A stretch of 64,000 nucleotides of DNA from an uncultured Alphaproteobacteria bacterium. Its GTDB lineage: Bacteria > Pseudomonadota > Alphaproteobacteria > RF32 > CAG-239. The notes under the pieces were generated by a model. That model was not told the origin of the DNA. It was given only the letters and a program-made list of their open reading frames with translations, and searched no databases. Location of the stretch: the NCBI GenBank assembly GCA_934271715.1, contig CAKQRZ010000009.1, forward strand, positions 9,613 to 73,612, written 5' to 3'. Below, one piece after another: positions 1-64,000 of this stretch (position 1 is its first letter; each line of letters begins with the position of its first letter). Both the position numbers and the translations under genes were made by a program.

Positions 1-195
1 ACCACAGAAGTTGTTTTGCAAAGTTTCAATAGTGTGTTGGTTATGCTGGATTCTAAAAACGGCGGCGGCGACAGCGTTCCTGCCGGTGGTAACGATGTTT
101 TCTCATCTGCTCCGGCTGCAGGCGGCACATCTTCTGGCTGGGATAACAGCGCGGCTTCTGCTCCGTCAGATTTGGATGACGATATTCCGTTTTAA
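1..195 (+). CDS. ssb: Single-stranded DNA-binding protein, 3' end (partial; gene begins upstream of the window)
   Basis: In-frame translation ends ...GGTSSGWDNSAASAPSDLDDDIPF*. A Gly/Ser-rich linker followed by the acidic DDDIPF tail is the SSB C-terminal hallmark. Confidence 0.75.
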   Translation, partial: TTEVVLQSFNSVLVMLDSKNGGGDSVPAGGNDVFSSAPAAGGTSSGWDNSAASAPSDLDDDIPF

Positions 196-271
196 TGAGG
201 GGATTTATCCCAAGGGACTTCGGATTTTGCCGTCCGGAGTTTCTTTGTTTTAAATAGTGCGAGGTAAAAGT

Positions 272-1360
272 ATGAAAGTTTTGGTTGGTTTAAGCGGCGG
301 TGTGGATTCTTCGGTTACGGCTTGTTTGTTAAAGCAGCAGGGGTATGAAGTGATTGGCGTCACTATGTCTATTTGGGATAAAAACACGCATTTCAGCGGT
401 GATGCCCACGCCGATTCCTGCTTTTCGCCGCACGAGGAACAAGACATTGAGGCGGCGCGCGCATTGTGCCAAAAAATCGGGATTCCGTATTATGTTTTAG
501 ATTGTTCCGCCCGCTATAAACAGATGGTGCTGGAAAATTTCAAGCATGAATATAAGGCAGGACGCACGCCGAACCCGTGTGTTATGTGCAATTCATATAT
601 CAAATTTAACGCTCTGCCGGAAGAAGCTGCGGCGCAGGGTATTGCTTTTGACAAGTTTGCAACCGGACACTATGCGCAGGTTTGCTTTGATGAAAACCGC
701 GACCGCTATGTGATTAAGCGCGGTTTAGACCATACTAAAGACCAGTCGTATTTTTTGTATCGCCTGAACCAAGACCAGCTGTCGCGGGTTTTAATGCCGC
801 TGGGCGGACTGACTAAAAAACGGGTGCGCGAGCTGGCGCGCGAGTTTGGTCTGGAGGTTTCCGACAAACCGGACAGTCAGGATTTTTATACCGGCGATAT
901 CAACGATATTTTGCAAAATGAACCGCAGGTCGGCAATTTTGTCACCCGGGACGGACGCGTTTTAGGTCAGCATCAGGGAATTTGGCACTATACGGTCGGT
1001 CAGCGCCGCGGTATGGGCATAGCTGCCGAACGTCCGCTTTATGTGCTGGGCTTCAATAAGGATAAAAATGAAGTTATTGTCGGTTTTGAGGAGGAATGCG
1101 AGCGCTCCGGCTTGATAGCTGCAGATTTATGCGGAGAAGTCGCCGCTTTGTCTGAGCCTTTGGAATGCGAGGCCAAAATACGCTCATCGCAGCAGCCGAC
1201 ACCGGTCAAAGTGACGCCGTTGCCGGACGGTAAAATAGAGGTGCGTTTTTATGCTAAGCAAAAGGCTATTGCTCCGGGGCAGTCGGTTGTTTTTTATCAT
1301 AAAAACAGCGATACGGATGAAGTTTTGCTCGGCGGCGGTATTATAGATTCTAATATGTAA
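272..1360 (+). CDS. mnmA: tRNA-specific 2-thiouridylase MnmA
   Basis: MKVLVGLSGGVDSSVTACLL PP-loop, then the conserved MnmA C-terminal domain. Start chosen at 272 (GAGG RBS) rather than the ORF-track 257. Confidence 0.85.
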   Translation: MKVLVGLSGGVDSSVTACLLKQQGYEVIGVTMSIWDKNTHFSGDAHADSCFSPHEEQDIEAARALCQKIGIPYYVLDCSARYKQMVLENFKHEYKAGRTPNPCVMCNSYIKFNALPEEAAAQGIAFDKFATGHYAQVCFDENRDRYVIKRGLDHTKDQSYFLYRLNQDQLSRVLMPLGGLTKKRVRELAREFGLEVSDKPDSQDFYTGDINDILQNEPQVGNFVTRDGRVLGQHQGIWHYTVGQRRGMGIAAERPLYVLGFNKDKNEVIVGFEEECERSGLIAADLCGEVAALSEPLECEAKIRSSQQPTPVKVTPLPDGKIEVRFYAKQKAIAPGQSVVFYHKNSDTDEVLLGGGIIDSNM

Positions 1361-1776
1361 ACTGTGGCAGCTCATCTCCAAGGGCTGAATAATACCTTAG
1401 TTTTAAGACTGTTGAAAAGCGGCGGATAAGGCTTAAATATTAAAGTGTTCAAGATGTACTCGGCAGGTGTTTTTAAGCAATTAAATTCTAAGCTGAGGTT
1501 TTGAACCCCGAGTTCAAAATACGGCGTAAAAAAATTTAAGCGATTAAATGCTTTTACAATGTAAAGCGAACACGGCAGGCCTTATGATTTGATGTATTGT
1601 AAAAGTATTTGATTGTAAACAATGCGTTTTCAAACAGCCTTTTAGAAGCACAAATAAAGGTAGCAGAGCCGAAGAAAGCCAAAGATTATGCTTTGGCTTT
1701 CTATTGGTGTTAAACTTGCGATAAATAATTGACATCAGGCAAAGCTGGTTTATATTCAAATAAAAAGGAGCCGTAA

Positions 1777-2286
1777 ATGAAAAATGTTTTGATTTATATT
1801 TTGTTTGGCTTGGCGTTTTGCCCGAATGTTTCTGCCGCCAAAGAAAAGATTTTAACCAGCGACAATATCAGCTGCAACAGCAGCAATACCTATTGCACCA
1901 GCCAAAACGGACGCCCGCTTACCGGTAAAGTTTCGCGCTATAACAGCGAAGAAAAAGCTCTGTCCAACTATCAAAACGGTTATCTCAGCGGCTTAACGAC
2001 AATCTGGAATGCCGACGGGCAGATTATCCGCAAAACCTATTATAAAAACGGCGAAAAAAATGGGGTGGAAAAATTATTTTATGATAATTATACCGCATAT
2101 TCTTCGGCTGAATATAAAGACGGCAAATTGCATGGACGTGTTGACTATTACACCGAAAAAGGCAAGCTGAAAGGGCGTTTAAGCTACAAGAACGGCTATT
2201 TTGAAAAAGGCTATTGTGTGGTAAACGGGCAAAAGCAAGACCTTAAAGCCGTCCGCACAACCGAACTTTTATCTTGCGGGGACTGA
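1777..2286 (+). CDS. Secreted MORN-repeat-variant protein
   Basis: Signal peptide MKNVLIYILFGLAFCPNVSA; repeated YxNG.K.G units (YKNGEKNGVEKLFYDN, YKDGKLHGRVDYYTEKGKL, YKNGYFEKGY). Confidence 0.5.
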   Translation: MKNVLIYILFGLAFCPNVSAAKEKILTSDNISCNSSNTYCTSQNGRPLTGKVSRYNSEEKALSNYQNGYLSGLTTIWNADGQIIRKTYYKNGEKNGVEKLFYDNYTAYSSAEYKDGKLHGRVDYYTEKGKLKGRLSYKNGYFEKGYCVVNGQKQDLKAVRTTELLSCGD

Positions 2287-3143
2287 TGAAAACAGGCTTG
2301 GTTTTAGAGGGTGGAGCGCAAAGAGCTATATATTCTGCCGGAGTGCTGGACGTTTTTATGGAAAACGGCATAACTTTTGACGGTGTTGTCGGTGTTTCCG
2401 CCGGAGCTATTCACGGCTGCTCGTATGTCGCCGGACAGCGCCGCCGCAGCATTGACTACACGCTGGCCTACGCCGGAAATAAAAACTATATGAGCTGGTA
2501 TTCATTTTTCACGACCGGAAATATTGTTAATGAAGAATTTTGTTACCACACTTTGCCGGAAAAACTTTTTCCGTTTGACCATAAGAGCTTTGAGGCCAGC
2601 AGCATGGATTTTTACGCAGTTTGCAGCAACTTGGAAACAGGGCAGGCGGAATATATTAAGTGCAGAAAAATGGATAAAACCGGCTTGGTGTATGTGCGTG
2701 CGTCGGCGTCTATGCCGTTTGTTTCGCAAATTTCCGAAGTTAACGGGAAAAAATATTTGGATGGCGGAATTTGCGACAGCATTCCTTTGCGCGCGTTTCA
2801 AAAAATGGGCTATGAACGATGCGTGGTGGTGCAGACCAGAGCCGCCGGATACCAAAAAAAGCCAAATAAGCTGGGGTGGCTGGCGCCGCTGGTGTATCGC
2901 AAATATCCAAAGTTTGCCGCCGCCATAAGAAATAGGCATATAATGTATAACAATGAGCTGGAGCAGATTGAACTGGCGCAAAAAAACGGCGCGGCGTTTG
3001 TTATCCGCCCGAGTAAAAACGTAAGGATTCATCATATGGAAAATAATAAACAAGTTTTGCAAACGGTCTATGACCTTGGCCGCAGCGATGCTTTAGCTTT
3101 GCTGCCGCAGTTGCAGAAATTTTTGAAAGAGGCGAAAAAATAA
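2286..3143 (+). CDS. Patatin-like phospholipase
   Basis: GGAQRAIYSAGVLD oxyanion motif and GVSAGA (GxSxG) nucleophile elbow. The ATG overlaps the upstream stop (tgATGa). Confidence 0.75.
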   Translation: MKTGLVLEGGAQRAIYSAGVLDVFMENGITFDGVVGVSAGAIHGCSYVAGQRRRSIDYTLAYAGNKNYMSWYSFFTTGNIVNEEFCYHTLPEKLFPFDHKSFEASSMDFYAVCSNLETGQAEYIKCRKMDKTGLVYVRASASMPFVSQISEVNGKKYLDGGICDSIPLRAFQKMGYERCVVVQTRAAGYQKKPNKLGWLAPLVYRKYPKFAAAIRNRHIMYNNELEQIELAQKNGAAFVIRPSKNVRIHHMENNKQVLQTVYDLGRSDALALLPQLQKFLKEAKK

Positions 3144-3973
3144 TGCAGAATTTTACCTATCACACCCACAACCGCGAACAGAATTTTGACGGACACCAAA
3201 GCGCCGAAACCATGATTGCCGCAGCCGAAGAAAAAGGCTTTGCGGAAATCGGAGTTTCAAATCACTTGATATGTCATAAAAACCTGCAGATAGAAAACGG
3301 CTGGCAACCGATGTTTTTTCAGGATTTTCAAAGCGGCGGGGAGTGTTATAAAAAGCATATTGAGCTGATACGGCAAGCAGCGGAAAAGCATAATATAAAA
3401 GTGCGTGTCGGTTTTGAGGTGGATTTTTTCCCGTCGGCGTATTGGCGTGATAATTTTGAAAAAATGCTCAAGCATTTAGATGTTGACTACCTCATCGGCT
3501 CCACGCATTTTATCCGTTCAGCGGATGAGAGCTTTTTGTGCAATATCTATCACATGAAGTATCATCCGGATTTGCCGCAGCAGCCGGAATTTAAGGAATA
3601 TATGCGCAATTATTGGCGCAACATTGTCGCAGCGATTGAAAGCGGCTATTTTACTTTTATCGCCCACATTGACTATATTACGATTTTTAAATTGTGCGTT
3701 GAGCCGGAATGGGACGAGTATAAATGGCGGATTATTGAGGCGCTGGAAAAGCATAAGCAGCCGTTTGAACTGAACACCAGCGGCTATAACCGCATAGATA
3801 TGCAGCATCCGGCGACATGGATGCTGGAAGAATTGAGTAAACGCGGCGTTCCGGTTATTATCAGCGATGACGCGCACGATGTTTCTATGCTGGGACAGCA
3901 CTTTGAACGTGCCGAAAAACTGCTTGCAGATATCGGTTACACCAGCCGTTTTAATCCGTTTAAGGTAAAATAA
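3143..3973 (+). CDS. PHP-family histidinol-phosphatase-like metal-dependent phosphoesterase
   Basis: HTHNREQNFDGH...GVSNHL PHP His motifs. Start overlaps the patatin stop (taATG), so the two are translationally coupled. Confidence 0.6.
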   Translation: MQNFTYHTHNREQNFDGHQSAETMIAAAEEKGFAEIGVSNHLICHKNLQIENGWQPMFFQDFQSGGECYKKHIELIRQAAEKHNIKVRVGFEVDFFPSAYWRDNFEKMLKHLDVDYLIGSTHFIRSADESFLCNIYHMKYHPDLPQQPEFKEYMRNYWRNIVAAIESGYFTFIAHIDYITIFKLCVEPEWDEYKWRIIEALEKHKQPFELNTSGYNRIDMQHPATWMLEELSKRGVPVIISDDAHDVSMLGQHFERAEKLLADIGYTSRFNPFKVK

Positions 3974-3979
3974 AGCTGT

Positions 3980-4915
3980 TTATTTCTTTGGCTCTAAGAA
4001 TTTTATAACGGCGTTTTGGACTGCTTCAAACAGGCGAGGGGTGGAGTGACCGCTGCCGGCGTTGATAATCAGCTTGGAATTAGGCAAGGCTTGGTGCAAG
4101 TCCCAAGCTTGCTTTACCGGACAGCAGAAGTCCAAACGGTTGTGGACAATCAGCGTCGGTATATGCTTTATTTTAGCAGCGTTTTGCAAAATTTGATTAA
4201 CGCCTAAAAAGTATTTATGCTCTTCAAAATAAAAAGCAATGCGCGCGGCCTGCAATTCGGAATAATCCAGAGTTTCCGGCTCGCGGAATTTAGGCGCAAG
4301 GCGTCCGAGCATATATTCATAGCTGCCTAAATAAGTCAAAGCTTTCAGATAATCTTTAGGATTTTTAGAAAACAGCAAGCGGCGGTAAACCGGATAAATG
4401 TCGCTGCGATGAACTTTTTTACGCATTTCCGCCCATAAATCCGGATAAAAGCGCTCGCTTTCCGAACTAACCCAAGCCGTGTCATAGGGGCGGGCTAAAA
4501 ACACGGAACTGATAATAATCTTAGATGTTTTCTGCGGATAAGCTTCGGCGAACAGCAGCGCTAAGGTGGAACCCCACGAGGCGCCGTGAACAATCAGCGG
4601 CTGATTTATTCCCAGATATTCCAGCAGGCGTGAGGCGTCAGACAGGGCGGCTTCCGTGTTGTTATTGCGTAAAAAATCCTGTGCTTCGGATTTTCCGCAG
4701 CCGCGCTGGTCAAATTGGATAAAGCGATATTTGCAGAGGTTAAACAGTTTTGCATATTTAGGGCGGGACGAGCCTCCGGGGCCGCCGTGGAAAGACAGCA
4801 CCGGCACACCGACCGGATTGCCGTATTGGTAATAATGTATTTTATGTCCGTCTTTTTCCGGCAAAAAGCCTTCGCTATAAGGTTTGGGCATACGATTAAA
4901 AATATTCCACCACAT
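3980..4915 (-). CDS. pip: Proline iminopeptidase (alpha/beta hydrolase, S33)
   Basis: HGGPGGSS oxyanion motif and GASWGSTLAL nucleophile elbow, typical of prolyl aminopeptidases. Confidence 0.75.
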   Translation of the reverse strand: MWWNIFNRMPKPYSEGFLPEKDGHKIHYYQYGNPVGVPVLSFHGGPGGSSRPKYAKLFNLCKYRFIQFDQRGCGKSEAQDFLRNNNTEAALSDASRLLEYLGINQPLIVHGASWGSTLALLFAEAYPQKTSKIIISSVFLARPYDTAWVSSESERFYPDLWAEMRKKVHRSDIYPVYRRLLFSKNPKDYLKALTYLGSYEYMLGRLAPKFREPETLDYSELQAARIAFYFEEHKYFLGVNQILQNAAKIKHIPTLIVHNRLDFCCPVKQAWDLHQALPNSKLIINAGSGHSTPRLFEAVQNAVIKFLEPKK

Positions 4916-5102
4916 AGGCGCCTCCTAAAAAATTATATTTAGAATATAGATAATTTATTTAAGGTGCAAGCAGAAAATAAAACTGCATTTAAAGAAAAAT
5001 ATGATATATTTTCTTTTTAATAATAAATTTAAAAGAAAATGCTTGACTTTAAAAGATTTTTATATTATATAGCAAGTATCATCTAATTTAATATCAAATT
5101 TA

Positions 5103-5996
5103 ATGAAATGGAATAAGAATATGACTATACATACAGGAAATTTTATATACGGATTATCTCCGATTAAAAGAGAAGATCCAGAAGACAGGCAGAGCGAGTG
5201 GTATTATCTTGACCCTCGCAATGCCTCAACTTTTTCAGATTTCAAAAAAATAGACGTGCCGAGTCAAAACACGCCAAACCCATACGCAAAAGAAATTCAG
5301 AGCTATATTTTTAAAACAAACCCTGAAGTTTATAAAATCTTATATGGAAACGCCGAACCGGAGTCTGCACAGAATAATCAGCAGCCGCAGGCGGCGCAGA
5401 CAGAAAACAGCGGAAACATTCCAAGTTTTTCTGAACAAAATGCTAATAATATTTTTCCTCAGCCGCAAAGCGCGGTCGGGCAGGCTGTTCATAACAATGT
5501 TACGCAGCAACCGGCTAATGGAATTATAAAAACTCAACCAGAAGATAATTCTACATTACAGGTAATGAAGGAAAATTCACTAATTTTTGGTAATAAAGAA
5601 CCTCAAACAACATTGCAATCTATAGAGGATATTTTAAAACAAGAAAAAACTTTAACTTCATTGCCTAATCCTCAAAAATTTACAGTACCTGAAATAGCAA
5701 AAGATAGTGCAAAAAGTTTTGTTCAGGGATCTGTTGGAACTGTTGAGCATGTTGTTAATGATTTTACTAGAGATGCTTATAATGTGATAAATTCGGCTTT
5801 TTTAGATGGCTCGTACAAACAGCGTCAAGAGGAGTTGCGGCAATTAGCTAAGAGTTCTAATTTAGAAGGATGGTTTGACTTTGCTAATTGGGTTGCTTCT
5901 AATTCAGCAAAAATTGCTGCAACTTTATATTTGAAGAAAATAAAAGACCCTGCTTTATATATTTATGACAAAATAACTCATTTAAAACCTCTTTAA
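5103..5996 (+). CDS. Hypothetical Q/N-rich protein (AT-rich island)
   Basis: ORF with a low-complexity Gln/Asn/Pro central region and no signal peptide. GC is well below the window average. Confidence 0.4.
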   Translation: MKWNKNMTIHTGNFIYGLSPIKREDPEDRQSEWYYLDPRNASTFSDFKKIDVPSQNTPNPYAKEIQSYIFKTNPEVYKILYGNAEPESAQNNQQPQAAQTENSGNIPSFSEQNANNIFPQPQSAVGQAVHNNVTQQPANGIIKTQPEDNSTLQVMKENSLIFGNKEPQTTLQSIEDILKQEKTLTSLPNPQKFTVPEIAKDSAKSFVQGSVGTVEHVVNDFTRDAYNVINSAFLDGSYKQRQEELRQLAKSSNLEGWFDFANWVASNSAKIAATLYLKKIKDPALYIYDKITHLKPL

Positions 5997-6058
5997 CTTG
6001 ACTTGTATTTTTATATAAAGTATCATAGTAGGTGTTTTAGATATAAAATGCCTACTAT

Positions 6059-6571
6059 ATGTTTATTGAGAGTATAAATATGGATAAATACTTTACAAAG
6101 TTGCAAGATAAAATATTTTGTGTGCTGCAATTATTTTCTTTTAGAGGGAAATATGACAGCAATATGTTTTGGCAGGTCGTTTTATATACATTATTGATAG
6201 TGCTTATCCCGACAAAATTTATGAATACCTATGCTTTTTTTGTCGGCGGACTTTTTTGCTTTTATATTATACTTGCTGCCTATCAAAAGCGTTTGCGTTA
6301 TATGGGAAGAAAAGGCACTTGGCATATCATTATTTTGTCTGCTTATGCAATATGGTGTTTTTTGAGTATTTTACTGCCGGAAAATAAATTTATTCAAGAT
6401 GATAAGGGGTTGCCATTTATTATATTTGCCTTTAGTTTTGCCGAATTGGAAGGAACAAAAACGCCGGAGAATGATAAAGATATTTCTAATCCGCTTTTGC
6501 GCTATCCGTTTTTATATTTTGCTTGTTTTGTCAGCGTAACTGCGTTGTTGTGGTATTTGCTTTCAATGTGA
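6059..6571 (+). CDS. Hypothetical membrane protein
   Basis: About four hydrophobic helices; AT-rich. Confidence 0.4.
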   Translation: MFIESINMDKYFTKLQDKIFCVLQLFSFRGKYDSNMFWQVVLYTLLIVLIPTKFMNTYAFFVGGLFCFYIILAAYQKRLRYMGRKGTWHIIILSAYAIWCFLSILLPENKFIQDDKGLPFIIFAFSFAELEGTKTPENDKDISNPLLRYPFLYFACFVSVTALLWYLLSM

Positions 6572-6579
6572 GGTTAAAG

Positions 6580-7017
6580 ATGAAATATATTTTGGTGCTG
6601 CTTAGCTTTTTGTATGTTGTTCCGGCTTATGCAATGGAAAAGTCCGAATGCTTGAAAAAGGTTGAAAGTTTGGATATTGAACTAAACAGATGTTCTATCA
6701 ATATGCCTGAAAATGCGGAATCTACAGCTGAAATGAACGAGGCTCATTATAAATATATTGACTGTCTGACAGCGGCGGCTGATAAATTGTTTGATGCAAT
6801 GTATCAGCATAGCAATAAGCAGGTAAAAGAAAATTTTAATAAACTGGTTGAAGCAGTATATGCAATGTCGCATGATATAAATGAACATAGCGATATTACT
6901 GAAAACATTGGAGGATCAATGCGGACTACCGAAGCTTTGAGCGAGGCGGAATACTGGATTAAGCAGCTTGTGAAAAACTATATTAAAAGTGCAAAAGCTG
7001 ACTGTTTGGAAATGTAG
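6580..7017 (+). CDS. Hypothetical secreted protein
   Basis: RBS gaggttaaag, then MKYILVLLSFLYVVPAYA signal peptide. The ORF-track start at 6523 is in the RBS region. Confidence 0.5.
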   Translation: MKYILVLLSFLYVVPAYAMEKSECLKKVESLDIELNRCSINMPENAESTAEMNEAHYKYIDCLTAAADKLFDAMYQHSNKQVKENFNKLVEAVYAMSHDINEHSDITENIGGSMRTTEALSEAEYWIKQLVKNYIKSAKADCLEM

Positions 7018-7300
7018 AAATTATAAAAGATGAGGTTCATATAAACCTCATCTTTTATAATCATCTAAGATAAAGACGGAAAAGAAGCGCCTAAAGATCT
7101 TTCAGATGATAAAAGAAAATGGGAATATCTTTGGAAATATGCCAGAGCAAAAGATGTTGAAAAAATAGCAGGCAATTTACATGTGCTTGGAAAGGGAAAG
7201 CAAAATGAAAAAAGAAATAACTGGAGAATAGATACGGCGTTAAAAGGGTATTTTAAGAAATAAATATAGATTAGGGGCAATAAATTTTAGTTTATTGAAC

Positions 7301-8086
7301 CTAATTTTCTAATATATTTACTTTTTCAGAAGATATAATTCTGTAAAGTTTTATAGTATATGGTTTTGAAGCTATCGGTCCATGTAAATCAATTTCCAAA
7401 GCCGCTCTATATTTATCATTTTCAAAGACATAATAATCAGCAGATAATCTAAATCTCCAATCTTTTTTATATTTACCGTTTTCAATAACAATATCCGGTT
7501 TTTTATCCATAGTTTTATTGTGCCAAGCAACAAAACGATAAACTCCATCACTATCATATTTATCTGTTATATTATCAACCCGCATCAGCCAATCTTTGTA
7601 TTTAAATACTGAAATGTTGCTTTTGTAAGGTTTCAGTTTGGAATATAATTTTTCATTGCTTTCAGATTTTAAAATTTGAACTTCGTCAGAAATAAGCGGT
7701 TCATAAACTGAAAATGTGTAATTTCCCTCTTTGTCATCTTCTCTTAAAATATAGTGTTGATTATTATAAATTGCTTCGTAATAATAAAGATTATATTTTT
7801 CCTCATCATGTATATCATAATCATAAAATTTTGTTGTTTTGGTTAAAATATCTGGTTTGTCAGACATATTTTTACCATTTTCCCAAAGAGCTAGTCTATC
7901 GTGAAAATATGGGTCTGCTTCAGCCTCAAGTCCTTCCATATTATCTATACGCCCAAAGTGGGTCGGAGTTTGAAAAATTAACTCATTGTGATGATATGGC
8001 AGCAAAGCCGGATAAAGTTCTTCTTTAGCTGCAGCGTTGTGGTTAAAACATATAAATGCAATGAGAATTATCAGTAATTTTTTCAT
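7301..8086 (-). CDS. Hypothetical secreted protein
   Basis: Signal peptide MKKLLIILIAFICFNHNAAA; AT-rich; no recognisable domain. Confidence 0.45.
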   Translation of the reverse strand: MKKLLIILIAFICFNHNAAAKEELYPALLPYHHNELIFQTPTHFGRIDNMEGLEAEADPYFHDRLALWENGKNMSDKPDILTKTTKFYDYDIHDEEKYNLYYYEAIYNNQHYILREDDKEGNYTFSVYEPLISDEVQILKSESNEKLYSKLKPYKSNISVFKYKDWLMRVDNITDKYDSDGVYRFVAWHNKTMDKKPDIVIENGKYKKDWRFRLSADYYVFENDKYRAALEIDLHGPIASKPYTIKLYRIISSEKVNILEN

Positions 8087-8261
8087 TGTAATCTCCAGAT
8101 TTTTTTTTATGAGTTTAGCAAGTCTGACAGTAAATGCAAGATATTCTTATAAAAAATTATAGTTTTAGTTGACGCAATGACAAATATATATTATCAATTT
8201 AAAAAATGAGGGAAAAATGAAATATATTTTAGTAATGCTTAGCTTTTATTTAGAACTGTAA

Positions 8262-8290
8262 ATAGATATCCTCCAGTAGGCTGGAGGATA
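8262..8290. terminator. Hairpin terminator downstream of the pilin gene at 8295
   Basis: gatatcctccagtaggctggaggatatc is a 12-bp perfect stem placed immediately after the minus-strand stop. Confidence 0.5.
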
Positions 8291-8294
8291 TCTG

Positions 8295-8948
8295 CTAAAA
8301 TCTTATGCCGATATTGCATTCTCCGTCTAAACCATCGCAAAATTTGCACATCGCCTGAAAATCTGAAAGTGTGGACGAGGCTATACATTTTCGGTCTTTC
8401 GTACCGCAATATTTAGCGCCGTAACGGGTTGTTCCAGACCAATCATTTGCTGAATTAGCAACAGTAACGCGGAATAGCTCCGAACTTAGCGGCAAGGCGA
8501 GGTTATTCAATAATTCCGTGCATAGCTTAACCGAAAAGTTTACGCTTACCGACGCACCGCTTTCATTTTTAGTGGTTCCGCCTAAATACATATCAAAAGA
8601 TAGGAGTTCGCCGTTCAAAAGATAGGCAGCTACGTTATTTCCCTGAGAATCCTTATACCATATCTTGCTTTGTTTAACCCAGCTCTCTGGCACCATATTC
8701 ATTGCCGCCATAGTATCTGCGAGAAATACCTGATTTTGCGGATTAGAACGTAACAGATTGTCTTTATGCTCCAGCAGCTGAAAAATAACATTGCTGTATT
8801 CTTCCACCAATTTATTAACTTTAAACTTCTCCATAGCCTTGGAGTAACCGGCGATACCACCGACACTTAACACACCGATAATCGCCAGCACTCCCAGCAT
8901 TTCTATCATGCTGCGGCCAAAGGAATTTGCGCCTCTAGCACCCGTCAT
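8295..8948 (-). CDS. Type IV pilin-like protein with Cys-rich C-terminus (paralogue 1)
   Basis: MTGARGANSFG|RSMIEMLGVLAIIGVLSVGGIAGYSKAMEKFK prepilin-type N-terminus; C-terminal CKFCDGLDGECNIGIRF. The ORF stays open in frame upstream to 9395 through the GC-rich modules. Confidence 0.75.
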   Translation of the reverse strand: MTGARGANSFGRSMIEMLGVLAIIGVLSVGGIAGYSKAMEKFKVNKLVEEYSNVIFQLLEHKDNLLRSNPQNQVFLADTMAAMNMVPESWVKQSKIWYKDSQGNNVAAYLLNGELLSFDMYLGGTTKNESGASVSVNFSVKLCTELLNNLALPLSSELFRVTVANSANDWSGTTRYGAKYCGTKDRKCIASSTLSDFQAMCKFCDGLDGECNIGIRF

Positions 8949-9440
8949 ACTAGGCCCTGTGCCTAGTATCTTGTGGCACCAAGGGCGTGGCAATCCAGAA
9001 CCCTCGCCCCGTGAGGGAGAGGGGGACGCCTTGGCGTCGGGTGAGTGGTACTTAAAGAACGAGCAAAAGGCACTAGACAAGCGTTCCCGGCACCAGCCTG
9101 AAACGTCATACTTGTTGCCACACCCCACAGGCTGTGGCAGACGAGTATCCATGACTTTGTTGCTGTAAGCAACGCTTTTTTGTTTACTTGCCACCAGAGA
9201 GAACCCGCGTCCCCGGCACCAGTCATTCTTGGGTTTATCCCAAGAATCTTCTCTCAATAGGCACTTATTTAATAAGGCTAATTTATTGACTAGGTTAGAT
9301 ACTTGTTGCCAGAAGATTCTAGGCACAGGGCCTAGAATGACTGGTGCTAGGGACGCTAGCTTAGTGTTTGTTGTGGTGTTTGTGTTACCCCTCACCCGGA
9401 GCGCTGCTCCGACCTCTCCCTCAAGGGGCGAGGCTGTCAG
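8949..9440. repeat. GC-rich palindromic leader modules (modules C1, D, C2), with an inverted second C1+D copy at 9297-9440
   Basis: ctaggccctgtgcctag hairpin, gacgccttggcgtc palindrome, ccctcgccccgtgagggagaggg hairpin, and the block encoding MDTRLPQPVGCGNKYDVSG. 8935-8990 and 9297-9356 are about 85% identical in inverted orientation. Confidence 0.7.
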
Positions 9441-9490
9441 TTTGCTTCTGTGCGTGTTATTTCTGAATATATCATTTTTTCTGCCAAACC

Positions 9491-9660
9491 CTGCAAAAAC
9501 GTGCTTGACGGCAGAAAAAGCGTCTTTAATCAGATGTTCAGGATTTGCAGAGAGAGAGAGAGAGACCTTTGCTTAGCTTATTTTTCATCTTTCTTTCCTC
9601 ATTTTTAAGTTAATTTACATTTTTATTCTATGCCAGCCATATTCCCTATGTCAACCGGAA
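9491..9660 (-). promoter_or_regulatory. Class A pilin leader: sigma70-like promoter, RBS and uORF with a (CT)n tract
   Basis: Minus-sense TTGACA-N17-CATAGAAT, then gaggaaagaaagATG; uORF MKNKLSKGLSLSLCKS* contains the 17-nt tc run (plus 9549-9565). This is followed by a ctgcaaa/tttgcag inverted repeat. Confidence 0.6.
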
Positions 9661-9676
9661 AATGAATTAGCATATT

Positions 9677-10336
9677 TTAAAAATCTATAGTAACAGAACA
9701 CACTTCTTTTTTTGAACAAAGTTCACAGTTGTCATGTATTTCGCTGATACTAATGTTATTTAAACACTTTCGTCCTGCAGAACAATTTTTATCGCCATAA
9801 AAAATTGATGAATTTCCAGCAGATCTAAAAAAAAGTAATAGTTCTAAGGAAGAATGTAAGGGCTTAACCACATTACTGACAAGTTCGGTACAAAATTTAG
9901 TGGAAAAATTTTCGGTTATCCATGAACTTTCATCAGGAAATTGTGAACCACCTAAGACAAAATCAAAACGAAGATTTCCGTTTCTTGAATAAATAGCGAT
10001 AATATTGCTATATGGGTCTTCAAATAAATTTTCTTGTGTAGAATCTAAATTATTTGTTTTCATATTCCAAGTTGGCGGAACTAAATTTAAAGCGTTTGCT
10101 AGTTTTATAAGTGGAGTAGTTTTTCCGTCCACATATTTAGTGGAATATTTAAATTCATCTAGGTGTTCCAACATTCCATAAATTAAGTAGCTATATTCTT
10201 CAATCGCCTTATCAAGCTTAAATTTCTCCATAGCTTTGGAATATCCGGCTATTCCGGCAACGCTCAGTACGCCGATAATCGCCAGCACGCCGAGCATTTC
10301 AATCATGCTTCTCCCTTTTTCTAAATTCTTATACAT
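9677..10336 (-). CDS. Type IV pilin-like protein with Cys-rich C-terminus (paralogue 2)
   Basis: MYKNLEKG|RSMIEMLGVLAIIGVLSVAGIAGYSKAMEKFK; C-terminal CELCSKKEVCSVTIDF. GGAG RBS sits before MYKN. Confidence 0.8.
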   Translation of the reverse strand: MYKNLEKGRSMIEMLGVLAIIGVLSVAGIAGYSKAMEKFKLDKAIEEYSYLIYGMLEHLDEFKYSTKYVDGKTTPLIKLANALNLVPPTWNMKTNNLDSTQENLFEDPYSNIIAIYSRNGNLRFDFVLGGSQFPDESSWITENFSTKFCTELVSNVVKPLHSSLELLLFFRSAGNSSIFYGDKNCSAGRKCLNNISISEIHDNCELCSKKEVCSVTIDF

Positions 10337-10366
10337 ATTTCTAACTCCGTTTAATTTGTTGTACAT

Positions 10367-10570
10367 AAAACAAAACCCGCTACAAAAAGCGGGCGGATGT
10401 TCAGAAACCGTACGAAAACAAACGGCTCGGCTTATTCAGCTCATAGCCATATTCAGCCGACATCCGCCTAACAGACAGAAATCGGCATAACAAGTTTTAA
10501 GTCGCTATGCATAACGACTGTTTTCGTAAAGGGGTTCTGACGCCCTAGACAGACTATCGTCTATCCAAAA
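10367..10570 (-). promoter_or_regulatory. Class B pilin leader with intrinsic-terminator hairpin (putative attenuator or riboswitch)
   Basis: Conserved about 190 nt shared with 30788-31030, 47270-47464 and partly 42520-42746. Minus-sense ...catccgcccgctttttgtagcgggttttgtttt lies just 5' of the RBS. Confidence 0.55.
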
Positions 10571-10724
10571 ATTATTTTAACGGAATAATATGCGAAAGTA
10601 AAGGATTTTTATAATTAAGTAAAAACAAAGCATTATCAGGATATTGCTTTAAACAAAAAAAGACTTTCATTACAAATTGCTGTACACAATCTGTGATGAA
10701 AGTCTTTATTAAAGATACTTGGCG

Positions 10725-11573
10725 TTATTTGCCCATCAATTCTCTGCGGTCACAGCTGCGATAAATGAGCCATTTGTAAATGGACAGCATTTTCTCGTTT
10801 CCGGCAACGGCCAAATCTTCAGGATGCCATTGCACACACAAAATACCATCATCCATATTGCCCCAAGCTTCCGGAATGCAATCAGATGAAATCGCGTAAA
10901 TATCCAAATCGCTGTTTTTGTCGTCCGGTATAACTCCTTCACGATGGCGGGAATTTACTGTAATTTTCTTACCTAACCACGCGCGGAGCGGAGTAGCCGG
11001 ATAAATAATAACCTGATGAGCATTGACTTCAGAAGTCTTGTGTTCAATAGATGAACGAGTTTCGTTCAGGTTACGGTACAGCTTCATGCCATGAACACCT
11101 GCCACCATCTGAGCGCCTGCGCAAATACCTAAGATAGGAATTGCGTTTTCTTCGGCCACGCGGATGGCTTCAATATACGCCTTAGAACGAAGACTCGGTT
11201 CTTCAGGACTGTTAACGCGGGTTGCGTAGAATTCATCCGGAGAAACAAACGCTCCACCAGGCAGAACAAGTCCGTCAATTTCAGCCATTTGGGTTTCTAC
11301 TTGGGTATAGGTTAAACCCATGATGCGTCCGCCGGCCATGCAGATTGCCTTAGCGTAGTTGTAGTCTATAGAATAGTGTCCTTTCTCGCGTCCCAGCAAA
11401 AAACCGATTGTCGGAGCATCTGCATCATAGTCAAGTCCTAGTTCTTGCACTTCATCCCAGGGAAACAGAATTACAGGAAAATCGCCTTGTGCAATAACCT
11501 GATTTACTTTTTCGTCTGAAATTACATACGCGTTAAACTGAGGCTCATAAACCAAATATAAAACCTTTTGCAT
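10725..11573 (-). CDS. Class I glutamine amidotransferase-like, C26 gamma-glutamyl hydrolase (PuuD-like)
   Basis: GICAGAQM nucleophile-Cys motif and VQWHPE His-Glu motif. Confidence 0.65.
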   Translation of the reverse strand: MQKVLYLVYEPQFNAYVISDEKVNQVIAQGDFPVILFPWDEVQELGLDYDADAPTIGFLLGREKGHYSIDYNYAKAICMAGGRIMGLTYTQVETQMAEIDGLVLPGGAFVSPDEFYATRVNSPEEPSLRSKAYIEAIRVAEENAIPILGICAGAQMVAGVHGMKLYRNLNETRSSIEHKTSEVNAHQVIIYPATPLRAWLGKKITVNSRHREGVIPDDKNSDLDIYAISSDCIPEAWGNMDDGILCVQWHPEDLAVAGNEKMLSIYKWLIYRSCDRRELMGK

Positions 11574-11663
11574 AAAAATAATAATTTAAAAGTTAATAAT
11601 AAAAAGAATACTGCTTATTATAAACAGTTGTTTAGTTTTGTCAAACTTTTTTTGTATAAAAGC

Positions 11664-12344
11664 TTAAAGTTTGTCAATAACCGGATAGTTCTGCCAGCCT
11701 TTGAGATTGTAGTGCCACCACTCGTGCGGAATGCTTTCAAAGCCGTGGCTTTCCATCAGCGCTTTTAAAAATGCACGATTTTCAAGTGCTTGACGGTCTG
11801 CATCCATGTAGTCATGACGAGCTTTTTTCAGATGTTTCTGAAATTCAGCAAACTGACCGGCGGCCACTTGCAGCTGAAATTCTTTGGTATAGGCGTCAAC
11901 TTCAGTCGGAAAGGCAAGGTTGTTGCCGTTTTCGTCTGTCAGACATACGTCAACAGCAGTCCCGTGGCAATGATTTGAAGTTTTGTAATCTGCTTTAAAA
12001 AAGCCAGGAATAGGCACAGCTTCAAACAGCGCCTGATGAGCCTGAGGCAGACGATAAGCATCGCGGATGCGCATGCGGTAATGGCGCTTTGCCAGCTCCG
12101 GAATGACCGAGAGCAAGGCCTGATAGGCGTTTTTGTGCAGATAAGCTTTATTTTGCTGCGGAAAAGACATATACACAGCTTTGCCAGACATGTTATCCGG
12201 AGTTGCGTACATCATATCCACAATAAAATAAGGATTATCAACCAGAACAAGATTGTTGTTCATATCAGTACCTTTCTTAACAGAATCCAAACTACTAAAG
12301 TCATAAGACTTTGACAAACAAGCTAAATTTGTACTTTTTTCCAT
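11664..12344 (-). CDS. M15 D-Ala-D-Ala dipeptidase (VanX/DdpX-like)
   Basis: SNHCHGTAVD matches SxHxxGxAxD; PHEWWHY matches the VanX EWWH motif. Confidence 0.65.
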   Translation of the reverse strand: MEKSTNLACLSKSYDFSSLDSVKKGTDMNNNLVLVDNPYFIVDMMYATPDNMSGKAVYMSFPQQNKAYLHKNAYQALLSVIPELAKRHYRMRIRDAYRLPQAHQALFEAVPIPGFFKADYKTSNHCHGTAVDVCLTDENGNNLAFPTEVDAYTKEFQLQVAAGQFAEFQKHLKKARHDYMDADRQALENRAFLKALMESHGFESIPHEWWHYNLKGWQNYPVIDKL

Positions 12345-12396
12345 AATAACAATTTTAGAAAATAAATAATAAAATTAACAAAGCTATTATAGAAAA

Positions 12397-13263
12397 TTAG
12401 AAAATTTTGTCAAGTTTTATTTTGTAGTTTTGCGCCTGCTGCGCCAGCCAGTTATATATGCGCTGCATAGAAATATCTCCGTTGGCGGCAAAGTCTTCGG
12501 GGTGCCATTGAATGCACAGTATATCTTTTTCAGAATTTCCCCAGGCTTCCGGTACATTGTCTTCCGTGCGGGCATAAATCGTCAATTTGCTGTCTGAAGC
12601 ATAAGGCAACATAGATTCCGTGTGGCGCGAATTGGTTTCAATCTCCTCAGTTTGCAAAAGGTCAAACAGCGGCGAGGGCTTTTTAATTAAAACTTTATGA
12701 GCGTCTAAAATCTTGGTTTTATGCTCAATATCCGTGTTGGTATATTGTTTGGTGTTGCGGTACATTTTCATACCCAGCATGCCGCCAATCATCTGGGCAC
12801 CGGCGCAGATGCCCAGCATTGGCAAATTCTGCTGCAAAGCGGCGGTTATGCAGTCAAGATAGGCTTTAGCACGGGCTTCATATTTGGCAGAGAGCTGCGG
12901 CGCGGCGTCGCAGTAAAATTGTTCAGGCGACGGAAATCTTCCGCCCGGCAAAATTAAGCCGTGAATTCCGCTCATTTGCTTGGTGCAGGCAGAGTAGGTT
13001 AAAAAACGGATATTTACGCCGGATTGCAAAATAGCGCGGGCGTAGTTATAGTCAATAGTGTAGTAATTTTCATCGCGTCCCAGCAAAAAGCCGATGGTCG
13101 GTTTGTCTTCTTTCGGCGCGGAGGCAAGCTGCTCAATATCCTGAGGAGCTAAAGAAATTAAAGGAATTATATTTTGTTTTTCAAATAAGTTTATTTGCTC
13201 ATCGCTGATGCCGTAAGCTTCGTATTGCGGCAGATATTCTAAAGTAACAGATTGTGTGTGCAT
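12397..13263 (-). CDS. C26 gamma-glutamyl hydrolase-like, paralogue of 10725-11573
   Basis: GICAGAQMIGG and IQWHPE; same architecture and N-terminal extension as its paralogue. Confidence 0.65.
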   Translation of the reverse strand: MHTQSVTLEYLPQYEAYGISDEQINLFEKQNIIPLISLAPQDIEQLASAPKEDKPTIGFLLGRDENYYTIDYNYARAILQSGVNIRFLTYSACTKQMSGIHGLILPGGRFPSPEQFYCDAAPQLSAKYEARAKAYLDCITAALQQNLPMLGICAGAQMIGGMLGMKMYRNTKQYTNTDIEHKTKILDAHKVLIKKPSPLFDLLQTEEIETNSRHTESMLPYASDSKLTIYARTEDNVPEAWGNSEKDILCIQWHPEDFAANGDISMQRIYNWLAQQAQNYKIKLDKIF

Positions 13264-13424
13264 TGCTTTTCCTTTTTTTGTTTTATACTAATGATTTTTA
13301 CGGAAATAAATTTTTTGTGTCAAGAGTACATGAAATATAAAATTACATTTTTTCAATAGAAAAAGTGTAAATGATAGTGGAGATAAAGCAAAAGCCTCAC
13401 TTTGCAGCGAGGCTTTTTAGGTGT

Positions 13425-14192
13425 CTATTTAAGTTTATAGACTGTTATCTGACGAACTTTGAAACACTCAACCAACATACCGGGTTTGGCATTAGCCCAT
13501 TTAGGGTCATCATAAGTATGTAATCTGACTTTGTGACCGTTGGTAAAGGTTACATCAATAATGGAGATTGTAGCTCTGTCTTGCGTTTTATTATCTCGGA
13601 TTATTGTTTTGTTGATTTCAGATTGCGTATTAGCAGAATACCACTGAACCTTTTGAGCAATGCTTGGTTCTAAGTTTTTTTCAAATTGTTTTGATGTCCA
13701 ATTATTGCTTAAATGCACAGAATAAGCTTTATAAGCCGAAACCAATTTAACATCTTTAATTTTCAGAAGCTTTCTGTCTTTTTTATAAACAGGTTGAAGA
13801 ATTCTGCCATCAGAATAAAGCAGCATGTCTTTTCTATATAAACCTTCTTTATATTTATGAAAAATTGAACTGACTTTTTTTGCTGGGTAAACTTGCTCGA
13901 AATCAGTGGGCCAATGAATTGTAGTGATGATTACTTTTTTCAATTCACTGTCATATAGATAATTAGGTTGAGAGTAGCAGAATTCAAGCGAAGTTATAGC
14001 ATCTGATTTACAAATAACTCTTGAGGTGTACCAATCACGCATTGCATAACGCATACCTTTAACAAAGAAAGAGGATTTTTCATATAAGCTTTCTTTAACT
14101 TTTATATTATCCAGTCTATAGAACCTGATTTGAGCCGAAGCGTTAAAGTTAAACACAAAAGCCATCAAGATAACTAAAAATAATCTCATCAT
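13425..14192 (-). CDS. Hypothetical secreted protein (copy A of a tandem duplication)
   Basis: Signal peptide MMRLFLVILMAFVFNFNASAQIRFY...; the C-terminus ...VRQITVYKLK is shared with 14382-15158. Confidence 0.5.
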   Translation of the reverse strand: MMRLFLVILMAFVFNFNASAQIRFYRLDNIKVKESLYEKSSFFVKGMRYAMRDWYTSRVICKSDAITSLEFCYSQPNYLYDSELKKVIITTIHWPTDFEQVYPAKKVSSIFHKYKEGLYRKDMLLYSDGRILQPVYKKDRKLLKIKDVKLVSAYKAYSVHLSNNWTSKQFEKNLEPSIAQKVQWYSANTQSEINKTIIRDNKTQDRATISIIDVTFTNGHKVRLHTYDDPKWANAKPGMLVECFKVRQITVYKLK

Positions 14193-14381
14193 AATAAAAC
14201 CGGAATGTTTAAAGAGTCTTTGTTTGACCGGATACTCTGTATATAATAATAAATTGATAGACGTAATATAAAATATTTGAAAACTTTTGTCAATATTGTT
14301 TTGTCGGATTAAATCTACAACATAAAATATTTATGTTGTAAAGCAAAAAGCCTCACTATCATAGTGAGGCTTTTTAGGTGT

Positions 14382-15158
14382 CTATTTAAGTTTATAGACA
14401 GTTATCTGACGAACTTTGAAACGCTCAACAATCATACCAGGTTTGGCATTTTCCCATGCAGGTTTATTGTACCATTTGGGGTCATCATAGGTCTGAAGTT
14501 TTACTTTTTGACCATTTGTAAATGTCACTTCTATGACAGATATTTTTTTCTTTTCCTGAAAAACAACATCTGTCGCATTGTGCTTACCTTGTTTGTATTC
14601 TGCAGCCCAAGTTAAAGATTGTTCAGGTATCCAATGATAGATGTTTGCCATAAACTGAGCGTTAGTCCAATTTGTGCCTAGTGTTACTTTTTGAGAATTA
14701 TATTCAGAGCATAACTTTATTGATTTAATTTTCAAAAGCAGTCTGTACTGCTTGCTAATCATTTCAACGGTTGCGCCGTCAGAGTATAGTAATTGCCCTT
14801 TTGTATATGATCCATATGCCAGTGCAGCATTATAAGGAGTGTATGTTTGCATATATTCCATCGGAGGATTGGTGCATTTTGTCACTATACTTATTTTTTC
14901 TAAATATCCATCTCGTTTATAGTCTGCATCAATATAGGTTAAAGAGCCGGAGGAACAAAAATACTTTCCTTTATAGCTATGAGTTTCTGTTTTAGGAAGA
15001 AGCAACATGCTCTTTCCCATATAAACAATCCTTGTTCCTGTTGTCTCGTACGTCCTATCTTTAATTTGTATATTATCCAGACTATAGAATCTGATTTGAG
15101 CCGAAGCGTTATAATTAAACACAAAAGCCATCAAGATAACTAAAAATAATCTCATCAT
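14382..15158 (-). CDS. Hypothetical secreted protein (copy B of a tandem duplication)
   Basis: N- and C-termini identical to copy A with a divergent middle; the upstream 165 bp and the downstream terminator are duplicated exactly. Confidence 0.5.
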   Translation of the reverse strand: MMRLFLVILMAFVFNYNASAQIRFYSLDNIQIKDRTYETTGTRIVYMGKSMLLLPKTETHSYKGKYFCSSGSLTYIDADYKRDGYLEKISIVTKCTNPPMEYMQTYTPYNAALAYGSYTKGQLLYSDGATVEMISKQYRLLLKIKSIKLCSEYNSQKVTLGTNWTNAQFMANIYHWIPEQSLTWAAEYKQGKHNATDVVFQEKKKISVIEVTFTNGQKVKLQTYDDPKWYNKPAWENAKPGMIVERFKVRQITVYKLK

Positions 15159-15400
15159 AATAAAACCGGAATGTTTAAAGAGTCTTTGTTTGACCGGATA
15201 CTCTGTATATAATAATAAATTGATAGACGTAATATAAAATATTTGAAAACTTTTGTCAATATTGTTTTGTCGGATTAAATTTAAAAAACACTTGAATTTA
15301 AAATTTATTTGCGGTATAAAGCTTTTTGTCTGAGTTGTTCGGGCGAATTGGCATGCCTGACAGCTTGTTGTTTAATTCCAGTTTATTGAAAGGGAATAAA

Positions 15401-15595
15401 ATGCCTAAATTGAAAACTAAAAGAGCCGCTGCTAAGCGTTTCGGCGTTACCGGCACCGGCAAATTGAAAAGAAACCATTCGTTCAAGAGACACCTTCTCT
15501 TCAACAAACCAAAGAAAATGAAAAGACAGGCTCGCGGCTCTGTTATTATTGCAGCTGCCAACAAGTTTGTTAAAAAGTTTTTACCGTTTATTTAG
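15401..15595 (+). CDS. rpmI: 50S ribosomal protein L35
   Basis: [31 protein letters not shown]. Confidence 0.9.
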
Positions 15596-15608
15596 GGGAG
15601 GATAGGAT

Positions 15609-15968
15609 ATGTCTCGTGTTAAAAGAGGTTTAACGGCTCACGCTCGCCATAAAAAAATTTTGGATATGGCTAAAGGCTATAGAGGTCGTAATAAAAATGT
15701 ATTCAGAGTTGCTGTTGAAAAAGTTGAAAAAGGTTTGCAATATGCTTACCGTGACAGAAAAGCAAAGAAAAGAAGTTTCCGCTCTTTGTGGATTCAACGT
15801 ATCAACGCTGCTACACGTATCCATGATATGACTTACTCCCGATTTATCAGCGGGCTGATTAAAGCCGGTGTTGAACTTGACCGTAAAGTTCTTGCTGATA
15901 TCGCTTTGAAGGAGCCCCAAGCATTTGCTAAGTTGGTAGAAACTGCCAAAGCGGCTCTTAAGAAATAA
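15609..15968 (+). CDS. rplT: 50S ribosomal protein L20
   Basis: [35 protein letters not shown]. Confidence 0.9.
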
Positions 15969-16064
15969 AATAGATACAAAGTAAAAAGAATAAAAAAGAG
16001 TCGGCAAACGGGCAGTCCCGAGGCGGACTCTTTTTTATGTTTTAAAAAACTAAGGTTGCAAATA

Positions 16065-17174
16065 ATGGAAAATTTAGAAGAATTAAAAAACGATACCCTG
16101 ACAAAAATCAGGGCGGCCGCAAATTTGAAAGAATTAGATGAAATCCGCGTGGTCGTTTTGGGTAAAAAAGGTAAGCTGACCGAACAAATGAAAGGATTGG
16201 GCGCTTTGCCGCAGGAAGAAAAAATTGCCGCCGGTAAGGCTTTGAACGTTATCAAAAACGAAATTGACGCCGCGATTACAGAACAAAAATCCGTATTGGA
16301 AGAAAAAGCTCTAAACGAAAAATTGACAAGCGAAACCATTGATGTTACTTTGCCGGTTCGTCCCGAAACTCAAGGACGCATTCACCCTGTATCAAAAATT
16401 TATGAAGAAGTTGTCGCTATTTTTGGCGAAATGGGATTCACGGTGGCAAACGGTCCGGATATTGAAGACCAATTCCATAACTTTAACGCTTTGAATATGC
16501 CGGCAAACCATCCGGCACGCCAAATGCAGGATACATTCTACCTCAGCAGCAACCCTGAGGAACCATTTGATATGGACACCGCATACGTTATCCGTACTCA
16601 CACATCGGGAATGCAAATCCGCACTATGGAAAAGCAGCAGCCGCCAATCCGCATTATTGCTCCGGGGCGCACATATCGCTCGGACTATGACGCTACTCAC
16701 ACTCCGATGTTTCATCAGGTTGAGGGTTTGGTGATTGATAAAAACATTACCATGGCGCATCTTAAAGGCTGCTTATATGACTTTATGAAAGCCTTTTTTG
16801 AACTGGACGATTTGCCGGTGCGCTATCGTCCGTCATATTTTCCGTTTACCGAACCTTCGGCAGAAATGGACATCGGCTGTCTGAAAACTAAAAACGAGCT
16901 GAAAATTGGCGCGGGGACAGATTGGCTTGAAGTTTTGGGTTGCGGTATGGTACACCCGAATGTTTTGAAAGCCGGCGGAATTGATCCTAACGAATATCAG
17001 GGTTTTGCTTTTGGCTTGGGAATTGACCGTTTGGCTATGCTGAAATATGGTATTCCTGATTTGCGCACATTCTTTGAATCTGATGTTCGTTGGCTCAAAC
17101 ACTATGGTTTTACGCCGCTTGATTTTTCTTCTATGACCGGTGGTTTAAGCAATAACGGAGGACTTACACGATGA
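16065..17174 (+). CDS. pheS: Phenylalanine--tRNA ligase alpha subunit
   Basis: Class II aaRS motifs (FPFTEPSAE..., GLGIDRLAML); ATG at 16065 preferred over the TTG at 16056. Confidence 0.9.
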   Translation: MENLEELKNDTLTKIRAAANLKELDEIRVVVLGKKGKLTEQMKGLGALPQEEKIAAGKALNVIKNEIDAAITEQKSVLEEKALNEKLTSETIDVTLPVRPETQGRIHPVSKIYEEVVAIFGEMGFTVANGPDIEDQFHNFNALNMPANHPARQMQDTFYLSSNPEEPFDMDTAYVIRTHTSGMQIRTMEKQQPPIRIIAPGRTYRSDYDATHTPMFHQVEGLVIDKNITMAHLKGCLYDFMKAFFELDDLPVRYRPSYFPFTEPSAEMDIGCLKTKNELKIGAGTDWLEVLGCGMVHPNVLKAGGIDPNEYQGFAFGLGIDRLAMLKYGIPDLRTFFESDVRWLKHYGFTPLDFSSMTGGLSNNGGLTR

Positions 17175-19555
17175 AATTTACTTTATCTTGGCTCAAAGAA
17201 CATTTAGACACAACAGCTTCTTTGGAAGAAATCAGCGAAACATTAACCCGTATCGGTTTGGAAGTTGAAGAAGTTTATAATCCGGCCGCTAATTTAGACG
17301 GTTTTATCACCGCTCGTTTGGATAGCGTAGAAAATCATCCGGATTCTGACCATTTGCACGTTTTGTGCGTGAATGACGGAACCCATAAATATCAAGTTGT
17401 TTGCGGCGCGCCGAATGTTTTTACCGGTTTAATCGGAATTTTCGCTCCGTCCGGAACATTGATTCCTTTGTTTAACGAACGTTTGAAACCAACAAAAATC
17501 CGTGGTGTTGAAAGCAGCGGTATGATGTGCGCTTTTGATGAGTTGGGGATTGGTTCTGACCACAATGCCATTATTGAATTGCCGGCGGATACGCAAATCG
17601 GCAGACCGGCGGCAGAAGTTTTGGCTATTGACCCGGTGATAGAAGTTTCTATCACGCCGAACCGTGCCGAATGTTTGGGTGTGCGCGGTATTGCCCGTGA
17701 TTTAGCCGCGGCTGGATTGGGCAAGCTGAAGCCGTTGAATATTTTTAAAACTCCGGCTAAATTTGCTAATCCGATAAAAGTTACGGTGGAATGTCCGGCG
17801 GAATGTCCGACTTACACCGCGCGCTATATCCGCAATGTGAATAATAAAGCCGAAACGCCGAAGTGGATGAAAGACCGTTTGGAGGCAATCGGTTTGCATT
17901 CTATTTCTCCGCTTGTTGATATCACCAATTACATAAACTACGATTTGGCTCGTCCGTTGCATGTTTTTGACGCGGATAAGCTAAGCGGCGATGTTGTTGT
18001 TCGTATGGCGAAAGACGGCGAAAAATTTACCGCGCTGAATGAAAAAGAATATATCTTAAATGATAAGGCCTTAGGCATTTGCGATGCGGAAGGTGTGCAA
18101 TGTTTGGGCGGCATTATGGGCGGTTTGGCTAAAGGCTGCTCAGCAGATACAACCAATGTTTTGCTGGAATGCGCTTTGTTTAAGCCGGAATGTATTGCCT
18201 GCACCGGCCGTCATCTGCAAATAGATTCGGATTCTCGCTATCGTTATGAACGTTGGGTTGACCCTAAATCAAATATCAGCGGTTCGGACTATGCTACGGC
18301 AATGATTTTAAGCATTTGCGGCGGCGAGGCGTCGGAATTGACCGTGGTTGGTTCGGAAGAATGCGAACCGCAAGCGGCTTATTTGCGTCCGGAGCGCTTG
18401 GAGACTTTAATCGGTTTGCCGGTAAGCGCCGAAAAATCTATGGAAATTTTGAACAAACTGGGCTTTGAAACTTCTTTGGAAAACGGCAAAATTAAGGCGG
18501 TTTCACCAAGTTGGCGCGGCGATATTGAAGGCGAGCATGATTTGGTTGAAGAAGTTGTGCGTATGATTGGTTTGGATGAAATTCCGGCTGTGTCTTTACC
18601 GCATGACAAATTCCCAAAAGAAACTTTGTCGCCGGCACAGCACAATGCCGTGATTGTAAAACATGAGCTGGCTTCGCGCGGTATGTATGAAACCGTAACT
18701 TGGAGTTTTGCCGACAGCGATTTGGCGCAATATTTCCGCAAAGGACATGAAGCAATCATATTGGCTAATCCTATTGCCAAAGAGCTGAATGAAATGCGTC
18801 CGTCAATTTTGCCGAATTTGCTGACTGCGGTTAAAAATAATATCGCCCGCGGTTATGCCAATGTTTCTTTGTTTGAAGTTGGTCCGGAATTTTATGGCCG
18901 CAATCCGCAAGAGCAAAATATGGCGGCAAGCGGTGTTCGCTGCGGTCAAACGTCTAAAAAAGATTGGACGCACAGCAACCGCGACTATGATGTTTTTGAC
19001 GCTAAAGCCGATGCTTTGGCCGTGATTGCCGCGGCTAAAGGGCCGTTTGAAAATCCGCAGATTACTTTGGACGCGCCGTCGTATTATCATCCGGGGCGCT
19101 CAGGAACTTTGCGTTTGGGGAAAAATGTGTTGGCCTACTTTGGCGAGATTCATCCGGCAGTATTAAAAGCCTTTGACATTAAAACCCGTGTTGTTGCTTT
19201 TGAGGTAATTTTAGATAATATTCCGTTGCCGCGCAACACACAAGGTAAAGCACGCAAAAAACTGGAATTATCGCAATTCCAGCCGGTGGACAAGGATTTG
19301 GCCTTTGTGGTTGACAAGTCGGTTAGCGCCGCTTCTATTATGGCCGCCGCTAAAAACGCCGACCGCAATCACATTACCGATGTGCGCGTGTTTGACGTCT
19401 ATGAGGGCGAAAATATGCCGGAAGGTAAAAAATCCGTGGCGATTGCTTTGACATTCCAGCCGGTTGAACAAACCTTTACCGATAAAGATATTGAAAATTT
19501 GATGAATAAAGTTATAGCGGAAGTCGGTAAAAAGACCGGCGGCGAATTGAGATAG
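17171..19555 (+). CDS. pheT: Phenylalanine--tRNA ligase beta subunit
   Basis: 794 aa with a tRNA-binding N-terminal domain, B3/4, B5 and FDX-ACB domains; overlaps the pheS stop. Confidence 0.9.
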   Translation: MKFTLSWLKEHLDTTASLEEISETLTRIGLEVEEVYNPAANLDGFITARLDSVENHPDSDHLHVLCVNDGTHKYQVVCGAPNVFTGLIGIFAPSGTLIPLFNERLKPTKIRGVESSGMMCAFDELGIGSDHNAIIELPADTQIGRPAAEVLAIDPVIEVSITPNRAECLGVRGIARDLAAAGLGKLKPLNIFKTPAKFANPIKVTVECPAECPTYTARYIRNVNNKAETPKWMKDRLEAIGLHSISPLVDITNYINYDLARPLHVFDADKLSGDVVVRMAKDGEKFTALNEKEYILNDKALGICDAEGVQCLGGIMGGLAKGCSADTTNVLLECALFKPECIACTGRHLQIDSDSRYRYERWVDPKSNISGSDYATAMILSICGGEASELTVVGSEECEPQAAYLRPERLETLIGLPVSAEKSMEILNKLGFETSLENGKIKAVSPSWRGDIEGEHDLVEEVVRMIGLDEIPAVSLPHDKFPKETLSPAQHNAVIVKHELASRGMYETVTWSFADSDLAQYFRKGHEAIILANPIAKELNEMRPSILPNLLTAVKNNIARGYANVSLFEVGPEFYGRNPQEQNMAASGVRCGQTSKKDWTHSNRDYDVFDAKADALAVIAAAKGPFENPQITLDAPSYYHPGRSGTLRLGKNVLAYFGEIHPAVLKAFDIKTRVVAFEVILDNIPLPRNTQGKARKKLELSQFQPVDKDLAFVVDKSVSAASIMAAAKNADRNHITDVRVFDVYEGENMPEGKKSVAIALTFQPVEQTFTDKDIENLMNKVIAEVGKKTGGELR

Positions 19556-19566
19556 GGAGAAAATAA

Positions 19567-21084
19567 ATGGCTTTGAAAAACAGTCGTAAACAAAATTATC
19601 CGGAATGGTATCAAAGTGTAGTAGCCGAAGCCGATATGGCAGAAAACTCCGTTTCTCCGGGGTGTATGGTTATCAAATCCTGGGGCTATGGAATTTGGGA
19701 ACGTATCCAGCACGAAATGGATTATCGTTTTAAGGAAACAGGCCACGAAAACTACTATTTTCCGCTGTTTATTCCGCTTTCTTTCTTTCAAAAAGAAGCC
19801 GACCACGTTGAAGGTTTTGCCAAAGAAATGGCTGTGGTTACGCACTCTCGTTTGGTTAATGAAGACGGCAAGCTGAAACCTGCTTCCGAATTGGATGAAC
19901 CGCTGATTGTGCGTCCGACCAGCGAAACCATTATTGCCGACTCGTTTTCTAAATGGGTAAAATCTTATCGTGATTTGCCGATTTTGCTGAATCAATGGGC
20001 AAACGTTGTGCGTTGGGAAATGCGTCCGCGCTTGTTTTTACGCACTCGTGAATTTTTGTGGCAAGAGGGACATACCGTACATGCCACGGCTAAAGAAGCC
20101 GAAGCCGAGACAACTAAAATGTTGAATGTGTATAAAGAAGTTTCCGAAGATGTTTTGGCTATGCCTGTGATTGCCGGACGCAAGCCGGAACATGAAAAAT
20201 TTCCGGGGGCGGTAGATACATATTGTATTGAAGCCATGATGCAGGATGGTAAGGCTTTGCAAGCCGGAACTTCTCACTTTTTGGGACAAAATTTTGCTAA
20301 ATCGGCGGATATCAAATTTGTTAATCAAAACAATGAGCAAGAATATGCTTACACCACTTCTTGGGGCGTTTCTACCCGTTTAATCGGCGGTGTGATTATG
20401 TCGCACGCTGATGATGAGGGAATGGTTGTTCCGCCAAGAATTGCACCGTATCAGATTATCTTTATTCCGTTGATTAAAAAGAATGATGATGCCGCAAAAA
20501 TTATGGAGTATATTGAAAATATTCAAGCTCAGTTGAAAAATAAAACCGCGTTTGGCGAAAGACTGCGCACCAAAATTGATTCTCGCGACAAATCCAGCGT
20601 GGATAAAGTTTGGGAGTGGGTTCGCAAAGGCGCGCCTATGGTTTGCGAAATCGGCGCCCGTGATATTGAAAACGGCGGTTTGATGGTTAAAGAGCGTATT
20701 TTCTTTGGTCAGCCGGAAGGCAAAAAAATTCTGAAAACAGAAGAATTTGCGGCTACTGTCAGCGAACGTTTGGAATTTTTGCAACATGAGATGTTTAAGC
20801 GCGCAAAAGAGCGTTTGGAACAAAATATCCGCACCGATATTAAAACTCCGGAAGAATTTGCCGCTTATTTTGCCAACGGCAATGAATGGATTGAAGATGG
20901 TAAACAGGGTAAAGTTGCGTTTGTGCGCGGTAAATGGTGCGCAGACCCGGCAACCGAAGAATTGCTCAAAGCGATGAAAATCACCATTCGCTGCATTCCG
21001 TTTGACCAAAGCGGCACAACCGGAAAATGCTTGCTGACCGGTAAAGATGCGACTTTAGATGTGATTTATGCACGAAGCTACTAG
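19567..21084 (+). CDS. proS: Proline--tRNA ligase (archaeal/eukaryotic-type)
   Basis: 505 aa; class II motifs and the C-terminal domain typical of type-3 ProRS. Confidence 0.85.
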   Translation: MALKNSRKQNYPEWYQSVVAEADMAENSVSPGCMVIKSWGYGIWERIQHEMDYRFKETGHENYYFPLFIPLSFFQKEADHVEGFAKEMAVVTHSRLVNEDGKLKPASELDEPLIVRPTSETIIADSFSKWVKSYRDLPILLNQWANVVRWEMRPRLFLRTREFLWQEGHTVHATAKEAEAETTKMLNVYKEVSEDVLAMPVIAGRKPEHEKFPGAVDTYCIEAMMQDGKALQAGTSHFLGQNFAKSADIKFVNQNNEQEYAYTTSWGVSTRLIGGVIMSHADDEGMVVPPRIAPYQIIFIPLIKKNDDAAKIMEYIENIQAQLKNKTAFGERLRTKIDSRDKSSVDKVWEWVRKGAPMVCEIGARDIENGGLMVKERIFFGQPEGKKILKTEEFAATVSERLEFLQHEMFKRAKERLEQNIRTDIKTPEEFAAYFANGNEWIEDGKQGKVAFVRGKWCADPATEELLKAMKITIRCIPFDQSGTTGKCLLTGKDATLDVIYARSY

Positions 21085-21102
21085 TTTTTAGAGGGTATAA
21101 AA

Positions 21103-21438
21103 ATGTCAAAACAAACTTGTTTTATGATTTTTATTGCGTCTTTGGTGGTGATTATGGCGTCATTTATTTTGGGTTTCGGCGCTGTAACCGCTCCGGTTTC
21201 GGAAACATTCGGCGCAATGAAAGGGTTATATTTAACCATTGCCGCCTTAGTAATTTCTTTGCTGCTCTTGAAGCAAAAATATTATTGGCTGCTGATTTTG
21301 GGCTGCGCGGTTGTCGCCGCTGTTTTAATCCAGCTTTTAATTGTCGGCGGTTCGGTAATGAGCATAGCCGTGCTTTATAAGATTGCAGCGTTTGCGGTGT
21401 ATGCGTTTTTAGTACAGCTTGTCCGCTTCATGATATAA
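21103..21438 (+). CDS. Small membrane protein
   Basis: Three hydrophobic helices, 111 aa. Confidence 0.4.
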   Translation: MSKQTCFMIFIASLVVIMASFILGFGAVTAPVSETFGAMKGLYLTIAALVISLLLLKQKYYWLLILGCAVVAAVLIQLLIVGGSVMSIAVLYKIAAFAVYAFLVQLVRFMI

Positions 21439-21671
21439 AAAAAGCCGGCTAATGGACTACTACTTTTAACTTTTTGTGCTTGTGTACCTTTTTGTACACG
21501 GCGCAAAAAAGTTAATGCGTATTAGCCTCATTATCCGGCTTTTTGGGCTTATCTAACAGCGTATCTAGACTATCCGAATTTACAAAGCAGTTACAGCGAA
21601 AAAATCTTGCGGTGTATTAAGCTCGTTATCTGGCTTTTTCGGCTTGTCTAGCGTCTAGACTGCGAAAGAGA

Positions 21672-21718
21672 GAAAATTCATGTACTTCTGTGTATGCTAA
21701 AATTTTCTCTCTTAGTAT
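21672..21718. terminator. Hairpin terminator (agagagaaaatt...aattttctctct), copy 1
   Basis: 11-bp inverted repeat plus T-run; the same stem recurs at 22966-22998, flanking the pilin cassette. Confidence 0.5.
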
Positions 21719-22374
21719 CAAAATTCTAAAACTATGGCGCAGATTTTTTCTTCATCAATACAATAGTTGCAAATATCATTGATATCAGAAAGCGTAATTG
21801 AGCTTAAACATTTTGCGTTTGGATTATCCTTGCATGTGCTGTCTCCATAATATGCAGCACCGGATTTATATGTAAAAAAGATATGGTGTACGGCAGAATG
21901 CAGAGGCTGAACCAAATCAGTCATTAAACTTTGACAGAGTTTACCCGAAAAATTAGTATTGTGAGCAATATTGCCGTCTTCATCCAAAGCGCCGCCCAGA
22001 TACATGTCTATAACCAGCCGGTTGTTGCGTGAAAATAATTGAATAATATTGCCGTAAGGGTCATACATTCGGCGGAAGTTTATTTTTTTATAGCTATCCG
22101 GAACCAGATTTAAGCCAAAAGCAAAATCAATCAGTCCGGCAGATTCTATAAGGTTGGTATTTTCGCTGTTTAGTTTTTGTATATAGTCTAAGTTTTCCAA
22201 CAGTCCATAAATTAACATACTGTATTCATCCATAGCCTTATTGAGCTTAAATTTTTCCATAGCTTTGCTATATCCGGCAATGCCGCCGACACTTAAAACT
22301 CCTATAATCGCCAAAACGCCGAGCATTTCAATCATACTGCGGCCAAGCGGGTTTGTGCCTCTGCCACCAGTCAT
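21718..22374 (-). CDS. Type IV pilin-like protein with Cys-rich C-terminus (paralogue 3)
   Basis: MTGGRGTNPLG|RSMIEMLGVLAIIGVLSVGGIAGYSKAMEKFK; C-terminal CNYCIDEEKICAIVLEF. The ORF is open upstream to 22617 through modules C1, D and C2. Confidence 0.75.
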   Translation of the reverse strand: MTGGRGTNPLGRSMIEMLGVLAIIGVLSVGGIAGYSKAMEKFKLNKAMDEYSMLIYGLLENLDYIQKLNSENTNLIESAGLIDFAFGLNLVPDSYKKINFRRMYDPYGNIIQLFSRNNRLVIDMYLGGALDEDGNIAHNTNFSGKLCQSLMTDLVQPLHSAVHHIFFTYKSGAAYYGDSTCKDNPNAKCLSSITLSDINDICNYCIDEEKICAIVLEF

Positions 22375-22720
22375 CCTAGGCCGTGACGCACAGTCTGTAC
22401 CTAGGATCTTGTCGCACCAAGGGCGTGGCAATCCCTCTCCCCCTGCGGGAGAGAGTGACGCCTTGGCGTCGGGTGAGGGGTATTTAAAGGACTCGCAACA
22501 AGAATTAAATAGGCGCCTAAAGCCCAAACCCGAAACGTCATACTTGTCGCCACACCCTGCAGGCTGTGGCAGACGAGTATCCATGATTTTGTTGCCAACG
22601 GCAACGCATATTGACATTGCTTTAGCAATGGCGTTATGGATTCTCCGCCATGGTACTTCCGGCAGGGAGTACCGGCGAAGAATGACGCTGAGAGTGGAGG
22701 CGGAAAAGCGCGTGAACGTG
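22375..22720. repeat. GC-rich palindromic leader modules (C1, D, C2 and an extended C2)
   Basis: cctagg...cctagg hairpin, gacgccttggcgtc, ctctcccgcagggggagag, and the block encoding MDTRLPQPAGCGDKYDVSG. 22560-22700 is the reverse complement of 62470-62640. Confidence 0.7.
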
Positions 22721-22781
22721 CCGCCTGCTAGTTTAGTTCTTAATGCGTTATTTCTGAAAGTGTCATCTTTTCTGCCAAACC

Positions 22782-22960
22782 CTGCAAAAACGTGCTGAGC
22801 GGCAGAAAATATGCCTTTAATCAGATGTTTAGGATTTGCAGAGAGAGAGAGAGAGACCTTTGAATAGCTTATTTTTCATCTTTCTTTCCTCTTATTTTAG
22901 TTAATTACTATACTCATTCTATACCAGCCGCACTCCATAAGTCAACCGTAAAATCAAAAT
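22782..22960 (-). promoter_or_regulatory. Class A pilin leader (promoter, RBS, uORF with a 17-nt tc tract)
   Basis: Minus-sense TTGACT-N17-TATAGAAT; uORF MKNKLFKGLSLSLCKS*; run at 22840-22856. Confidence 0.6.
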
Positions 22961-22965
22961 GCAAA

Positions 22966-22998
22966 AAGAGAGAAAATTCATTTAGAATTTTCTCTCTT
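22966..22998. terminator. Hairpin terminator (agagagaaaattc...aattttctctct), copy 2, after the PFOR gene
   Basis: Same 11-12-bp stem as 21672-21718, followed by tttatt. Confidence 0.5.
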
Positions 22999-23019
22999 TT
23001 ATTGCGCTAAGCCCGCATA

Positions 23020-26000
23020 CTATTTATATTGGCTCATGTATTCCAATAAAGTATGCTTATCGTTAACGTTTTTCTGAGCTTTTTCCAGCAATTCTTCATA
23101 ACGTGCCGGGTTCATCTTGTTGACAACCTGGAAACGTGTTTCACTAGACATAAACTCAGACAAAGGTTTAGATGGAGCTTTAGAATCCAATGTCAACGGA
23201 GCTTTGCCTGCTGTTTCGTTCAACGGATTGAAACGGAACAAAGGCCAACTGCCTGTTTCAACAGCATTCTTTTGGTGAGCCAAACCATCAGCCATATTCA
23301 AACCCTGGTTAATGCATGGGCAGTAAGCGATAATCAAAGACGGACCGTCATAGGCCTCAGCTTCGTTCATAGCTTTAATAACCTGCATATCGTTGGCACC
23401 CATAGCAACCTGAGCTACATATACATTGCCATAAGACATAGCAATCATAGCCAAATCTTTTTTCGGCAATTCTTTACCGGCTGTAGCAAATTTGGCAGAA
23501 GCGCCCATCGGAGTAGCTTTGGATTGTTGACCGCCGGTGTTAGAATATACGCCGGTGTCCACAACCAAAATATTGACATTGCGGCCGGAAGCGATAACGT
23601 GGTCAACACCGCCGAAACCAATATCATAAGCCCAGCCGTCACCACCGATAATCCATACGGATTTTTTAATCAGGTAGTCGGCGATTTCGCTCAAATGCTT
23701 AGCTTCTTCGCTGTTCATTGTTGCCAATTCAGCGCGCAAAGCAGCTACATTGTCGCGTTGAGCGTCAATTTCCATATCATTAGACTGAGGATTGCTCAAA
23801 ATCTTTTCAGCAACTTCGCCTAATTCTGCTTTCATAGATTCCAGCAAAGTTTTGGCTGTAATTTGTTCGTGGTCAATAGAAACACGCATACCCAAACCAA
23901 ATTCGGCGTTATCTTCAAACAAAGAGTTTGCCCAAGCCGGACCATGACCTTTTTCATCTTTGCAATATGGTGTTGTCGGCAAGTTACCGGAATAAATTGA
24001 AGAACAACCTGTTGCGTTTGCCACAACCATACGGTCACCAAACAATTGAGTCAGCAATTTGATGTATGGCGTTTCGCCGCAGCCTGCGCAAGCACCAGAA
24101 AATTCAAACAAAGGCTGAATCATTTGTGTTGTCTTAGGCAAGTTTTTAGCAACTTCAGTTCTCTTTACATAAGGCAATGTTTCAAAGAACTTCCAGTTGG
24201 CCTTTTCTTCTTCCAAGTGGTTTTCAATGTGGTCCATATTGATAGCGTGCAATTCCGGATTTTCTTTGTTTTTAGCCGGACAAGCTGTTACGCATACGCC
24301 GCAGCCTGTGCAGTCTTCCGGAGAAATTTGCAGCATAAACTTCTTACCGGCAAATTCTTTACCTTTATAGTCGGCAGTTTTCAAGGTAGCCGGAGCGTTC
24401 TTTAATTCTTCTTCCGAAGCAACTTTCATACGAATTACACCGTGCGGGCAAACGATTGAGCATTTACCGCATTGAATACAAGTATTTGCATCCCAAACCG
24501 GAACTTCGGTAGCGATGCAGCGTTTTTCATATTGAGTTGTAGCTGTCGGCCATGTACCGTCAACAACTTCTTGCAAATCAGAAGTTTTAATGCTGTCGCC
24601 GTTGTCGGCAATCAAGGTTGCGGTCAAGCCTTGTACAAATTTAGGAGCATCGGCCGGAACAGGAGCTTGGCGATGGAATGTAGATGTAACGTGGTCTGGA
24701 TAAGAAACCTCGAACAAGTGTTCCAAAGAAGCGTCAACAGCGGCATAGTTCTTTTGTACAATAGCGTCGCCTTTTTTGCTGTAAGTCTTTTTAATGGCAG
24801 CTTTAATCTGCGCAATAGCTTCATCTTTTGGCAAAATGTTAGAAATTGCAAAGAAACAAGTCTGCATAACGGTGTTAATACGCTGTCCCATACCGGTAGC
24901 ACGAGCAACTTCAACCGCGTTAATAGTGTATAATTTCAGGTGCTTAGCCAAAATTTCTTCTTGAACTTCAATTGGCAGATGTTCCCAAACTTCATCAGCT
25001 TTGTACGGAGCATTCAACAAGAATGTAGCGCCGTCTTTAGCAATGCGCAGAATATCAACTTTATTCATAAATTGGAATTGGTGACAAGCCACAAAATCTG
25101 CCGAAGTAATCAAATAAGCCGAGCGAATCGGATTGTCGGAAAAACGCAAGTGAGATGTGGTCATAGAGCCTGACTTACGAGAATCGTAAACAAAGTAGCC
25201 TTGACCATATTTTCCGGCGTCTTCAGCAATGATTTTGATGGAGTTCTTGTTAGCGCCAACTGTACCATCGGCACCCAAACCAAAGAACACAGCGCGCACA
25301 ACATCGTCCGGTTCAACATCAAATTTAGCGTCATAAGCCAATGATTTGTGTGTCAAATCGTCGTTAATGCCAACGGTAAAGCCGTTAATCGGAGCGGCAG
25401 AAACAGCGTTGTCAAACACAGCTTTAGCCATAGCCGGTGTAAATTCTTTAGAAGATAAACCATAGCGACCGCCATAAATTTTTGGCAAGCTTGCCAGTTT
25501 GCCGTTTGAAAAGGCTTGCGACAAAGCGGTAACAACATCCAAATACAAAGGTTCGCCCAAAGAGCCGGATTCTTTTGTTCTATCCAAAACAGAAACAGTT
25601 TTAACTGTTTTCGGCAGAGCTTTTAAGAAAGATTCGGTTGGGAACGGACGATACAGATGAACTTTCAAAACGCCCAATTTAGCACCGTGAGCATTCAAAT
25701 ATTCAATAGCTTCTTCAACTGTTTCGGCACCGGAGCCCATAACCACGATAACGTTTTCAGCGTCAGCAGCGCCGACATAGTCAACAACATGATATTGACG
25801 GCCGCTGATTTTGGCGAATTTATCCATTTCTTCCTGAACAATGCTTTCAACTTTATCATAATATACGTTAGCAGCTTCACGGCCTTGGAAGAACACATCC
25901 GGATTCTGCGCTGTACCGCGGATAACCGGATTTTCCGGACGCAGAGCATGCTCAGCGTTAAATTTGTAATTAACGTCTTTCAGCATTGCGCGCAAATCGT

Positions 26001-26568
26001 CATCCGAAAGCAATTTAATCTTTTTAATTTCGTGAGAAGTTCTGAAACCGTCAAAGAAATGTAAAAACGGAACGCGGGAGCGCAAAGTAGAGGTTTGCGC
26101 AATGGCCGCCATATCGTGAGCTTCTTGCACGGAGTTGGAGCAAAGCATTGCAAAACCAGTTTGGCGGCAGCCCATAACATCGGAGTAATCGCCGTAAATT
26201 GACAAAGCGTGATAAGCCAAAGAGCGGGCGGCAACATGCATAACAAACGGCATCAATTCGCCGGCAATTTTATACATGTTCGGAATCATCAACAAAAGGC
26301 CTTGAGAAGCCGTAAATGTTGTGGTGAGGGCACCGGCTTGCAAAGAACCGTGGCAAGCACCAGCAGCGCCTGCTTCTGATTGCATTTCCTGCACTTCAGG
26401 AATCACGCCCCACAGATTCTTCTGTTTTGCGGCAGACCACGCATCAGCCCATTCGCCCATCGGAGAAGACGGAGTAATCGGGTAAATAACGCAGACTTCG
26501 TTCATGCGGTGTGCAACAGAAGAACACGCTTCGTTGGCATCCATCATTTTCATTTTTACATCTGACAT
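23020..26568 (-). CDS. nifJ: Pyruvate:ferredoxin (flavodoxin) oxidoreductase
   Basis: 1182 aa single-chain PFOR: two 4Fe-4S CxxCxxCxxxCP motifs and the TPP-binding GDGW...GGQ C-terminal domain. Confidence 0.9.
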   Translation of the reverse strand: MSDVKMKMMDANEACSSVAHRMNEVCVIYPITPSSPMGEWADAWSAAKQKNLWGVIPEVQEMQSEAGAAGACHGSLQAGALTTTFTASQGLLLMIPNMYKIAGELMPFVMHVAARSLAYHALSIYGDYSDVMGCRQTGFAMLCSNSVQEAHDMAAIAQTSTLRSRVPFLHFFDGFRTSHEIKKIKLLSDDDLRAMLKDVNYKFNAEHALRPENPVIRGTAQNPDVFFQGREAANVYYDKVESIVQEEMDKFAKISGRQYHVVDYVGAADAENVIVVMGSGAETVEEAIEYLNAHGAKLGVLKVHLYRPFPTESFLKALPKTVKTVSVLDRTKESGSLGEPLYLDVVTALSQAFSNGKLASLPKIYGGRYGLSSKEFTPAMAKAVFDNAVSAAPINGFTVGINDDLTHKSLAYDAKFDVEPDDVVRAVFFGLGADGTVGANKNSIKIIAEDAGKYGQGYFVYDSRKSGSMTTSHLRFSDNPIRSAYLITSADFVACHQFQFMNKVDILRIAKDGATFLLNAPYKADEVWEHLPIEVQEEILAKHLKLYTINAVEVARATGMGQRINTVMQTCFFAISNILPKDEAIAQIKAAIKKTYSKKGDAIVQKNYAAVDASLEHLFEVSYPDHVTSTFHRQAPVPADAPKFVQGLTATLIADNGDSIKTSDLQEVVDGTWPTATTQYEKRCIATEVPVWDANTCIQCGKCSIVCPHGVIRMKVASEEELKNAPATLKTADYKGKEFAGKKFMLQISPEDCTGCGVCVTACPAKNKENPELHAINMDHIENHLEEEKANWKFFETLPYVKRTEVAKNLPKTTQMIQPLFEFSGACAGCGETPYIKLLTQLFGDRMVVANATGCSSIYSGNLPTTPYCKDEKGHGPAWANSLFEDNAEFGLGMRVSIDHEQITAKTLLESMKAELGEVAEKILSNPQSNDMEIDAQRDNVAALRAELATMNSEEAKHLSEIADYLIKKSVWIIGGDGWAYDIGFGGVDHVIASGRNVNILVVDTGVYSNTGGQQSKATPMGASAKFATAGKELPKKDLAMIAMSYGNVYVAQVAMGANDMQVIKAMNEAEAYDGPSLIIAYCPCINQGLNMADGLAHQKNAVETGSWPLFRFNPLNETAGKAPLTLDSKAPSKPLSEFMSSETRFQVVNKMNPARYEELLEKAQKNVNDKHTLLEYMSQYK

Positions 26569-26864
26569 AGATAGTATCCTTAAAAGTTTAAATTAAAATT
26601 ACAAAACATCAAAGGCTTAAAGCCAAAGGTTTTGTATGGGTTACAAAACAATAATGTTTATGGCGAATTTATAGCATATCGCCGGTAAAAATCAAGTTTT
26701 TAAAAGCAGTTTGCCACATACTTATTTTATATATAATCTGTGCATAAAATGACAAAATATAAAAAATTTTCAAAAAGGTCTTGACTTTTGTCAATGTGAG
26801 GGTTATAGATATAGGCATAATTCAATTATTAACATATTTATTAACTTTTTAAATTATTCGCATT

Positions 26865-28160
26865 ATGAAGAAGATTTTAGCTAACGGTGTTACTATCGTA
26901 TGTAAGAACGCATGTGAGTTTAAGGAAGTTTCATTGACTTTCAAGTCTGGTCATGCAAACGAGCCAAAAGTTGGTATTGCCGGTGTCTATGAGAAGCTTG
27001 TTACAAGCAATACTCATTGTACTGGCTCAGTTTTCGGCGGTTCTATGACTTCATTTATCGTTTACAATGCAAACGGTATCAGTACTTTGAGCAAGGCAGT
27101 TAAGGCGTTGTTTTCAGGCTGTGTGAAAGTTCCAGTAACTTTGAAGGCGTTGACTGAGGTTATCAAGGATGTTATTCAGCATACTGAAGACTTGGCTCCG
27201 CTCCCAGAACGTCAGGTGAAGCTTGCTTACAAGCATACTGCGTTTGGCAACAGCAAGCTGTGGTCTACAGATGAGTATATTGCAAAGCTTCAGGAGCTTA
27301 CGGTTAAGGATGTTCAGGAGTACATTGCAGACAATCTTGTCGGTAACAATATCGTCGTCAGTTACTGCGGTCCTATTGATTCGGAACATCCTGAAGAGGA
27401 CGTCAATGAAGTAGCAAAGGTTGTAGAAAAGTACTTCGGCAAGCTTCCTGCCGGCACCAAGAAAGCTGATTGCTCTCTTGACTATACTGGCGGCTTCCAG
27501 TTCATTCAGGGCGAAGGTACTAAGCATGTTGCCCGTCTCGGCTGGTATTTGCCTAAGGAATACAATACTGCAGAGACTAACATTCTGATGAGTATGCTCG
27601 CCGGCCGCTTGGAACGTTCTATGGCAGAAGCCAAGATTGATGCCGATACCAATGTCAAGGTTGCCGGTTACTTCGGTCTCCGCACTCTGTGTATTACGCT
27701 GAAGTGTTCCGGTAAGCGTCACTTTGATGCCGCTTTCAACATTGTACTGGCTAACATCAAGCGTTTGCAGGACAGCGAAGCTACAGAACGCCGTATGGAA
27801 ACAACTCGTTCCCGTGCTGCCAATGAGCGCCTCGTCGTTTCTAACGAAGTTTTGCCTGGTTCAGTTGAGGCTGCATGGTCTTTGCTCGGCCGTGACATTG
27901 ATTACGATGCCGACAGCGTGATCAGCGATCTTTATCAGGTAACTGCTCACGATGTTAAGGTTGCTGCCCGCGAGATTTTCTCTCAGAAGCCAACGGTTGT
28001 GCTTTATACCCGCAAGCCTTATCCTACCATGGATAAGATTCAGAAAGCGATTGCGTATGGTGCCAAGCCAAAGGCTCAGGGCAAGAAGTCTGAAGAGACA
28101 GAGTTCTCTGAGACTGAAAAAACTGCCATGGAAAGCATTGATGCTTGTCATTCAAACTAA
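26865..28160 (+). CDS. Hypothetical protein with atypical codon usage
   Basis: 431 aa intact ORF with a TTGACT...TATAGAT promoter upstream. Strong preference for aag/gag/cag/ctt, unlike the aaa/ttg-rich rest of the window. Confidence 0.45.
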   Translation: MKKILANGVTIVCKNACEFKEVSLTFKSGHANEPKVGIAGVYEKLVTSNTHCTGSVFGGSMTSFIVYNANGISTLSKAVKALFSGCVKVPVTLKALTEVIKDVIQHTEDLAPLPERQVKLAYKHTAFGNSKLWSTDEYIAKLQELTVKDVQEYIADNLVGNNIVVSYCGPIDSEHPEEDVNEVAKVVEKYFGKLPAGTKKADCSLDYTGGFQFIQGEGTKHVARLGWYLPKEYNTAETNILMSMLAGRLERSMAEAKIDADTNVKVAGYFGLRTLCITLKCSGKRHFDAAFNIVLANIKRLQDSEATERRMETTRSRAANERLVVSNEVLPGSVEAAWSLLGRDIDYDADSVISDLYQVTAHDVKVAAREIFSQKPTVVLYTRKPYPTMDKIQKAIAYGAKPKAQGKKSEETEFSETEKTAMESIDACHSN

Positions 28161-28308
28161 GCATCCGGCGCGTTAACCAGACCTAAATCTGAAATCTTAA
28201 TAATCTTCTAAAACTAAGGAGTACGTTTTTATAACGTACTCCTTTCTTTTTGCCTTGCATAATTGCCGGCAATAAACTATATACCATAGCAAAAGGGAGA
28301 ATTATAAA

Positions 28309-29157
28309 ATGCTGGAAATATTGGCAGAAACACTGATTGATAACATAAAAATTTTTCCGTTTCTGTTTGTTACCTATTTGTTTTTGGAATATCTTGAACG
28401 CAAAACTTCAGATAAAACCACAGCTGCTATTCAAAAAGCCACCAAGGCCGGTCCTTTAGCCGGTGCGGTTTTGGGCGTTTTGCCGCAATGCGGATTCTCG
28501 GTTGTTGCCGCCAATTTATTTGCCGCCCGCGTGATTACTTTAGGCACGCTGATGGCAATTTTTCTTTCCACCTCAGACGAGCTATTGCCGATTTTAATTT
28601 CTTATGAAGCTCCATTGTCTTTAATTGCCCTAATTATCGGCTATAAAGCCGCGTGCGGAATTATCTTTGGCTATTTAATTGATTTTACGTTTAAAAAACG
28701 TCATAATTTGCCGGAACCGGATATTGAAACGCTGTGCCAAAACGAGCATTGCCATTGCGAGGAAGACGAGCCGCTTTGGAAACCGGCGCTTTATCATTCT
28801 GTACGCATTACCTTGTTTATTTTAGCGGTCAGCCTAATTTTGAATCTTCTCCTGCAATTTTACGGAAACTCAGCTAATCTGACGCAAATTCTGCAATATC
28901 CGCTGCTGGGAGAAATGTTTAGCGCTTTAATTGGACTGATTCCGAATTGTTCGGCTTCGGTTATTTTGACGCAGATGTATATTATGAATTATATTGATTT
29001 CAGCACCATGATGAGCGGCAGCTTGGTCAGCGGTGGAGTAGGGCTGCTGGTGCTGTTCAGAGTAAACCGCCCCTTAAAGCAAAACCTTAAAATTCTCGCT
29101 TTGCTCTATATTTGCGGCTTGCTCGGCGGCTTGTGCAGCAATTTACTGGAATTTTAA
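28309..29157 (+). CDS. Predicted permease (COG0701/DUF318-like)
   Basis: Polytopic membrane protein with two internally repeated Cys-containing loop motifs (LPQCGFSVVAAN / IPNCSASVILTQ). Confidence 0.4.
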   Translation: MLEILAETLIDNIKIFPFLFVTYLFLEYLERKTSDKTTAAIQKATKAGPLAGAVLGVLPQCGFSVVAANLFAARVITLGTLMAIFLSTSDELLPILISYEAPLSLIALIIGYKAACGIIFGYLIDFTFKKRHNLPEPDIETLCQNEHCHCEEDEPLWKPALYHSVRITLFILAVSLILNLLLQFYGNSANLTQILQYPLLGEMFSALIGLIPNCSASVILTQMYIMNYIDFSTMMSGSLVSGGVGLLVLFRVNRPLKQNLKILALLYICGLLGGLCSNLLEF

Positions 29158-29261
29158 TATTGCGTAAATACCAGTTCTCACAGGGTAAAATCTCAAAAAA
29201 AATCATATACTTTTAATTTTCTATGTGATAAATTTAGTGATAGCATAATAGAGAGGATAAA

Positions 29262-29678
29262 ATGAATAAATCAAATTTAGACTTGGTAAATTTAAAAAAC
29301 TGTATTTCAACCTTGAAAAACTGCTCTAAAGATTTCAAAGCTGCTGACACGGAAATAATGAAAGAATATATCGCCGACGCCTGTATAAAACGTTATGAAT
29401 ATACAGTTGAAACAGCTTGGAAAACAATGAAAAAATTTCTGAAATTGGAATACGGTAAAAAAGACGAAGAACTGACTATGAACAATATTTTCCGTTTTAT
29501 GGAGGGGTATGGATTTATTCATTCTTGGGAAAAGTGGCGTGAATATTACGACCGAAGAAATGACACCAGCCACGAATATAGCCAAGTTAAAGCTCTGGTA
29601 ATTTTAGGCATGGTTGATAATTTAGTTGAAGACTGTGAATTTTTGTATAAAAAACTGCAAGATAAAATGGAAAAATAA
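29262..29678 (+). CDS. HEPN-domain nucleotidyltransferase substrate-binding protein (HI0074/HepT-like toxin)
   Basis: YDRRNDTSHEYSQ contains the R-x4-H HEPN motif; the stop abuts the next start. Confidence 0.65.
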   Translation: MNKSNLDLVNLKNCISTLKNCSKDFKAADTEIMKEYIADACIKRYEYTVETAWKTMKKFLKLEYGKKDEELTMNNIFRFMEGYGFIHSWEKWREYYDRRNDTSHEYSQVKALVILGMVDNLVEDCEFLYKKLQDKMEK

Positions 29679-29984
29679 ATGGTTTTAGGCGTGACAGACA
29701 AAGAACAGCGGATTATAGAAGATATTTTAGACGCTTATGCGGATAGTTATGCCTTTTATTACTATGGTTCGCGCGTAAAAGGCAATTTTGAAAAGACCTC
29801 TGATTTAGATGTTTTAATCAAAGGTCAAAAAGAAATGCCGCTGTTTATTTTAAGCGAGCTGAAAGAAAAATTTGACGCCAGCTATTTGCCGTACATTGTC
29901 AATTTTTCCGATTATCACAATATCACGCCTGATTTTTATGAGCATATCAAGCAAGATTTGGTTAATTACAAAGCAAATGCTTAA
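29679..29984 (+). CDS. Minimal nucleotidyltransferase (HI0073/MntA-like antitoxin)
   Basis: YYYGSRVKGNFEKTSDLDVLI matches the GS...DxD NTase motif; 101 aa. Confidence 0.65.
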   Translation: MVLGVTDKEQRIIEDILDAYADSYAFYYYGSRVKGNFEKTSDLDVLIKGQKEMPLFILSELKEKFDASYLPYIVNFSDYHNITPDFYEHIKQDLVNYKANA

Positions 29985-30787
29985 AACTCCAGAGTTACGG
30001 TACAGCTTTGCACGCCGCCTTCACAGCCGTTGCATTCATCGTTAATTTCGTCCAGAGTAATGTCGTTAAGGCATTTTTTGTCGCCGCCGCAATAGGCATC
30101 GCCGTAAAATTGCGTATTGTTGGCGCCGGATTTATAAATCCATGCATATTGCACGGCACTATGCAGCGGCTGAGCTAAATCGCTCATCAGGGCGCGGCAT
30201 AGCTTAACCGGAAAATAAGGTGTGAATCCGGTGCCATCATCATTATTTGTAAAACCGCCAATATGAAAATCCATAACCAAATTGCCGCCGCGGGAAAAAA
30301 CACTAACCATGTTGCCGTCAGAATCAATAAGCTGATTTATGGCGTTGTTGCTATGCCAATCGGCAGGAACTAAATTTGCCGCAAGCACATAGTCGCGCAG
30401 CCCGCATTCTTGCCAATTTGCTACCCAATCATTACATTTCAGCTTCTTAAATTCGTTTACATTTCCAATCATTCCCGCCACTAAATAGCTGTATTGTTCT
30501 ATAGTTTTGTTGATTTTAAACTTTTCCATCGCCTTTGAATAACCGGCAATCCCGCCAACCGATAATACTCCAATTATTGCCAGAACGCCTAGCATTTCAA
30601 TCATACTGCGGCCAAGCGGGTTTGTGCCTCTGCCACCAGTCATCCTAGGCCGTGACGCACAGTCTGTACCTAGGATCTTGTGGCACCAAGGGCGTGGCAA
30701 TCCAAAACCCTCGCCCCGTGAGGGAGAGGGTGCAGACTTGTCTGCGGGTGAGGGGTACTTAAAGACATTTTCAAATAATTTATACAT
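29981..30787 (-). CDS. Type IV pilin-like protein with Cys-rich C-terminus (paralogue 4); leader extended in frame by palindromic modules
   Basis: GGAGG RBS then MYKLFENVFKYPSPADKSAPSPSRGEGFGLPRPWCHKILGTDCASRPRMTGGRGTNPLG|RSMIEMLGVLAIIGVLSVGGIAGYSKAMEKFK; C-terminal CNGCEGGVQSCTVTLEF. Modules D and C1 (gcagacaagtctgc palindrome, cctagg hairpin) insert 150 nt in frame relative to paralogue 2. Confidence 0.7.
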   Translation of the reverse strand: MYKLFENVFKYPSPADKSAPSPSRGEGFGLPRPWCHKILGTDCASRPRMTGGRGTNPLGRSMIEMLGVLAIIGVLSVGGIAGYSKAMEKFKINKTIEQYSYLVAGMIGNVNEFKKLKCNDWVANWQECGLRDYVLAANLVPADWHSNNAINQLIDSDGNMVSVFSRGGNLVMDFHIGGFTNNDDGTGFTPYFPVKLCRALMSDLAQPLHSAVQYAWIYKSGANNTQFYGDAYCGGDKKCLNDITLDEINDECNGCEGGVQSCTVTLEF

Positions 30788-31030
30788 ATTTCTAACCTCC
30801 GTTTAATTTGTTGTATGCAAAACAAAACCCACCAAAATGGCGGGCGGATGTTGAGAAACCGTATATAACCAAACGGCTCGGCTTATTCAGCTCATAGCCA
30901 TATTCAGCCGACATCCGCTCAAGCGAAAATCGGCATAACAAATTTAAGTCGTTTATGCATAACGACTGGTTATATAAAGGGTTCTCACGCCCTAGACAGA
31001 CTATAGCCTATCCAACAATCATTTTAGCTA
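30788..31030 (-). promoter_or_regulatory. Class B pilin leader with terminator hairpin
   Basis: Minus-sense ...catccgcccgccattttggtgggttttgttttgca just before the RBS; 7-bp hairpin agtcgtt-atgcat-aacgact near the 5' end. Confidence 0.55.
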
Positions 31031-31176
31031 AAGATAATCTGAAAGTAAAGACATTTTTATTTCACAAAATCAAAAAATAAATACACTTTTTAAGATTTTT
31101 CTAAAAAAGTATTTAATTTATTGCAAAGACGAATTGTCTACCTCCAAGTTAATATATTGAAGAGGAATATAACATA

Positions 31177-32208
31177 TTATGAATTGGTATTATTTTCTTT
31201 CTGCAGCAATTTTTTTACCTCTTTATCAAAATCAGATTCTATATGCTGCGTTTTATTAAATATGTCATATTCCTTTTCGGCTTTGTCTTTGGCCTGTTTC
31301 TGCGAAATTTTTCCTTTATTTCCATCCGGCAGAATATCATACCGGCGAAATGCCAAAAACTCATTTACACTTTTGGCGAATTCCTGCATTGTAAAAGTGT
31401 TTTCACGTTCAATTAAATCTTCAATATAATCAAAATAGCCGGAAACAGTCCGTTCTAAACGTTTTATTTCTTTTTCTGACAGATAATTTTTAGCAACGGA
31501 TACGTCAGACTTTAATATTCTTCCGTCTGGAGAATTTTTCCAAGCCGTCAACCCCATATTATCTTTGGTGTGGTCGGCCTTGGTATAAATAATTTCTGCG
31601 GCGGTTTGACCGGTAATTGCGTAATGAAACTTATTTTGCACAGTAGCATAAAAATCTTGAGTTACCGGAGAGTACTTATCATAATCAATAGAGCATTCTG
31701 CAAAAATGTCTGTAATTTGCTGATAGATACGGCGTTCCGAGGCTCTGATTGAGCGAACCCGCTCCAGCAATTCGCGGAAATAATCTTGACCGAAAGCGGT
31801 TTTGCCTTGTTTCAATCTTTCATCATCCAATACAAAACCTTTTTGGATATATTCTTTTAAGATTTTTGTCGCCCAAATTCTGAAATGTGTAGCTTGGATG
31901 GAATTTACCCGATATCCGACAGAAATAATGGCATCAAGGTTGTAAAAATTAGTTTCTGAAGTTTGTGTTTTATTTGCAATAGCGCCGTGCTGAGTGGTTG
32001 TTTCCATTTTGGAAATAACCACTTGTTCATCTAATTCTTTTTCCTCAAATATATTTTTCAAATGCTTGCTGATAGCCGGTGTTTGCACACCAAACAATTC
32101 GGCCATTGCTTTTTGTGTCAGCCAAATTGTTTCATCTTTTATGACTGCATTTACTTTTATATCTTTATCAGGTGCGGAATAAACTAAAAAATTAAACTCT
32201 TTATTCAT
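31177..32208 (-). CDS. Virulence protein RhuM family (DNA-binding)
   Basis: FYNLDAIISVGYRVNSIQATHFRIWATKILKEY is the RhuM-family signature. Confidence 0.7.
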   Translation of the reverse strand: MNKEFNFLVYSAPDKDIKVNAVIKDETIWLTQKAMAELFGVQTPAISKHLKNIFEEKELDEQVVISKMETTTQHGAIANKTQTSETNFYNLDAIISVGYRVNSIQATHFRIWATKILKEYIQKGFVLDDERLKQGKTAFGQDYFRELLERVRSIRASERRIYQQITDIFAECSIDYDKYSPVTQDFYATVQNKFHYAITGQTAAEIIYTKADHTKDNMGLTAWKNSPDGRILKSDVSVAKNYLSEKEIKRLERTVSGYFDYIEDLIERENTFTMQEFAKSVNEFLAFRRYDILPDGNKGKISQKQAKDKAEKEYDIFNKTQHIESDFDKEVKKLLQKENNTNS

Positions 32209-32492
32209 TTGCTAACATCTCTATCTGCATTGTCTTATTTGCAAATAATTATAGAATTCAAATATTAAAATTAAGTTAGAAATATTTTTAAGTTATATTA
32301 TTTAAAAAATACATCTTTGTTGTCGCTGTGCTTTCGTTTGGCTTTCACTTGCGGTCGGACCCACGACATCAACCTTGGCAACCCAAAAAAAATCATCCTA
32401 AAGGTGGTGGCTATGGGCATTTTATCACGTTAATTTTACGGATATTGGCATATTTTCGCACATCGTAGACATTATCAACTTTGGTATAGGTT

Positions 32493-33326
32493 TTGGGGAT
32501 AGATTACGGAGTAAGCGATTTGAGTATAGAGAGGTGGTTTCAGCAAGGATATCGCCGCAAGAACAAGGAATACGGCGGAGCAAAATGTCCAATGGTGTTA
32601 GGGATAGATGAACATTATTTCAGCAAGAAAGGCGGCTATGCAACCACATTAGTAAATTTGAGCAAGCATAAGGTATTTGATGTTGTTTTAGGTCGTTCAG
32701 AACAAGATTTGGTAGGATATTTGAACCGTCTCAAAGGCAAGGATAAAGTACGAGTAGTTGTAATGGATTTAAGCTCTAATTACCGGAGTATTGTCAAAAA
32801 ATACTTTCCTAATGCAATGATAGTAAGTGACCGTTTCCACGTCATAAAATTGATATTAGAGAGTTTTATAAAAACGGCCTACAGTATAGATACAAACTTA
32901 AAGAAACAGTTTGGATTAGGACGATTATTGAGAAAAAATAAAGCCACTTTGAAAAACTGGCAAAAGTTAAAGATAGAAGCTTATCTTGAAACTCAATCTC
33001 AAATTAAGATACTGTATGAAATAACGCAGGATTTAATGAGCTTAATGAATGAAAAGATGTGCAAATATAAGGATTGTAAACAAAGATTGATACCGAAATT
33101 GCTTAAATACATAGAATTATTAAAGGATTGCGGCTTTGTATTATTTAGAAAATTAGGAAGAACGATAGAGAATTGGCAAGAAGAAATTGGAAGAATGTTC
33201 AGATTTACCAGAAGTAATGGGATAACAGAGGGATTTCATAGAAAGATGAAACTAATCCAACGACGAGCGTATGGTTTTAGAAATTTTGAAAATTATCGAT
33301 TGCGAATTATAGTTTTATGTGCTTAA
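32493..33326 (+). mobile_element. ISL3-family transposase, N-terminally truncated fragment
   Basis: ...VLGIDEHYF...SDRFHVIK...SNGITEGFHRKMKLIQRRAYGFRNFENYRLRIIVLC is the ISL3 catalytic C-terminus. The N-terminal Zn-finger/HTH is absent and no terminal inverted repeats were found. Confidence 0.65.
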
Positions 33327-33482
33327 CTTATTTATGATGAAAAACAAACGAATTGATGGAATGATTTTTTTTATAACTTTTTTACTCTGCCCCCAACTTT
33401 GACGATGAACCACGATGAACCGAGTTCAAATCTCCGGCTATCCTATAACAAAAAAGCCCTCAAAAGAGGACTTTTTTTGTTA

Positions 33483-33559
33483 TGGTAGCGAGGGGGAGAT
33501 TCGAACTCTCGACACATGGATTATGATTCCACCGCTCTAACCAACTGAGCTACCCCGCC
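33483..33559 (-). tRNA. tRNA-Met (anticodon CAT)
   Basis: Reverse complement is ggcggggtagctcagttggttagagcggtggaatCATaatcca...gagttcgaatctcccctcgctacca: cloverleaf with CAT anticodon, T-loop GTTCGAATC and encoded CCA. Confidence 0.8.
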
Positions 33560-33603
33560 ATGAACAAAACCTTATTAACTTATATTTTGTTCAATGTCAA
33601 CAG

Positions 33604-34578
33604 TTATTTTTGCCTATTTTTAATTTTTTTTATAAGCGACACTCTTTCGGCTAATTTAAATTCATATGCAACCAATGTTATGCCGGAAATAATCAGCGGC
33701 AGCAAATAATAAATTATGCGGTATAAAATTAAAATAGCAAATAAAGTTGCCTGATTTTGGTCGTCCGGCAGCAGTTTGGCAAATACAATTTCAAACACGC
33801 CCAATCCGCCGGGAACTTGGCTGTATACGCCCAAAATCTGCGCAATAATAAAGGCTCCGATAAAAGTGATAAACGGAATGTCTATATAATGCTCCAAAAT
33901 AGAATAAAGCACCAGCGAGGCCATTAAAATGTCTAAGCTGCCGATAACCATTTGCGCAACCGCCATCTTAAAGCCAGGAGTGTCAAACTCAATTTCTTTT
34001 ATGATAATCGGCTTTTTGTAGTAGGTGCTGCCCCACAGATAAAAGGCCAATCCTCCGGCAGAAACTAAAATCAGCGTCCAGTTAATCCACGGCGATGATA
34101 TGGCCGACAGCACATGATGCGGCGAGCATATAAAGCCCAGCAGCACCAAAAAGAAACAGGCTACTAAGTAGGTAAAGCCGGAAAAAGTTACCATTTTTAC
34201 AATGTCTGAGGCATTTACGCGCCACCGTGTGTATAAACGGTAGCGGATTGCCCCGCCGGAAATAATGGCATGACCGGCGTTGTTGCTGACGGCAAAGCCT
34301 AAAAATCCGGCAAAAATCCATTTCCAAGCCGCTAATTTGCGGTGAATATATTTCAATGCCAAAAAGTCATAAGAAGAAAGAGCTACATAGCCGCAGAAAG
34401 AGGCGATGCAGGCATATATAATATTTTTTGCCGGTACATCTACAATCGCGTTTTTAATTTCTTCCATAGAATATTTAGACAGCTGCTTATAAATCATAAA
34501 AGCGGCAAGGGCAAAGAAAAATAAGCCCGACCAAGATAAAATTTTTTTGAAAATTCTCTTTTTGCTTCTGCTCTGCAT
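33604..34578 (-). CDS. UPF0104 / lysylphosphatidylglycerol-synthase-TM-like (flippase-like) membrane protein
   Basis: Eight TM helices and the conserved VPGGLGVFE segment. Confidence 0.5.
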   Translation of the reverse strand: MQSRSKKRIFKKILSWSGLFFFALAAFMIYKQLSKYSMEEIKNAIVDVPAKNIIYACIASFCGYVALSSYDFLALKYIHRKLAAWKWIFAGFLGFAVSNNAGHAIISGGAIRYRLYTRWRVNASDIVKMVTFSGFTYLVACFFLVLLGFICSPHHVLSAISSPWINWTLILVSAGGLAFYLWGSTYYKKPIIIKEIEFDTPGFKMAVAQMVIGSLDILMASLVLYSILEHYIDIPFITFIGAFIIAQILGVYSQVPGGLGVFEIVFAKLLPDDQNQATLFAILILYRIIYYLLPLIISGITLVAYEFKLAERVSLIKKIKNRQK

Positions 34579-34579
34579 T

Positions 34580-35773
34580 TTATTTGCTTTCTTTAGGAGT
34601 TAAAACGTTCATATCAATATAGCTGCGGACATCAAACCCGAAAGTCTGGCGTACATACGTTGTTAGTTCTGACGGATTCGGCTTAAAGTTTTGGGCGTCG
34701 TTTTGTGCTTGCAGCAGTTGGTCAAGCTGCAGCGAAGCGCCGATTTTATCACGGTATTCAGCAGCCTTAGGCTCATCCAGCACCGCGGCAATGTTATACA
34801 GCGAATGCGCCATTAAAGGGTTAGGCGGAGTAATTTTGCCCTCTGTATAAATGCGGGCAAGTTTCATATAAGCTTCGGAATTTCCCTGATTTACGGCAGC
34901 ACGGCAGGCGGCAATGCCTTTATTGAAGTTCTGTACGGTGCCTTGGCCTTTAATATACATATCCGCTAAAACCAGCTGAGCTTCGTCCAGATTGCTGTCT
35001 TTGCCGGCGGCGCTGCGTATCAGCTTAAAGGCTTCATCATAGTTTTGTTCCCAAACAAAGCCGATGTAATAGGCATATCCGGTCATAAATTTTGCTACGT
35101 TGTTGCCAGATTCGGCGGCTTTTTTGAATAAGTTCATGGCAATTTTGTTGCGGGCAGGGTCTTTAACGCCGCCTTTAAGATAAATAAAAGCCAAGTTGGT
35201 AGCAGCGTTGTCGTTGCCGAGTTCTGCGGCTTTGCTGAACATTTCTATGGCTTTTTTGGCATTGGCTTCGGTGCCGATTCCGTTAAAATACAGGCTTCCT
35301 AAGTTATTTAGGGCAATCGGGTCGTTTTGCCCGGCCGCCATCTGATAATAATCAAAGGCTTTTGCAAAATCCTGTTTAACGCCGTTGGTGCCGTACAAAT
35401 ACATATAAGCCAAATTCATCTGGTCTTCTAATTTGCCTTCATTGGCTTGTCGGATGCTTTTTTCTAAGAATGTTTCTTCTTTACCGTCCGGCGCGGCAAC
35501 TTTATCATCGGCCGAAAACAAAAGGGAAATCGGTTTTTTTATAAAGCTCAGCATGCCTGAATTTTCATCTGCGGCGCCGGCATCCTGCGCAGATTCGCTT
35601 TTTTCATCAAGAGCTTGGGGTTTTTGCGGGGCGTTAGGCTCATTTTTACTTGGTGTGTTTAGAGAATCATCATCAAACAAGTCTACAGCCTGAGCATACG
35701 AATTTGCTGCCAAAAAAGACGACATCAAGCAGCAAAAAATTATTTTTTTCATAGGCATAATTATCCTTTTCAA
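34580..35773 (-). CDS. Sel1-like tetratricopeptide repeat protein (secreted)
   Basis: Signal peptide, then multiple Sel1 units (A...G.LY..G.GV..N...A..W..KAAE.GN). Confidence 0.65.
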   Translation of the reverse strand: MKRIIMPMKKIIFCCLMSSFLAANSYAQAVDLFDDDSLNTPSKNEPNAPQKPQALDEKSESAQDAGAADENSGMLSFIKKPISLLFSADDKVAAPDGKEETFLEKSIRQANEGKLEDQMNLAYMYLYGTNGVKQDFAKAFDYYQMAAGQNDPIALNNLGSLYFNGIGTEANAKKAIEMFSKAAELGNDNAATNLAFIYLKGGVKDPARNKIAMNLFKKAAESGNNVAKFMTGYAYYIGFVWEQNYDEAFKLIRSAAGKDSNLDEAQLVLADMYIKGQGTVQNFNKGIAACRAAVNQGNSEAYMKLARIYTEGKITPPNPLMAHSLYNIAAVLDEPKAAEYRDKIGASLQLDQLLQAQNDAQNFKPNPSELTTYVRQTFGFDVRSYIDMNVLTPKESK

Positions 35774-35884
35774 TTATTTCCGCAAGCATAATAATACGAA
35801 AAATGCAGCCTTTCAAGGTAAAAAATAAAATCTCTTGTATTATTTGCCGTTTTGGTTTAGATAAAGCAAAGAAAGGTAAGAAAA

Positions 35885-37693
35885 ATGGTTGCAGAAGCTC
35901 CTATATATACAATACGCGGCGCCAAGCTGAGTTTTGGCTTAAATCCGCTTTTTACAGATGTTGACTTATATATAAACCGCGGCGATAAAATTTGTCTGGT
36001 GGGACGCAACGGCTGTGGAAAATCTACATTGCTGAAAGTTATTGCCCGCGAGATTGAGCCGGACGACGCCGAATTTTTTATTCAGCCCGGAGTTCGCATC
36101 GGCTATATGCCGCAGGAGCCGGATTTTACGGGTTTTAAAACTCTGCGAGAAGTGGTTGAGGCCGGCTTGCCTAAAGAAGAAAAAAATCAGACTTACCGCG
36201 CCGACCGCCTGATAGAATATTTTGCCATAAATGAAAATCAAAATCCGGAGCAGTCTTCCGGCGGCGAGCGGCGCAAAGCGGCTCTGGCCCGCTCTTTAAT
36301 CGGCGAACCGGATATTTTGCTGCTGGATGAGCCGACTAACCATTTAGATATTACCACCATAGAAAAACTGGAAGATTTAATTAAAAAATTCAGCGGCGCG
36401 GTTATTGTCATCAGCCACGACCGCATGTTTTTAGACCATATCTCGCAAACCACATTTTGGCTGGACAGGGGTGTTCTGCGCCGCAATAATAAAGGCTTTT
36501 CCGCTTTTGAGGATTGGGAAGACCAAGTTATAGAGCAGGAAATTATAGAGCAGAAAGCCTTAAATAAGAAAATTGCCGAAGAAACCGAATGGCTGCATAA
36601 AGGCGTGACAGCGCGCCGCCGCCGCAATATGGGACGCCTGCGCCGTTTGCAGCAGCTGCGTCAAGAGCGCCGCGAGCAAATTAAAATGACCGGTTCCGTA
36701 AATCTGGAAGCCGAAACGGCTGAACTGCGCTCTAAAATGGTTATTGAAGCCAAACATATCAGCAAATCTTTCGGCGGCAGAGAAATTGTCAAAGATTTTT
36801 CTATCCGCGTGATTAAAGGTAATAAACTGGGTATCGTCGGTCCGAACGGTTCCGGCAAAACTACGCTGATAAAACTGCTGACCAAGCGTCTGGAGCCGGA
36901 TTCCGGTTTTGTGCGTATCGGTAAAAATCTGGAAGAGGCTTATTTTGACCAAAACCGCATCACTCTTGACCCTAAAAAAACTTTGTGGAAAACCTTGTGC
37001 AACGAGGGCGACCATATCTGGGTAAGGGGACATTTCCGGCATGTGGTGGCTTATTTGAAAGACTTTTTATTTAAGCCCGATCAAGCGCAATGTCCGGTTT
37101 CCACTCTTTCCGGCGGCGAAAAAAATCGCTTAATGCTGGCTTTGGCTCTGGCTAAGCAGTCTAATTTTTTGGTTTTGGACGAGCCGACCAATGACTTGGA
37201 TATGGATACGCTAGACTTGCTGCAAGAAGTTTTGGATGATTATGAAGGCACAATTTTAATCGTCAGCCACGACCGCGACTTTATGGATAAAGTGGCGACA
37301 TCTTTGATTTATATGCGCGGCGACGGTACGGTTTATGAGCATGTCGGCTCGTATTCCGAGCTGCTGGAAAAGCTTAAAGGCATTCCGCTTAAGACGGATA
37401 CCCGCAAGCAAGCCGGTAAAGAAGAGCCTAAAGTCCGCGAAAAAAACAAAACGCAGAAACTCAGCTATAAAGAACAGTATATGCTGGAAAACCTGCCGAA
37501 AGAAATTGAAAAGCTGGGCGAAGAAAATAAAGCCATAGAGGTGGCTTTGGGCAATGCCAATCTTTATACCGACGACCCGCAGAAGTTTGATGAACTGACC
37601 TCTAAGCTGGCCGCTAATAAAGAAAAGCTGGAAGAAATGGAAAATCAATGGCTGGAAGTTCAGCTGAAAGCCGAAGAACTTGAAAATTCCTGA
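35885..37693 (+). CDS. uup: ABC-F family ATPase (Uup-like)
   Basis: Two ABC cassettes (GRNGCGKST / GPNGSGKTT, LSGGE signatures), an arginine-rich linker and a C-terminal coiled coil. Confidence 0.8.
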   Translation: MVAEAPIYTIRGAKLSFGLNPLFTDVDLYINRGDKICLVGRNGCGKSTLLKVIAREIEPDDAEFFIQPGVRIGYMPQEPDFTGFKTLREVVEAGLPKEEKNQTYRADRLIEYFAINENQNPEQSSGGERRKAALARSLIGEPDILLLDEPTNHLDITTIEKLEDLIKKFSGAVIVISHDRMFLDHISQTTFWLDRGVLRRNNKGFSAFEDWEDQVIEQEIIEQKALNKKIAEETEWLHKGVTARRRRNMGRLRRLQQLRQERREQIKMTGSVNLEAETAELRSKMVIEAKHISKSFGGREIVKDFSIRVIKGNKLGIVGPNGSGKTTLIKLLTKRLEPDSGFVRIGKNLEEAYFDQNRITLDPKKTLWKTLCNEGDHIWVRGHFRHVVAYLKDFLFKPDQAQCPVSTLSGGEKNRLMLALALAKQSNFLVLDEPTNDLDMDTLDLLQEVLDDYEGTILIVSHDRDFMDKVATSLIYMRGDGTVYEHVGSYSELLEKLKGIPLKTDTRKQAGKEEPKVREKNKTQKLSYKEQYMLENLPKEIEKLGEENKAIEVALGNANLYTDDPQKFDELTSKLAANKEKLEEMENQWLEVQLKAEELENS

Positions 37694-37729
37694 CTTGAAA
37701 AAGCGCGGCGGCTGATTACATAACTTTTT

Positions 37730-38635
37730 ATGTTATGGATTATCAACGGGTTAATATATGGATTTTTTACGGCTGTTTATACCTTGTTTAATCAGCACTA
37801 CAAGGTTGACGGCTATGTTTTGGGAATATGGCGCGGGTTTGGCATATCGGTGCTGTTTATGCCGTTTTTGCTGTTTTTTCCGGTGCCGACCAGCGCTTAT
37901 TATTGGGGACTGCTGATTTTTCAGGGCTGGCTTATCGGAATTTATGACTCGCATTTGTTTTTTGCTTCGGCCAAATACGGCGCCGGACCGACTTCGCGTT
38001 TTATGGCAATAACGGTGCTGGTTACCACGTTTTTATGGTGGCTGCTTACGCCGAAAGAATTTTTTGCGCTTATGCAGCAGGGCAATGTTTTTATCACTTT
38101 GTTGTTGGTGCTGTTCGGTTTTACGTTTTGCTATTGGCAGATGATTCGCACCAAAGTGTCGCGGCAGACCGCCCGCTATATTATGCCGGCGGTGTTTGCT
38201 TTGGCGGGGATGAGCATTATCACTAAATATATTGCTTTAGGCGGTTCTTCGGTTTGGCAGTCTATAGCCTATTATTTATCTGTAGCGACTTTTGTCAGCG
38301 GCTGCTATAACCTTAAATGCTATGTCCAGCACCGTCGCGAATTTACATTCCGGCAAAAAATAGGCGAGGTGTTTTCGCGCCACATGTGGAAAATCGGCGG
38401 CTATCTGGTAGGCTTCAGCGCGGCGCTGATTACAGCCAAAACCATGGCTTTGCGGGCCGCTCCCAACCCCGGGTATGTAACCGCCTTGCTGCTGGTAGCT
38501 CCGCTGTTTATTTTTGCTTTAAACCGGCATTATAAAATACCGAACGGAGTTTCGGAACGCGCCGGATTTGCCATGATGTTTTTTCTGTTGCTGCTGGCGG
38601 TGCTGGTTAACGGCAACTATGGAATCAGTGACTAA
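37730..38635 (+). CDS. Polytopic membrane protein (possible DMT-like transporter)
   Basis: About ten hydrophobic helices; no sharper motif. Confidence 0.35.
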   Translation: MLWIINGLIYGFFTAVYTLFNQHYKVDGYVLGIWRGFGISVLFMPFLLFFPVPTSAYYWGLLIFQGWLIGIYDSHLFFASAKYGAGPTSRFMAITVLVTTFLWWLLTPKEFFALMQQGNVFITLLLVLFGFTFCYWQMIRTKVSRQTARYIMPAVFALAGMSIITKYIALGGSSVWQSIAYYLSVATFVSGCYNLKCYVQHRREFTFRQKIGEVFSRHMWKIGGYLVGFSAALITAKTMALRAAPNPGYVTALLLVAPLFIFALNRHYKIPNGVSERAGFAMMFFLLLLAVLVNGNYGISD

Positions 38636-39726
38636 AGGCAAAGCTCGGAAATCAGCGTGTTTAAAACTAAAAAGCCTTGCGGCGCAGCAGTTAAACTCTG
38701 AGGCGTTTCCGTCAGCATGTTTAACTCTTTCAGATTTTTAAGGGCGGCGGAATTGATAAATTTTTCCAGCGGTTCGCCGATAATGTTTTGAAATGTTGCT
38801 TTATCCAATCCGCGGACAAGGCGCAGGCCGGTTATAATCAGCTCTTCGGCCCGTTCTGCGGCGGAAAGCTTTTCATTGCAGAACGGATAGTCTGCAGCAA
38901 AAAAATCGCCGTTTAGAGTTAAGCGTCCCTGCGCCGACTTGCCGATGCCGATATAATCTCCGCCCTGCCAGTAGGTCAGGTTATGCCGGCTTTCATAACC
39001 GGCTTGAGCAAAGTTTGAAACTTCATATAAATTATAGCCGTGTTCGGCGGCATACTCTCGGGTAAAAGAATATAAATCCGCCGCTTTTTCTTCATCTAAC
39101 GGCTTAACTTTTTTATTGTAAAATACTGTATTTTCTTCAATAGTTAGCTGGTACAGCGAAAGGTGCTTCAGTCCGTAAGAGCAGATTTCCTGCAGTTCTT
39201 TCTGCCAATTCTGCAAGCTTTGCTGCGGACGGGCATAGATTAAATCTGCCGAATGATTATCAAAAATCCGCACAATTTCCTGCAGGCTCCTGCGGGCTTC
39301 GGCTAAGGTGTGCGTACGTCCTAAAAAGTGTAAATCAGCTTCATTTAAGGCTTGCACTCCCAAAGACAGCCTGTTTATTCCGGCAGCTCTTAAATCTTGA
39401 AACATGTGAGGATGATTGCTGTTGGGATTAGCTTCAAGCGAAACCTCAATATTATCGGCTATGGTCCAGTTTTTACAGATAAAATTTATTATTTTAGCAA
39501 TATTTTCTGCGCTGATTAAGCTGGGTGTGCCGCCGCCGAAAAATATAGATTTAATCCGGCGTTCCGGCAGCAAATCATGATATTTTTTTAATGCTTCCAA
39601 ATATTCTGAAATCAGCTTTTCTTCATCGCAGCCGCGGGCTAATTCCTTATAAAAATCACAGTAGGGGCATTTGCTTTTGCAAAACGGCCAATGAATGTAT
39701 ATGGCTAAATCTTGAGGCTGGTACAT
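38632..39726 (-). CDS. hemW: Radical SAM heme chaperone HemW (HemN-like)
   Basis: HWPFCKSKCPYCDF radical-SAM CxxxCxxC motif. Confidence 0.8.
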   Translation of the reverse strand: MYQPQDLAIYIHWPFCKSKCPYCDFYKELARGCDEEKLISEYLEALKKYHDLLPERRIKSIFFGGGTPSLISAENIAKIINFICKNWTIADNIEVSLEANPNSNHPHMFQDLRAAGINRLSLGVQALNEADLHFLGRTHTLAEARRSLQEIVRIFDNHSADLIYARPQQSLQNWQKELQEICSYGLKHLSLYQLTIEENTVFYNKKVKPLDEEKAADLYSFTREYAAEHGYNLYEVSNFAQAGYESRHNLTYWQGGDYIGIGKSAQGRLTLNGDFFAADYPFCNEKLSAAERAEELIITGLRLVRGLDKATFQNIIGEPLEKFINSAALKNLKELNMLTETPQSLTAAPQGFLVLNTLISELCL

Positions 39727-40095
39727 CTAAAAAAACAGCGGATATAAAAACGCTCCCCACAAAATCAGCGCATTGACAAAAGCCAGCAGAACCAGCAGGC
39801 TGCCGATGTCCTTGGCTTTTTTTGAAAGCTCGTGATAATCCGGAGAAATGCGGTCTATCACCACTTCAACCGCGGTGTTTACCAGCTCCATAATCACAAT
39901 AAACAGCAGGCTGGAAATCAATATCGCCTTTTGCCACAGCACCAAGTTCAGGCACAGGGCAGCGGCCGAAAATATCACAAATACCGCTAAATCTTGGCGC
40001 AGCGCCGCTTCGCTTTTAAAAGCGGAGGTAAAGCCGTCGCGGGAGTATATAAAGGCTTTCAATATTCTTTTAATTCCGGTGTCTGTCGCTTTCAT
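39727..40095 (-). CDS. dgkA: Diacylglycerol kinase
   Basis: 122-aa three-TM protein with the DgkA N-terminal amphipathic helix and conserved E/N/D residues. Confidence 0.7.
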   Translation of the reverse strand: MKATDTGIKRILKAFIYSRDGFTSAFKSEAALRQDLAVFVIFSAAALCLNLVLWQKAILISSLLFIVIMELVNTAVEVVIDRISPDYHELSKKAKDIGSLLVLLAFVNALILWGAFLYPLFF

Positions 40096-40231
40096 TTTCT
40101 GCTCCTTTTGCGTTTATCATAAATATTTTTGGCGCGCCGTCAATATTTATTGTTGCATATAAGCTAAAATATCTTGAAAAGACCAAAAAAGTTGCTAACA
40201 TTAAAAGGTGTTGAAATTAAAGGAGAAACAA

Positions 40232-40711
40232 ATGTCCAGATTTGATAACAGCCCTAATTACGGTTTTATCTTTTTTATTGCCCTGATTTCTGCGGTAATT
40301 GCCTCGGCGGCTACCAGAATGATGTCGGGCGGCGATGAGCCTAAGTTTGCCGTGATTGACGTGCAGCGTGTTGTAATGGCTTCTAAAGATGTTGCTGCCG
40401 TAAAAAGCGAGCGTGAAAGCCAAATTCAAGAATTGCAGAAAATGGCTAATGACGCCAATGCAAAATTAGCTAAAATCAGCGATGAAGCGGCTAAAAAGAA
40501 AGCTTCTGAAAAATATATTGCTGAAATTAACGCCAAAAAAGAAGGTTTTGATAAGGTTTACGCTTCAGCCTTGCAGGCTTCAGACCAAAAATTGAATGAT
40601 ATTATTAAATCGGTTGCCGATAAAGAAGATTTAACCGTGATTGTAAATAAAGCCTATGTTGTTAACGGCGGCGTAGATATTACTGATTCTGTGATTGATA
40701 TGGTTAAATAA
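40232..40711 (+). CDS. OmpH/Skp-family periplasmic chaperone
   Basis: Signal-anchor, then a long coiled-coil Lys/Glu/Ala-rich region typical of Skp/OmpH. Confidence 0.6.
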   Translation: MSRFDNSPNYGFIFFIALISAVIASAATRMMSGGDEPKFAVIDVQRVVMASKDVAAVKSERESQIQELQKMANDANAKLAKISDEAAKKKASEKYIAEINAKKEGFDKVYASALQASDQKLNDIIKSVADKEDLTVIVNKAYVVNGGVDITDSVIDMVK

Positions 40712-40774
40712 TTTTCAGGTTGCTGAAAAAATAAAAACTCTTGTATTTTTTATAAATACGAGAGTTTTTTGTTG

Positions 40775-41137
40775 TTATGAAAGCTTATAGAAAAAGAAAG
40801 CCGCACCGAACAAAGCAGCAATGGCCATAGCTATCGCCAGCAAGTTTAAAACGCATTTGCCGGCAGGGTGTAAATTTCTTTTCCAGTTGCGGACAGCTTT
40901 GTATTCATCTTCAAAAGATAAAAATCCGCATAAAACCAGAATTAAAAGCAAAAAGAGATAAAACTCATCTTTGCTGAGTACAAAAAGAAAAGCCGCTGCA
41001 GCTAAAATTGCAATAACTAACAGTATTTTCAAAATATTAGCTAATGCTCTGTTCAGCGAAATAAAGAAACTTTTACCCATAATATCTGAAAAATTATAAA
41101 CAGCATAATTAAATTTATAACCAGTCTTATAACTCAT
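40775..41137 (-). CDS. Small membrane protein (AT-rich)
   Basis: Two or three TM helices; co-oriented with and adjacent to the MBL hydrolase gene. Confidence 0.35.
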   Translation of the reverse strand: MSYKTGYKFNYAVYNFSDIMGKSFFISLNRALANILKILLVIAILAAAAFLFVLSKDEFYLFLLLILVLCGFLSFEDEYKAVRNWKRNLHPAGKCVLNLLAIAMAIAALFGAAFFFYKLS

Positions 41138-41180
41138 TCTGTCAATTTGTCAATATAAATCGCAAAATTTATACAGATAT

Positions 41181-42329
41181 TTAGTATTTTATGTTTTCCA
41201 AAACTTCTATTTGAGATGCAGGGTTATCAGAAACCTTAATACTAGAGTAGGGTAATAATAACTTAATATCTTTAACAGAAGGTTTAACATATTGTTTAGA
41301 GTTTGATATTTTATCTTGTGATGTATAAAAAAATCTACATGCCGGATTAAATAATAAAGAAAATGCGCTATCATGATTATTTTTTGAACCATGATGAGGT
41401 ATTTGTACATAATTTACGTTATACAGCAAAGCGTCAAATTTTTTAATAAATTCACATAACCGATTTTTGTCTTTTAAATTGGCATCTCCTGTATGCAGCC
41501 AGTTATTGTGATTCTTTTTTTCTATAAGATGATGTGTATACTGACTGCCGCAATATAAACAAAGCATAATATTATTAGTAATTTTTTGTGTGTGAAATGT
41601 TTCTTTGAATGCTTCTTTTGCTTTTGTTATGAATTCATCATTTTTCCAAGACTCATACTTGATGCCTTCCTTTATAGATATGTTTTTTCCATTCAGTTTT
41701 TTGTCTTTTAATCTTTTTTTAAATTCTTCAACTAGTATTTTAGCTTCTTCGGATAATTTTGTTGTATATGCAAAAAGGATAGTTTCTGTATTTTTAATAT
41801 CTTCCGGTAAGTAAGTTTCTGTATATTTGATATGTTTAGGAAAATAGAAATCTCTATTATATTTTATATTGATATTGTCGTAATTTTCTAGTCCCTTAAT
41901 TTTTTGTGTAAGAACAAAGCTTACATAATCTTTATCAGTTTTTTTATCGTTCTCTTTATTGGAATAATATTCACAAAGCAGAATTATTTTTAGAATGTCT
42001 GTAAGAGGCGGCATGTAAATAGTTATGTTATGAGGATAAGCGTTTTTAGTTAAAGAGTAACATAGACTTTTTAGTTGATTGCAATGATCATCATGCAAAT
42101 GCGAAATAAAAATATCCAGTTTTTGGCAACCACGAAGTTCTTCTAGTATATGTTGGAAAATTCCATTCCAATCAACATTATCTCCATATCCGCCGCAGTC
42201 ATAGATATAAGCATAATCTCCGATTATCCCTAAATGTAATCCACCTTGACCGACAGGATATTGTATATGCTGAATTTTATACATATCACACCAACAACTA
42301 TATTTAATTAAAACTTCTACAATATCCAC
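41181..42329 (-). CDS. MBL-fold metallo-hydrolase (AT-rich, probably acquired)
   Basis: ISHLHDDHCNQL (HxHxDH) zinc motif and a distal PHHGS. GC is far below the window average. Start uncertain: the ORF track uses GTG; the first ATG is at 42284. Confidence 0.6.
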   Translation of the reverse strand: MDIVEVLIKYSCWCDMYKIQHIQYPVGQGGLHLGIIGDYAYIYDCGGYGDNVDWNGIFQHILEELRGCQKLDIFISHLHDDHCNQLKSLCYSLTKNAYPHNITIYMPPLTDILKIILLCEYYSNKENDKKTDKDYVSFVLTQKIKGLENYDNINIKYNRDFYFPKHIKYTETYLPEDIKNTETILFAYTTKLSEEAKILVEEFKKRLKDKKLNGKNISIKEGIKYESWKNDEFITKAKEAFKETFHTQKITNNIMLCLYCGSQYTHHLIEKKNHNNWLHTGDANLKDKNRLCEFIKKFDALLYNVNYVQIPHHGSKNNHDSAFSLLFNPACRFFYTSQDKISNSKQYVKPSVKDIKLLLPYSSIKVSDNPASQIEVLENIKY

Positions 42330-42746
42330 TATTACTACAAAATAACATTTAAATCAATTTATTTTTATAGCTTTATACAGCCTAACTAATTATCAATAAG
42401 CTGCCACACGACGTCAAAAAAACTGTAAAATATGCGGAACCAGCCTCCTCCATAAGTTAATTACTAAGACAATGTGCTGTAATAAGAAAAACATCTTTAC
42501 TTTCCGATTATCTTTAGCTAAAATAGATGTTGGATAGGCGATAGTCTGTCTGGGGTGTCGTAGCCTCTTATTCATGCGTCTATATGACGTTAAATATCTT
42601 CTAGCTTTATAGCTGGAAGGTAGCAAAATATGCCATATTCGCAATGGTTAATATGCTGCACTATAATCATGAATAATAGTTACGAACTTCCAGCTGTCTC
42701 GCCGACAGCTTTTTTGTTACACGAAAAATAATGAAAGGAAGTTACG

Positions 42747-43397
42747 ATGAAACAAAATCAATTAGGCAGAAGTATGATAGAAATGCTCGGCGTACTGGCA
42801 ATAATTGCAGTTTTAAGCGTCGGCGGGATTGCCGGATATTCTAAAGCCATGCTGATGTGGCATTCAAATAAGCAGAAAGACTTACTGGCAACGCTTATCA
42901 ATAATGCTATCACGCTTAAACCCAATTTATCTACTTTGAGGGAAAATCGTTCGCAGACTATTACTGATGTTTTTATTGCGATGGGCGGTGTACCGGAGGG
43001 TTTTACCTATCAAAACAATGTGATATATGATGCCGATAATAATTCAATCAGCATAACTTACGGGATTGAGTATGATAGGCAAAGAGATGATTCTTTGGTA
43101 AAAGTATTTAAATATGCTATCAGAATCAGCGCTATTGAGGGAACAGGCAAGCTTTCCATATCTATGAAAGAGTATTGCAAAAATTTGATTATGGCTGCTC
43201 AGTCAGCGCCGAATGAAGTTCTGTCTGTAGATTTTTCCAGCATAGATTCTGATTCTTGGTCAGGCACCAGCGGAGCTTTGATTTTTAACCGCAGCACCCG
43301 AGGGCAGACCTCTCCGGCGCAGATAAATGAACGCTGCAATATAGCCATTAAAGAAAACGGGCGAGGTTACTTTAGAATTTTGCTGAATCCAAATTAA
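42747..43397 (+). CDS. Type IV pilin-like protein (divergent paralogue 5, no Cys-rich C-terminus)
   Basis: MKQNQLG|RSMIEMLGVLAIIAVLSVGGIAGYSKAM. Preceded by a partial class B leader box (ggataggcgatagtctgtctgggg) and a terminator hairpin cagctgtctcgccgacagcttttttg. Confidence 0.75.
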   Translation: MKQNQLGRSMIEMLGVLAIIAVLSVGGIAGYSKAMLMWHSNKQKDLLATLINNAITLKPNLSTLRENRSQTITDVFIAMGGVPEGFTYQNNVIYDADNNSISITYGIEYDRQRDDSLVKVFKYAIRISAIEGTGKLSISMKEYCKNLIMAAQSAPNEVLSVDFSSIDSDSWSGTSGALIFNRSTRGQTSPAQINERCNIAIKENGRGYFRILLNPN

Positions 43398-43399
43398 GT

Positions 43400-43673
43400 A
43401 AGGATTTTAAAATAAATCATCATGCGAACCGGTGGCTACTAAAATAAGTTTAGTTTCGGTTGTACGATAAATTAAAAGCCAGTCATTTGCTATGTGGCAT
43501 TCGCGGTAGTTTTGCTAATTACCGCTTAAAGCATGGTCTTTGTGTTTGGACGGCAGATTTTCACATTCAGCCAATTTTTCTACAACTTCGTAAAAAAGGT
43601 CTAAGTTATAATGCTTCTTTTTATAATTTTTCAACTGCCTTAAAAAGCAAGTATCATGTACGATATTCAGCAT
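43400..43673 (-). pseudogene. yafQ: YafQ-family type II toxin interrupted by an in-frame amber codon at the conserved Trp
   Basis: MLNIVHDTCFLRQLKNYKKKHYNLDLFYEVVEKLAECENLPSKHKDHALSGN*QNYRECHIANDWLLIYRTTETKLILVATGSHDDLF. The YafQ consensus has SGNWKGYRECH; here TGG has become TAG (plus 43507-43509). Confidence 0.6.
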
Positions 43674-43957
43674 TAGTCTTCCTCATCAACTAATGCTTTC
43701 AGGCTGTTAATATTGGAGTGTTTACAAAAATTCTGTGTGTCTTTACCGGCAATATAATCGTCAGCGCGTTTCATGGCTGTTTGCAGTTCGGTGTTTGGCT
43801 CGTCATAGAGTTTCAGCATAAACGGAATACTGCGTGTGTTTCTGATTTGAGCAAAAAACAAACGAACGGCGTCAGAGGTTGTTAAGCCCAAACGACTAAG
43901 CACATCTTCTACGTCGGCTTTTAAATTTTCATCTATCCGTATATTTAAATTAACCAT
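43673..43957 (-). CDS. dinJ: RelB/DinJ-family antitoxin
   Basis: MVNLNIRIDENLKADVEDVLSRLGLTTSDAVRLFFAQI ribbon-helix-helix; stop overlaps the yafQ ATG (taATG). Confidence 0.75.
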   Translation of the reverse strand: MVNLNIRIDENLKADVEDVLSRLGLTTSDAVRLFFAQIRNTRSIPFMLKLYDEPNTELQTAMKRADDYIAGKDTQNFCKHSNINSLKALVDEED

Positions 43958-44095
43958 TTTTACTCTCCATTTGTAATATATTGTAAAGTGTCTAAAGTAC
44001 AATGTCAATACAAATATAGTATAATGACGGAAATATTAAATATAGCCAAAGGGTAAAAAAGCCTGATGTTTTGAGGCATCAGGCTCTTATAAAAA

Positions 44096-45775
44096 TCAGC
44101 GTTCAAGTTTTTTATAGCGGATGCGGTGCGGGGTGCAGGCGTCTTCGCCGAGGCGGGCTTTTTTATCTTTTTCATAATCTTCAAAATTGCCCTCAAACCA
44201 TTCCACATGCCCGTTGTCTTCATAGGCCAAAATATGGGTGGCTAGTCTGTCTAAAAACCAGCGGTCATGTGAGGTTACCAGCACACATCCCGGATAGTTG
44301 TTGATACCTTCTTCCAGCGAGCGCAGGGTGTCAACATCCAAATCGTTGGTAGGTTCGTCCAGCAGAATCACGTTTGCGCCTTTACGCAGCATTTTTGCCA
44401 GATGCACGCGGTTGCGTTCGCCGCCGGAAAGCTGTCCGACTTTCTTTTGCTGGTCAGAGCCTTTAAAGTTAAATTGTCCGACATAGGCGCGGGAAGATAC
44501 TTCATTTTTGCCCAGCTGAATCATATCCAAGCCGTCGGAAACTTCCTCCCAGACGTTTTTATCCGGATTCAGCTCGTCGCGGGATTGGTCTACATAGCCA
44601 AGGTCAACCGAATCGCCGATGCGAATCTCGCCGGAATCCGGCTTTTCCTGTCCGGTAATCATTTTAAATAAGGTAGTTTTGCCGGCGCCGTTAGGTCCAA
44701 TAATGCCGACAATCGCACCCTTTGGAATTTTGAAAGACAAATCATCAATTAAAACTTTGTCGCCGAAAGCTTTGCTGATGTGGCTGGCTTCTATAACTAA
44801 ATCGCCTAAACGCTCCGTCATCGGAATATTGATATGAGCCGTGCTGATTTTCTCGCGTCCGGCCTGCGACAGCAGCTCATCATAAGCATTGATACGGGCT
44901 TTAGATTTTGCCTGACGGGCTTTAGGATTTTTGTGAATCCATTCCAGCTCCAGCGCCAAAGTACGCTGGCGGGCATTTTCTTCACGAGCCTCCTGAGCCA
45001 GACGCTTTTCTTTTTGCTCCAGCCAAGAAGTGTAGTTGCCCTCATACGGAATGCCTTGGCCACGGTCTAGTTCCAGAATCCAGCCGGTTACATTATCCAA
45101 GAAATAGCGGTCGTGCGTCACCATAACCACGGTTCCGTTATAGTCTTTAAGGTGGTGTTCAAGCCAGGCTACGGATTCGGCGTCTAAATGGTTGGTCGGT
45201 TCATCCAAAAGCAGCAAGTCCGGCTTTTGCAGAAGCAAGCGGCACAAAGCCACGCGGCGCTTTTCTCCGCCGGAAAGCTTGGTTACATCGGCATCGGCCG
45301 GCGGACAGCGCAGGGCGTCCATGGCAATCTGCACGGTGCGCTCAATATCCCAGCCGTTGCAGGCATCTATTTTTTCCTGCAGCTCGGCTTGCTCTTCTAT
45401 GAGTGCATTCATTTCATCATCGGTCATCGGCTCGGCAAATTTAGCCGAAACTTCTTCAAAACGCTGTAAAAGCTGCTGAGTTTCGCCCAAGCCGTCCATA
45501 ACATTCTGCATTACATTTTTGCCGGGATCCAGCTGCGGTTCTTGCTCCAAGTAGCCGATTTTTACGCCGTCGGCAGCCCAAGCTTCGCCGCTGAACTCTT
45601 TATCTATGCCGGCCATGATTTTAAGCAAAGTAGATTTACCGGCGCCGTTAACGCCCAATACACCGATTTTAGCTCCGGGGAAAAATGAGAGCGTGATATT
45701 TTTAAAGAGTTCTCTCCCTCCAGGTAAAACTTTAGTAAGGTTTTGCATAACAAAAATGTATTGGTACGAAGCCAT
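44096..45775 (-). CDS. ettA: Energy-dependent translational throttle protein EttA (ABC-F)
   Basis: 559 aa, two ABC cassettes, N-terminus [46 protein letters not shown] typical of EttA. Confidence 0.85.
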
Positions 45776-45788
45776 TATATTCTCCTGT

Positions 45789-46343
45789 TTAGTTAAATTG
45801 GTTAGCGTAGCGGCTGTAGTTAGAATCTTTTAATTCCAGCTTTGGCGCATTTTGCCTGTTTTTTTCAGCATTTGCAAGTGCTTTTTTATAGGTTGCCAAA
45901 GCTTTATCATAAACCTGCGGGTCATTTTTGTATAAGCTGGAAGCGTCATAAAGCTTGCGCGGGGTTAGCATGGTGCCGTCATAAAGCTTGATTTTGCCGT
46001 CGGCATACAGCGTGGTCTGAAAGATTTTTTGGCGGTTAAAGTTATATACTATCTGATCGCAGTCGGCATAATCTGTTTCATAAACATTGGACATGGAGCT
46101 GATTTTAGCTTCATTATAAGTCTGCATAGCTTGCTGCTGAAGCGCATCGCTGGGCGATTTTGTTACCAGCAAAGCCCGCGCCAAAAGCTCGTATTTTTGA
46201 TATTTGCGGGCGCGGCAAGCCAGACCTTGGCCGGCAATATAGCCCAGCTGCTGCATCTCTTCTAAATATGTAAGATCTTTGGCGGCAGAATTTTGAACAA
46301 CCAAGCCATAAAATAAAATACTCAGCAAAATCAACTTTTTCAT
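45789..46343 (-). CDS. Hypothetical secreted protein
   Basis: Signal peptide [21 protein letters not shown]. Confidence 0.45.
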
Positions 46344-46500
46344 TGTTTTTTATCCTCTTTATAATAAGCATATATATAATGATATAGGCCTAAAAAATAA
46401 AATATATCTTAATTTTGTGGAAATATATAAAAAGAATGCTTGACATTTGCAGATAAATAGCTTATTTTGCGCTCAAAATGTTTTGTAAAGGATAAGAAAA

Positions 46501-46626
46501 ATGAAATGTTTCAGTTCGTTAAAATCTAAAAAAGAACGCGATAAGGACTGCAAAGTTGTTCGCCGTAAAGGACGCGTTTATGTGATTAACAAAAAGAACC
46601 CGAAGCTGAAAGCTCGTCAGGGTTAA
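46501..46626 (+). CDS. rpmJ: 50S ribosomal protein L36 paralogue, type B (YkgO-like)
   Basis: [41 protein letters not shown] aligns with E. coli YkgO ([41 protein letters not shown]). Not in the ORF track; TTGACA promoter upstream. Confidence 0.7.
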
Positions 46627-46639
46627 TATAAAAAGCACA

Positions 46640-46676
46640 ATTCAAAAAAGGTTCTCAAGCGAGAGCCTTTTTTATT
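46640..46676 (+). terminator. Rho-independent terminator after rpmJ
   Basis: aaggttctcaagcgagagcctttttt: stem plus U-run. Confidence 0.55.
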
Positions 46677-47269
46677 GTACTAAAAATGATATGAATAATA
46701 ACATATCAGCAAATATATAATTTATCTGCTTAAAGGAAGCGAATAGGGAAAATCGGGAATTTTCAAGAGCTATGAACAAATTGTGAGCTGTTTTAATGAA
46801 ACAGCCTGCAAAGGTCGGGGAGTTCGCAAATCATAATTCAGATTGATTTCTTACACCTTTAAAAGCATTAGAACCGATTAACACTTTTTGTACATACATG
46901 TAAGACTCCCCGCTGTTGGAGATATATTCCTGCAAGAGGAACTAACAAGCTTTCTGAATTATTAACTTGCGACAGTTAAGCGGCATATTTCATACCGCAG
47001 AATAAAGCTTTTATGAAGCGGAATATATAATATATTATTGCATAATGCAATATATTTTTTTAAAACCTGACAAAAAGTCTAATATAAAATGTAAAAGATG
47101 TAGTTTAATATTATATTATTCTAAATAAAGTAGAATATGCGGAAAATAGTAAATAAGCAGCAAAAAATAATTATTTTATAAAATCATTTGACTCGCGCCA
47201 AAAAATTATATAGCCTTATTTATAGATATGGAAAACCATATTCAGGGCGTCGAAAACCCTTTTACTAAA

Positions 47270-47464
47270 TTGAATAGTCGCTTTTGAGCATAAGCGACTT
47301 AAAATCGTGTATGCCGACTTCTGTTCTAAGGGACGGATGTCGGTGAATAAGGCTATATGCTGAATAAGCCGAGCCGTTTTTTTATTCAATTTAGTGACGG
47401 TTTTCGAACATCCGCCCGCTTTTTACGGCGGGTTTTGTTTTTTATATAACAAAATTAAACGGAG
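47270..47464 (+). promoter_or_regulatory. Class B pilin leader with terminator hairpin (plus-strand copy)
   Basis: agtcgcttttgagcataagcgact hairpin ... catccgcccgctttttacggcgggttttgtttttt, then aaacggagttggaaaatATG. Confidence 0.55.
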
Positions 47465-47473
47465 TTGGAAAAT

Positions 47474-48100
47474 ATGTATAAAAATTTTGAAAAAGGCCGT
47501 TCCATGATAGAAATGCTGGGCGTGCTGGCGATTATTGGAGTGCTGAGTGTCGGCGGAATTGCAGGTTACTCCAAGGCTATGGAGATGTGGAAGCTGAACA
47601 AGGCAAATGAAGAATACAGCTACTTAATCCAAGGGCTGATAGAGCAAAAAGACAATATCATGGCGAATAATGTAACCGGAGGCTTGGCTGCGGTTGTTAC
47701 CGCGCTTCATCTGGTGCCGGAAACATGGAAAGATGCTGTCGGAACCGTTAACAACGCCACCTTAAGCGACCCGCAGGGAAATTTAATAAACGTATTTGTC
47801 CGAGAAAAGAGGATTGTTGTTGATTTTTATTTAGGCGGATTAGTTGGTAATGAGCTAAGAACCTCTCTCAGCTTTTCTAAAAAATTCTGTATGTCTTTAA
47901 TGCAAAACACGGTGCAGCCATTGGCTCCGGCTTTATATTATTCACGTCTCGCTCATATTTGGGATGCTCAGCATATCTATTACGGCAGCAAATTCTGTGG
48001 AGCAGGGCGGACTTGCCTGAAAGATTTGACGCTGCCGGAAATAAAAGAAATATGCGACAGCTGCACCGGCATCAGATGCGCAATCGTTTTGGAATTTTAA
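47474..48100 (+). CDS. Type IV pilin-like protein with Cys-rich C-terminus (paralogue 6)
   Basis: MYKNFEKG|RSMIEMLGVLAIIGVLSVGGIAGYSKAMEMWK; C-terminal CDSCTGIRCAIVLEF. Confidence 0.8.
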   Translation: MYKNFEKGRSMIEMLGVLAIIGVLSVGGIAGYSKAMEMWKLNKANEEYSYLIQGLIEQKDNIMANNVTGGLAAVVTALHLVPETWKDAVGTVNNATLSDPQGNLINVFVREKRIVVDFYLGGLVGNELRTSLSFSKKFCMSLMQNTVQPLAPALYYSRLAHIWDAQHIYYGSKFCGAGRTCLKDLTLPEIKEICDSCTGIRCAIVLEF

Positions 48101-48163
48101 AAGCAGCTCTATGCAAAAAAAGCCCGCCAAACAGCGGGCTTTCTAAATCCGTTATACCGCAGA

Positions 48164-48778
48164 TTATCTTGAGTAGTACTCAATAACCAGATTCGGTTCC
48201 ATCATAGCAGCGTATGGAACATCATCAAACTTAGGTACAAATGTATATTTTGCAGTAAGTTTTTTAGAATCTACTTCCAAATAACCCGGAAAATCGCGGG
48301 TCTGAGATTCTATAGCAGCAGCTACCAAAGCCAAGCCCTTAGATTTTTCACGAACTTCAATAACATCGCCAGCTTTAACTTGATAAGAAGGGATGTTTAC
48401 TTTTTTGCCGTTAACAGTAACATGGCCGTGGTTAACAAACTGACGGGCAGCAAATACGGTTGGAACAAATTTAGCTTTGTATACCAAGTTGTCCAAACGA
48501 GATTCCAACAAACCGATTAAGTTTTCGGCAGCATCGCCTGAACGGCGGATAGCTTCGGCATAGTATTTGCCAAACTGTTTTTCAGAAATATTACCGTAGT
48601 AAACTTTCAGTTTTTGCTTAGCATTTAATTGTTCGCCGTAGTCGGTAACTTTTTTCTTTCTCTGACCATGCTGACCAGGGCCGTAAGAACGTTTGTTGAA
48701 CGGGCTGTTTGCATCGCCCCAGAGGTTTTCGCCATAGCGGCGGCTGTTTTTCTTTTTAGCAGCAACAATACTTTTCAT
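48164..48778 (-). CDS. rpsD: 30S ribosomal protein S4
   Basis: 204 aa with the S4 N-terminal domain and the S4 RNA-binding domain (...[26 protein letters not shown]). Confidence 0.9.
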
Positions 48779-48982
48779 AAGTTTAAATCCTTTATTTTTG
48801 TTTACATTATTGTCCCGATAGTTTCACGCCAAAATACGGAAACGAGGTTGCGCCTTAACACAATCTGCATTCTCGGAAGTGGTGTTAAAATAACCCAAAA
48901 AATCTGTTTTTTCAAGCAAAAAATACAAATAACGCTGGATTTTTTATAAAATTATTTTACAATCGAAAATAAGGAGAAGGCA

Positions 48983-50722
48983 ATGTCATATAATTTGATG
49001 TTTCAGAAAGCTGTTGAATTGCAGCAAAACGGAGCTTTGCATGAAGCAGAGCAGCTCTATCGTCAAATCTTGGAAACCGCTCCGGATAATGCCGATGTTT
49101 TAAATTTATTGGGATTGATTGCGCAAACTCGCGGCCTGCACAGCGAGGCTATAGGCTATTTTTACCGCGCCGCGGCTTCTGCTCCCAAACATTTTCCGAT
49201 TTTTTTCAATCTGGGAATATCGCTGGCAGCGGTCGGACGTCCGATTGAAGCGATTGAAGCCTATAAAAAAGCCTTGCAGCTTAAGCCAGATTTAAAAGAA
49301 GCTTTTTTGTGTTTAGGCAACACCTATTGGCAGATAAACCGCGATGAAGAAGCCGCAGAAGCCTTTGAAAATGCTCTAAAGCTGGATGCGGATTATACAG
49401 ACGCCGCCGTAAATCTGGCAGAAATTAAAAATGACGAGGCGGCTCTGCAGCTGCTGGCGCAGAAAAATCCCCAAGATGCGCGCCCTTTTTATTATTTAGG
49501 ACGCCGCAAATTTGCTCAACAGAAATACAGCGAGGCTAATTTATATTTGCAGCAAGCTGATTTTCTGCAAGAAAACGCTGAAATCAAGACGATTTTAGGC
49601 GAAACTTTGTTGTTTTTGCAAAAAAAAGATGAAGCTTTGCCTTTTTTTTATGCGGCTTTACGGCTTGACCCTCACAACTCTGCCGCAGCCTTGCATATTG
49701 CTGATTTAGAAGCGGAAAAAGCCAATTATGCCGAAGCAGAAAAATATTATAAAAAAGCCGGAGAGCTAAATCCGGACAGCGTTCAGATGCATGCCAATTA
49801 TGCCAATATGCTGTGCAGGCTCAAACGTACATTGGAGGCTTTGGAAGAATATCGCGCGGCTGTGCGTTTGGAGCCTGAACAACCGGAACTAAGCTATAAT
49901 TTAGCAATAATTCTTAAAACTTTGGAAGAATATGAGCAGGCGTTGGCGCTGATGTTTAATGCTTTTTATCTGGCGCCGCATCATGTTGATTGGAGTCTGA
50001 ATATTGCCGAAACCATTACTTTATTTTATGCTAAATCACAGGAAAAGGCTTTAAAAATTGCTGAAAATTGGTACGAGAAAATGCCTGAAAACACGGTGGC
50101 AAAACATCTGTGGGCAGTTTTAAACGGAAAGTCATCTGACAATGAAACGGAATATAATCGTTTATTGTTTGATTGTTTTGCCGAAAACTATGAAAATGTT
50201 CTTAAAAACATAAGCTATAATGTTGTGGAAAAAATGGCAGAAATTATTCCGCCTCTGAAAGGAAAAGTTTTAGATTTGGGGTGCGGCACGGGATTGATTG
50301 GAGAAAAATTCAAAAATACCGATAATGTTTTTTATGGCATAGATTTGTCGGCGGCAATGCTGAAACTGGCTGAGTCTAAAAAAGTGTATCAAAATTTGGA
50401 GCATACTGATGCTTTGGCGTATTTGGAACGGCATAAAAACGAGTTTTCCGCAATAATTTCTGCCGATGTTTTTTGTTATTTTGGGGAATTGCGTCCGCTG
50501 TTGGATGCGGCAAGTCCGGTCAGAATAATATTTTCGGTAGAAACTGACAGTTTGACCGAAACTTATAAAATTCAGCCTAACGGACGATATAAGCATAATC
50601 CGCAGTATGTAGAAAAACTTTTGAAAGAAGCCGGATATAAGGCAGTAAAAAGCTATCCTCTGATATTGCGCAAAGAAAATAATGAAGACGTCAACGGAAT
50701 AATATTTGATGCTTATGTTTAA
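48983..50722 (+). CDS. TPR-repeat protein fused to a class I SAM-dependent methyltransferase
   Basis: Multiple TPR units in the N-terminal 350 aa; C-terminal VLDLGCGTGLIGEKF (motif I). Confidence 0.65.
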   Translation: MSYNLMFQKAVELQQNGALHEAEQLYRQILETAPDNADVLNLLGLIAQTRGLHSEAIGYFYRAAASAPKHFPIFFNLGISLAAVGRPIEAIEAYKKALQLKPDLKEAFLCLGNTYWQINRDEEAAEAFENALKLDADYTDAAVNLAEIKNDEAALQLLAQKNPQDARPFYYLGRRKFAQQKYSEANLYLQQADFLQENAEIKTILGETLLFLQKKDEALPFFYAALRLDPHNSAAALHIADLEAEKANYAEAEKYYKKAGELNPDSVQMHANYANMLCRLKRTLEALEEYRAAVRLEPEQPELSYNLAIILKTLEEYEQALALMFNAFYLAPHHVDWSLNIAETITLFYAKSQEKALKIAENWYEKMPENTVAKHLWAVLNGKSSDNETEYNRLLFDCFAENYENVLKNISYNVVEKMAEIIPPLKGKVLDLGCGTGLIGEKFKNTDNVFYGIDLSAAMLKLAESKKVYQNLEHTDALAYLERHKNEFSAIISADVFCYFGELRPLLDAASPVRIIFSVETDSLTETYKIQPNGRYKHNPQYVEKLLKEAGYKAVKSYPLILRKENNEDVNGIIFDAYV

Positions 50723-51504
50723 CTCAGCACAATTTGTCTTATGCTTTTAGCTAAACCGGTTACGTCATCTGTTTCTACCAAAATTCCGTACAAAGTTCCG
50801 GCTCCGATTGCCGGAACCAGTCTGTCGCTGACATAGCGTCGGCATAGCCTGTTGATTGGAGCTGCCGTGTCAAAACCCAAAACGGAATTGTAATTGCCGC
50901 ACATTCCGACATCTGTGATATATGCCGTTCCGCGCGGCAAAACACGATAATCTGCCGTCGGCACATGGGTATGAGTACCGGCAACAGCGCTTACACGTCC
51001 ATCAAGATAGTAGCCAAATGATAGTTTTTCGGAAGTGGCTTCTGCGTGAATATCAACAAAAATCGCCTGAATATTTTTTCCTAATGTATAATTTTTCAGA
51101 ATATTTTCAATGGTTTGCACCGGACAGTCAACAGCTTCCATAAACAGGCGTCCAAGCATTTGTATAATCAAAATACGCCGACCGTCAGGCAGTTCAAAAA
51201 TTGTAAAGCCTCTTCCCGGATTTTCTGAGGGAATGTTTGCCGGTCTTATAATCACCTTGCAATCATTTAAATATGCAATAATATCGCGTTGATTTAAAAA
51301 GTGATTTCCGGTAATCAGGACATCCGCGCCTTTATCTAAAAAATCACGGCAGATGCCGGGGGTTACGCCAAAACCGTGCGCAGCGTTTTCCACATTGGCC
51401 AAAATAACGTCAACTTTATAGTCTGTACGTATTTTTGCCAGATTCTTCAATACAACCTCGCGCCCAGAGCGAGCTACTATATCACCGCAATAAAATATAC
51501 GCAT
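50719..51504 (-). CDS. YmdB-like metallophosphoesterase (TIGR00282)
   Basis: MRIFYCGDIVARSGR...DVILANVENAAHGFGVT...GNHF calcineurin-like motifs. Confidence 0.75.
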   Translation of the reverse strand: MRIFYCGDIVARSGREVVLKNLAKIRTDYKVDVILANVENAAHGFGVTPGICRDFLDKGADVLITGNHFLNQRDIIAYLNDCKVIIRPANIPSENPGRGFTIFELPDGRRILIIQMLGRLFMEAVDCPVQTIENILKNYTLGKNIQAIFVDIHAEATSEKLSFGYYLDGRVSAVAGTHTHVPTADYRVLPRGTAYITDVGMCGNYNSVLGFDTAAPINRLCRRYVSDRLVPAIGAGTLYGILVETDDVTGLAKSIRQIVLS

Positions 51505-51556
51505 GCTTTCTCCTTTTTTGCAATGGTTATAGCAAAAACAAAGATTTCTGCAAGTT

Positions 51557-52465
51557 TTATTTTTCGGACGGCAGAAGTCTTTTCTTTAGCGGAATAGCCG
51601 CCAGAATAATGCCGGCAACCACCAGCATTGCCCCGTAAATTTGCGAAGAATACAAAGTTTCATCTAGTACATAGTGCGCCATTATGCAGCCGAACACCGG
51701 CAGCAGATAATAAATTATGCCGGTATGCACCAGTCCTATTCTTTTTATAGCCACATTCCACCATAAATAAGCCAGACCGGAATTTAGAAAACCGATAACC
51801 AATAAAATCAATGTTTCTTTTTTATCCGGCATGGGCATCGGGTCTATATCCTGCTGCAGCAGAAAGTCCGGCGTACAGAACAAAACCGCCACAATAATCG
51901 CCGCGCTTAAAGAGGTTAAAGCCGGAAGTTTGGGCGGCAGTCGGCGTTGGCAAAGCGAATATACGGCAAACATAAAAGCTGTTCCCAGCATCCAGAGGTC
52001 ACCGGCAACAAAATCAAAGTTACGCAGATTTTCAAAATCTCCGTGCAAAATCACCGCCAATACGCCGGCGAAAGCTAAAATAATACCGGTAACAACCCGA
52101 AAAGGCGGTATTTTATGCTGAAGCAGGCTGTTCAAGACAATAATCAGCAAAGGTCCTAAAGTGGCAATCAGCGACATATCAACGGCATTGGCGGTATGTC
52201 CGGCATAATAAACGCAGATATTAACCAGCGCTAAGCCGCTCAGTCCCATAATTATTATATATTCCAGATTCTGCCAGAGCAGGCGGCGGTAAACCCACAA
52301 ACTTTTCAAAGTAAACGGCAAAAAGAAAATCATCGCCAGAAACCAGCGGATAAATGAAATCTGCATAGGCGTGAAATTTAATAAAAGCTTGGCATATATA
52401 TAGTTCATACTCCACAAAAATACTGCCGCAACCGCTAAAATATAGCCCACAAACCGCAATAACAT
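51557..52465 (-). CDS. EamA/DMT-family transporter
   Basis: Ten TM helices forming two EamA repeats. Confidence 0.6.
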   Translation of the reverse strand: MLLRFVGYILAVAAVFLWSMNYIYAKLLLNFTPMQISFIRWFLAMIFFLPFTLKSLWVYRRLLWQNLEYIIIMGLSGLALVNICVYYAGHTANAVDMSLIATLGPLLIIVLNSLLQHKIPPFRVVTGIILAFAGVLAVILHGDFENLRNFDFVAGDLWMLGTAFMFAVYSLCQRRLPPKLPALTSLSAAIIVAVLFCTPDFLLQQDIDPMPMPDKKETLILLVIGFLNSGLAYLWWNVAIKRIGLVHTGIIYYLLPVFGCIMAHYVLDETLYSSQIYGAMLVVAGIILAAIPLKKRLLPSEK

Positions 52466-52578
52466 GACTTTTCTCCTTTGGCTGCGAATATAATCACTAA
52501 ATAAAATTTTTCAAAAAAATGAATAAATTAGTAATATTTATATGATAATTTAGATTAAAATAATCAGGGAGACAGTTA

Positions 52579-52980
52579 ATGAAAAAAATTATTTTACCTA
52601 TATTGCTGATTGCCGGTATGCTGGCGGTTGGTGCTGCAGAAGCCAAAAAATCACAGCCGCATCAGTCATCAGACCGGCAGATAAATTGGAGCAAAGAGCT
52701 GGATTTAAGCAAAGAGCAAAAGGCGCAGGTTAAAGAAATCTATAATCAAAGTCATGAAAAAGTTAAATCGCTTATGCAGCAAATAGATACGTTGCATCGG
52801 GAAATCGCCAATATCCGCAAAGAAGATGAAGCTAAAATCCGCAGCTTGCTAACCGAAAAGCAACAGATAAAATTTGATAAGGCGCAAGCTCGTCTAAATA
52901 AGGGAAATCCGGAGTTTGAGAGAGATGAAAACGGCAAAAAGCCGTCGCGGAAAAGAATGCGTCAATACGGCGGTTTTTAA
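52579..52980 (+). CDS. Periplasmic Spy/CpxP/ZraP-like LTXXQ-motif protein
   Basis: Signal peptide and two L(S/T)xEQ motifs (LSKEQKAQV, LTEKQQIKF). Confidence 0.55.
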   Translation: MKKIILPILLIAGMLAVGAAEAKKSQPHQSSDRQINWSKELDLSKEQKAQVKEIYNQSHEKVKSLMQQIDTLHREIANIRKEDEAKIRSLLTEKQQIKFDKAQARLNKGNPEFERDENGKKPSRKRMRQYGGF

Positions 52981-53043
52981 AATTAGCTTGCCAACCGGTT
53001 AAAATATGATTATTATCATAAAAAAATTGCAAAGGATACGGTT

Positions 53044-53664
53044 ATGAATATAAAATTTTTGACAATAATTTTAAGTTTAGCTCTTGTTGCCGCCAATGCT
53101 AAGGCTGACGAACAAGAAGATATGGCTGCTTTTGGTTTGGACGATGAAATTGTAGAAATCAGCGAAGATACACCGGAAGCCGAGACTCCGGCTGTAACAG
53201 CTGAAAAATCTGCAGAAGAGACACAGAATCCGGCTGCTGAAACACCGGCTGCCGCAGAAGATTCTGCTGAAAATGCCGAGGCAGCAGATGCTGAAACTTC
53301 TGCTGAGGAAAAAGCCGCAGAAGAAGAAATTAAGCAAGGCGTGGCTGAAATGCAGCAGAAAATTGAAGAAAATAAAGCTGAAATCAGCTACTTTATTCAA
53401 AATATGAATTTAGAGCCGAAACAGCTGGATGCAGCGCGTGAAATAAGTGAAGAGAGCCGTCTGCGCCAGATGCAGCTGCTGCAAAGCATTGAACAGCTGC
53501 AGGAACAAGTTAAAAGCTTGGAAGCCAAGAGTTTGGAAAAATTCAAAGGCGTGCTGAAACCAGAGCAGCAGGCTATGTTTGAACAGCTGAAAGATGTATA
53601 TTTGCGCAGTCAGGAAACCAAAGCCGACTTGCAGCATGTAATTGAAGCTCAGGGCAGGATGTAA
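53044..53664 (+). CDS. Periplasmic LTXXQ-like protein with an acidic low-complexity region
   Basis: Signal peptide; Glu/Ala/Thr-rich spacer; LEPKQLDAAREI and LKPEQQAMFEQL motifs. Confidence 0.5.
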   Translation: MNIKFLTIILSLALVAANAKADEQEDMAAFGLDDEIVEISEDTPEAETPAVTAEKSAEETQNPAAETPAAAEDSAENAEAADAETSAEEKAAEEEIKQGVAEMQQKIEENKAEISYFIQNMNLEPKQLDAAREISEESRLRQMQLLQSIEQLQEQVKSLEAKSLEKFKGVLKPEQQAMFEQLKDVYLRSQETKADLQHVIEAQGRM

Positions 53665-53785
53665 AAATTCGGTCTATACAGGTTTTAGAGTGCAGAAGTT
53701 TAGACTTTTGCACTTTTTTTTGTAAAAAAGTAAAAATTTTTGTTGCAAAAAAAAATAATTGTATTAAAAGTAACCATGTCAATGA

Positions 53786-53862
53786 CGGAGTGTAGTTCAG
53801 CCTGGTAGAACGCTACGTTCGGGACGTAGAGGTCGCTGATTCGAATTCAGTCACTCCGACCA
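53786..53862 (+). tRNA. tRNA-Pro (anticodon CGG)
   Basis: cggagtg/cactccg acceptor stem, anticodon arm ctacg-ttCGGga-cgtag, T-loop gattcgaattc, encoded CCA. Confidence 0.75.
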
Positions 53863-54154
53863 ACAAAAAGCCTGCTATTTATAGCGGGCTTTTTGTTGTC
53901 AGCACGGAGCGGAAACAAACGCAAAACTCTCCGAACTCTGGGAGAAGAGTGCGACCACTAGCGAAAGGCAGGCGGGAGCATGCCGGTTGCCGCAGGCAAT
54001 GAGCGCAGGGGCGGCGCAGCCAGTCCCGCCGTCATTTTATGAAAATGATTTTATAATTTCAAAAGACCTATTCTTTAGTACTGTGCAGCAAGCTAGCACA
54101 GAGTGTATGCAAACGCATGCCTCTCCGACCTCTGTAGTTAATGAATTTTAAAAG

Positions 54155-54787
54155 TTATCTCCAGCTCATTCCAACGTAGCAAGAATCCTTTTTTACGCAG
54201 GATTTACAAATTGTACTTATTTCAGAAAGCGTCATATCAGACAGACATTTTACTTCCTTTGTGAAATCGGAATTATAGCAGGTTGTTGTATAAACCATAA
54301 AACTGTCGCTGTTGGTTATTGCGTCATTAGCAATAAATAGCGCGGCGTAATCCATATTTGCTGCTAAAGGATATACAACATCATGCGACAAAGCTAAGCA
54401 TAATTGATAAGCATATTCAGAATCTTTGTTTATTCCGTCTGGAACAATGTATATGTCGGAGGTAAAAACAGTACCGGATGGAACTGGATTAACATAGGTA
54501 TTGATTTTATTTCCCAAAGAATCGGTTATAAATTGCTTGTTTACCAATTTCCAAGTTTCCGGCACCAGCTTTGCGTCTATAATAAACTGGGATAAGAATC
54601 TGTTGTCATAGTCTCCTGAGTAGGTTTTAAATAAACTTTCCTGATATTCCATTAGACCGGTCATAAGCATAGTATATTCTTCGGTCATTTTGTTGATTTT
54701 GTATTTCTCTATTGCCTTGGAATATCCGGCGATTCCACCGACACTCAGCACACCGATAATGGCTAGAACGCCCAGCATTTCAATCAT
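54155..54787 (-). CDS. Type IV pilin-like protein (paralogue 7), with no in-frame ATG for a leader peptide
   Basis: The ORF begins directly at MIEMLGVLAIIGVLSVGGIAGYSKAIEKYK; Cys-containing C-terminus CKSCVKKDSCYVGMSWR. A 60-codon open frame with no ATG lies upstream (...TSPLEGEGYTG-RS-MIEML). Confidence 0.7.
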   Translation of the reverse strand: MIEMLGVLAIIGVLSVGGIAGYSKAIEKYKINKMTEEYTMLMTGLMEYQESLFKTYSGDYDNRFLSQFIIDAKLVPETWKLVNKQFITDSLGNKINTYVNPVPSGTVFTSDIYIVPDGINKDSEYAYQLCLALSHDVVYPLAANMDYAALFIANDAITNSDSFMVYTTTCYNSDFTKEVKCLSDMTLSEISTICKSCVKKDSCYVGMSWR

Positions 54788-54882
54788 ACTCCGCCCGGTA
54801 TAACCCTCTCCCTCAAGGGGCGAGGTTGTAGGTTTTGTTCTGTGCGTATTATTTCCGAATGTGTGATTTTTTACGCTGAACT

Positions 54883-55050
54883 CTGCAAAAACGTGCTGAG
54901 CGGCAGAAAATATGCCTTTAATCAGATGTTTAGGATTTGCAGAGAGAGAGAGAGAGACCTTTGCTTAGTTTATTTTTCATCTTTCTTTCCTCTAAAATTA
55001 TGTTGTTTACGTACCAATTCTATAACAGACGTTTAACTAAAGTCAACAGG
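54883..55050 (-). promoter_or_regulatory. Class A pilin leader (promoter, RBS, uORF with a 17-nt tc tract)
   Basis: Minus-sense TTGACT-N17-TATAGAAT, then gaggaaagaaagATG; uORF MKNKLSKGLSLSLCKS* (plus 54930-54980); tract at 54941-54957. Confidence 0.6.
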
Positions 55051-55247
55051 TAAATATATCAAAGATATGACACCGGCAGAAATTAGTGAGGCTTGCCAAA
55101 TGTGTAAAGATAACGGAGAAAATGCTTGTTTCATATTGATGTATTTTTAGACATGTAATACACTTTATTAAAATATACATATTGACTTTTATGAGTTAAT
55201 ATTTTATTGCTTATTCAAATAGTTATTTTTATGTCAAACTAATTTTT

Positions 55248-55511
55248 ATGCTTATGAAAGATATTATAAATGCTTTTAAATTTATCGGAGAGGCTAAACA
55301 AGGCAGCGCTGAAAATCTGATTAAAAATATCGGATTTGAAACGTACCATCATCTGATTGCCTTGAAATTTATTAAGGAATCCCCCGACGCTGACAATACG
55401 GAAAAACTTTGGAAAATAACCAAAGCCGGCAAAGCTCAAAAAGAATTTTACCGCGAGCCGACAGCTGCAGAAAAAGAAAACGGCCGATTTTTAGCCGGTT
55501 TAGGAATTTAA
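55248..55511 (+). CDS. Hypothetical small protein
   Basis: 87-aa ORF with no recognisable motif. Confidence 0.3.
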   Translation: MLMKDIINAFKFIGEAKQGSAENLIKNIGFETYHHLIALKFIKESPDADNTEKLWKITKAGKAQKEFYREPTAAEKENGRFLAGLGI

Positions 55512-55581
55512 ACAAACTAAAAGCCTGATGTTTGTACATCCGGCTTTTAGTTTGGAAGTTAGAAATTTTATAAAATTATTC

Positions 55582-56061
55582 TTAATGCGACAGCAAACGA
55601 GATTTTTCACGATTCCAATCACGTTCTTTTGCCGTCTCTCGCTTATCATAAAGTTTTTTACCGCGTCCCAAACCTATTTCAAGCTTGGCTCTGCCGTGAT
55701 TATCAAAATATAGTTTCATGGCAATCAAAGTGGCGCCTTTACGCGACAGAGCGTTTTGTATTTTAATGATTTCTTTATGCTGTAACAATAGTTTGCGGTT
55801 GCGGCGCTCAACATGGCTTTCATAGCCTTTGTTGGCATATTCGGCAATGAACATATTAGATATATAAATTTCACCTTGTTCAACAATGCCGTAAGCGTCG
55901 TTGATGTTGGCATGTCCCAAGCGCAGAGATTTAACTTCTGTACCGGTTAAAACCAAACCGGCCTGAAAAACTTCGTCAATTATATAATCAAAATGCGCAC
56001 GGCGATTCTGAGCCACCTGACCAGTAGAAATAAAGTCTGATTTTTTGTTTTTTCCAGTCAT
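55582..56061 (-). CDS. smpB: SsrA-binding protein
   Basis: GQVAQNRRAHFDYIIDEVFQAGLVLTGTEVKSLR and the C-terminal basic tail. Confidence 0.9.
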   Translation of the reverse strand: MTGKNKKSDFISTGQVAQNRRAHFDYIIDEVFQAGLVLTGTEVKSLRLGHANINDAYGIVEQGEIYISNMFIAEYANKGYESHVERRNRKLLLQHKEIIKIQNALSRKGATLIAMKLYFDNHGRAKLEIGLGRGKKLYDKRETAKERDWNREKSRLLSH

Positions 56062-56555
56062 TATCTTACAGCTTTTAATGAAGATTCAGCTGACTTAGCT
56101 TCGGTCTGTTTTGCTTCTGTTTTTATTGTTTCTGCCGGTTTGTTCTGAACCGGAGCCGCCGGTTTTGGCTGAGCTTCAGGGCGTCTGTTGCGCGGCAGGC
56201 AATTGCCCTCAATATACGCCCCAGGTTCAAGAGCTATTTTATTATAATAGGCATTACCGATTAAGCGGGCATTGTTTGCCACAAACAGCTCATCGGTATC
56301 TATTATGCCGTTGATTGTGCCGTAAACGCTCAAAGACTTGGCTTTAATATCGCCGACAATATAGCCTCGTGTGCCGATTATTACTTCATTGCACATAATA
56401 TTGCCTTCGAGTTTGCCGTCAATATGAATTGTATCGCCGCCCCAGATGTCTCCTTTTATTTTTGTGTCGCAGCTTATAATGCTTGGCACAGGAGTATTAG
56501 AGCCGCGGCTCATGCGTGCGATTTTTAAATAAATTAAACGTTTTAAACTTCTCAT
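56061..56555 (-). CDS. Bactofilin-family cytoskeletal protein
   Basis: Beta-helical repeats (IGTRGYIVGDIKAKSLSVYGTINGII...) and a Pro-rich C-terminal tail. Confidence 0.7.
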   Translation of the reverse strand: MRSLKRLIYLKIARMSRGSNTPVPSIISCDTKIKGDIWGGDTIHIDGKLEGNIMCNEVIIGTRGYIVGDIKAKSLSVYGTINGIIDTDELFVANNARLIGNAYYNKIALEPGAYIEGNCLPRNRRPEAQPKPAAPVQNKPAETIKTEAKQTEAKSAESSLKAVR

Positions 56556-56565
56556 TTTTATCTCC

Positions 56566-57828
56566 TTAATTCAGGCTGCTTAAAGTAATAAAAGCCGCCG
56601 GATTAACATTTGCCCCGCGAAACAGCACTTCATAGTGTAAATGGTTACCGGTGGCGCGGCCGGTGCGTCCAACCTCTCCCAGAGCCTGATTATAAGCCAC
56701 TGTATCACCGGTTTTAACATAAATTTTGCGCATGTGAGCATATTTTGTAACAAAACCATTTCCGTGGTCAACAACCACCAAATTGCCATATCCGTTTTTT
56801 TGATAACCGGCCAAAGTCACGCGTCCTGCCGCAGGAGTAGAAATTCGGCTGCCGGCCGCGGCGCGCATATCCAGCCCTTTGTGATTAGCCAAATAGGCTT
56901 TAAAAGGGTCTTGGCGAGTGCCATAAGCTGAACTCAGCTGATATCGATATACAGGTTTGCCAAGAGGTACGCTTTTCATTGCTTGTTTATAATTTTCCAA
57001 TGTGTCAATTTGCTTAAAAGTTATTGACATTTTCTCTAAAAGCTCGCGGTTTTCTATTTTCATGCCTTGTGCAGGTTCATAGGCACCGCCTTTACCTTCT
57101 TTTATATTGGCAAGCGGATTATAATAGCGGTTTTTATCTTTTAGAGATTTATTTATTTGTGTAAGCGAAGTTTTTATTTGCTCTATTTCACGTCCGGAAA
57201 GCTTATGAATTTTATCTAAAATAGCAATTTCCGCCGTTTCCAAACCTTTTACGGTTTCTTGAAGATTGGTTATTTTTCCGCCGAGTTCTTCAATTTTTTG
57301 CTTTAATTGATTGTTTTCTGTCTGGACAATATCTTTTTGCAGCAATGCTTCTTTTTTAGTGACTTTTTCTTCTATTTTATCAGCGTCTATCCAGCTTTCT
57401 GAATCGGCTATTTGTTTAATTTTATCTTCTACCACCAGAGCTTTTTCTTTATAGTTTTTAATTTCTTGCAAACCGTTTCCGGCTTCATCAACAGAAGAAA
57501 CAACATTTTTTAAATTATTCTGCAGCGCAGTCACGTCAGAAATCAAATCCATATAGGCGTCTCTGGTTTTGCCTAATTCTTTTTCTTTATGATGAATAAT
57601 GGAGGCTGAAACATGATAAAAATAGTAATTATAACCCGACCAAGCGAAAACAGCCGCAAAGAGCATCAGCATAAACACTTGCAAACGATGAGAAATATTA
57701 AAAACCTTAGCGCGGCCGTTGCTGCGGAAAATAATTTCTTTGTCAGCAAGAAAAGGTTTTTTTTCGGTATATAGAACCTTTTGTTTTTTAAATTTGAATT
57801 TATTTTTTTTCAAAAAATTATTCCTCAA
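56566..57828 (-). CDS. M23-family peptidoglycan DD-endopeptidase with N-terminal coiled coil
   Basis: HKGLDMRAAAGSRI...VDHGNGFVTKYAHM...ATGNHLHYEV contains the HxxxD and HxH zinc motifs. Confidence 0.8.
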   Translation of the reverse strand: MRNNFLKKNKFKFKKQKVLYTEKKPFLADKEIIFRSNGRAKVFNISHRLQVFMLMLFAAVFAWSGYNYYFYHVSASIIHHKEKELGKTRDAYMDLISDVTALQNNLKNVVSSVDEAGNGLQEIKNYKEKALVVEDKIKQIADSESWIDADKIEEKVTKKEALLQKDIVQTENNQLKQKIEELGGKITNLQETVKGLETAEIAILDKIHKLSGREIEQIKTSLTQINKSLKDKNRYYNPLANIKEGKGGAYEPAQGMKIENRELLEKMSITFKQIDTLENYKQAMKSVPLGKPVYRYQLSSAYGTRQDPFKAYLANHKGLDMRAAAGSRISTPAAGRVTLAGYQKNGYGNLVVVDHGNGFVTKYAHMRKIYVKTGDTVAYNQALGEVGRTGRATGNHLHYEVLFRGANVNPAAFITLSSLN

Positions 57829-58061
57829 AAAATCACATAGTTATAAATTCAGCGATTTATATATAGCAGAAAATTCAAAAAAATAAAGTATTTTTTCATA
57901 CTTGAAGTTTTAATTGTGAATAACTCTCTAACTCATTAGCATATCAATACTTTTTCCATACTATTTTGTGAACATTTTTTTCATTTTATCGTTATAAATT
58001 TATAGATTTTTTTACAAAATATTTTTATATATGAAACATCTTTATAAAGAAAGGTCTGAAA

Positions 58062-59216
58062 ATGAGAAAATATTTGATTTACGGAATTGCTTTGCTTGCC
58101 ATTTTTGGCATTGGCTACAAAATGCTTAACCGCAGCGCCGGCGGTACTGTTTATAAAACACAAAAAATAGAAAACGGCGATATAATGGAAAGCATCACCG
58201 CTTCCGGCACCATCAATCCGCTTTCTACCGTTTCTGTCGGCTCTCAGGCTTCGGGACGTATTGCGGAGATTTATGTTGACTATAACTCGGTGGTTAAAAA
58301 AGGTCAGCTTCTGGCGCTTATCGACCAAGAAAACGCCAAAGCCACCGTACAGCAAAGAGAGGCGGCGTTGGAAATTGCCAAAGCGCAAGTGGCTGTAGAA
58401 GAAAACAACATAAAATACTATAAAAAAGCCTTAAACCGTATTTCTAAACTAAACGCCTCCAAATATTCTACCGAAAAAGATTTGGAAGCCGCCGAGCGCG
58501 ACTATGATAATTCTGTTGCTCAGCTGGCTCTGGAACAGGCTCAGGTCAAACAGGCTCAAGCCTCGCTAAACTCTGCGCAAACCGAACTTTCATATACCGA
58601 AATCAAAGCGCCGGTTGACGGCATTGTTATTTCTAAATCGGTTGAAGTCGGGCAAACTGTGGCCGCAAGCTTTGAAACGCCGGAAATTTTTTCGGTGGCC
58701 GAAGATTTGACTAAAATGCAAATTGAAGCATCGGTTGTGGAAGCTGATATCGCTAAAGTAAAAGAAGGGCAAAAAGTGCGCTTTACGGTCGATAGCTATG
58801 CCGATGACTATTTTTATGGCACGGTTACTCAAGTCCGCAACGAGGCTACCACCACTTCAAACGTTGTAACCTACACGGTTGTAATCGGCATTGACAACTC
58901 CGATATGAAACTAAAACCGGGGATGACCGCCAATGTAGAAATTATCACGGCTGAAGAAAAAGGCGTTATGCTGGTGCCAAACCAAGCTTTGCGTTTTTAT
59001 ATTGATGACAGTGACAACGCAAAACGCTATAAAGACCGCGGCGTATGGATTATTAAAAACGGCAAGCCTGAGCGCGTGAGCGTTAAAATCGGCGTCAGCG
59101 ATGATGATAATACTCAAATTTTAGAAAGTGCATTAAAAATTGGTGATGAAGTTATTGTTTCTAAAGAACTTTCTGCCGCTGATACTCAAAAAATGAAGTT
59201 TAGGATGCCTCGCTGA
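58062..59216 (+). CDS. HlyD/MacA-family periplasmic adaptor
   Basis: N-terminal TM anchor, coiled-coil hairpin, barrel-sandwich/beta-barrel C-terminus. Confidence 0.75.
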   Translation: MRKYLIYGIALLAIFGIGYKMLNRSAGGTVYKTQKIENGDIMESITASGTINPLSTVSVGSQASGRIAEIYVDYNSVVKKGQLLALIDQENAKATVQQREAALEIAKAQVAVEENNIKYYKKALNRISKLNASKYSTEKDLEAAERDYDNSVAQLALEQAQVKQAQASLNSAQTELSYTEIKAPVDGIVISKSVEVGQTVAASFETPEIFSVAEDLTKMQIEASVVEADIAKVKEGQKVRFTVDSYADDYFYGTVTQVRNEATTTSNVVTYTVVIGIDNSDMKLKPGMTANVEIITAEEKGVMLVPNQALRFYIDDSDNAKRYKDRGVWIIKNGKPERVSVKIGVSDDDNTQILESALKIGDEVIVSKELSAADTQKMKFRMPR

Positions 59217-59920
59217 TGAAACCTTTAATTCAACTCAAAAACATTCATAAAAGTTATCCTTTGGACGGCTTTGATTTGGAGATTCTCAAAGGTATAAATT
59301 TGGAAATTGCGGCTGGAGAGTTTGTGGCTATTATGGGGCCTTCCGGTTCGGGAAAATCTACATTGATGAATATTCTCGGCTGTTTGGACACACCGACTTC
59401 CGGTGAATATATTCTGGACGGAGAAAATATTGAACATCTGAGCGGCGACCAGCTTGCAGAAATCCGCAACCGCAAAATCGGCTTTGTTTTTCAGGGGTTT
59501 AACCTGCTTTCCCGTACTTCAGCCATAGAAAATGTCGAATTGCCGATGGTTTACGCCGGTGTCGCCGATGAAGAACGAACAGAAAGAGCTGAAAAAGCCT
59601 TGAACAGCGTGGGTTTGCACGAGCGTATGCACCACCAGCCGAACCAACTTTCCGGAGGTCAGCAGCAACGCGTGGCCATTGCCCGCGCCATTGTAAACGA
59701 AGCTCCGATTATTTTTGCCGACGAACCGACCGGAAACTTGGATACAAAAATGAGCGTGGAAATTATGGATTTGTTTACAAAACTAAATAAAGAACTGCGC
59801 CGCACCATCATTTTGGTTACCCACGAAGAAGATATTGCTCTGTATGCCAATCGCATAATCAAAATCGTTGACGGAGAAATTCATTCGGACATAATAAATA
59901 CGAAAAGAGTTCAGAAATGA
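59216..59920 (+). CDS. ABC transporter ATP-binding protein (MacB/LolD-like)
   Basis: GPSGSGKSTL Walker A, LSGGQQQRVAIARA signature, IFADEPTGNLD Walker B. Confidence 0.85.
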   Translation: MKPLIQLKNIHKSYPLDGFDLEILKGINLEIAAGEFVAIMGPSGSGKSTLMNILGCLDTPTSGEYILDGENIEHLSGDQLAEIRNRKIGFVFQGFNLLSRTSAIENVELPMVYAGVADEERTERAEKALNSVGLHERMHHQPNQLSGGQQQRVAIARAIVNEAPIIFADEPTGNLDTKMSVEIMDLFTKLNKELRRTIILVTHEEDIALYANRIIKIVDGEIHSDIINTKRVQK

Positions 59921-61146
59921 TTGAATTGAAAACTATTTTTAAAATTGCCATCCGCGCCATTCACGCTAATAAAATGCGTTCGGTTTTGACTAGCTTGGGT
60001 ATAATTATAGGTGTGGCGGCGGTTATTGTAATGCTTGCTATCGGCAATGGCGCGCAGCTCTCAATCCAAAAAGAAATGCGCAGTATGGGAACAAATCTGA
60101 TTATGATTCGTTCCGGCTCCTCAACTTCCGGAGGAGCGCGTATGGGACACGGCTCGCAGCCGACGCTCAAAAACGGCGATGCCGACGCCATTCAAAACAA
60201 AATAGCCGCTATCCGTTTGGCCGTGCCTGTGGTTAATGACAGCGGACAAATCGTTTATGGCAGCACCAACTGGGCGACCAATATTGTGGGAACAGACAAC
60301 CGCTATTTTGAAATAAAAGAATGGGAGTTGGCTTATGGGCGTGATTTTTCGGACGCTGATATTAAAAACGCAAACAAAGTCGCCATTCTCGGTCAAACTG
60401 TTGTTAAAGAGCTGTTTGGTGATATTGACCCTTTAGGCAAAACTATTCGTATTAAGGGATTGCCTTTTACGGTTATCGGCGCTTTGACTACACGCGGACA
60501 AAGCGGTCCGGGGCAAAACCAAGATGATATGGTTTATTTACCGCTCAGCACCGTGCAAAAAAAAGTTTCCGGAACAGAATTTCCCGATATGGTTAATATG
60601 CTTATGTTACAGGCTTATGATGCAGAAAGCACTTACACATCGCAAGATGAAATTACTACCCTGTTGCGTCAACGCCACCGTTTGGGATTAAATAAAGACG
60701 ATGATTTTACCATTATGAACCTGACGCAATTTATGGAAATGATGCAAAATTCCACTAAAATTATGACTATTTTACTCGGCTCAATCGCTTCAATATCATT
60801 ATTGGTAGGCGGTATCGGTATTATGAACATAATGCTTGTTTCGGTTACCGAACGCACGCGTGAAATAGGTATCCGTATGGCAATTGGCGCCAAACGCTGG
60901 GACATCCGTCTGCAATTTTTGATGGAAGCGTTGATTTTATCGCTGCTCGGAGGCTTAATCGGGGTTATATTTGGTATCGCCGGTGTTTATCTGCTGCCGA
61001 AACTGACTTCTATTTCGGCGGAATTATCCACATTCTATGTGATTTTGCCATTTAGTTTTTCGGGCATTGTTGGCTTGCTGTTTGGTTTTTTCCCAGCCTA
61101 TAAAGCCTCGCTTTTGAATCCGATAAACGCTTTGCGCTATGAATAA
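59917..61146 (+). CDS. ABC transporter permease (FtsX/MacB-type)
   Basis: MacB_PCD periplasmic domain followed by FtsX-like four-TM domain with GIGIMNIMLVSVTERTREIGIRMAIGA. Confidence 0.8.
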   Translation: MIELKTIFKIAIRAIHANKMRSVLTSLGIIIGVAAVIVMLAIGNGAQLSIQKEMRSMGTNLIMIRSGSSTSGGARMGHGSQPTLKNGDADAIQNKIAAIRLAVPVVNDSGQIVYGSTNWATNIVGTDNRYFEIKEWELAYGRDFSDADIKNANKVAILGQTVVKELFGDIDPLGKTIRIKGLPFTVIGALTTRGQSGPGQNQDDMVYLPLSTVQKKVSGTEFPDMVNMLMLQAYDAESTYTSQDEITTLLRQRHRLGLNKDDDFTIMNLTQFMEMMQNSTKIMTILLGSIASISLLVGGIGIMNIMLVSVTERTREIGIRMAIGAKRWDIRLQFLMEALILSLLGGLIGVIFGIAGVYLLPKLTSISAELSTFYVILPFSFSGIVGLLFGFFPAYKASLLNPINALRYE

Positions 61147-61201
61147 AATATAGCAGATATTCCTCATCGTTCTATGCGGAATATCTGCTTTTAATTTATA
61201 A

Positions 61202-61870
61202 TCAATAAGTTATAACAATAGAACAAGTTCCGTTGCTGTCTCCGCAGGTATGGCAAGCTGCGTTTATTTCTGCCAGAGTTACGTTTTTTAGGCATTTTTT
61301 ATCAGCACCGCAATAATTATTTCCATACCATAACTGATTAAGAGTTTGCGCACCTCCACGCCATACATAGGAATAATCCACAAATTCGGAAAGCGGCTGT
61401 ACAAAGTTTAGAAACAACTCACGGCAGAGCTGAACTCGCTGTTCAGCTAAAGAGTAAGAATCTTTAACCTCATATTCTTCCAGCAGATAAATTTCAAAAA
61501 CTAAATCTGAACCGCCCCGCCATATCTGTATTCGGTTATTAAGCCGGTCATGAACATTGCTGGCGTTATCATATGTCCAAGAAGTTGGAATAGCGTTTAG
61601 AGACTGCATTATATCGGCATAGCCGCTGCCGTTTGGAACTTTTCTAATATCATCCAAATGCTCAATGGCTCCAAACATAAAATGGGTATATTCACTAATC
61701 AGTTGATTAACCTTCCACTTTTCCATCGCCTTAGAATATCCTGCAATTCCTCCGACTGTTAAAACGGCAATAATGGCTAGAACGCCCAGCATTTCAATCA
61801 TTGACCGACCGGCTGAAACTGCGTATAGCGGCGCATCTAAAGCAGTTTTACGCTGTCTCAAAAAATTCAT
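61202..61870 (-). CDS. Type IV pilin-like protein with Cys-rich C-terminus (paralogue 8)
   Basis: GGAGG RBS then MNFLRQRKTALDAPLYAVSAG|RSMIEMLGVLAIIAVLTVGGIAGYSKAMEKWK; C-terminal CHTCGDSNGTCSIVITY. The ORF-track start at 61978 has no RBS. Confidence 0.75.
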   Translation of the reverse strand: MNFLRQRKTALDAPLYAVSAGRSMIEMLGVLAIIAVLTVGGIAGYSKAMEKWKVNQLISEYTHFMFGAIEHLDDIRKVPNGSGYADIMQSLNAIPTSWTYDNASNVHDRLNNRIQIWRGGSDLVFEIYLLEEYEVKDSYSLAEQRVQLCRELFLNFVQPLSEFVDYSYVWRGGAQTLNQLWYGNNYCGADKKCLKNVTLAEINAACHTCGDSNGTCSIVITY

Positions 61871-62037
61871 GTACCTCCAATGTACACTAGGATTTTTTTC
61901 GCAGCTAGAAACCACTTTATCTACACCGCTCTCCGCAGTTTTGAAGAATTTTGCGGCGCATTGACGCACGGCATCCAAAGTCTTAAATGCGATGTTGGTT
62001 AGGTTAATTTCTTGTTTGCTGATTTTTTCAAAAAACT

Positions 62038-62215
62038 CTGCAAAAACACGCTGAGCGGCAAAAAATACGCCTTTAATCAGATGTTTAGGATTTGCAGAGA
62101 GAGAGAGAGACCTTTGCTTAGCTTATTTTTCATCTTTCTTTCCTCTTAAATTAAGTTGTTTACTAGATTTATTCTATACCAGCCTTACTCCATAAGTCAA
62201 CCGCAAAATCAAGGC
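62038..62215 (-). promoter_or_regulatory. Class A pilin leader with a shorter, 15-nt tc tract
   Basis: Minus-sense TTGACT-N17-TATAGAAT; uORF reads MKNKLSKGLSLSLQILNI* because the tract (plus 62096-62110) is one dinucleotide shorter than in the other three copies. Confidence 0.6.
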
Positions 62216-62231
62216 ATAGGAAAAGCCTGGA

Positions 62232-62407
62232 ATGTGTAAAAAAAACGACCGTTATTTTTACACACTCAAAACAAGCTGCTGAAATGTTGCAAAATTATGA
62301 AAAAAATAACGCAAAATTATTATGTTATTGCATTTTGCAGCAAACCGTGATACATTACTAAAAACAGCCTAAAAACTGTCCCTTTTAAACGGTCGTTTTT
62401 TTTACAC
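62232..62407. repeat. Perfect 20-bp inverted repeats (gtgtaaaaaaaacgaccgtt / aacggtcgttttttttacac) flanking 135 bp
   Basis: Located between the divergent pilin (61202-61870) and the Cys-repeat gene (62426+). A nested 9-bp inverted repeat ctgcaaaat/attttgcag lies inside. Confidence 0.6.
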
Positions 62408-62425
62408 ATAATAGGAGGAATAAGA

Positions 62426-64000
62426 TGTTGAAGAGTATGAATTTTTTAAGAGGAAAGAGCAGGGAAAGAGTAAGTGGAGGCGGCACTTCCGTTTGCAGCG
62501 TCATTCTTCGCCGGTACTCCCAGCTGGAAGTACCATGGCGGAGAATCCATAACGTCATTGCGCATGCAATGTCAGTATGCGTTGCCGTTGGCAACAAAGT
62601 CATGGGTACTCGTCTGCCACAGCCAGCAGGGTGTGGCGACAAGTATGACGTTTCTGGTTGGTGCTTGAAACGTGGGTTGAGAGCCTTTAGCACCTTTACT
62701 ATTAAAGCAATGTCAATATTAGCATTTATTTGCTTATTTGCAACCGCGGCGGAGGCGAAGATTTGCTTTTTGCCGGACGGCAGCTGCGGCACCGCTAAAA
62801 CAACCGGATTTAAGCAGAATCCCAACGGAAGCGGATGTATGTATAAATCGGAAGCCGAAGCCCGAAACGGTTTAGGCGCCTGTGAAACCACATATAAGCA
62901 AAACATGTGCTATTATCGGCGCTGCAAGACCGAAGACAATAATATATTTGCAGACGAAGCAAGCTGTAAGAAGAAAGCCGAGGATAACAATCTAATCTGC
63001 GTAAGCTGCGGAGGTTGCTATAAAGTTACGCCGAAAACCTGCCCGAGCGGGTACACGGCAGGCTTAACCACCTGTGCGGAAAAAGCCGGATATACGGCAA
63101 GTTATTCAAGCAACGGCTATGCCGGATATAGTGTCTGCGGCAAGTGCAAATATACCATAAAACCGTGTGAAAGCGGCTATACGGTAGGTTTGGCAAGCTG
63201 TCCGGAAAAACAAGGTTATACTTCAGATTATTCCCGAAACGGAGTTTCAGGCGAACAGGTTTGCGGCAAGTGCGACTATACGGCAAAGAGCTGTGCCGGA
63301 GGTTATACAGCGGGTCTGACAAGCTGCAGCGAGCGCCAAGGCTACACGGCAAGTTTAGTCAGCAACGGCTATGCCGGGGAGTTGGCTTGCGGAAAATGCT
63401 GTTATACGGCAAAAGGCTGCGCTAGCGGTTATACAGCAGGTCTGACAAGCTGCAGCGAACGGCGCGGATATAATGCAAGTTATGCCAGCAACGGATATTC
63501 CGGCGAGAAAATTTGCGGAAAATGCGACTACACGGCAAGAACTTGTCCATATGGATATTCTACAAAATATAGCAGCGTCAGAGTCTGCGGATATCCAGGA
63601 GGCTGGAACTATGCTACTAACGGATATTCTGGAGATGCTGTATGCGGAAAATGTACAGAGAAAACGTGTCCTAGCGGGTCTTGGGTGTCTAGTGGTTCTC
63701 CTGACTGCAGCAGTTATGGTAAGGATTATTGGTGGAAAAATACAGGCGCAAGTGGAAATATGGATTGCTATACATGTGAACAGAAACAATGTCCTAGCGG
63801 ATCTGGTAAATATGAAAAGTATGGAACAGCAGGATGTGGGGATAAAAGTAATCTTGGATGGACTGCAAAAATAGTTGGAAGGGCAGGAGAAATGTATTGC
63901 ACAATATGCACACCCAAAGCTTGTCCTAGTGATTATCCTATAACTAATATTTCACAATGTCCTAAAAAGGTTAATGGGTCAGGAACATTTTCTCCGTATT
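62426..64000 (+). CDS. Secreted protein with tandem Cys-rich repeats (partial, runs off the window end); its leader is translated through GC-rich module C2
   Basis: GGAGG RBS and ATG at 62426 are in frame through ...MSVCVAVGNKVMGTRLPQPAGCGDKYDVSGWCLKRGL... into MSILAFICLFATAAEA (ATG at 62710). At least six tandem repeats of about 36 aa follow: C.SGYTAGLTSCSERQGYTAS..SNGYAGE..CGKC.YTAK. Missing from the ORF track because there is no stop inside the window. Confidence 0.65.

Follow-up and report, generated by a model that had tools for sequence, protein, structure and literature searches.

Four pilin-like genes in the 64-kb window (the whole stretch of DNA that was analysed) are each preceded by a promoter-proximal leader of ~190-220 nt, which raises the question of whether, and how, this leader controls the gene behind it. 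A riboswitch or attenuator gating these paralogues had been proposed in the preliminary description, and our results supported this proposal, with a competing, covarying anti-terminator pairing found in the leader. Judged from its sequence, the leader very probably attenuates transcription in cis from the 5' end of the pilin mRNA, through three mutually dependent layers.

Leader copies and their genes

The four leaders of the window fell into two classes, with three A-type copies (A, B, and C) and one divergent D-type copy (D). The gene at 42747 had been thought to share the leader only in part, but copy D proved to be a complete member of the second sequence class with identical architecture. 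The copies and their genes were located as follows (the element names are those used below).

10367-10572, minus strand: copy A leader, A-type; related copies precede the gene starts 30787 (minus), 47474 (plus), and 42747 (plus)
10345-10349 and 10334-10336, minus strand: Shine-Dalgarno sequence CGGAG and ATG after copy A, pilin-like gene 9677-10336
30819-31049, minus strand: whole of copy B, A-type, with promoter 31021-31049, leader 30819-31015, and terminator 30819-30845; gene start 30787
47188-47443, plus strand: whole of copy C, A-type, with -35 element 47188-47193; gene start 47474
47226-47241, 47331-47343, 47408-47416, and 47414-47443, plus strand: P0, Y, Z, and terminator of copy C
42496-42718, plus strand: whole of copy D, D-type, with promoter 42496-42524; gene start 42747
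42532-42551, 42598-42606, and 42611-42619, plus strand: P0, X, and Y of copy D
42620-42659, 42660-42680, 42687-42695, and 42692-42718, plus strand: P5, P6, Z, and terminator of copy D

The prepilin domain TIGR02532 scored 15.3 bits in the gene of copy A and 12.3-15.9 bits in the regulated genes, all under the cut-off of 16.3, and the Pfam search of the regulated pilin-like genes gave no match. The prepilin-like motif, G followed by RSMIEMLGVLAII with Glu at +5, was visible in 8/8 genes, and some homologues carry the NCBI name "type II secretion system GspH family protein". Sister pilin genes in the same window had a second mode of control, slipped-strand (TC)n phase variation.

Beyond the window, the leader was found in over 100 further copies in uncultured gut Alphaproteobacteria. 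A same-strand ORF followed the leader in 108/114 copies, with at least 64 clear pilin-like genes, and the leader was present upstream of 10/10 pilin homologues picked by protein similarity alone. Some leaders were followed by unrelated genes, including those of a PEGA-domain lipoprotein and an EcoRI-like methylase, and this gene context of pilins, lipoproteins, and a methylase would imply no particular ligand. The D-type was not detected at E <= 1e-3 by nhmmer with a sequence profile of the A-type, so its detection needed a structure-aware model. In the metagenome scan, a D-type pattern recovered only 3 loci, and further D-type copies were obtained through the pilin homologues. No match (0) was obtained in the scan of viral contigs with a pattern free of Z, and no prior description of this leader was found in the literature searched.

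The terminator fold and its 5' clamp

The elements of the terminator fold in copy A, all on the minus strand, are listed in the order of transcription.

10574..10602, minus strand: promoter-like site TTTACT-17 nt-TAAAAT, a consensus match
10547..10566, minus strand: P0, 5'-terminal hairpin GGAUAGAC-GAUA-GUCUGUCU, pairing kept while the sequence varies among copies
10533..10545, minus strand: P1 5' strand GGGCGUCAGAACC, pairs with 10395-10409, part of the anti-antiterminator clamp
10519..10528, minus strand: P2 5' strand UACGAAAACA, pairs with 10411-10420
10500..10519, minus strand: P3 hairpin AGUCG...CGACU, covarying in the A-type alignment
10506-10510 and 10485-10489, minus strand: pseudoknot of the P3 loop GCAUA with UAUGC
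10473..10486, minus strand: segment X GCCGAUUUCUGUCU, 5' arm of P4, sequesters Y in the terminator fold
10456..10469, minus strand: segment Y AGGCGGAUGUCGGC, 3' arm of P4 in the terminator fold or 5' strand of the anti-terminator stem
10392..10409, minus strand: P1 3' strand (10395-10409) overlapping segment Z ACAUCCGCC (10392-10400)
10367..10394, minus strand: intrinsic terminator GCCCGC-UUUUUGUA-GCGGGU followed by UUUGUUUU, two pairs changed on both sides

The terminator lies between the transcription start and the RBS on the strand of the gene, ~20-35 nt upstream of the RBS/start codon. The scan recognised the GC stem and U-run noted in the preliminary description as terminator-like in 4/4 window copies, and the compensatory variants reported in the stem were real: in the alignment of 84 sequences, the pair 234/255 was GC in 57, GU in 17, and AU in 9, and the pair 236/253 was UA in 39 and CG in 25. 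From the position of the promoter-like site, transcription of copy A would start at the first bases of P0. Upstream of 87/101 A-type copies there was such a site, and its -10 element stopped 27-28 nt short of the GGG anchor.

Covariation supported the 5' hairpin, the long-range clamp P1/P2, P3 with its pseudoknot, P4, P5, and the terminator. In the A-type terminator fold (84 sequences), 95.1% of the cells were paired and 20 pairs were changed on both sides, with a covariation score of 0.334 compared with 0.137 for shuffles and <=0.084 for slid controls. In the D-type fold (9 sequences), 98.3% were paired and 23 pairs were changed on both sides. Compensatory double substitutions occupied 533 cells in the A-type and 63 cells in the D-type, and, against dinucleotide shuffles, the folds of copy A (z = -7.3) and copy D (z = -6.8) were much more stable than expected by chance. 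G-U pairs were also conserved, for example at two positions in 84/84 A-type sequences. Because these would be A-C mismatches on the opposite strand, the structure belongs to the transcribed strand. A multi-helix junction together with a pseudoknot, both conserved and supported by covariation, was found in the leader, as in an aptamer-like domain.

Three pairing elements of the preliminary description were recovered here, namely the 5' box as the 5'-terminal hairpin P0 (10547-10566), the AGTCGTT/AACGACT hairpin as P3, and the second stem GCCGA...TCGGC as the base of P4. At the position of P0, copy C contained the unrelated hairpin ATATGG-AAAA-CCATAT. In P1, three pairs were changed on both sides, and six covarying alleles were consistent in 98/101 copies. 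In P2, all of the 7/7 pairs were changed on both sides in the 84-sequence A-type alignment, the 5' strand occurring in 69 and the 3' strand in 59 different versions, and in an alignment-free test the mean duplex energy was -7.9 kcal/mol for cognate strands versus -1.1 for non-cognate strands.

The pseudoknot was 96.9% paired with changes on both sides in 3/5 pairs, a value reached by 0/500 shuffles, and it was absent from the D-type copies. Kissing of homodimers via a palindromic P3 loop AUGCAU was rejected, since most loops were non-palindromic and the pseudoknot with UAUGC fitted the covariation better. P4 of the A-type was 99.7% paired with one-sided changes only, and its D-type equivalent covaried. 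Segment Y of copy A resembles a Shine-Dalgarno site. GGA sites of the CsrA type were also considered; the GGA of the P4 loop was unconserved and only that of Y was conserved, ~130 nt from the Shine-Dalgarno sequence.

The anti-terminator three-way junction and the proposed switch

The alternative pairing sought in the preliminary description exists: Y pairs with Z, and this stem is mutually exclusive with the terminator. Z, the complement of Y, takes in the last part of the P1 3' strand and extends 3-4 nt into the 5' arm of the terminator, an overlap also present in copy A. Y:Z encloses two hairpins, given here for copy A.

10427..10455, minus strand: P5 hairpin with the symmetric GAAUAA/GAAUAA internal loop
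10407..10426, minus strand: P6, GCCGU-(P2 3' strand 10411-10420)-ACGGU, in the anti-terminator fold only

In the nine D-type sequences, Y:Z comprised 9 bp and was 98.8% paired, and in three of its pairs both sides had changed. Columns 95, 96, and 98 of Y covaried both with X (89, 88, and 86) and with Z (183, 182, and 180). In the A-type, Y and Z were both invariant and Z belonged to the search pattern, so the direct covariation of the anti-terminator stem comes from the nine D-type sequences and P6. P6 was CCGU/ACGG in 94 and CCAU/AUGG in 4 A-type copies, and CUAU/AUAG in 8 and CCAU/AUGG in 1 of the D-type copies. The outer stem of P5 in copy A (UCGGC/GCCGA) competes with the base of P4. The inner GGC/GCY stem was supported by the copies found without the DNA pattern (L115, L123, and L131), and the D-type equivalent of P5 had 4 pairs changed on both sides. 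The GCU/AGC variant of P5 given by RNAalifold was contradicted by the pattern-independent copies L123 and L131, while L115 was compatible with it. A covariance model built from the A-type three-way junction alone detected the D-type junctions at 35-43 bits. Terminator and anti-terminator are two mutually exclusive folds with covariation behind them, in a leader that is associated with the genes downstream.

Few unpaired nucleotides were common to both types, namely UUAAA behind P3 and AAUA in the loop of P5, which would usually be atypical for the aptamer of a single small molecule. By eye, the motifs of P0 and P5 did not match a GNRA tetraloop and its 11-nt receptor, nor was a hammerhead-like core matched.

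The energies of the two folds were compared in 101 copies at the point before the 3' arm of the terminator is made. In the whole leader, the anti-terminator was disfavoured by a median of 18.6 kcal/mol, and at no transcript length was it the minimum-energy fold of the full leader. In the 3' domain alone, it was disfavoured by 2.5 kcal/mol and was the minimum-energy fold in 19 of the 101 copies. These predicted energies suggest that termination is the default state, with the genes off. Since the anti-terminator was never the minimum-energy fold of the full leader, it would require an effector, and with the 5' clamp acting as an anti-antiterminator, read-through would need one as well. The modelled energies indicate a default-off design with an activating factor and not a simple ligand-stabilised P1.

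We propose that the three layers work as follows. The first would be the intrinsic terminator directly upstream of the RBS, and the second the three-way junction in which the Y:Z stem encloses P5 and P6. In the third, the 5' strands of P1 and P2 would draw the junction strand and the loop of P6 away from the three-way junction, while segment X would lock Y into hairpin P4. The RNA alone would thereby adopt the clamp-plus-terminator fold and keep the genes off, and a trans-acting effector would tip the balance toward read-through; both termination and read-through would be expected to occur in these leaders. Such an effector could stabilise the conserved three-way junction, including P5 with its symmetric AAUA/AAUA internal loop, or could prevent closure of the clamp by the 5' strands or by the P3-UUAAA module. 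If it exists as we infer, an RNA-binding protein and a small ligand are about equally likely.

Known RNAs and rival explanations

The Rfam comparison suggested in the preliminary description was run with Rfam 15 on the window and 18 loci, and no family reached its gathering threshold. In the scans of copies A, C, and D at E <= 10, only sRNA-Xcc1 was notable. PyrR scored 18.8 bits (threshold 54, E = 2.2), and the T-box families gave no match for the leader. Cyclic di-GMP had been named as a candidate ligand, but no c-di-GMP-I/II or other known riboswitch family matched at E <= 10. On these comparisons we regard the leader as a new RNA family.

The leader nevertheless shares its logic with several classical systems. 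The 1:2/2:3/3:4 pairings of the trp leader, PyrR, S-box/SAM-I, and T-box all use the same terminator, anti-terminator, and anti-antiterminator scheme, and T-box and c-di-GMP-I also occur in many copies per genome. Compared with these attenuators and riboswitches, the leader showed no match in sequence or structure and is without a leader peptide, specifier loop, or T-box sequence. Its anti-antiterminator is an unusually long clamp of ~20 bp round the whole leader, which, unlike a typical riboswitch P1, should form without ligand. Termination is also the default in the leaders of BglG/SacY (RAT), ANTAR, HutP, and GlpP, as predicted here. In these protein-dependent leaders the factor stabilises an anti-terminator over the 5' arm of the terminator, presumably likewise in ours, and one leader is common to a regulon of many genes. 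The symmetric RNA motif of the leader could suit a dimeric protein, whereas the known protein targets are ~30 nt with one or two hairpins and the anti-terminator here is an 80-nt three-way junction with a 5' clamp. The c-di-GMP-II riboswitch before pilA1 of Clostridioides difficile likewise places a structured leader and terminator before a type IV pilin-like gene, but the architecture of c-di-GMP riboswitches differs from that of the leader.

The closest known system was sRNA-Xcc1 (Rfam RF02221), an 88-nt RNA seen by Northern blot, which occurs in Xanthomonas integron cassettes and other mobile elements, is multicopy with homologues in Xylella, and has been described as a stand-alone trans-acting sRNA whose mechanism is not established. 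It shares with the leader the three-way junction with a closing stem of ~9 bp, the first hairpin with its AAUA/GAAUA internal loop, the second hairpin GCCGU...ACGGU, and the junction strand GUUU-NNN-AAC; the same junction fold was obtained independently as the constrained anti-terminator fold. Over the full length of the RF02221 model, copy A scored 28.8 bits and copy C 27.9 bits (gathering threshold 53), and D-type copy D gave no match. The leader-junction model scored a verified sRNA-Xcc1 member, which reaches 72.6 bits with Rfam's own model, at 30.8 bits (E = 4e-5). Members of sRNA-Xcc1 also lie just upstream of a same-strand gene, BRO-family (L132) or symE (Xanthomonas), the verified member at a distance of ~38 nt. 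The leader differs in its ~100 extra 5' nt (P0, the P1/P2 5' strands, P3, the pseudoknot, and X), the predicted transcript starting ~100 nt upstream of the junction, and in the canonical terminator that overlaps the closing stem. It is possible, though we hold this only tentatively, that the three-way junction is an autonomous ligand or protein sensor common to the leader and sRNA-Xcc1 and that the leader represents a new class of ON switch, in which an effector on the junction would overcome the 5' clamp and switch on the surface pilin repertoire.

The same resemblance would also suit stand-alone, multicopy sRNA genes that act in trans and lie before pilin genes incidentally, or a second, trans-acting role of the leader. 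Every copy comes with a promoter-like site and a terminator of its own, the 3' domain resembles an RNA of 88 nt detected by Northern blot in Xanthomonas, the homologues in Xylella are multicopy, and a short RNA would be the main product under default termination. We consider this unlikely, because the Shine-Dalgarno sequence of a same-strand gene lies 20-35 nt from the terminator in 108/114 copies, with no room for, and no conserved, second promoter between the terminator and the gene; the 10/10 independently chosen pilin homologues carry the leader, and the verified sRNA-Xcc1 member itself lies ~38 nt before a gene on its strand. Moreover, the pairing that destroys the terminator has been preserved by covariation, which implies that read-through is selected for. 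That the likeness among copies reflects recent duplication or gene conversion of pilin cassettes with their promoters, with no RNA function, is barely credible. The downstream genes are paralogous and some leaders are mosaic, with one P2 allele combined with different P0 hairpins and downstream genes, but the hundreds of compensatory double substitutions, the complete turnover of helix sequence with pairing kept, and the presence of the leader before unrelated genes contradict it, and the alignment-free P2 strand test argues against an alignment artefact.

Control could also act mainly on translation, with the anti-Shine-Dalgarno-like Z pairing with the RBS, the Shine-Dalgarno mimic Y relieving it, and the hairpin and U-run serving as a structural or stability element. 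Z and the Shine-Dalgarno region of the gene behind it are indeed complementary, each type in its own way: in the D-type, AACUUCC with GGAAGUU gave -9.65 kcal/mol, whereas shuffled Z gave -2.7 and the 16S anti-Shine-Dalgarno -5.3, and in the A-type copies linked to lipoprotein genes GGAUGUU and AACAUCC are fully complementary. In most A-type pilin genes, however, Z paired with the Shine-Dalgarno sequence no better than the 16S rRNA did (-7.4 vs -7.1), and Z is already paired in both supported folds, with P1 and the terminator or with Y, which leaves the Shine-Dalgarno site free. With a canonical U-tract and a hairpin stem that covaries as an independent helix, mainly translational control is very unlikely. 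A role for a leader peptide, in which ribosomes translating a short ORF from the AUG in UAUGCCGA would mask X and release Y for pairing with Z, is highly improbable. In the A-type, this AUG hardly varies; it lies directly before X and follows an unstructured A/U-rich stretch, and the short ORFs stop within the P4 loop or shortly behind it. It is nonetheless not preceded by a Shine-Dalgarno sequence and is missing or shifted in L030, L105, L100, L074, and most D-type copies; the substitutions in X follow RNA pairing (U-G to C-G) and not codons, and the UAUGC motif is accounted for by the covarying pseudoknot with the P3 loop. The length and sequence of the ORF were unconserved, and no conserved short ORF with an RBS was found.

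For cis-acting attenuation, the reading we prefer, the architecture is unusual among attenuators, with an anti-antiterminator clamp of ~20 bp round an anti-terminator that is a three-way junction. If it holds, an orphan RNA switch that is large, well structured, and present in very many copies would join a short list, and the covariation is strong enough to warrant biochemical screens for ligands and proteins. The leader also suggests another, testable view of the sRNA-Xcc1 family, which has long been known but whose mechanism lacks an explanation. If the junction is a sensor, sRNA-Xcc1 before symE and BRO genes would be cis-acting 5'-UTR switches and not trans-acting sRNAs. More than 7,600 protein clusters belong to the pilin-like family, and a single genome contains dozens of leaders. 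The leader and (TC)n phase variation in one window suggest layered control of surface variation, and a switch that works as proposed would control the largest surface-protein family of common uncultured gut Alphaproteobacteria.

Leader copies and the genes behind them

The leader was present in four copies in the window. Copy A was laid out on the minus strand, from 10602 to 10334, in the order promoter, leader, Shine-Dalgarno sequence, and ATG.

Features of copy A
10574-10602, minus strand: sigma-70-like promoter, TTTACT-17 nt-TAAAAT, from a consensus scan
10367-10572, minus strand: leader, about 200 nt
10345-10349, minus strand: Shine-Dalgarno sequence CGGAG, between leader and ATG
10334-10336, minus strand: ATG of a 219-aa pilin-like protein

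Kindred leaders lay 5' of the genes starting at 30787 (minus strand, copy B), 47474 (plus strand, copy C), and 42747 (plus strand, copy D). Copies A, B, and C are of the A-type, and copy D represents a different class by sequence, the D-type, known from nine distinct sequences.

A DNA-pattern scan, in which the pattern was built from two conserved leader boxes and each species was represented by one genome, matched at least 109 stretches. Among the matches listed, all but one came from uncultured gut Alphaproteobacteria MAGs, whose hosts were human, sheep, yak, deer, and chicken, the sole exception being a chance match in Morganella; these matches comprised 101 distinct full-length copies, with up to about 17 in the densest MAG. 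A same-strand ORF with a Shine-Dalgarno sequence began 20-35 nt past the leader in 108 of 114 copies. Clear pilin-like genes stood behind at least 64 of those 108 leaders, and many others were pilins with long N-terminal extensions; further linked genes encoded lipoproteins (one with a PEGA domain), EcoRI-like adenine methylases, and kinase-like and acyltransferase-like proteins. Independently of the pattern, ten pilin homologues were chosen by protein similarity only (42-78% identity) and their contigs fetched. All ten, which were solitary genes amid housekeeping genes, carried an A-type or D-type leader upstream.

Mosaic leaders were also observed, one P2 allele (ACUAAAUUGAAU) being found beside four distinct P0 hairpins, and ahead of different genes, across genomes (L005, L017, L026, and L079, loci outside the window, compared with window 47226-47443), which suggests from sequence that leader modules recombine with one another. 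The leader of another outside locus, L035 (1350-1552, minus strand), had no ORF behind it, and positions ~1280-1350 were apparently the 3' end of an opposite-strand tRNA gene; this leader may be orphaned or decayed.

Eight genes in the window encoded the prepilin-like motif (G followed by RSMIEMLGVLAII), four with this leader and four with a different 5' region. The pilin-like proteins of the window scored 12.3-15.9 bits against TIGR02532, just under the cut-off of 16.3, and their family comprised more than 7,600 protein clusters, almost all from uncultured Alphaproteobacteria.

5' regions of the four leaderless pilin paralogues
9434-9666, minus strand: ATG at 9588
22725-22957, minus strand: ATG at 22879
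54826-55058, minus strand: ATG at 54980
62023-62212, minus strand: ATG at 62133

The common 5' region of these paralogues consisted of a strong promoter (TTGAC(T/A)-17 nt-TAGAAT), the Shine-Dalgarno sequence GAGGAAAG, the ATG, and a (TC)7-8 tract in the first codons. All four genes are currently out of frame. The ATG frame ended after 16-18 codons in each, and the pilin domain was in the +1 frame in the three where it was located. This arrangement resembles slipped-strand phase variation, and by that reading the four genes are all OFF at present.

In many pilin ORFs, both in the window and in many outside loci (e.g. L020, L055, L001), a long in-frame insertion separated the start codon from the prepilin cleavage site.

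Window positions in insertion-bearing pilin ORFs
30613-30787: ORF of copy B
8918-9395: pilin ORF
22344-22617: pilin ORF

The inserted peptides resembled translated repeat elements (e.g. ...SPSPSRGEG...PRPWCHKILGT..., ...VITGLVPVILVQ..., ...LNVILRRERSELSGESRN...), and the inserted DNA recurred elsewhere in the window (repeat families D2, D7, and D8). The cleaved-off part of the pilin-like protein appears to tolerate insertions. Among other ORFs of the window, the adjacent 13425-14192 and 14382-15158 shared stretches 89-96% identical (13406-13510/14363-14467 and 14089-14320/15055-15286), and 10725-11573 and 12397-13263 were mutual paralogues, the counterpart of one of which, in the outside locus L113, was annotated Peptidase_C26/GATase.

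Two competing folds

The RNAalifold consensus and the single-sequence minimum-energy folds concurred on a terminator fold, which consisted of a 5'-terminal hairpin P0, a long-range clamp of P1 and P2, P3, P4 (formed by strands X and Y), P5, and a terminator abutting P1. The terminal hairpin and U-run scored as terminator-like in all four window copies, and the single-sequence folds were far more stable than those of shuffled sequence (copy A, z = -7.3; copy D, z = -6.8). In the A-type alignment (84 sequences), 95.1% of cells were paired and 20 pairs changed on both sides (533 cells), with a covariation score of 0.334 versus 0.137 for shuffles and at most 0.084 for slid partners. In the nine D-type sequences, 98.3% of cells were paired and 23 pairs changed on both sides. 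An alignment-free test of P2, whose strands had 69 different sequences on the 5' side and 59 on the 3' side, gave a mean duplex energy of -7.9 kcal/mol for cognate strands versus -1.1 for non-cognate ones; the three variable base pairs of P1 came as six alleles, matched perfectly, in 98 of 101 copies. In addition, the A-type P3 loop GCAUA formed a pseudoknot with UAUGC immediately 5' of X; it covaried (e.g. GCACA/UGUGC and ACAUA/UAUGU) and was 96.9% paired, both sides had changed in three of its five pairs, and the observed value was not reached in any of 500 shuffles. Since G-U pairs were conserved, the structure is that of the transcribed strand.

The Y strand was also complementary to Z, which takes in the end of the P1 3' strand and the first 3-4 bases of the terminator 5' arm. 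When Y:Z was forced in constrained folding, the remainder of the 3' half folded as a three-way junction closed by Y:Z, with UCGGC/GCCGA as the P5 outer stem and the P2 3' strand as the loop of P6, so that P6 and P2 were mutually exclusive. The D-type Y:Z helix had 9 bp, was 98.8% paired, and changed on both sides in three pairs, while Y columns 95, 96, and 98 covaried with their P4 partners in X too. Judged from sequence, such retained complementarity of one strand to either of two partners is the hallmark of a switch. The A-type alignment was uninformative for Y:Z because Y and Z are invariant there and Z was in the search pattern. Compensatory changes were found in P6 of both types (A-type, CCGU/ACGG in 94 copies and CCAU/AUGG in 4; D-type, CUAU/AUAG in 8 and CCAU/AUGG in 1), and a covariance model built from 34 A-type junctions alone detected D-type junctions at 35-43 bits. 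The segments frozen in sequence were those with at least two alternative partners (X, Y, Z, UCGGC/GCCGA, and CCGU/ACGG) and the freely drifting ones were single-partner helices (P0, P2, the middle of P1, and the tops of P3 and the terminator), a pattern that fits the two-state model. A promoter-like match (TTCGCA-18 nt-TATAAT, 10/12 positions) lay across P5 and P6 of copy D (42638-42667, plus strand); it was not conserved among the remaining D-type copies and probably arose by chance.

The leader features listed in the preliminary description were all found on inspection, including a terminator-like site in every window copy. The stems proved conserved across the aligned copies through compensatory changes (A-type, n = 84; D-type, n = 9), the alternative anti-terminator pairing to be looked for was present as Y:Z, with D-type covariation and the P6 changes, and the attenuator reading is backed by covariation for both folds.

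Predicted switching and alternative readings

Nearest-neighbour energies of the folds were compared at the transcript point before the terminator 3' arm exists. In the whole leader, the anti-terminator fold was disfavoured by a median of 18.6 kcal/mol (101 copies). When the 5' domain was omitted, the median gap shrank to 2.5 kcal/mol, and 19 copies had the three-way junction as their minimum-energy fold; in the growing transcript, P6 and Y:Z were never part of the minimum-energy fold. This comparison implied an anti-antiterminator made up of X plus the P1 and P2 5' strands, with termination as the predicted default, as far as nearest-neighbour energies go, from which co-transcriptional kinetics could differ. 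Read-through would then need the junction stabilised or the clamp held open, and an effector would either stabilise the three-way junction or block clamp closure. The modules common to both types, P3 plus the UUAAA that follows it on the 3' side and the symmetric AAUA/AAUA internal loop in P5, are the best candidate contact sites; confidence in any particular effector class (protein, small molecule, or RNA) is low.

Attenuation by a leader peptide is unlikely, since no Shine-Dalgarno sequence was found, the AUG was absent in several A-type and most D-type copies, the encoded peptides were not conserved, and the UAUGC motif was already explained by the pseudoknot. Conservation from recent duplication alone is excluded by the compensatory changes. 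The placement of the leader before a same-strand gene throughout, and the selective maintenance of a pairing that disrupts the terminator, disfavour a purely trans-acting sRNA gene, although the terminated leader may accumulate and have a second role. Translational control is possibly an extra layer, as each type of Z complemented the Shine-Dalgarno region of the gene it precedes in a manner specific to that type (D-type pairing energy -9.65 kcal/mol; shuffled Z, -2.7; 16S anti-Shine-Dalgarno, -5.3); however, Z was occupied and the Shine-Dalgarno site free in both supported folds.

Shine-Dalgarno/Z pairs
10345-10349 with 10392-10400
42737-42741 with 42687-42695

The Y strand itself resembled the Shine-Dalgarno region of the gene that follows, with CGGAGUU or GGAUGUU as the A-type motif and GGAAGUU as the D-type one; this likeness could stem from control at the level of translation or from the way the switch originated in evolution.

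Relation to known RNA families

No family of Rfam 15 reached its gathering score in the window or in 18 loci, and T-box, PyrR, and other riboswitch models did not match the leader. Nor did any c-di-GMP model match it in the Rfam scans, and the ligand proposed in the preliminary description is not supported; the Rfam comparison suggested there did yield a sub-threshold, reciprocal similarity to sRNA-Xcc1 (RF02221). This was the sole notable match at E <= 10 in copies A, C, and D, with full-model alignments of 28.8 bits for copy A and 27.9 bits for copy C (threshold 53) and no match in copy D at that E-value. The alignments used exactly the three-way junction of the leader. Conversely, a search of 135 kb with the leader junction model gave 30.8 bits (E = 4e-5) for positions 1198-1280 of locus L132 on the Pseudomonas aeruginosa plasmid NZ_CP093017.1, a verified sRNA-Xcc1 element that scored 72.6 bits in Rfam. 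The L132 element was ~38 nt 5' of a same-strand BRO-family gene, a position that suits a 5'-UTR element better than a stand-alone sRNA gene. The sRNA-Xcc1 family, first found as an 88-nt RNA, lies upstream of symE in Xanthomonas integrons and is multicopy in Xylella. Because the threshold test failed, the leader is not an RF02221 member; for its anti-terminator domain, distant kinship or structural analogy to sRNA-Xcc1 is probable. A literature search found no description of this pilin-gene leader.

Taken with the covariation of both folds, the leader is likely a cis-acting termination switch. It is a new RNA family, in which a known principle (terminator, anti-terminator, and anti-antiterminator) takes an unusual architecture.

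Follow-up and report, generated by a model that had tools for sequence, protein, structure and literature searches.

The stretch of DNA analysed here, hereafter called the window, comprises 64,000 nucleotides of a contig from an uncultured Alphaproteobacteria bacterium (assembly GCA_934271715.1, contig CAKQRZ010000009.1). Near its right end, a pilin-like ORF on the minus strand and a Cys-rich ORF on the plus strand, the latter opened by an RBS and an ATG at 62425 and leaving the window, point away from a common intergenic region, an arrangement that the initial annotation had described correctly. The features of this region, from left to right, are as follows.

61202 to 61870, minus strand: pilin-like gene, with the prepilin-type motif G/RSMIEMLGVLAIIAVL and an open in-frame leader extending upstream to about 62125
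62020 to 62231, minus strand: conserved module that forms the leader of the divergent pilin-like gene, with its own predicted promoter, an RBS and an ATG (62133-62131)
62097 to 62110, minus strand: (TC)7 tract, 23 nt downstream of the module ATG
62232 to 62265, no strand assigned: putative left recombination site, with outer arm ATGTGTAAAAAAAACG, centre AC and inner arm CGTTATTTTTACAC
62254 to 62387, plus strand: probable invertible interior of 134 nt, with a predicted promoter pointing right in the window
62328 to 62333, plus strand: predicted -35 hexamer TTGCAT; family consensus GTTATTGCAA, in which TTATTGC is nearly invariant between copies
62348 to 62356, plus strand: predicted extended -10 element TG-A-TACATT (TGATACATT), 17 nt after the -35 hexamer; family pattern TGnTAnnnT
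62374 to 62409, no strand assigned: putative right recombination site, with degenerate inner arm CTGTCCCTTTTAAACG, centre GT and outer arm CGTTTTTTTTACACAT
62413 to 62427, plus strand: RBS AGGAGGA (62413-62419) and ATG (62425-62427), the ATG lying 17 nt past the end of the 20-mer repeat
62425 to 64000 (window edge), plus strand: Cys-repeat secreted-protein gene, ending at about 64119, outside the window

A repeat search of the window revealed two arms of 22 nt, ATGTGTAAAAAAAACGACCGTT (62232-62253) and AACGGTCGTTTTTTTTACACAT (62388-62409), which are 100% complementary and enclose 134 nt; the length of the element is about 176 bp. The perfect 20-bp inverted repeat reported in the initial annotation is therefore real and extends to 22 nt, but its left coordinates were one base off, the true positions of the 20-mers being 62234-62253 and 62388-62407. 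A nested inverted repeat had also been reported. It exists as a perfect repeat of 8 nt, TGCAAAAT (62288-62295) and ATTTTGCA (62332-62339), overlapping the -35 hexamer, but the quoted 9-mer, CTGCAAAAT, is wrong by one base and absent; judged by eye, the 8-nt repeat is apparently not common to the aligned family copies described below. When up to three mismatches were allowed, the 20-mer occurred three times in the window, as compared with 0.02 occurrences expected from 100 shuffles, none of which reached three. The third copy, a degenerate one with 3 mismatches, lies on the minus strand at 62244-62263 and reveals a local palindrome, GTGTAAAAAAAACG-AC-CGTTATTTTTACAC, one half of which is the left arm. 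The left site is nearly palindromic over about 30 bp with an asymmetric 2-bp centre, and its first 22 nt are the perfect repeat arm; as a single strand it has a predicted folding energy of -12.5 kcal/mol (z = -4.1). In the right site, the last 22 nt are the perfect repeat arm, and the inner arm, TGTCC...TTTAAACG, is conserved across the family. A search of a phage collection gave no match.

The initial annotation had suggested looking for further copies of the repeat, and an exact 20-mer scan, with one genome per species, detected at least 80 loci. Among the matches listed, nearly all were human-gut MAGs titled 'uncultured Alphaproteobacteria', and some were bins that are evidently mis-titled yet carry the same genes. 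The MAG CAKQDU01 contained at least 25-27 loci among the matches listed, and its identity to the window, 95-96% in syntenic housekeeping stretches, indicates that it is a close relative of the window organism. We extracted 49 complete copies and computed conservation over 26 non-redundant ones, oriented by their interiors and aligned. Of the 49 interiors, 44 are 133-134 nt long. Both end sites, including the inner half-sites, were conserved in the alignment, as were an A/T-rich block ending in GTTATTGCAA and the pattern TGnTAnnnT. The end site of the family is a nearly palindromic sequence of 30 bp, GTGTAAAAAAAACG-AC-CGTT(A/T)TTTTTACAC, and some subfamilies have ends that, except for the centre, are perfect palindromes of 30 bp (GTGTAAAAAAAACG-AC-CGTTTTTTTTACAC); the putative recombination sites of the family are of the GTGTAAAAAAAACGACCGTT type. 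In a minor class of copies the centres are ordered GT...AC rather than AC...GT (L006, 3348-3533; L034, 11-184; L060, 6742-6913). The better (A8) half-sites face inward in these variants, the pair is still inverted, and L060 retains the promoter motif.

The position of the copies relative to genes was also conserved. An RBS and a start codon lie 17-18 nt beyond one end in about 38 of the 49 copies, and the genes so placed are of two kinds. One encodes pilin-like proteins of about 240 aa, which start with MFKSIEFFKGKSRG...GRSMIEML and contain the prepilin-like motif GRSMIEMLGVLAII; the other encodes Cys-repeat proteins, in which a signal peptide is followed by CFLPD. On the opposite side, the copies are usually flanked by a conserved module of about 210 bp leading into a second, divergent pilin-like gene. 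The literature searched contained surveys of invertons and nothing on this repeat family or these bacteria. We concluded that the invertible promoter, a well-known type of switch, is represented here by a new multi-copy family that includes the element.

A second reading in the initial annotation was a split bidirectional terminator, in which the stem halves A8-CGACCGTT and AACGGTCG-T8 had been driven apart by an insertion that expanded the loop. On this reading, or on that of a static regulatory hairpin, the element would stay in place. The arms could indeed pair, A- and T-runs surround a G+C core, and the left end alone gives a stable hairpin. However, no terminator was found by a scan of 61800-62800, no Rfam family matched the element, and a loop of 134 nt is incompatible with an intrinsic terminator, whose loop has 3-8 nt. 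The supposed loop is, moreover, the interior that keeps its length in nearly all copies and carries the conserved promoter motif, each end is a palindromic site complete in itself and not a half-stem, and the interior is found in either orientation at one and the same locus, as presented below. We therefore dropped the split terminator, and consider any static hairpin of this kind extremely unlikely.

Besides the window locus, orthologous loci were represented by contigs that encode the closest relatives of the window Cys-repeat ORF. The contig L085, from the human-gut sample ERZ28615539, encodes a 100% identical protein, is 100% identical in DNA over 62199-64000, and represents the same strain in the same orientation as the window. 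In L087, from pig gut (protein identity 92%), the left and right flanks are 82% and 91% identical and in the same order, and the interior is inverted: its identity to the window interior is 100% after reverse-complementing one of the two and 53.7% in the direct comparison. Similarly, in L088, from the sample ERZ28616722 (protein identity 86%), the flanks are 99% and 98% identical and in the same order, and the interior alone is inverted, with an identity of 76% in the inverted versus 52% in the direct comparison. The Hadza contig L086 (protein 97%, right flank 95%) begins inside the element, and the 100 nt of interior that it contains are 95% identical to the inverted form. We also found two paralogues within one MAG, CAVGVF01 (L032 and L058), whose flanks are 93% identical and whose interiors are 99.2% identical only when one is inverted. 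The all-against-all flank comparison of the 49 copies yielded orthologous pairs in the same orientation only, and a left-junction scan of metagenomes yielded one paralogous locus, L084, again in the same orientation.

Since the flanks are unchanged and the interior is reverse-complemented, only the segment between the repeats flips, and it does so in place; the near-identity of the interiors in both orientations (100% and 99.2%) indicates that the flips were recent. The two states were seen across samples and strains, the window and L085 on the one hand and L086, L087 and L088 on the other, and in independent assemblies, so that the locus does not show the single orientation which the initial annotation had named, along with a genome lacking an invertase, as speaking against an inversion. 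The orientations having been compared between samples and strains rather than within one clonal population, ongoing reversible switching is what we infer from them.

One possible explanation for a dispersed family of this kind is that the copies are miniature transposons (MITEs) resembling the Correia elements of Neisseria, that is, non-autonomous transposons of about 176 bp with an outward promoter, whose two orientations would reflect independent insertions. Correia elements and other MITEs are likewise short (100-160 bp) and multi-copy, have terminal inverted repeats and may contain promoters acting on neighbouring genes, and our copies are uniform in size with conserved terminal inverted repeats. 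Many assemblies break at or near copies, and presence differs between closely related genomes: L096 has a copy together with an acyltransferase gene, both of which are missing from L095, L098 and L100, and L075 carries a copy at a place without one in the window. MITEs, however, transpose, leave target-site duplications and lie at varied distances from genes, whereas 38 of the 49 copies have no target-site duplication, the remaining ones having 2-4 nt, consistent with chance, and about 38 lie exactly 17-18 nt from a start codon, with both flanks conserved. No cognate transposase with matching ends was seen. Furthermore, the orthologous locus keeps its flanks and repeats to the base, the interior alone being reverse-complemented, with 100% identity in L087, and excision followed by re-insertion would not give such a flip in place. 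Transposition is therefore a very unlikely source of the two orientations.

It is also conceivable that the inversions are rare RecA-dependent events between short repeats, which became fixed as strain differences and do not constitute a programmed switch. The facts that both orientations were seen only between samples or strains, and that no dedicated recombinase was identified in the sequence searched, are in line with this explanation. For homologous recombination, on the other hand, repeats of 22-30 bp are short. Across diverged copies, nothing in the element is better conserved than its end sites, and this extends to the inner half-sites beyond the perfect repeat, which suggests recognition by a protein rather than mere homology. 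Independent flips at the window locus and within CAVGVF01, together with the recency of both, also argue against it, and we regard RecA-dependent inversion as unlikely, if somewhat less so than transposition. The preferred reading remains the one first raised in the initial annotation, an invertible promoter between divergent surface-protein genes, which is strengthened by the presence of both orientations at the locus, the promoter motif conserved in the family and the fixed distance to the start codon. Taken together, these results suggested that 62232-62409 is very probably an invertible promoter (inverton).

The promoter itself was predicted from the alignment. The family consensus consists of TTGCAA, a spacer of 17 nt that is constant in length and variable in sequence, and TGnTAnnnT, in which the conserved positions are T, G, T, A and the last T; an A/T-rich block resembling an UP element lies upstream of the -35 hexamer. 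The conserved -35 block, the fixed spacer length and the -10 pattern point to a sigma-70-type promoter with an extended -10 element. In the orientation of the window, the predicted promoter points at the Cys-repeat gene (ATG at 62425), and the locus can be read as ON for this gene, which, depending as it does on the motif, is the weakest step of the analysis. Structure predictions for the RNA upstream of the gene support this reading: the leader in the window orientation would be unstructured (-10.1 kcal/mol, z = 0.3), as compared with a strong fold over the RBS and start region in the flipped state (-28.9 kcal/mol, z = -4.8). Among the 49 assembled copies, the promoter motif faces away from the adjacent gene in 41 and toward it in 5. 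Few promoters facing genes are expected when expression at any one time is limited to a small part of a variable repertoire, and the 41 copies would fit most copies being silent, or most being ON if the real promoter ran the opposite way.

The gene that the promoter would control in the window encodes a protein, P0001, of 564 aa in its full length, with 9.2% Cys, five 42-aa CGKC repeats and a leader of 93 aa ahead of the signal peptide MSILAFICLFATAAEA; it matched no Pfam or NCBIfam family. The 93-aa in-frame extension (62425-62703) is built from 'leader cassettes' of pilin-like gene leaders, e.g. ...RRYSQLEVPWRRIHNVIAHAMSVCVAVGNKVMGTRLPQPAGCGDKYDVSG, and shows 92% DNA identity to 22520-22690.

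For the divergent gene, the AlphaFold model of the product comprises an N-terminal helix of 47 residues and an alpha/beta head (pLDDT 78.5). The prepilin motif G/RSMIEMLGVLAII is present, with the NCBIfam models TIGR02532 and PRK10506 scoring below their cut-offs; Foldseek with the model gave no significant match in the PDB, and exact-protein look-ups of the ORF in its 222-aa and 258-aa versions gave no match. The label 'pilin-like' appears reasonable on the basis of the motif and the model, rather than proven. Ten ORFs of the window share the invariant N-terminal sequence MIEMLGVLAII.VL.V.GIAGYSKA, including those at 8295-9152, 9677-10366, 21718-22617, 29981-30787, 42747-43397, 47474-48100, 54155-54787 and 61202-61870. 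These paralogues are shuffled among loci between the window and the 95-96% identical MAG.

The module ahead of the pilin-like gene has a consensus-like predicted promoter (TTGACT, 62200-62195; TAGAAT, 62176-62171; 18 nt apart). The module adjoins the inverton at many loci, and is also conserved, together with its promoter, in three copies in the window that have no inverton (about 9439-9666, 22718-22957 and 54832-55010). At n = 7, the length of the (TC)n tract in the window, the ORF opened by the module ATG stops after 18 codons. The frame past the tract stays open for 50-212 codons, through GRSMIEML to the pilin stop, in all 12 of the 12 module copies with enough downstream sequence, and it is in register with the module ATG only when n equals 6 or 9. 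The tract lengths among the paralogues are 6 (one copy), 7 and 8; the main copy in the window has 7, as compared with 8 in the pig-gut orthologue L087. The sister (GA)n/(TC)n tracts of the window, at 54942-54957, 22841-22856 and 9550-9565, have n = 8 each. This arrangement looks like the design of a contingency locus in which slipped-strand mispairing would act on translation. With an inverton on one gene and a (TC)n tract on the other, the two divergent genes would be switched by different mechanisms.

The statement in the initial annotation that no recombinase gene lies in the window was confirmed: Pfam searches of 38 window ORFs, and phmmer searches of all window ORFs with a tyrosine and a serine recombinase, returned only an ISL3 transposase fragment (32592-33326). 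This truncated transposase and a RhuM-family gene (31177-32208), both in the middle of the window, are its sole genes related to mobile elements. The 10 kb downstream of the window likewise yielded no recombinase. On related contigs we found four recombinases, two serine and two tyrosine, all of them cargo of mobile elements and neither set consistently linked to the switches. The two small serine recombinases are encoded, with a radical-SAM/SPASM protein and a DUF3800 protein, on a genomic island (L077, 1958-7280; L090, 3227-11447) bounded by an integrase of 566 aa, with RNase HII alongside. At one edge of the island in L077 stands an inverton with a 134-nt interior that shares 97% identity with that of the window; in L090 a Fic gene occupies this place. 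We rejected the 186-aa serine recombinase of L077 as a specific candidate, since it belongs to a very large Tn3/Pin-like family and its island occurs without the element in other samples.

The tyrosine recombinases, of 196 aa and 355 aa, bound a 5.3-kb integrative element (L095-L101, e.g. L095, 8662-14006) that sits within a tRNA gene between direct repeats derived from tRNA; more than 100 contigs encode the 196-aa protein. In two assemblies (L096, 14464-15821; L001, 112-1832), an inverton of the family, which would drive an Acyl_transf_3 gene, is located 412-480 nt from the gene of the 355-aa integrase. Recombinases of the L001 type are lineage-restricted, and the element that they bound usually has no inverton nearby; we set them aside, and they remain weak candidates. 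None of the four recombinases is convincing as the invertase. As to the class of enzyme, the site can be read either as 14-2-14, the grammar of serine invertases, or as 12-6-12, that of the core sites of tyrosine recombinases, the two fitting equally well.

That so many dispersed switches share one site implies a master enzyme acting in trans, and the following mechanism may be proposed. The two inverted copies of the near-palindromic site of about 30 bp would be the crossover sites of a recombinase encoded elsewhere, and recombination between them would flip the 134-nt interior with its single, outward-facing promoter of the sigma-70 type. In the state seen in the window, a transcript would start near 62363-62366 and run through the right site to the RBS and the ATG at 62425, turning the Cys-repeat gene ON. 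In the flipped state, the promoter would face the leader module of the divergent pilin-like gene, and the palindromic left site would come to lie directly before the Cys-repeat RBS, turning that gene OFF. At least about 25 elements per genome carry the same sites, and one trans-acting 'master' invertase would serve them all, so that pilin-like and Cys-repeat surface proteins would be turned ON or OFF in varying combinations. The divergent gene for a pilin-like protein has its own predicted promoter and might be gated separately at translation by slippage in the (TC)n tract. That a single master recombinase flips dozens of invertons between divergent genes, and that (TC)n frameshifts gate the partners, so that surface variation in these small-genome gut bacteria is genome-wide and has two layers, is a tentative proposal, a little more apt to fail than to stand.

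The closest known system is that of the invertible promoters at the capsular polysaccharide loci of Bacteroides fragilis, where the recombinase Mpi inverts 13 regions (PMC4747536). As in that system, there are many invertons per genome with one conserved repeat, each is a short segment with a single promoter, and the targets are surface features of a gut commensal. Mpi is an identified master recombinase that acts in trans on distant sites, whereas here such an enzyme is only implied, and may or may not be of the serine class. The two systems also differ in host, here an uncultured alphaproteobacterium, in the promoter, which is predicted to be of the sigma-70 type (TTGCAA / TGnTAnnnT) as opposed to the TAnnTTTG of Bacteroides, and in the targets, single pilin-like or Cys-repeat genes as compared with polysaccharide operons. 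Apart from the two bases in the centre, the consensus of the Mpi repeat, ARACGTWCGT, is similar to AAACGACCGT.

Other switches share single traits with the element. In E. coli, ON/OFF phase variation through FimB and FimE is produced by fimS, an invertible promoter that immediately precedes a pilus-subunit gene; it is a single locus of 314 bp with 9-bp repeats and tyrosine recombinases encoded alongside, whereas here there are dozens of loci, the sites measure about 30 bp, and no recombinase gene is adjacent. The hix and gix sites of the serine invertases Hin and Gin consist of two inverted half-sites of 12-14 bp with an asymmetric 2-bp centre. Their pattern, AAACC-NN-GGTTT, is like the AAACG-AC-CGTTT found here in that an A-tract runs into C/G beside the centre. 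Hin and Gin invert segments of 1-3 kb, with the invertase gene and an enhancer located inside or next to them. The (TC)n tract recalls the CTCTT repeats in the leader-peptide coding region of the Neisseria opa genes, in that a tandem repeat in the 5' coding part of the pilin-like gene would set the frame. Unlike in opa, the unit is a dinucleotide, (TC)6-8, it lies beside the inversion switch of the opposite gene, and slippage is a prediction.

Invertible promoters are a main route of surface variation in gut commensals, and the design of one invertase with many switches is known mainly from the Bacteroidales. The family described here suggests an analogous regulon in uncultured gut Alphaproteobacteria known solely from metagenomes, with at least about 25 switches in one MAG, and points to the pilin-like and Cys-repeat families as a host-exposed, selected surface. 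If the mechanism proposed above holds, the inverton would toggle transcription between the two sides, and the partner gene would be gated by the (TC)n tract inside a long, cassette-built leader; this adjacent tract offers a second layer that can itself be tested. To our knowledge, no two-layer system of this kind has been described outside the Bacteroidales, and none that pairs both mechanisms at one intergenic region. Since the orientation of a switch can be read from metagenomic reads, the states of the surface antigens of an uncultured organism could be tracked in its hosts.

The contigs themselves tend to break in this region. Six of them (L081, L082, L083, L085, L086 and L088) break at or near the module, the dinucleotide tract or the inverton. 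In window positions, L081 ends at 61952, L082 at 62122, L083 at 61769 and L085 at 62199; L086 ends inside the element and L088 inside the GA tract. The contigs L081-L083, which were recognized as belonging to the same strain via the neighbouring MacB gene, all end before the element. These breaks are consistent with the repeats, with heterogeneity within samples at these sites, or with both, and the switches offer an explanation for the fragmentation of genome assemblies at these loci.
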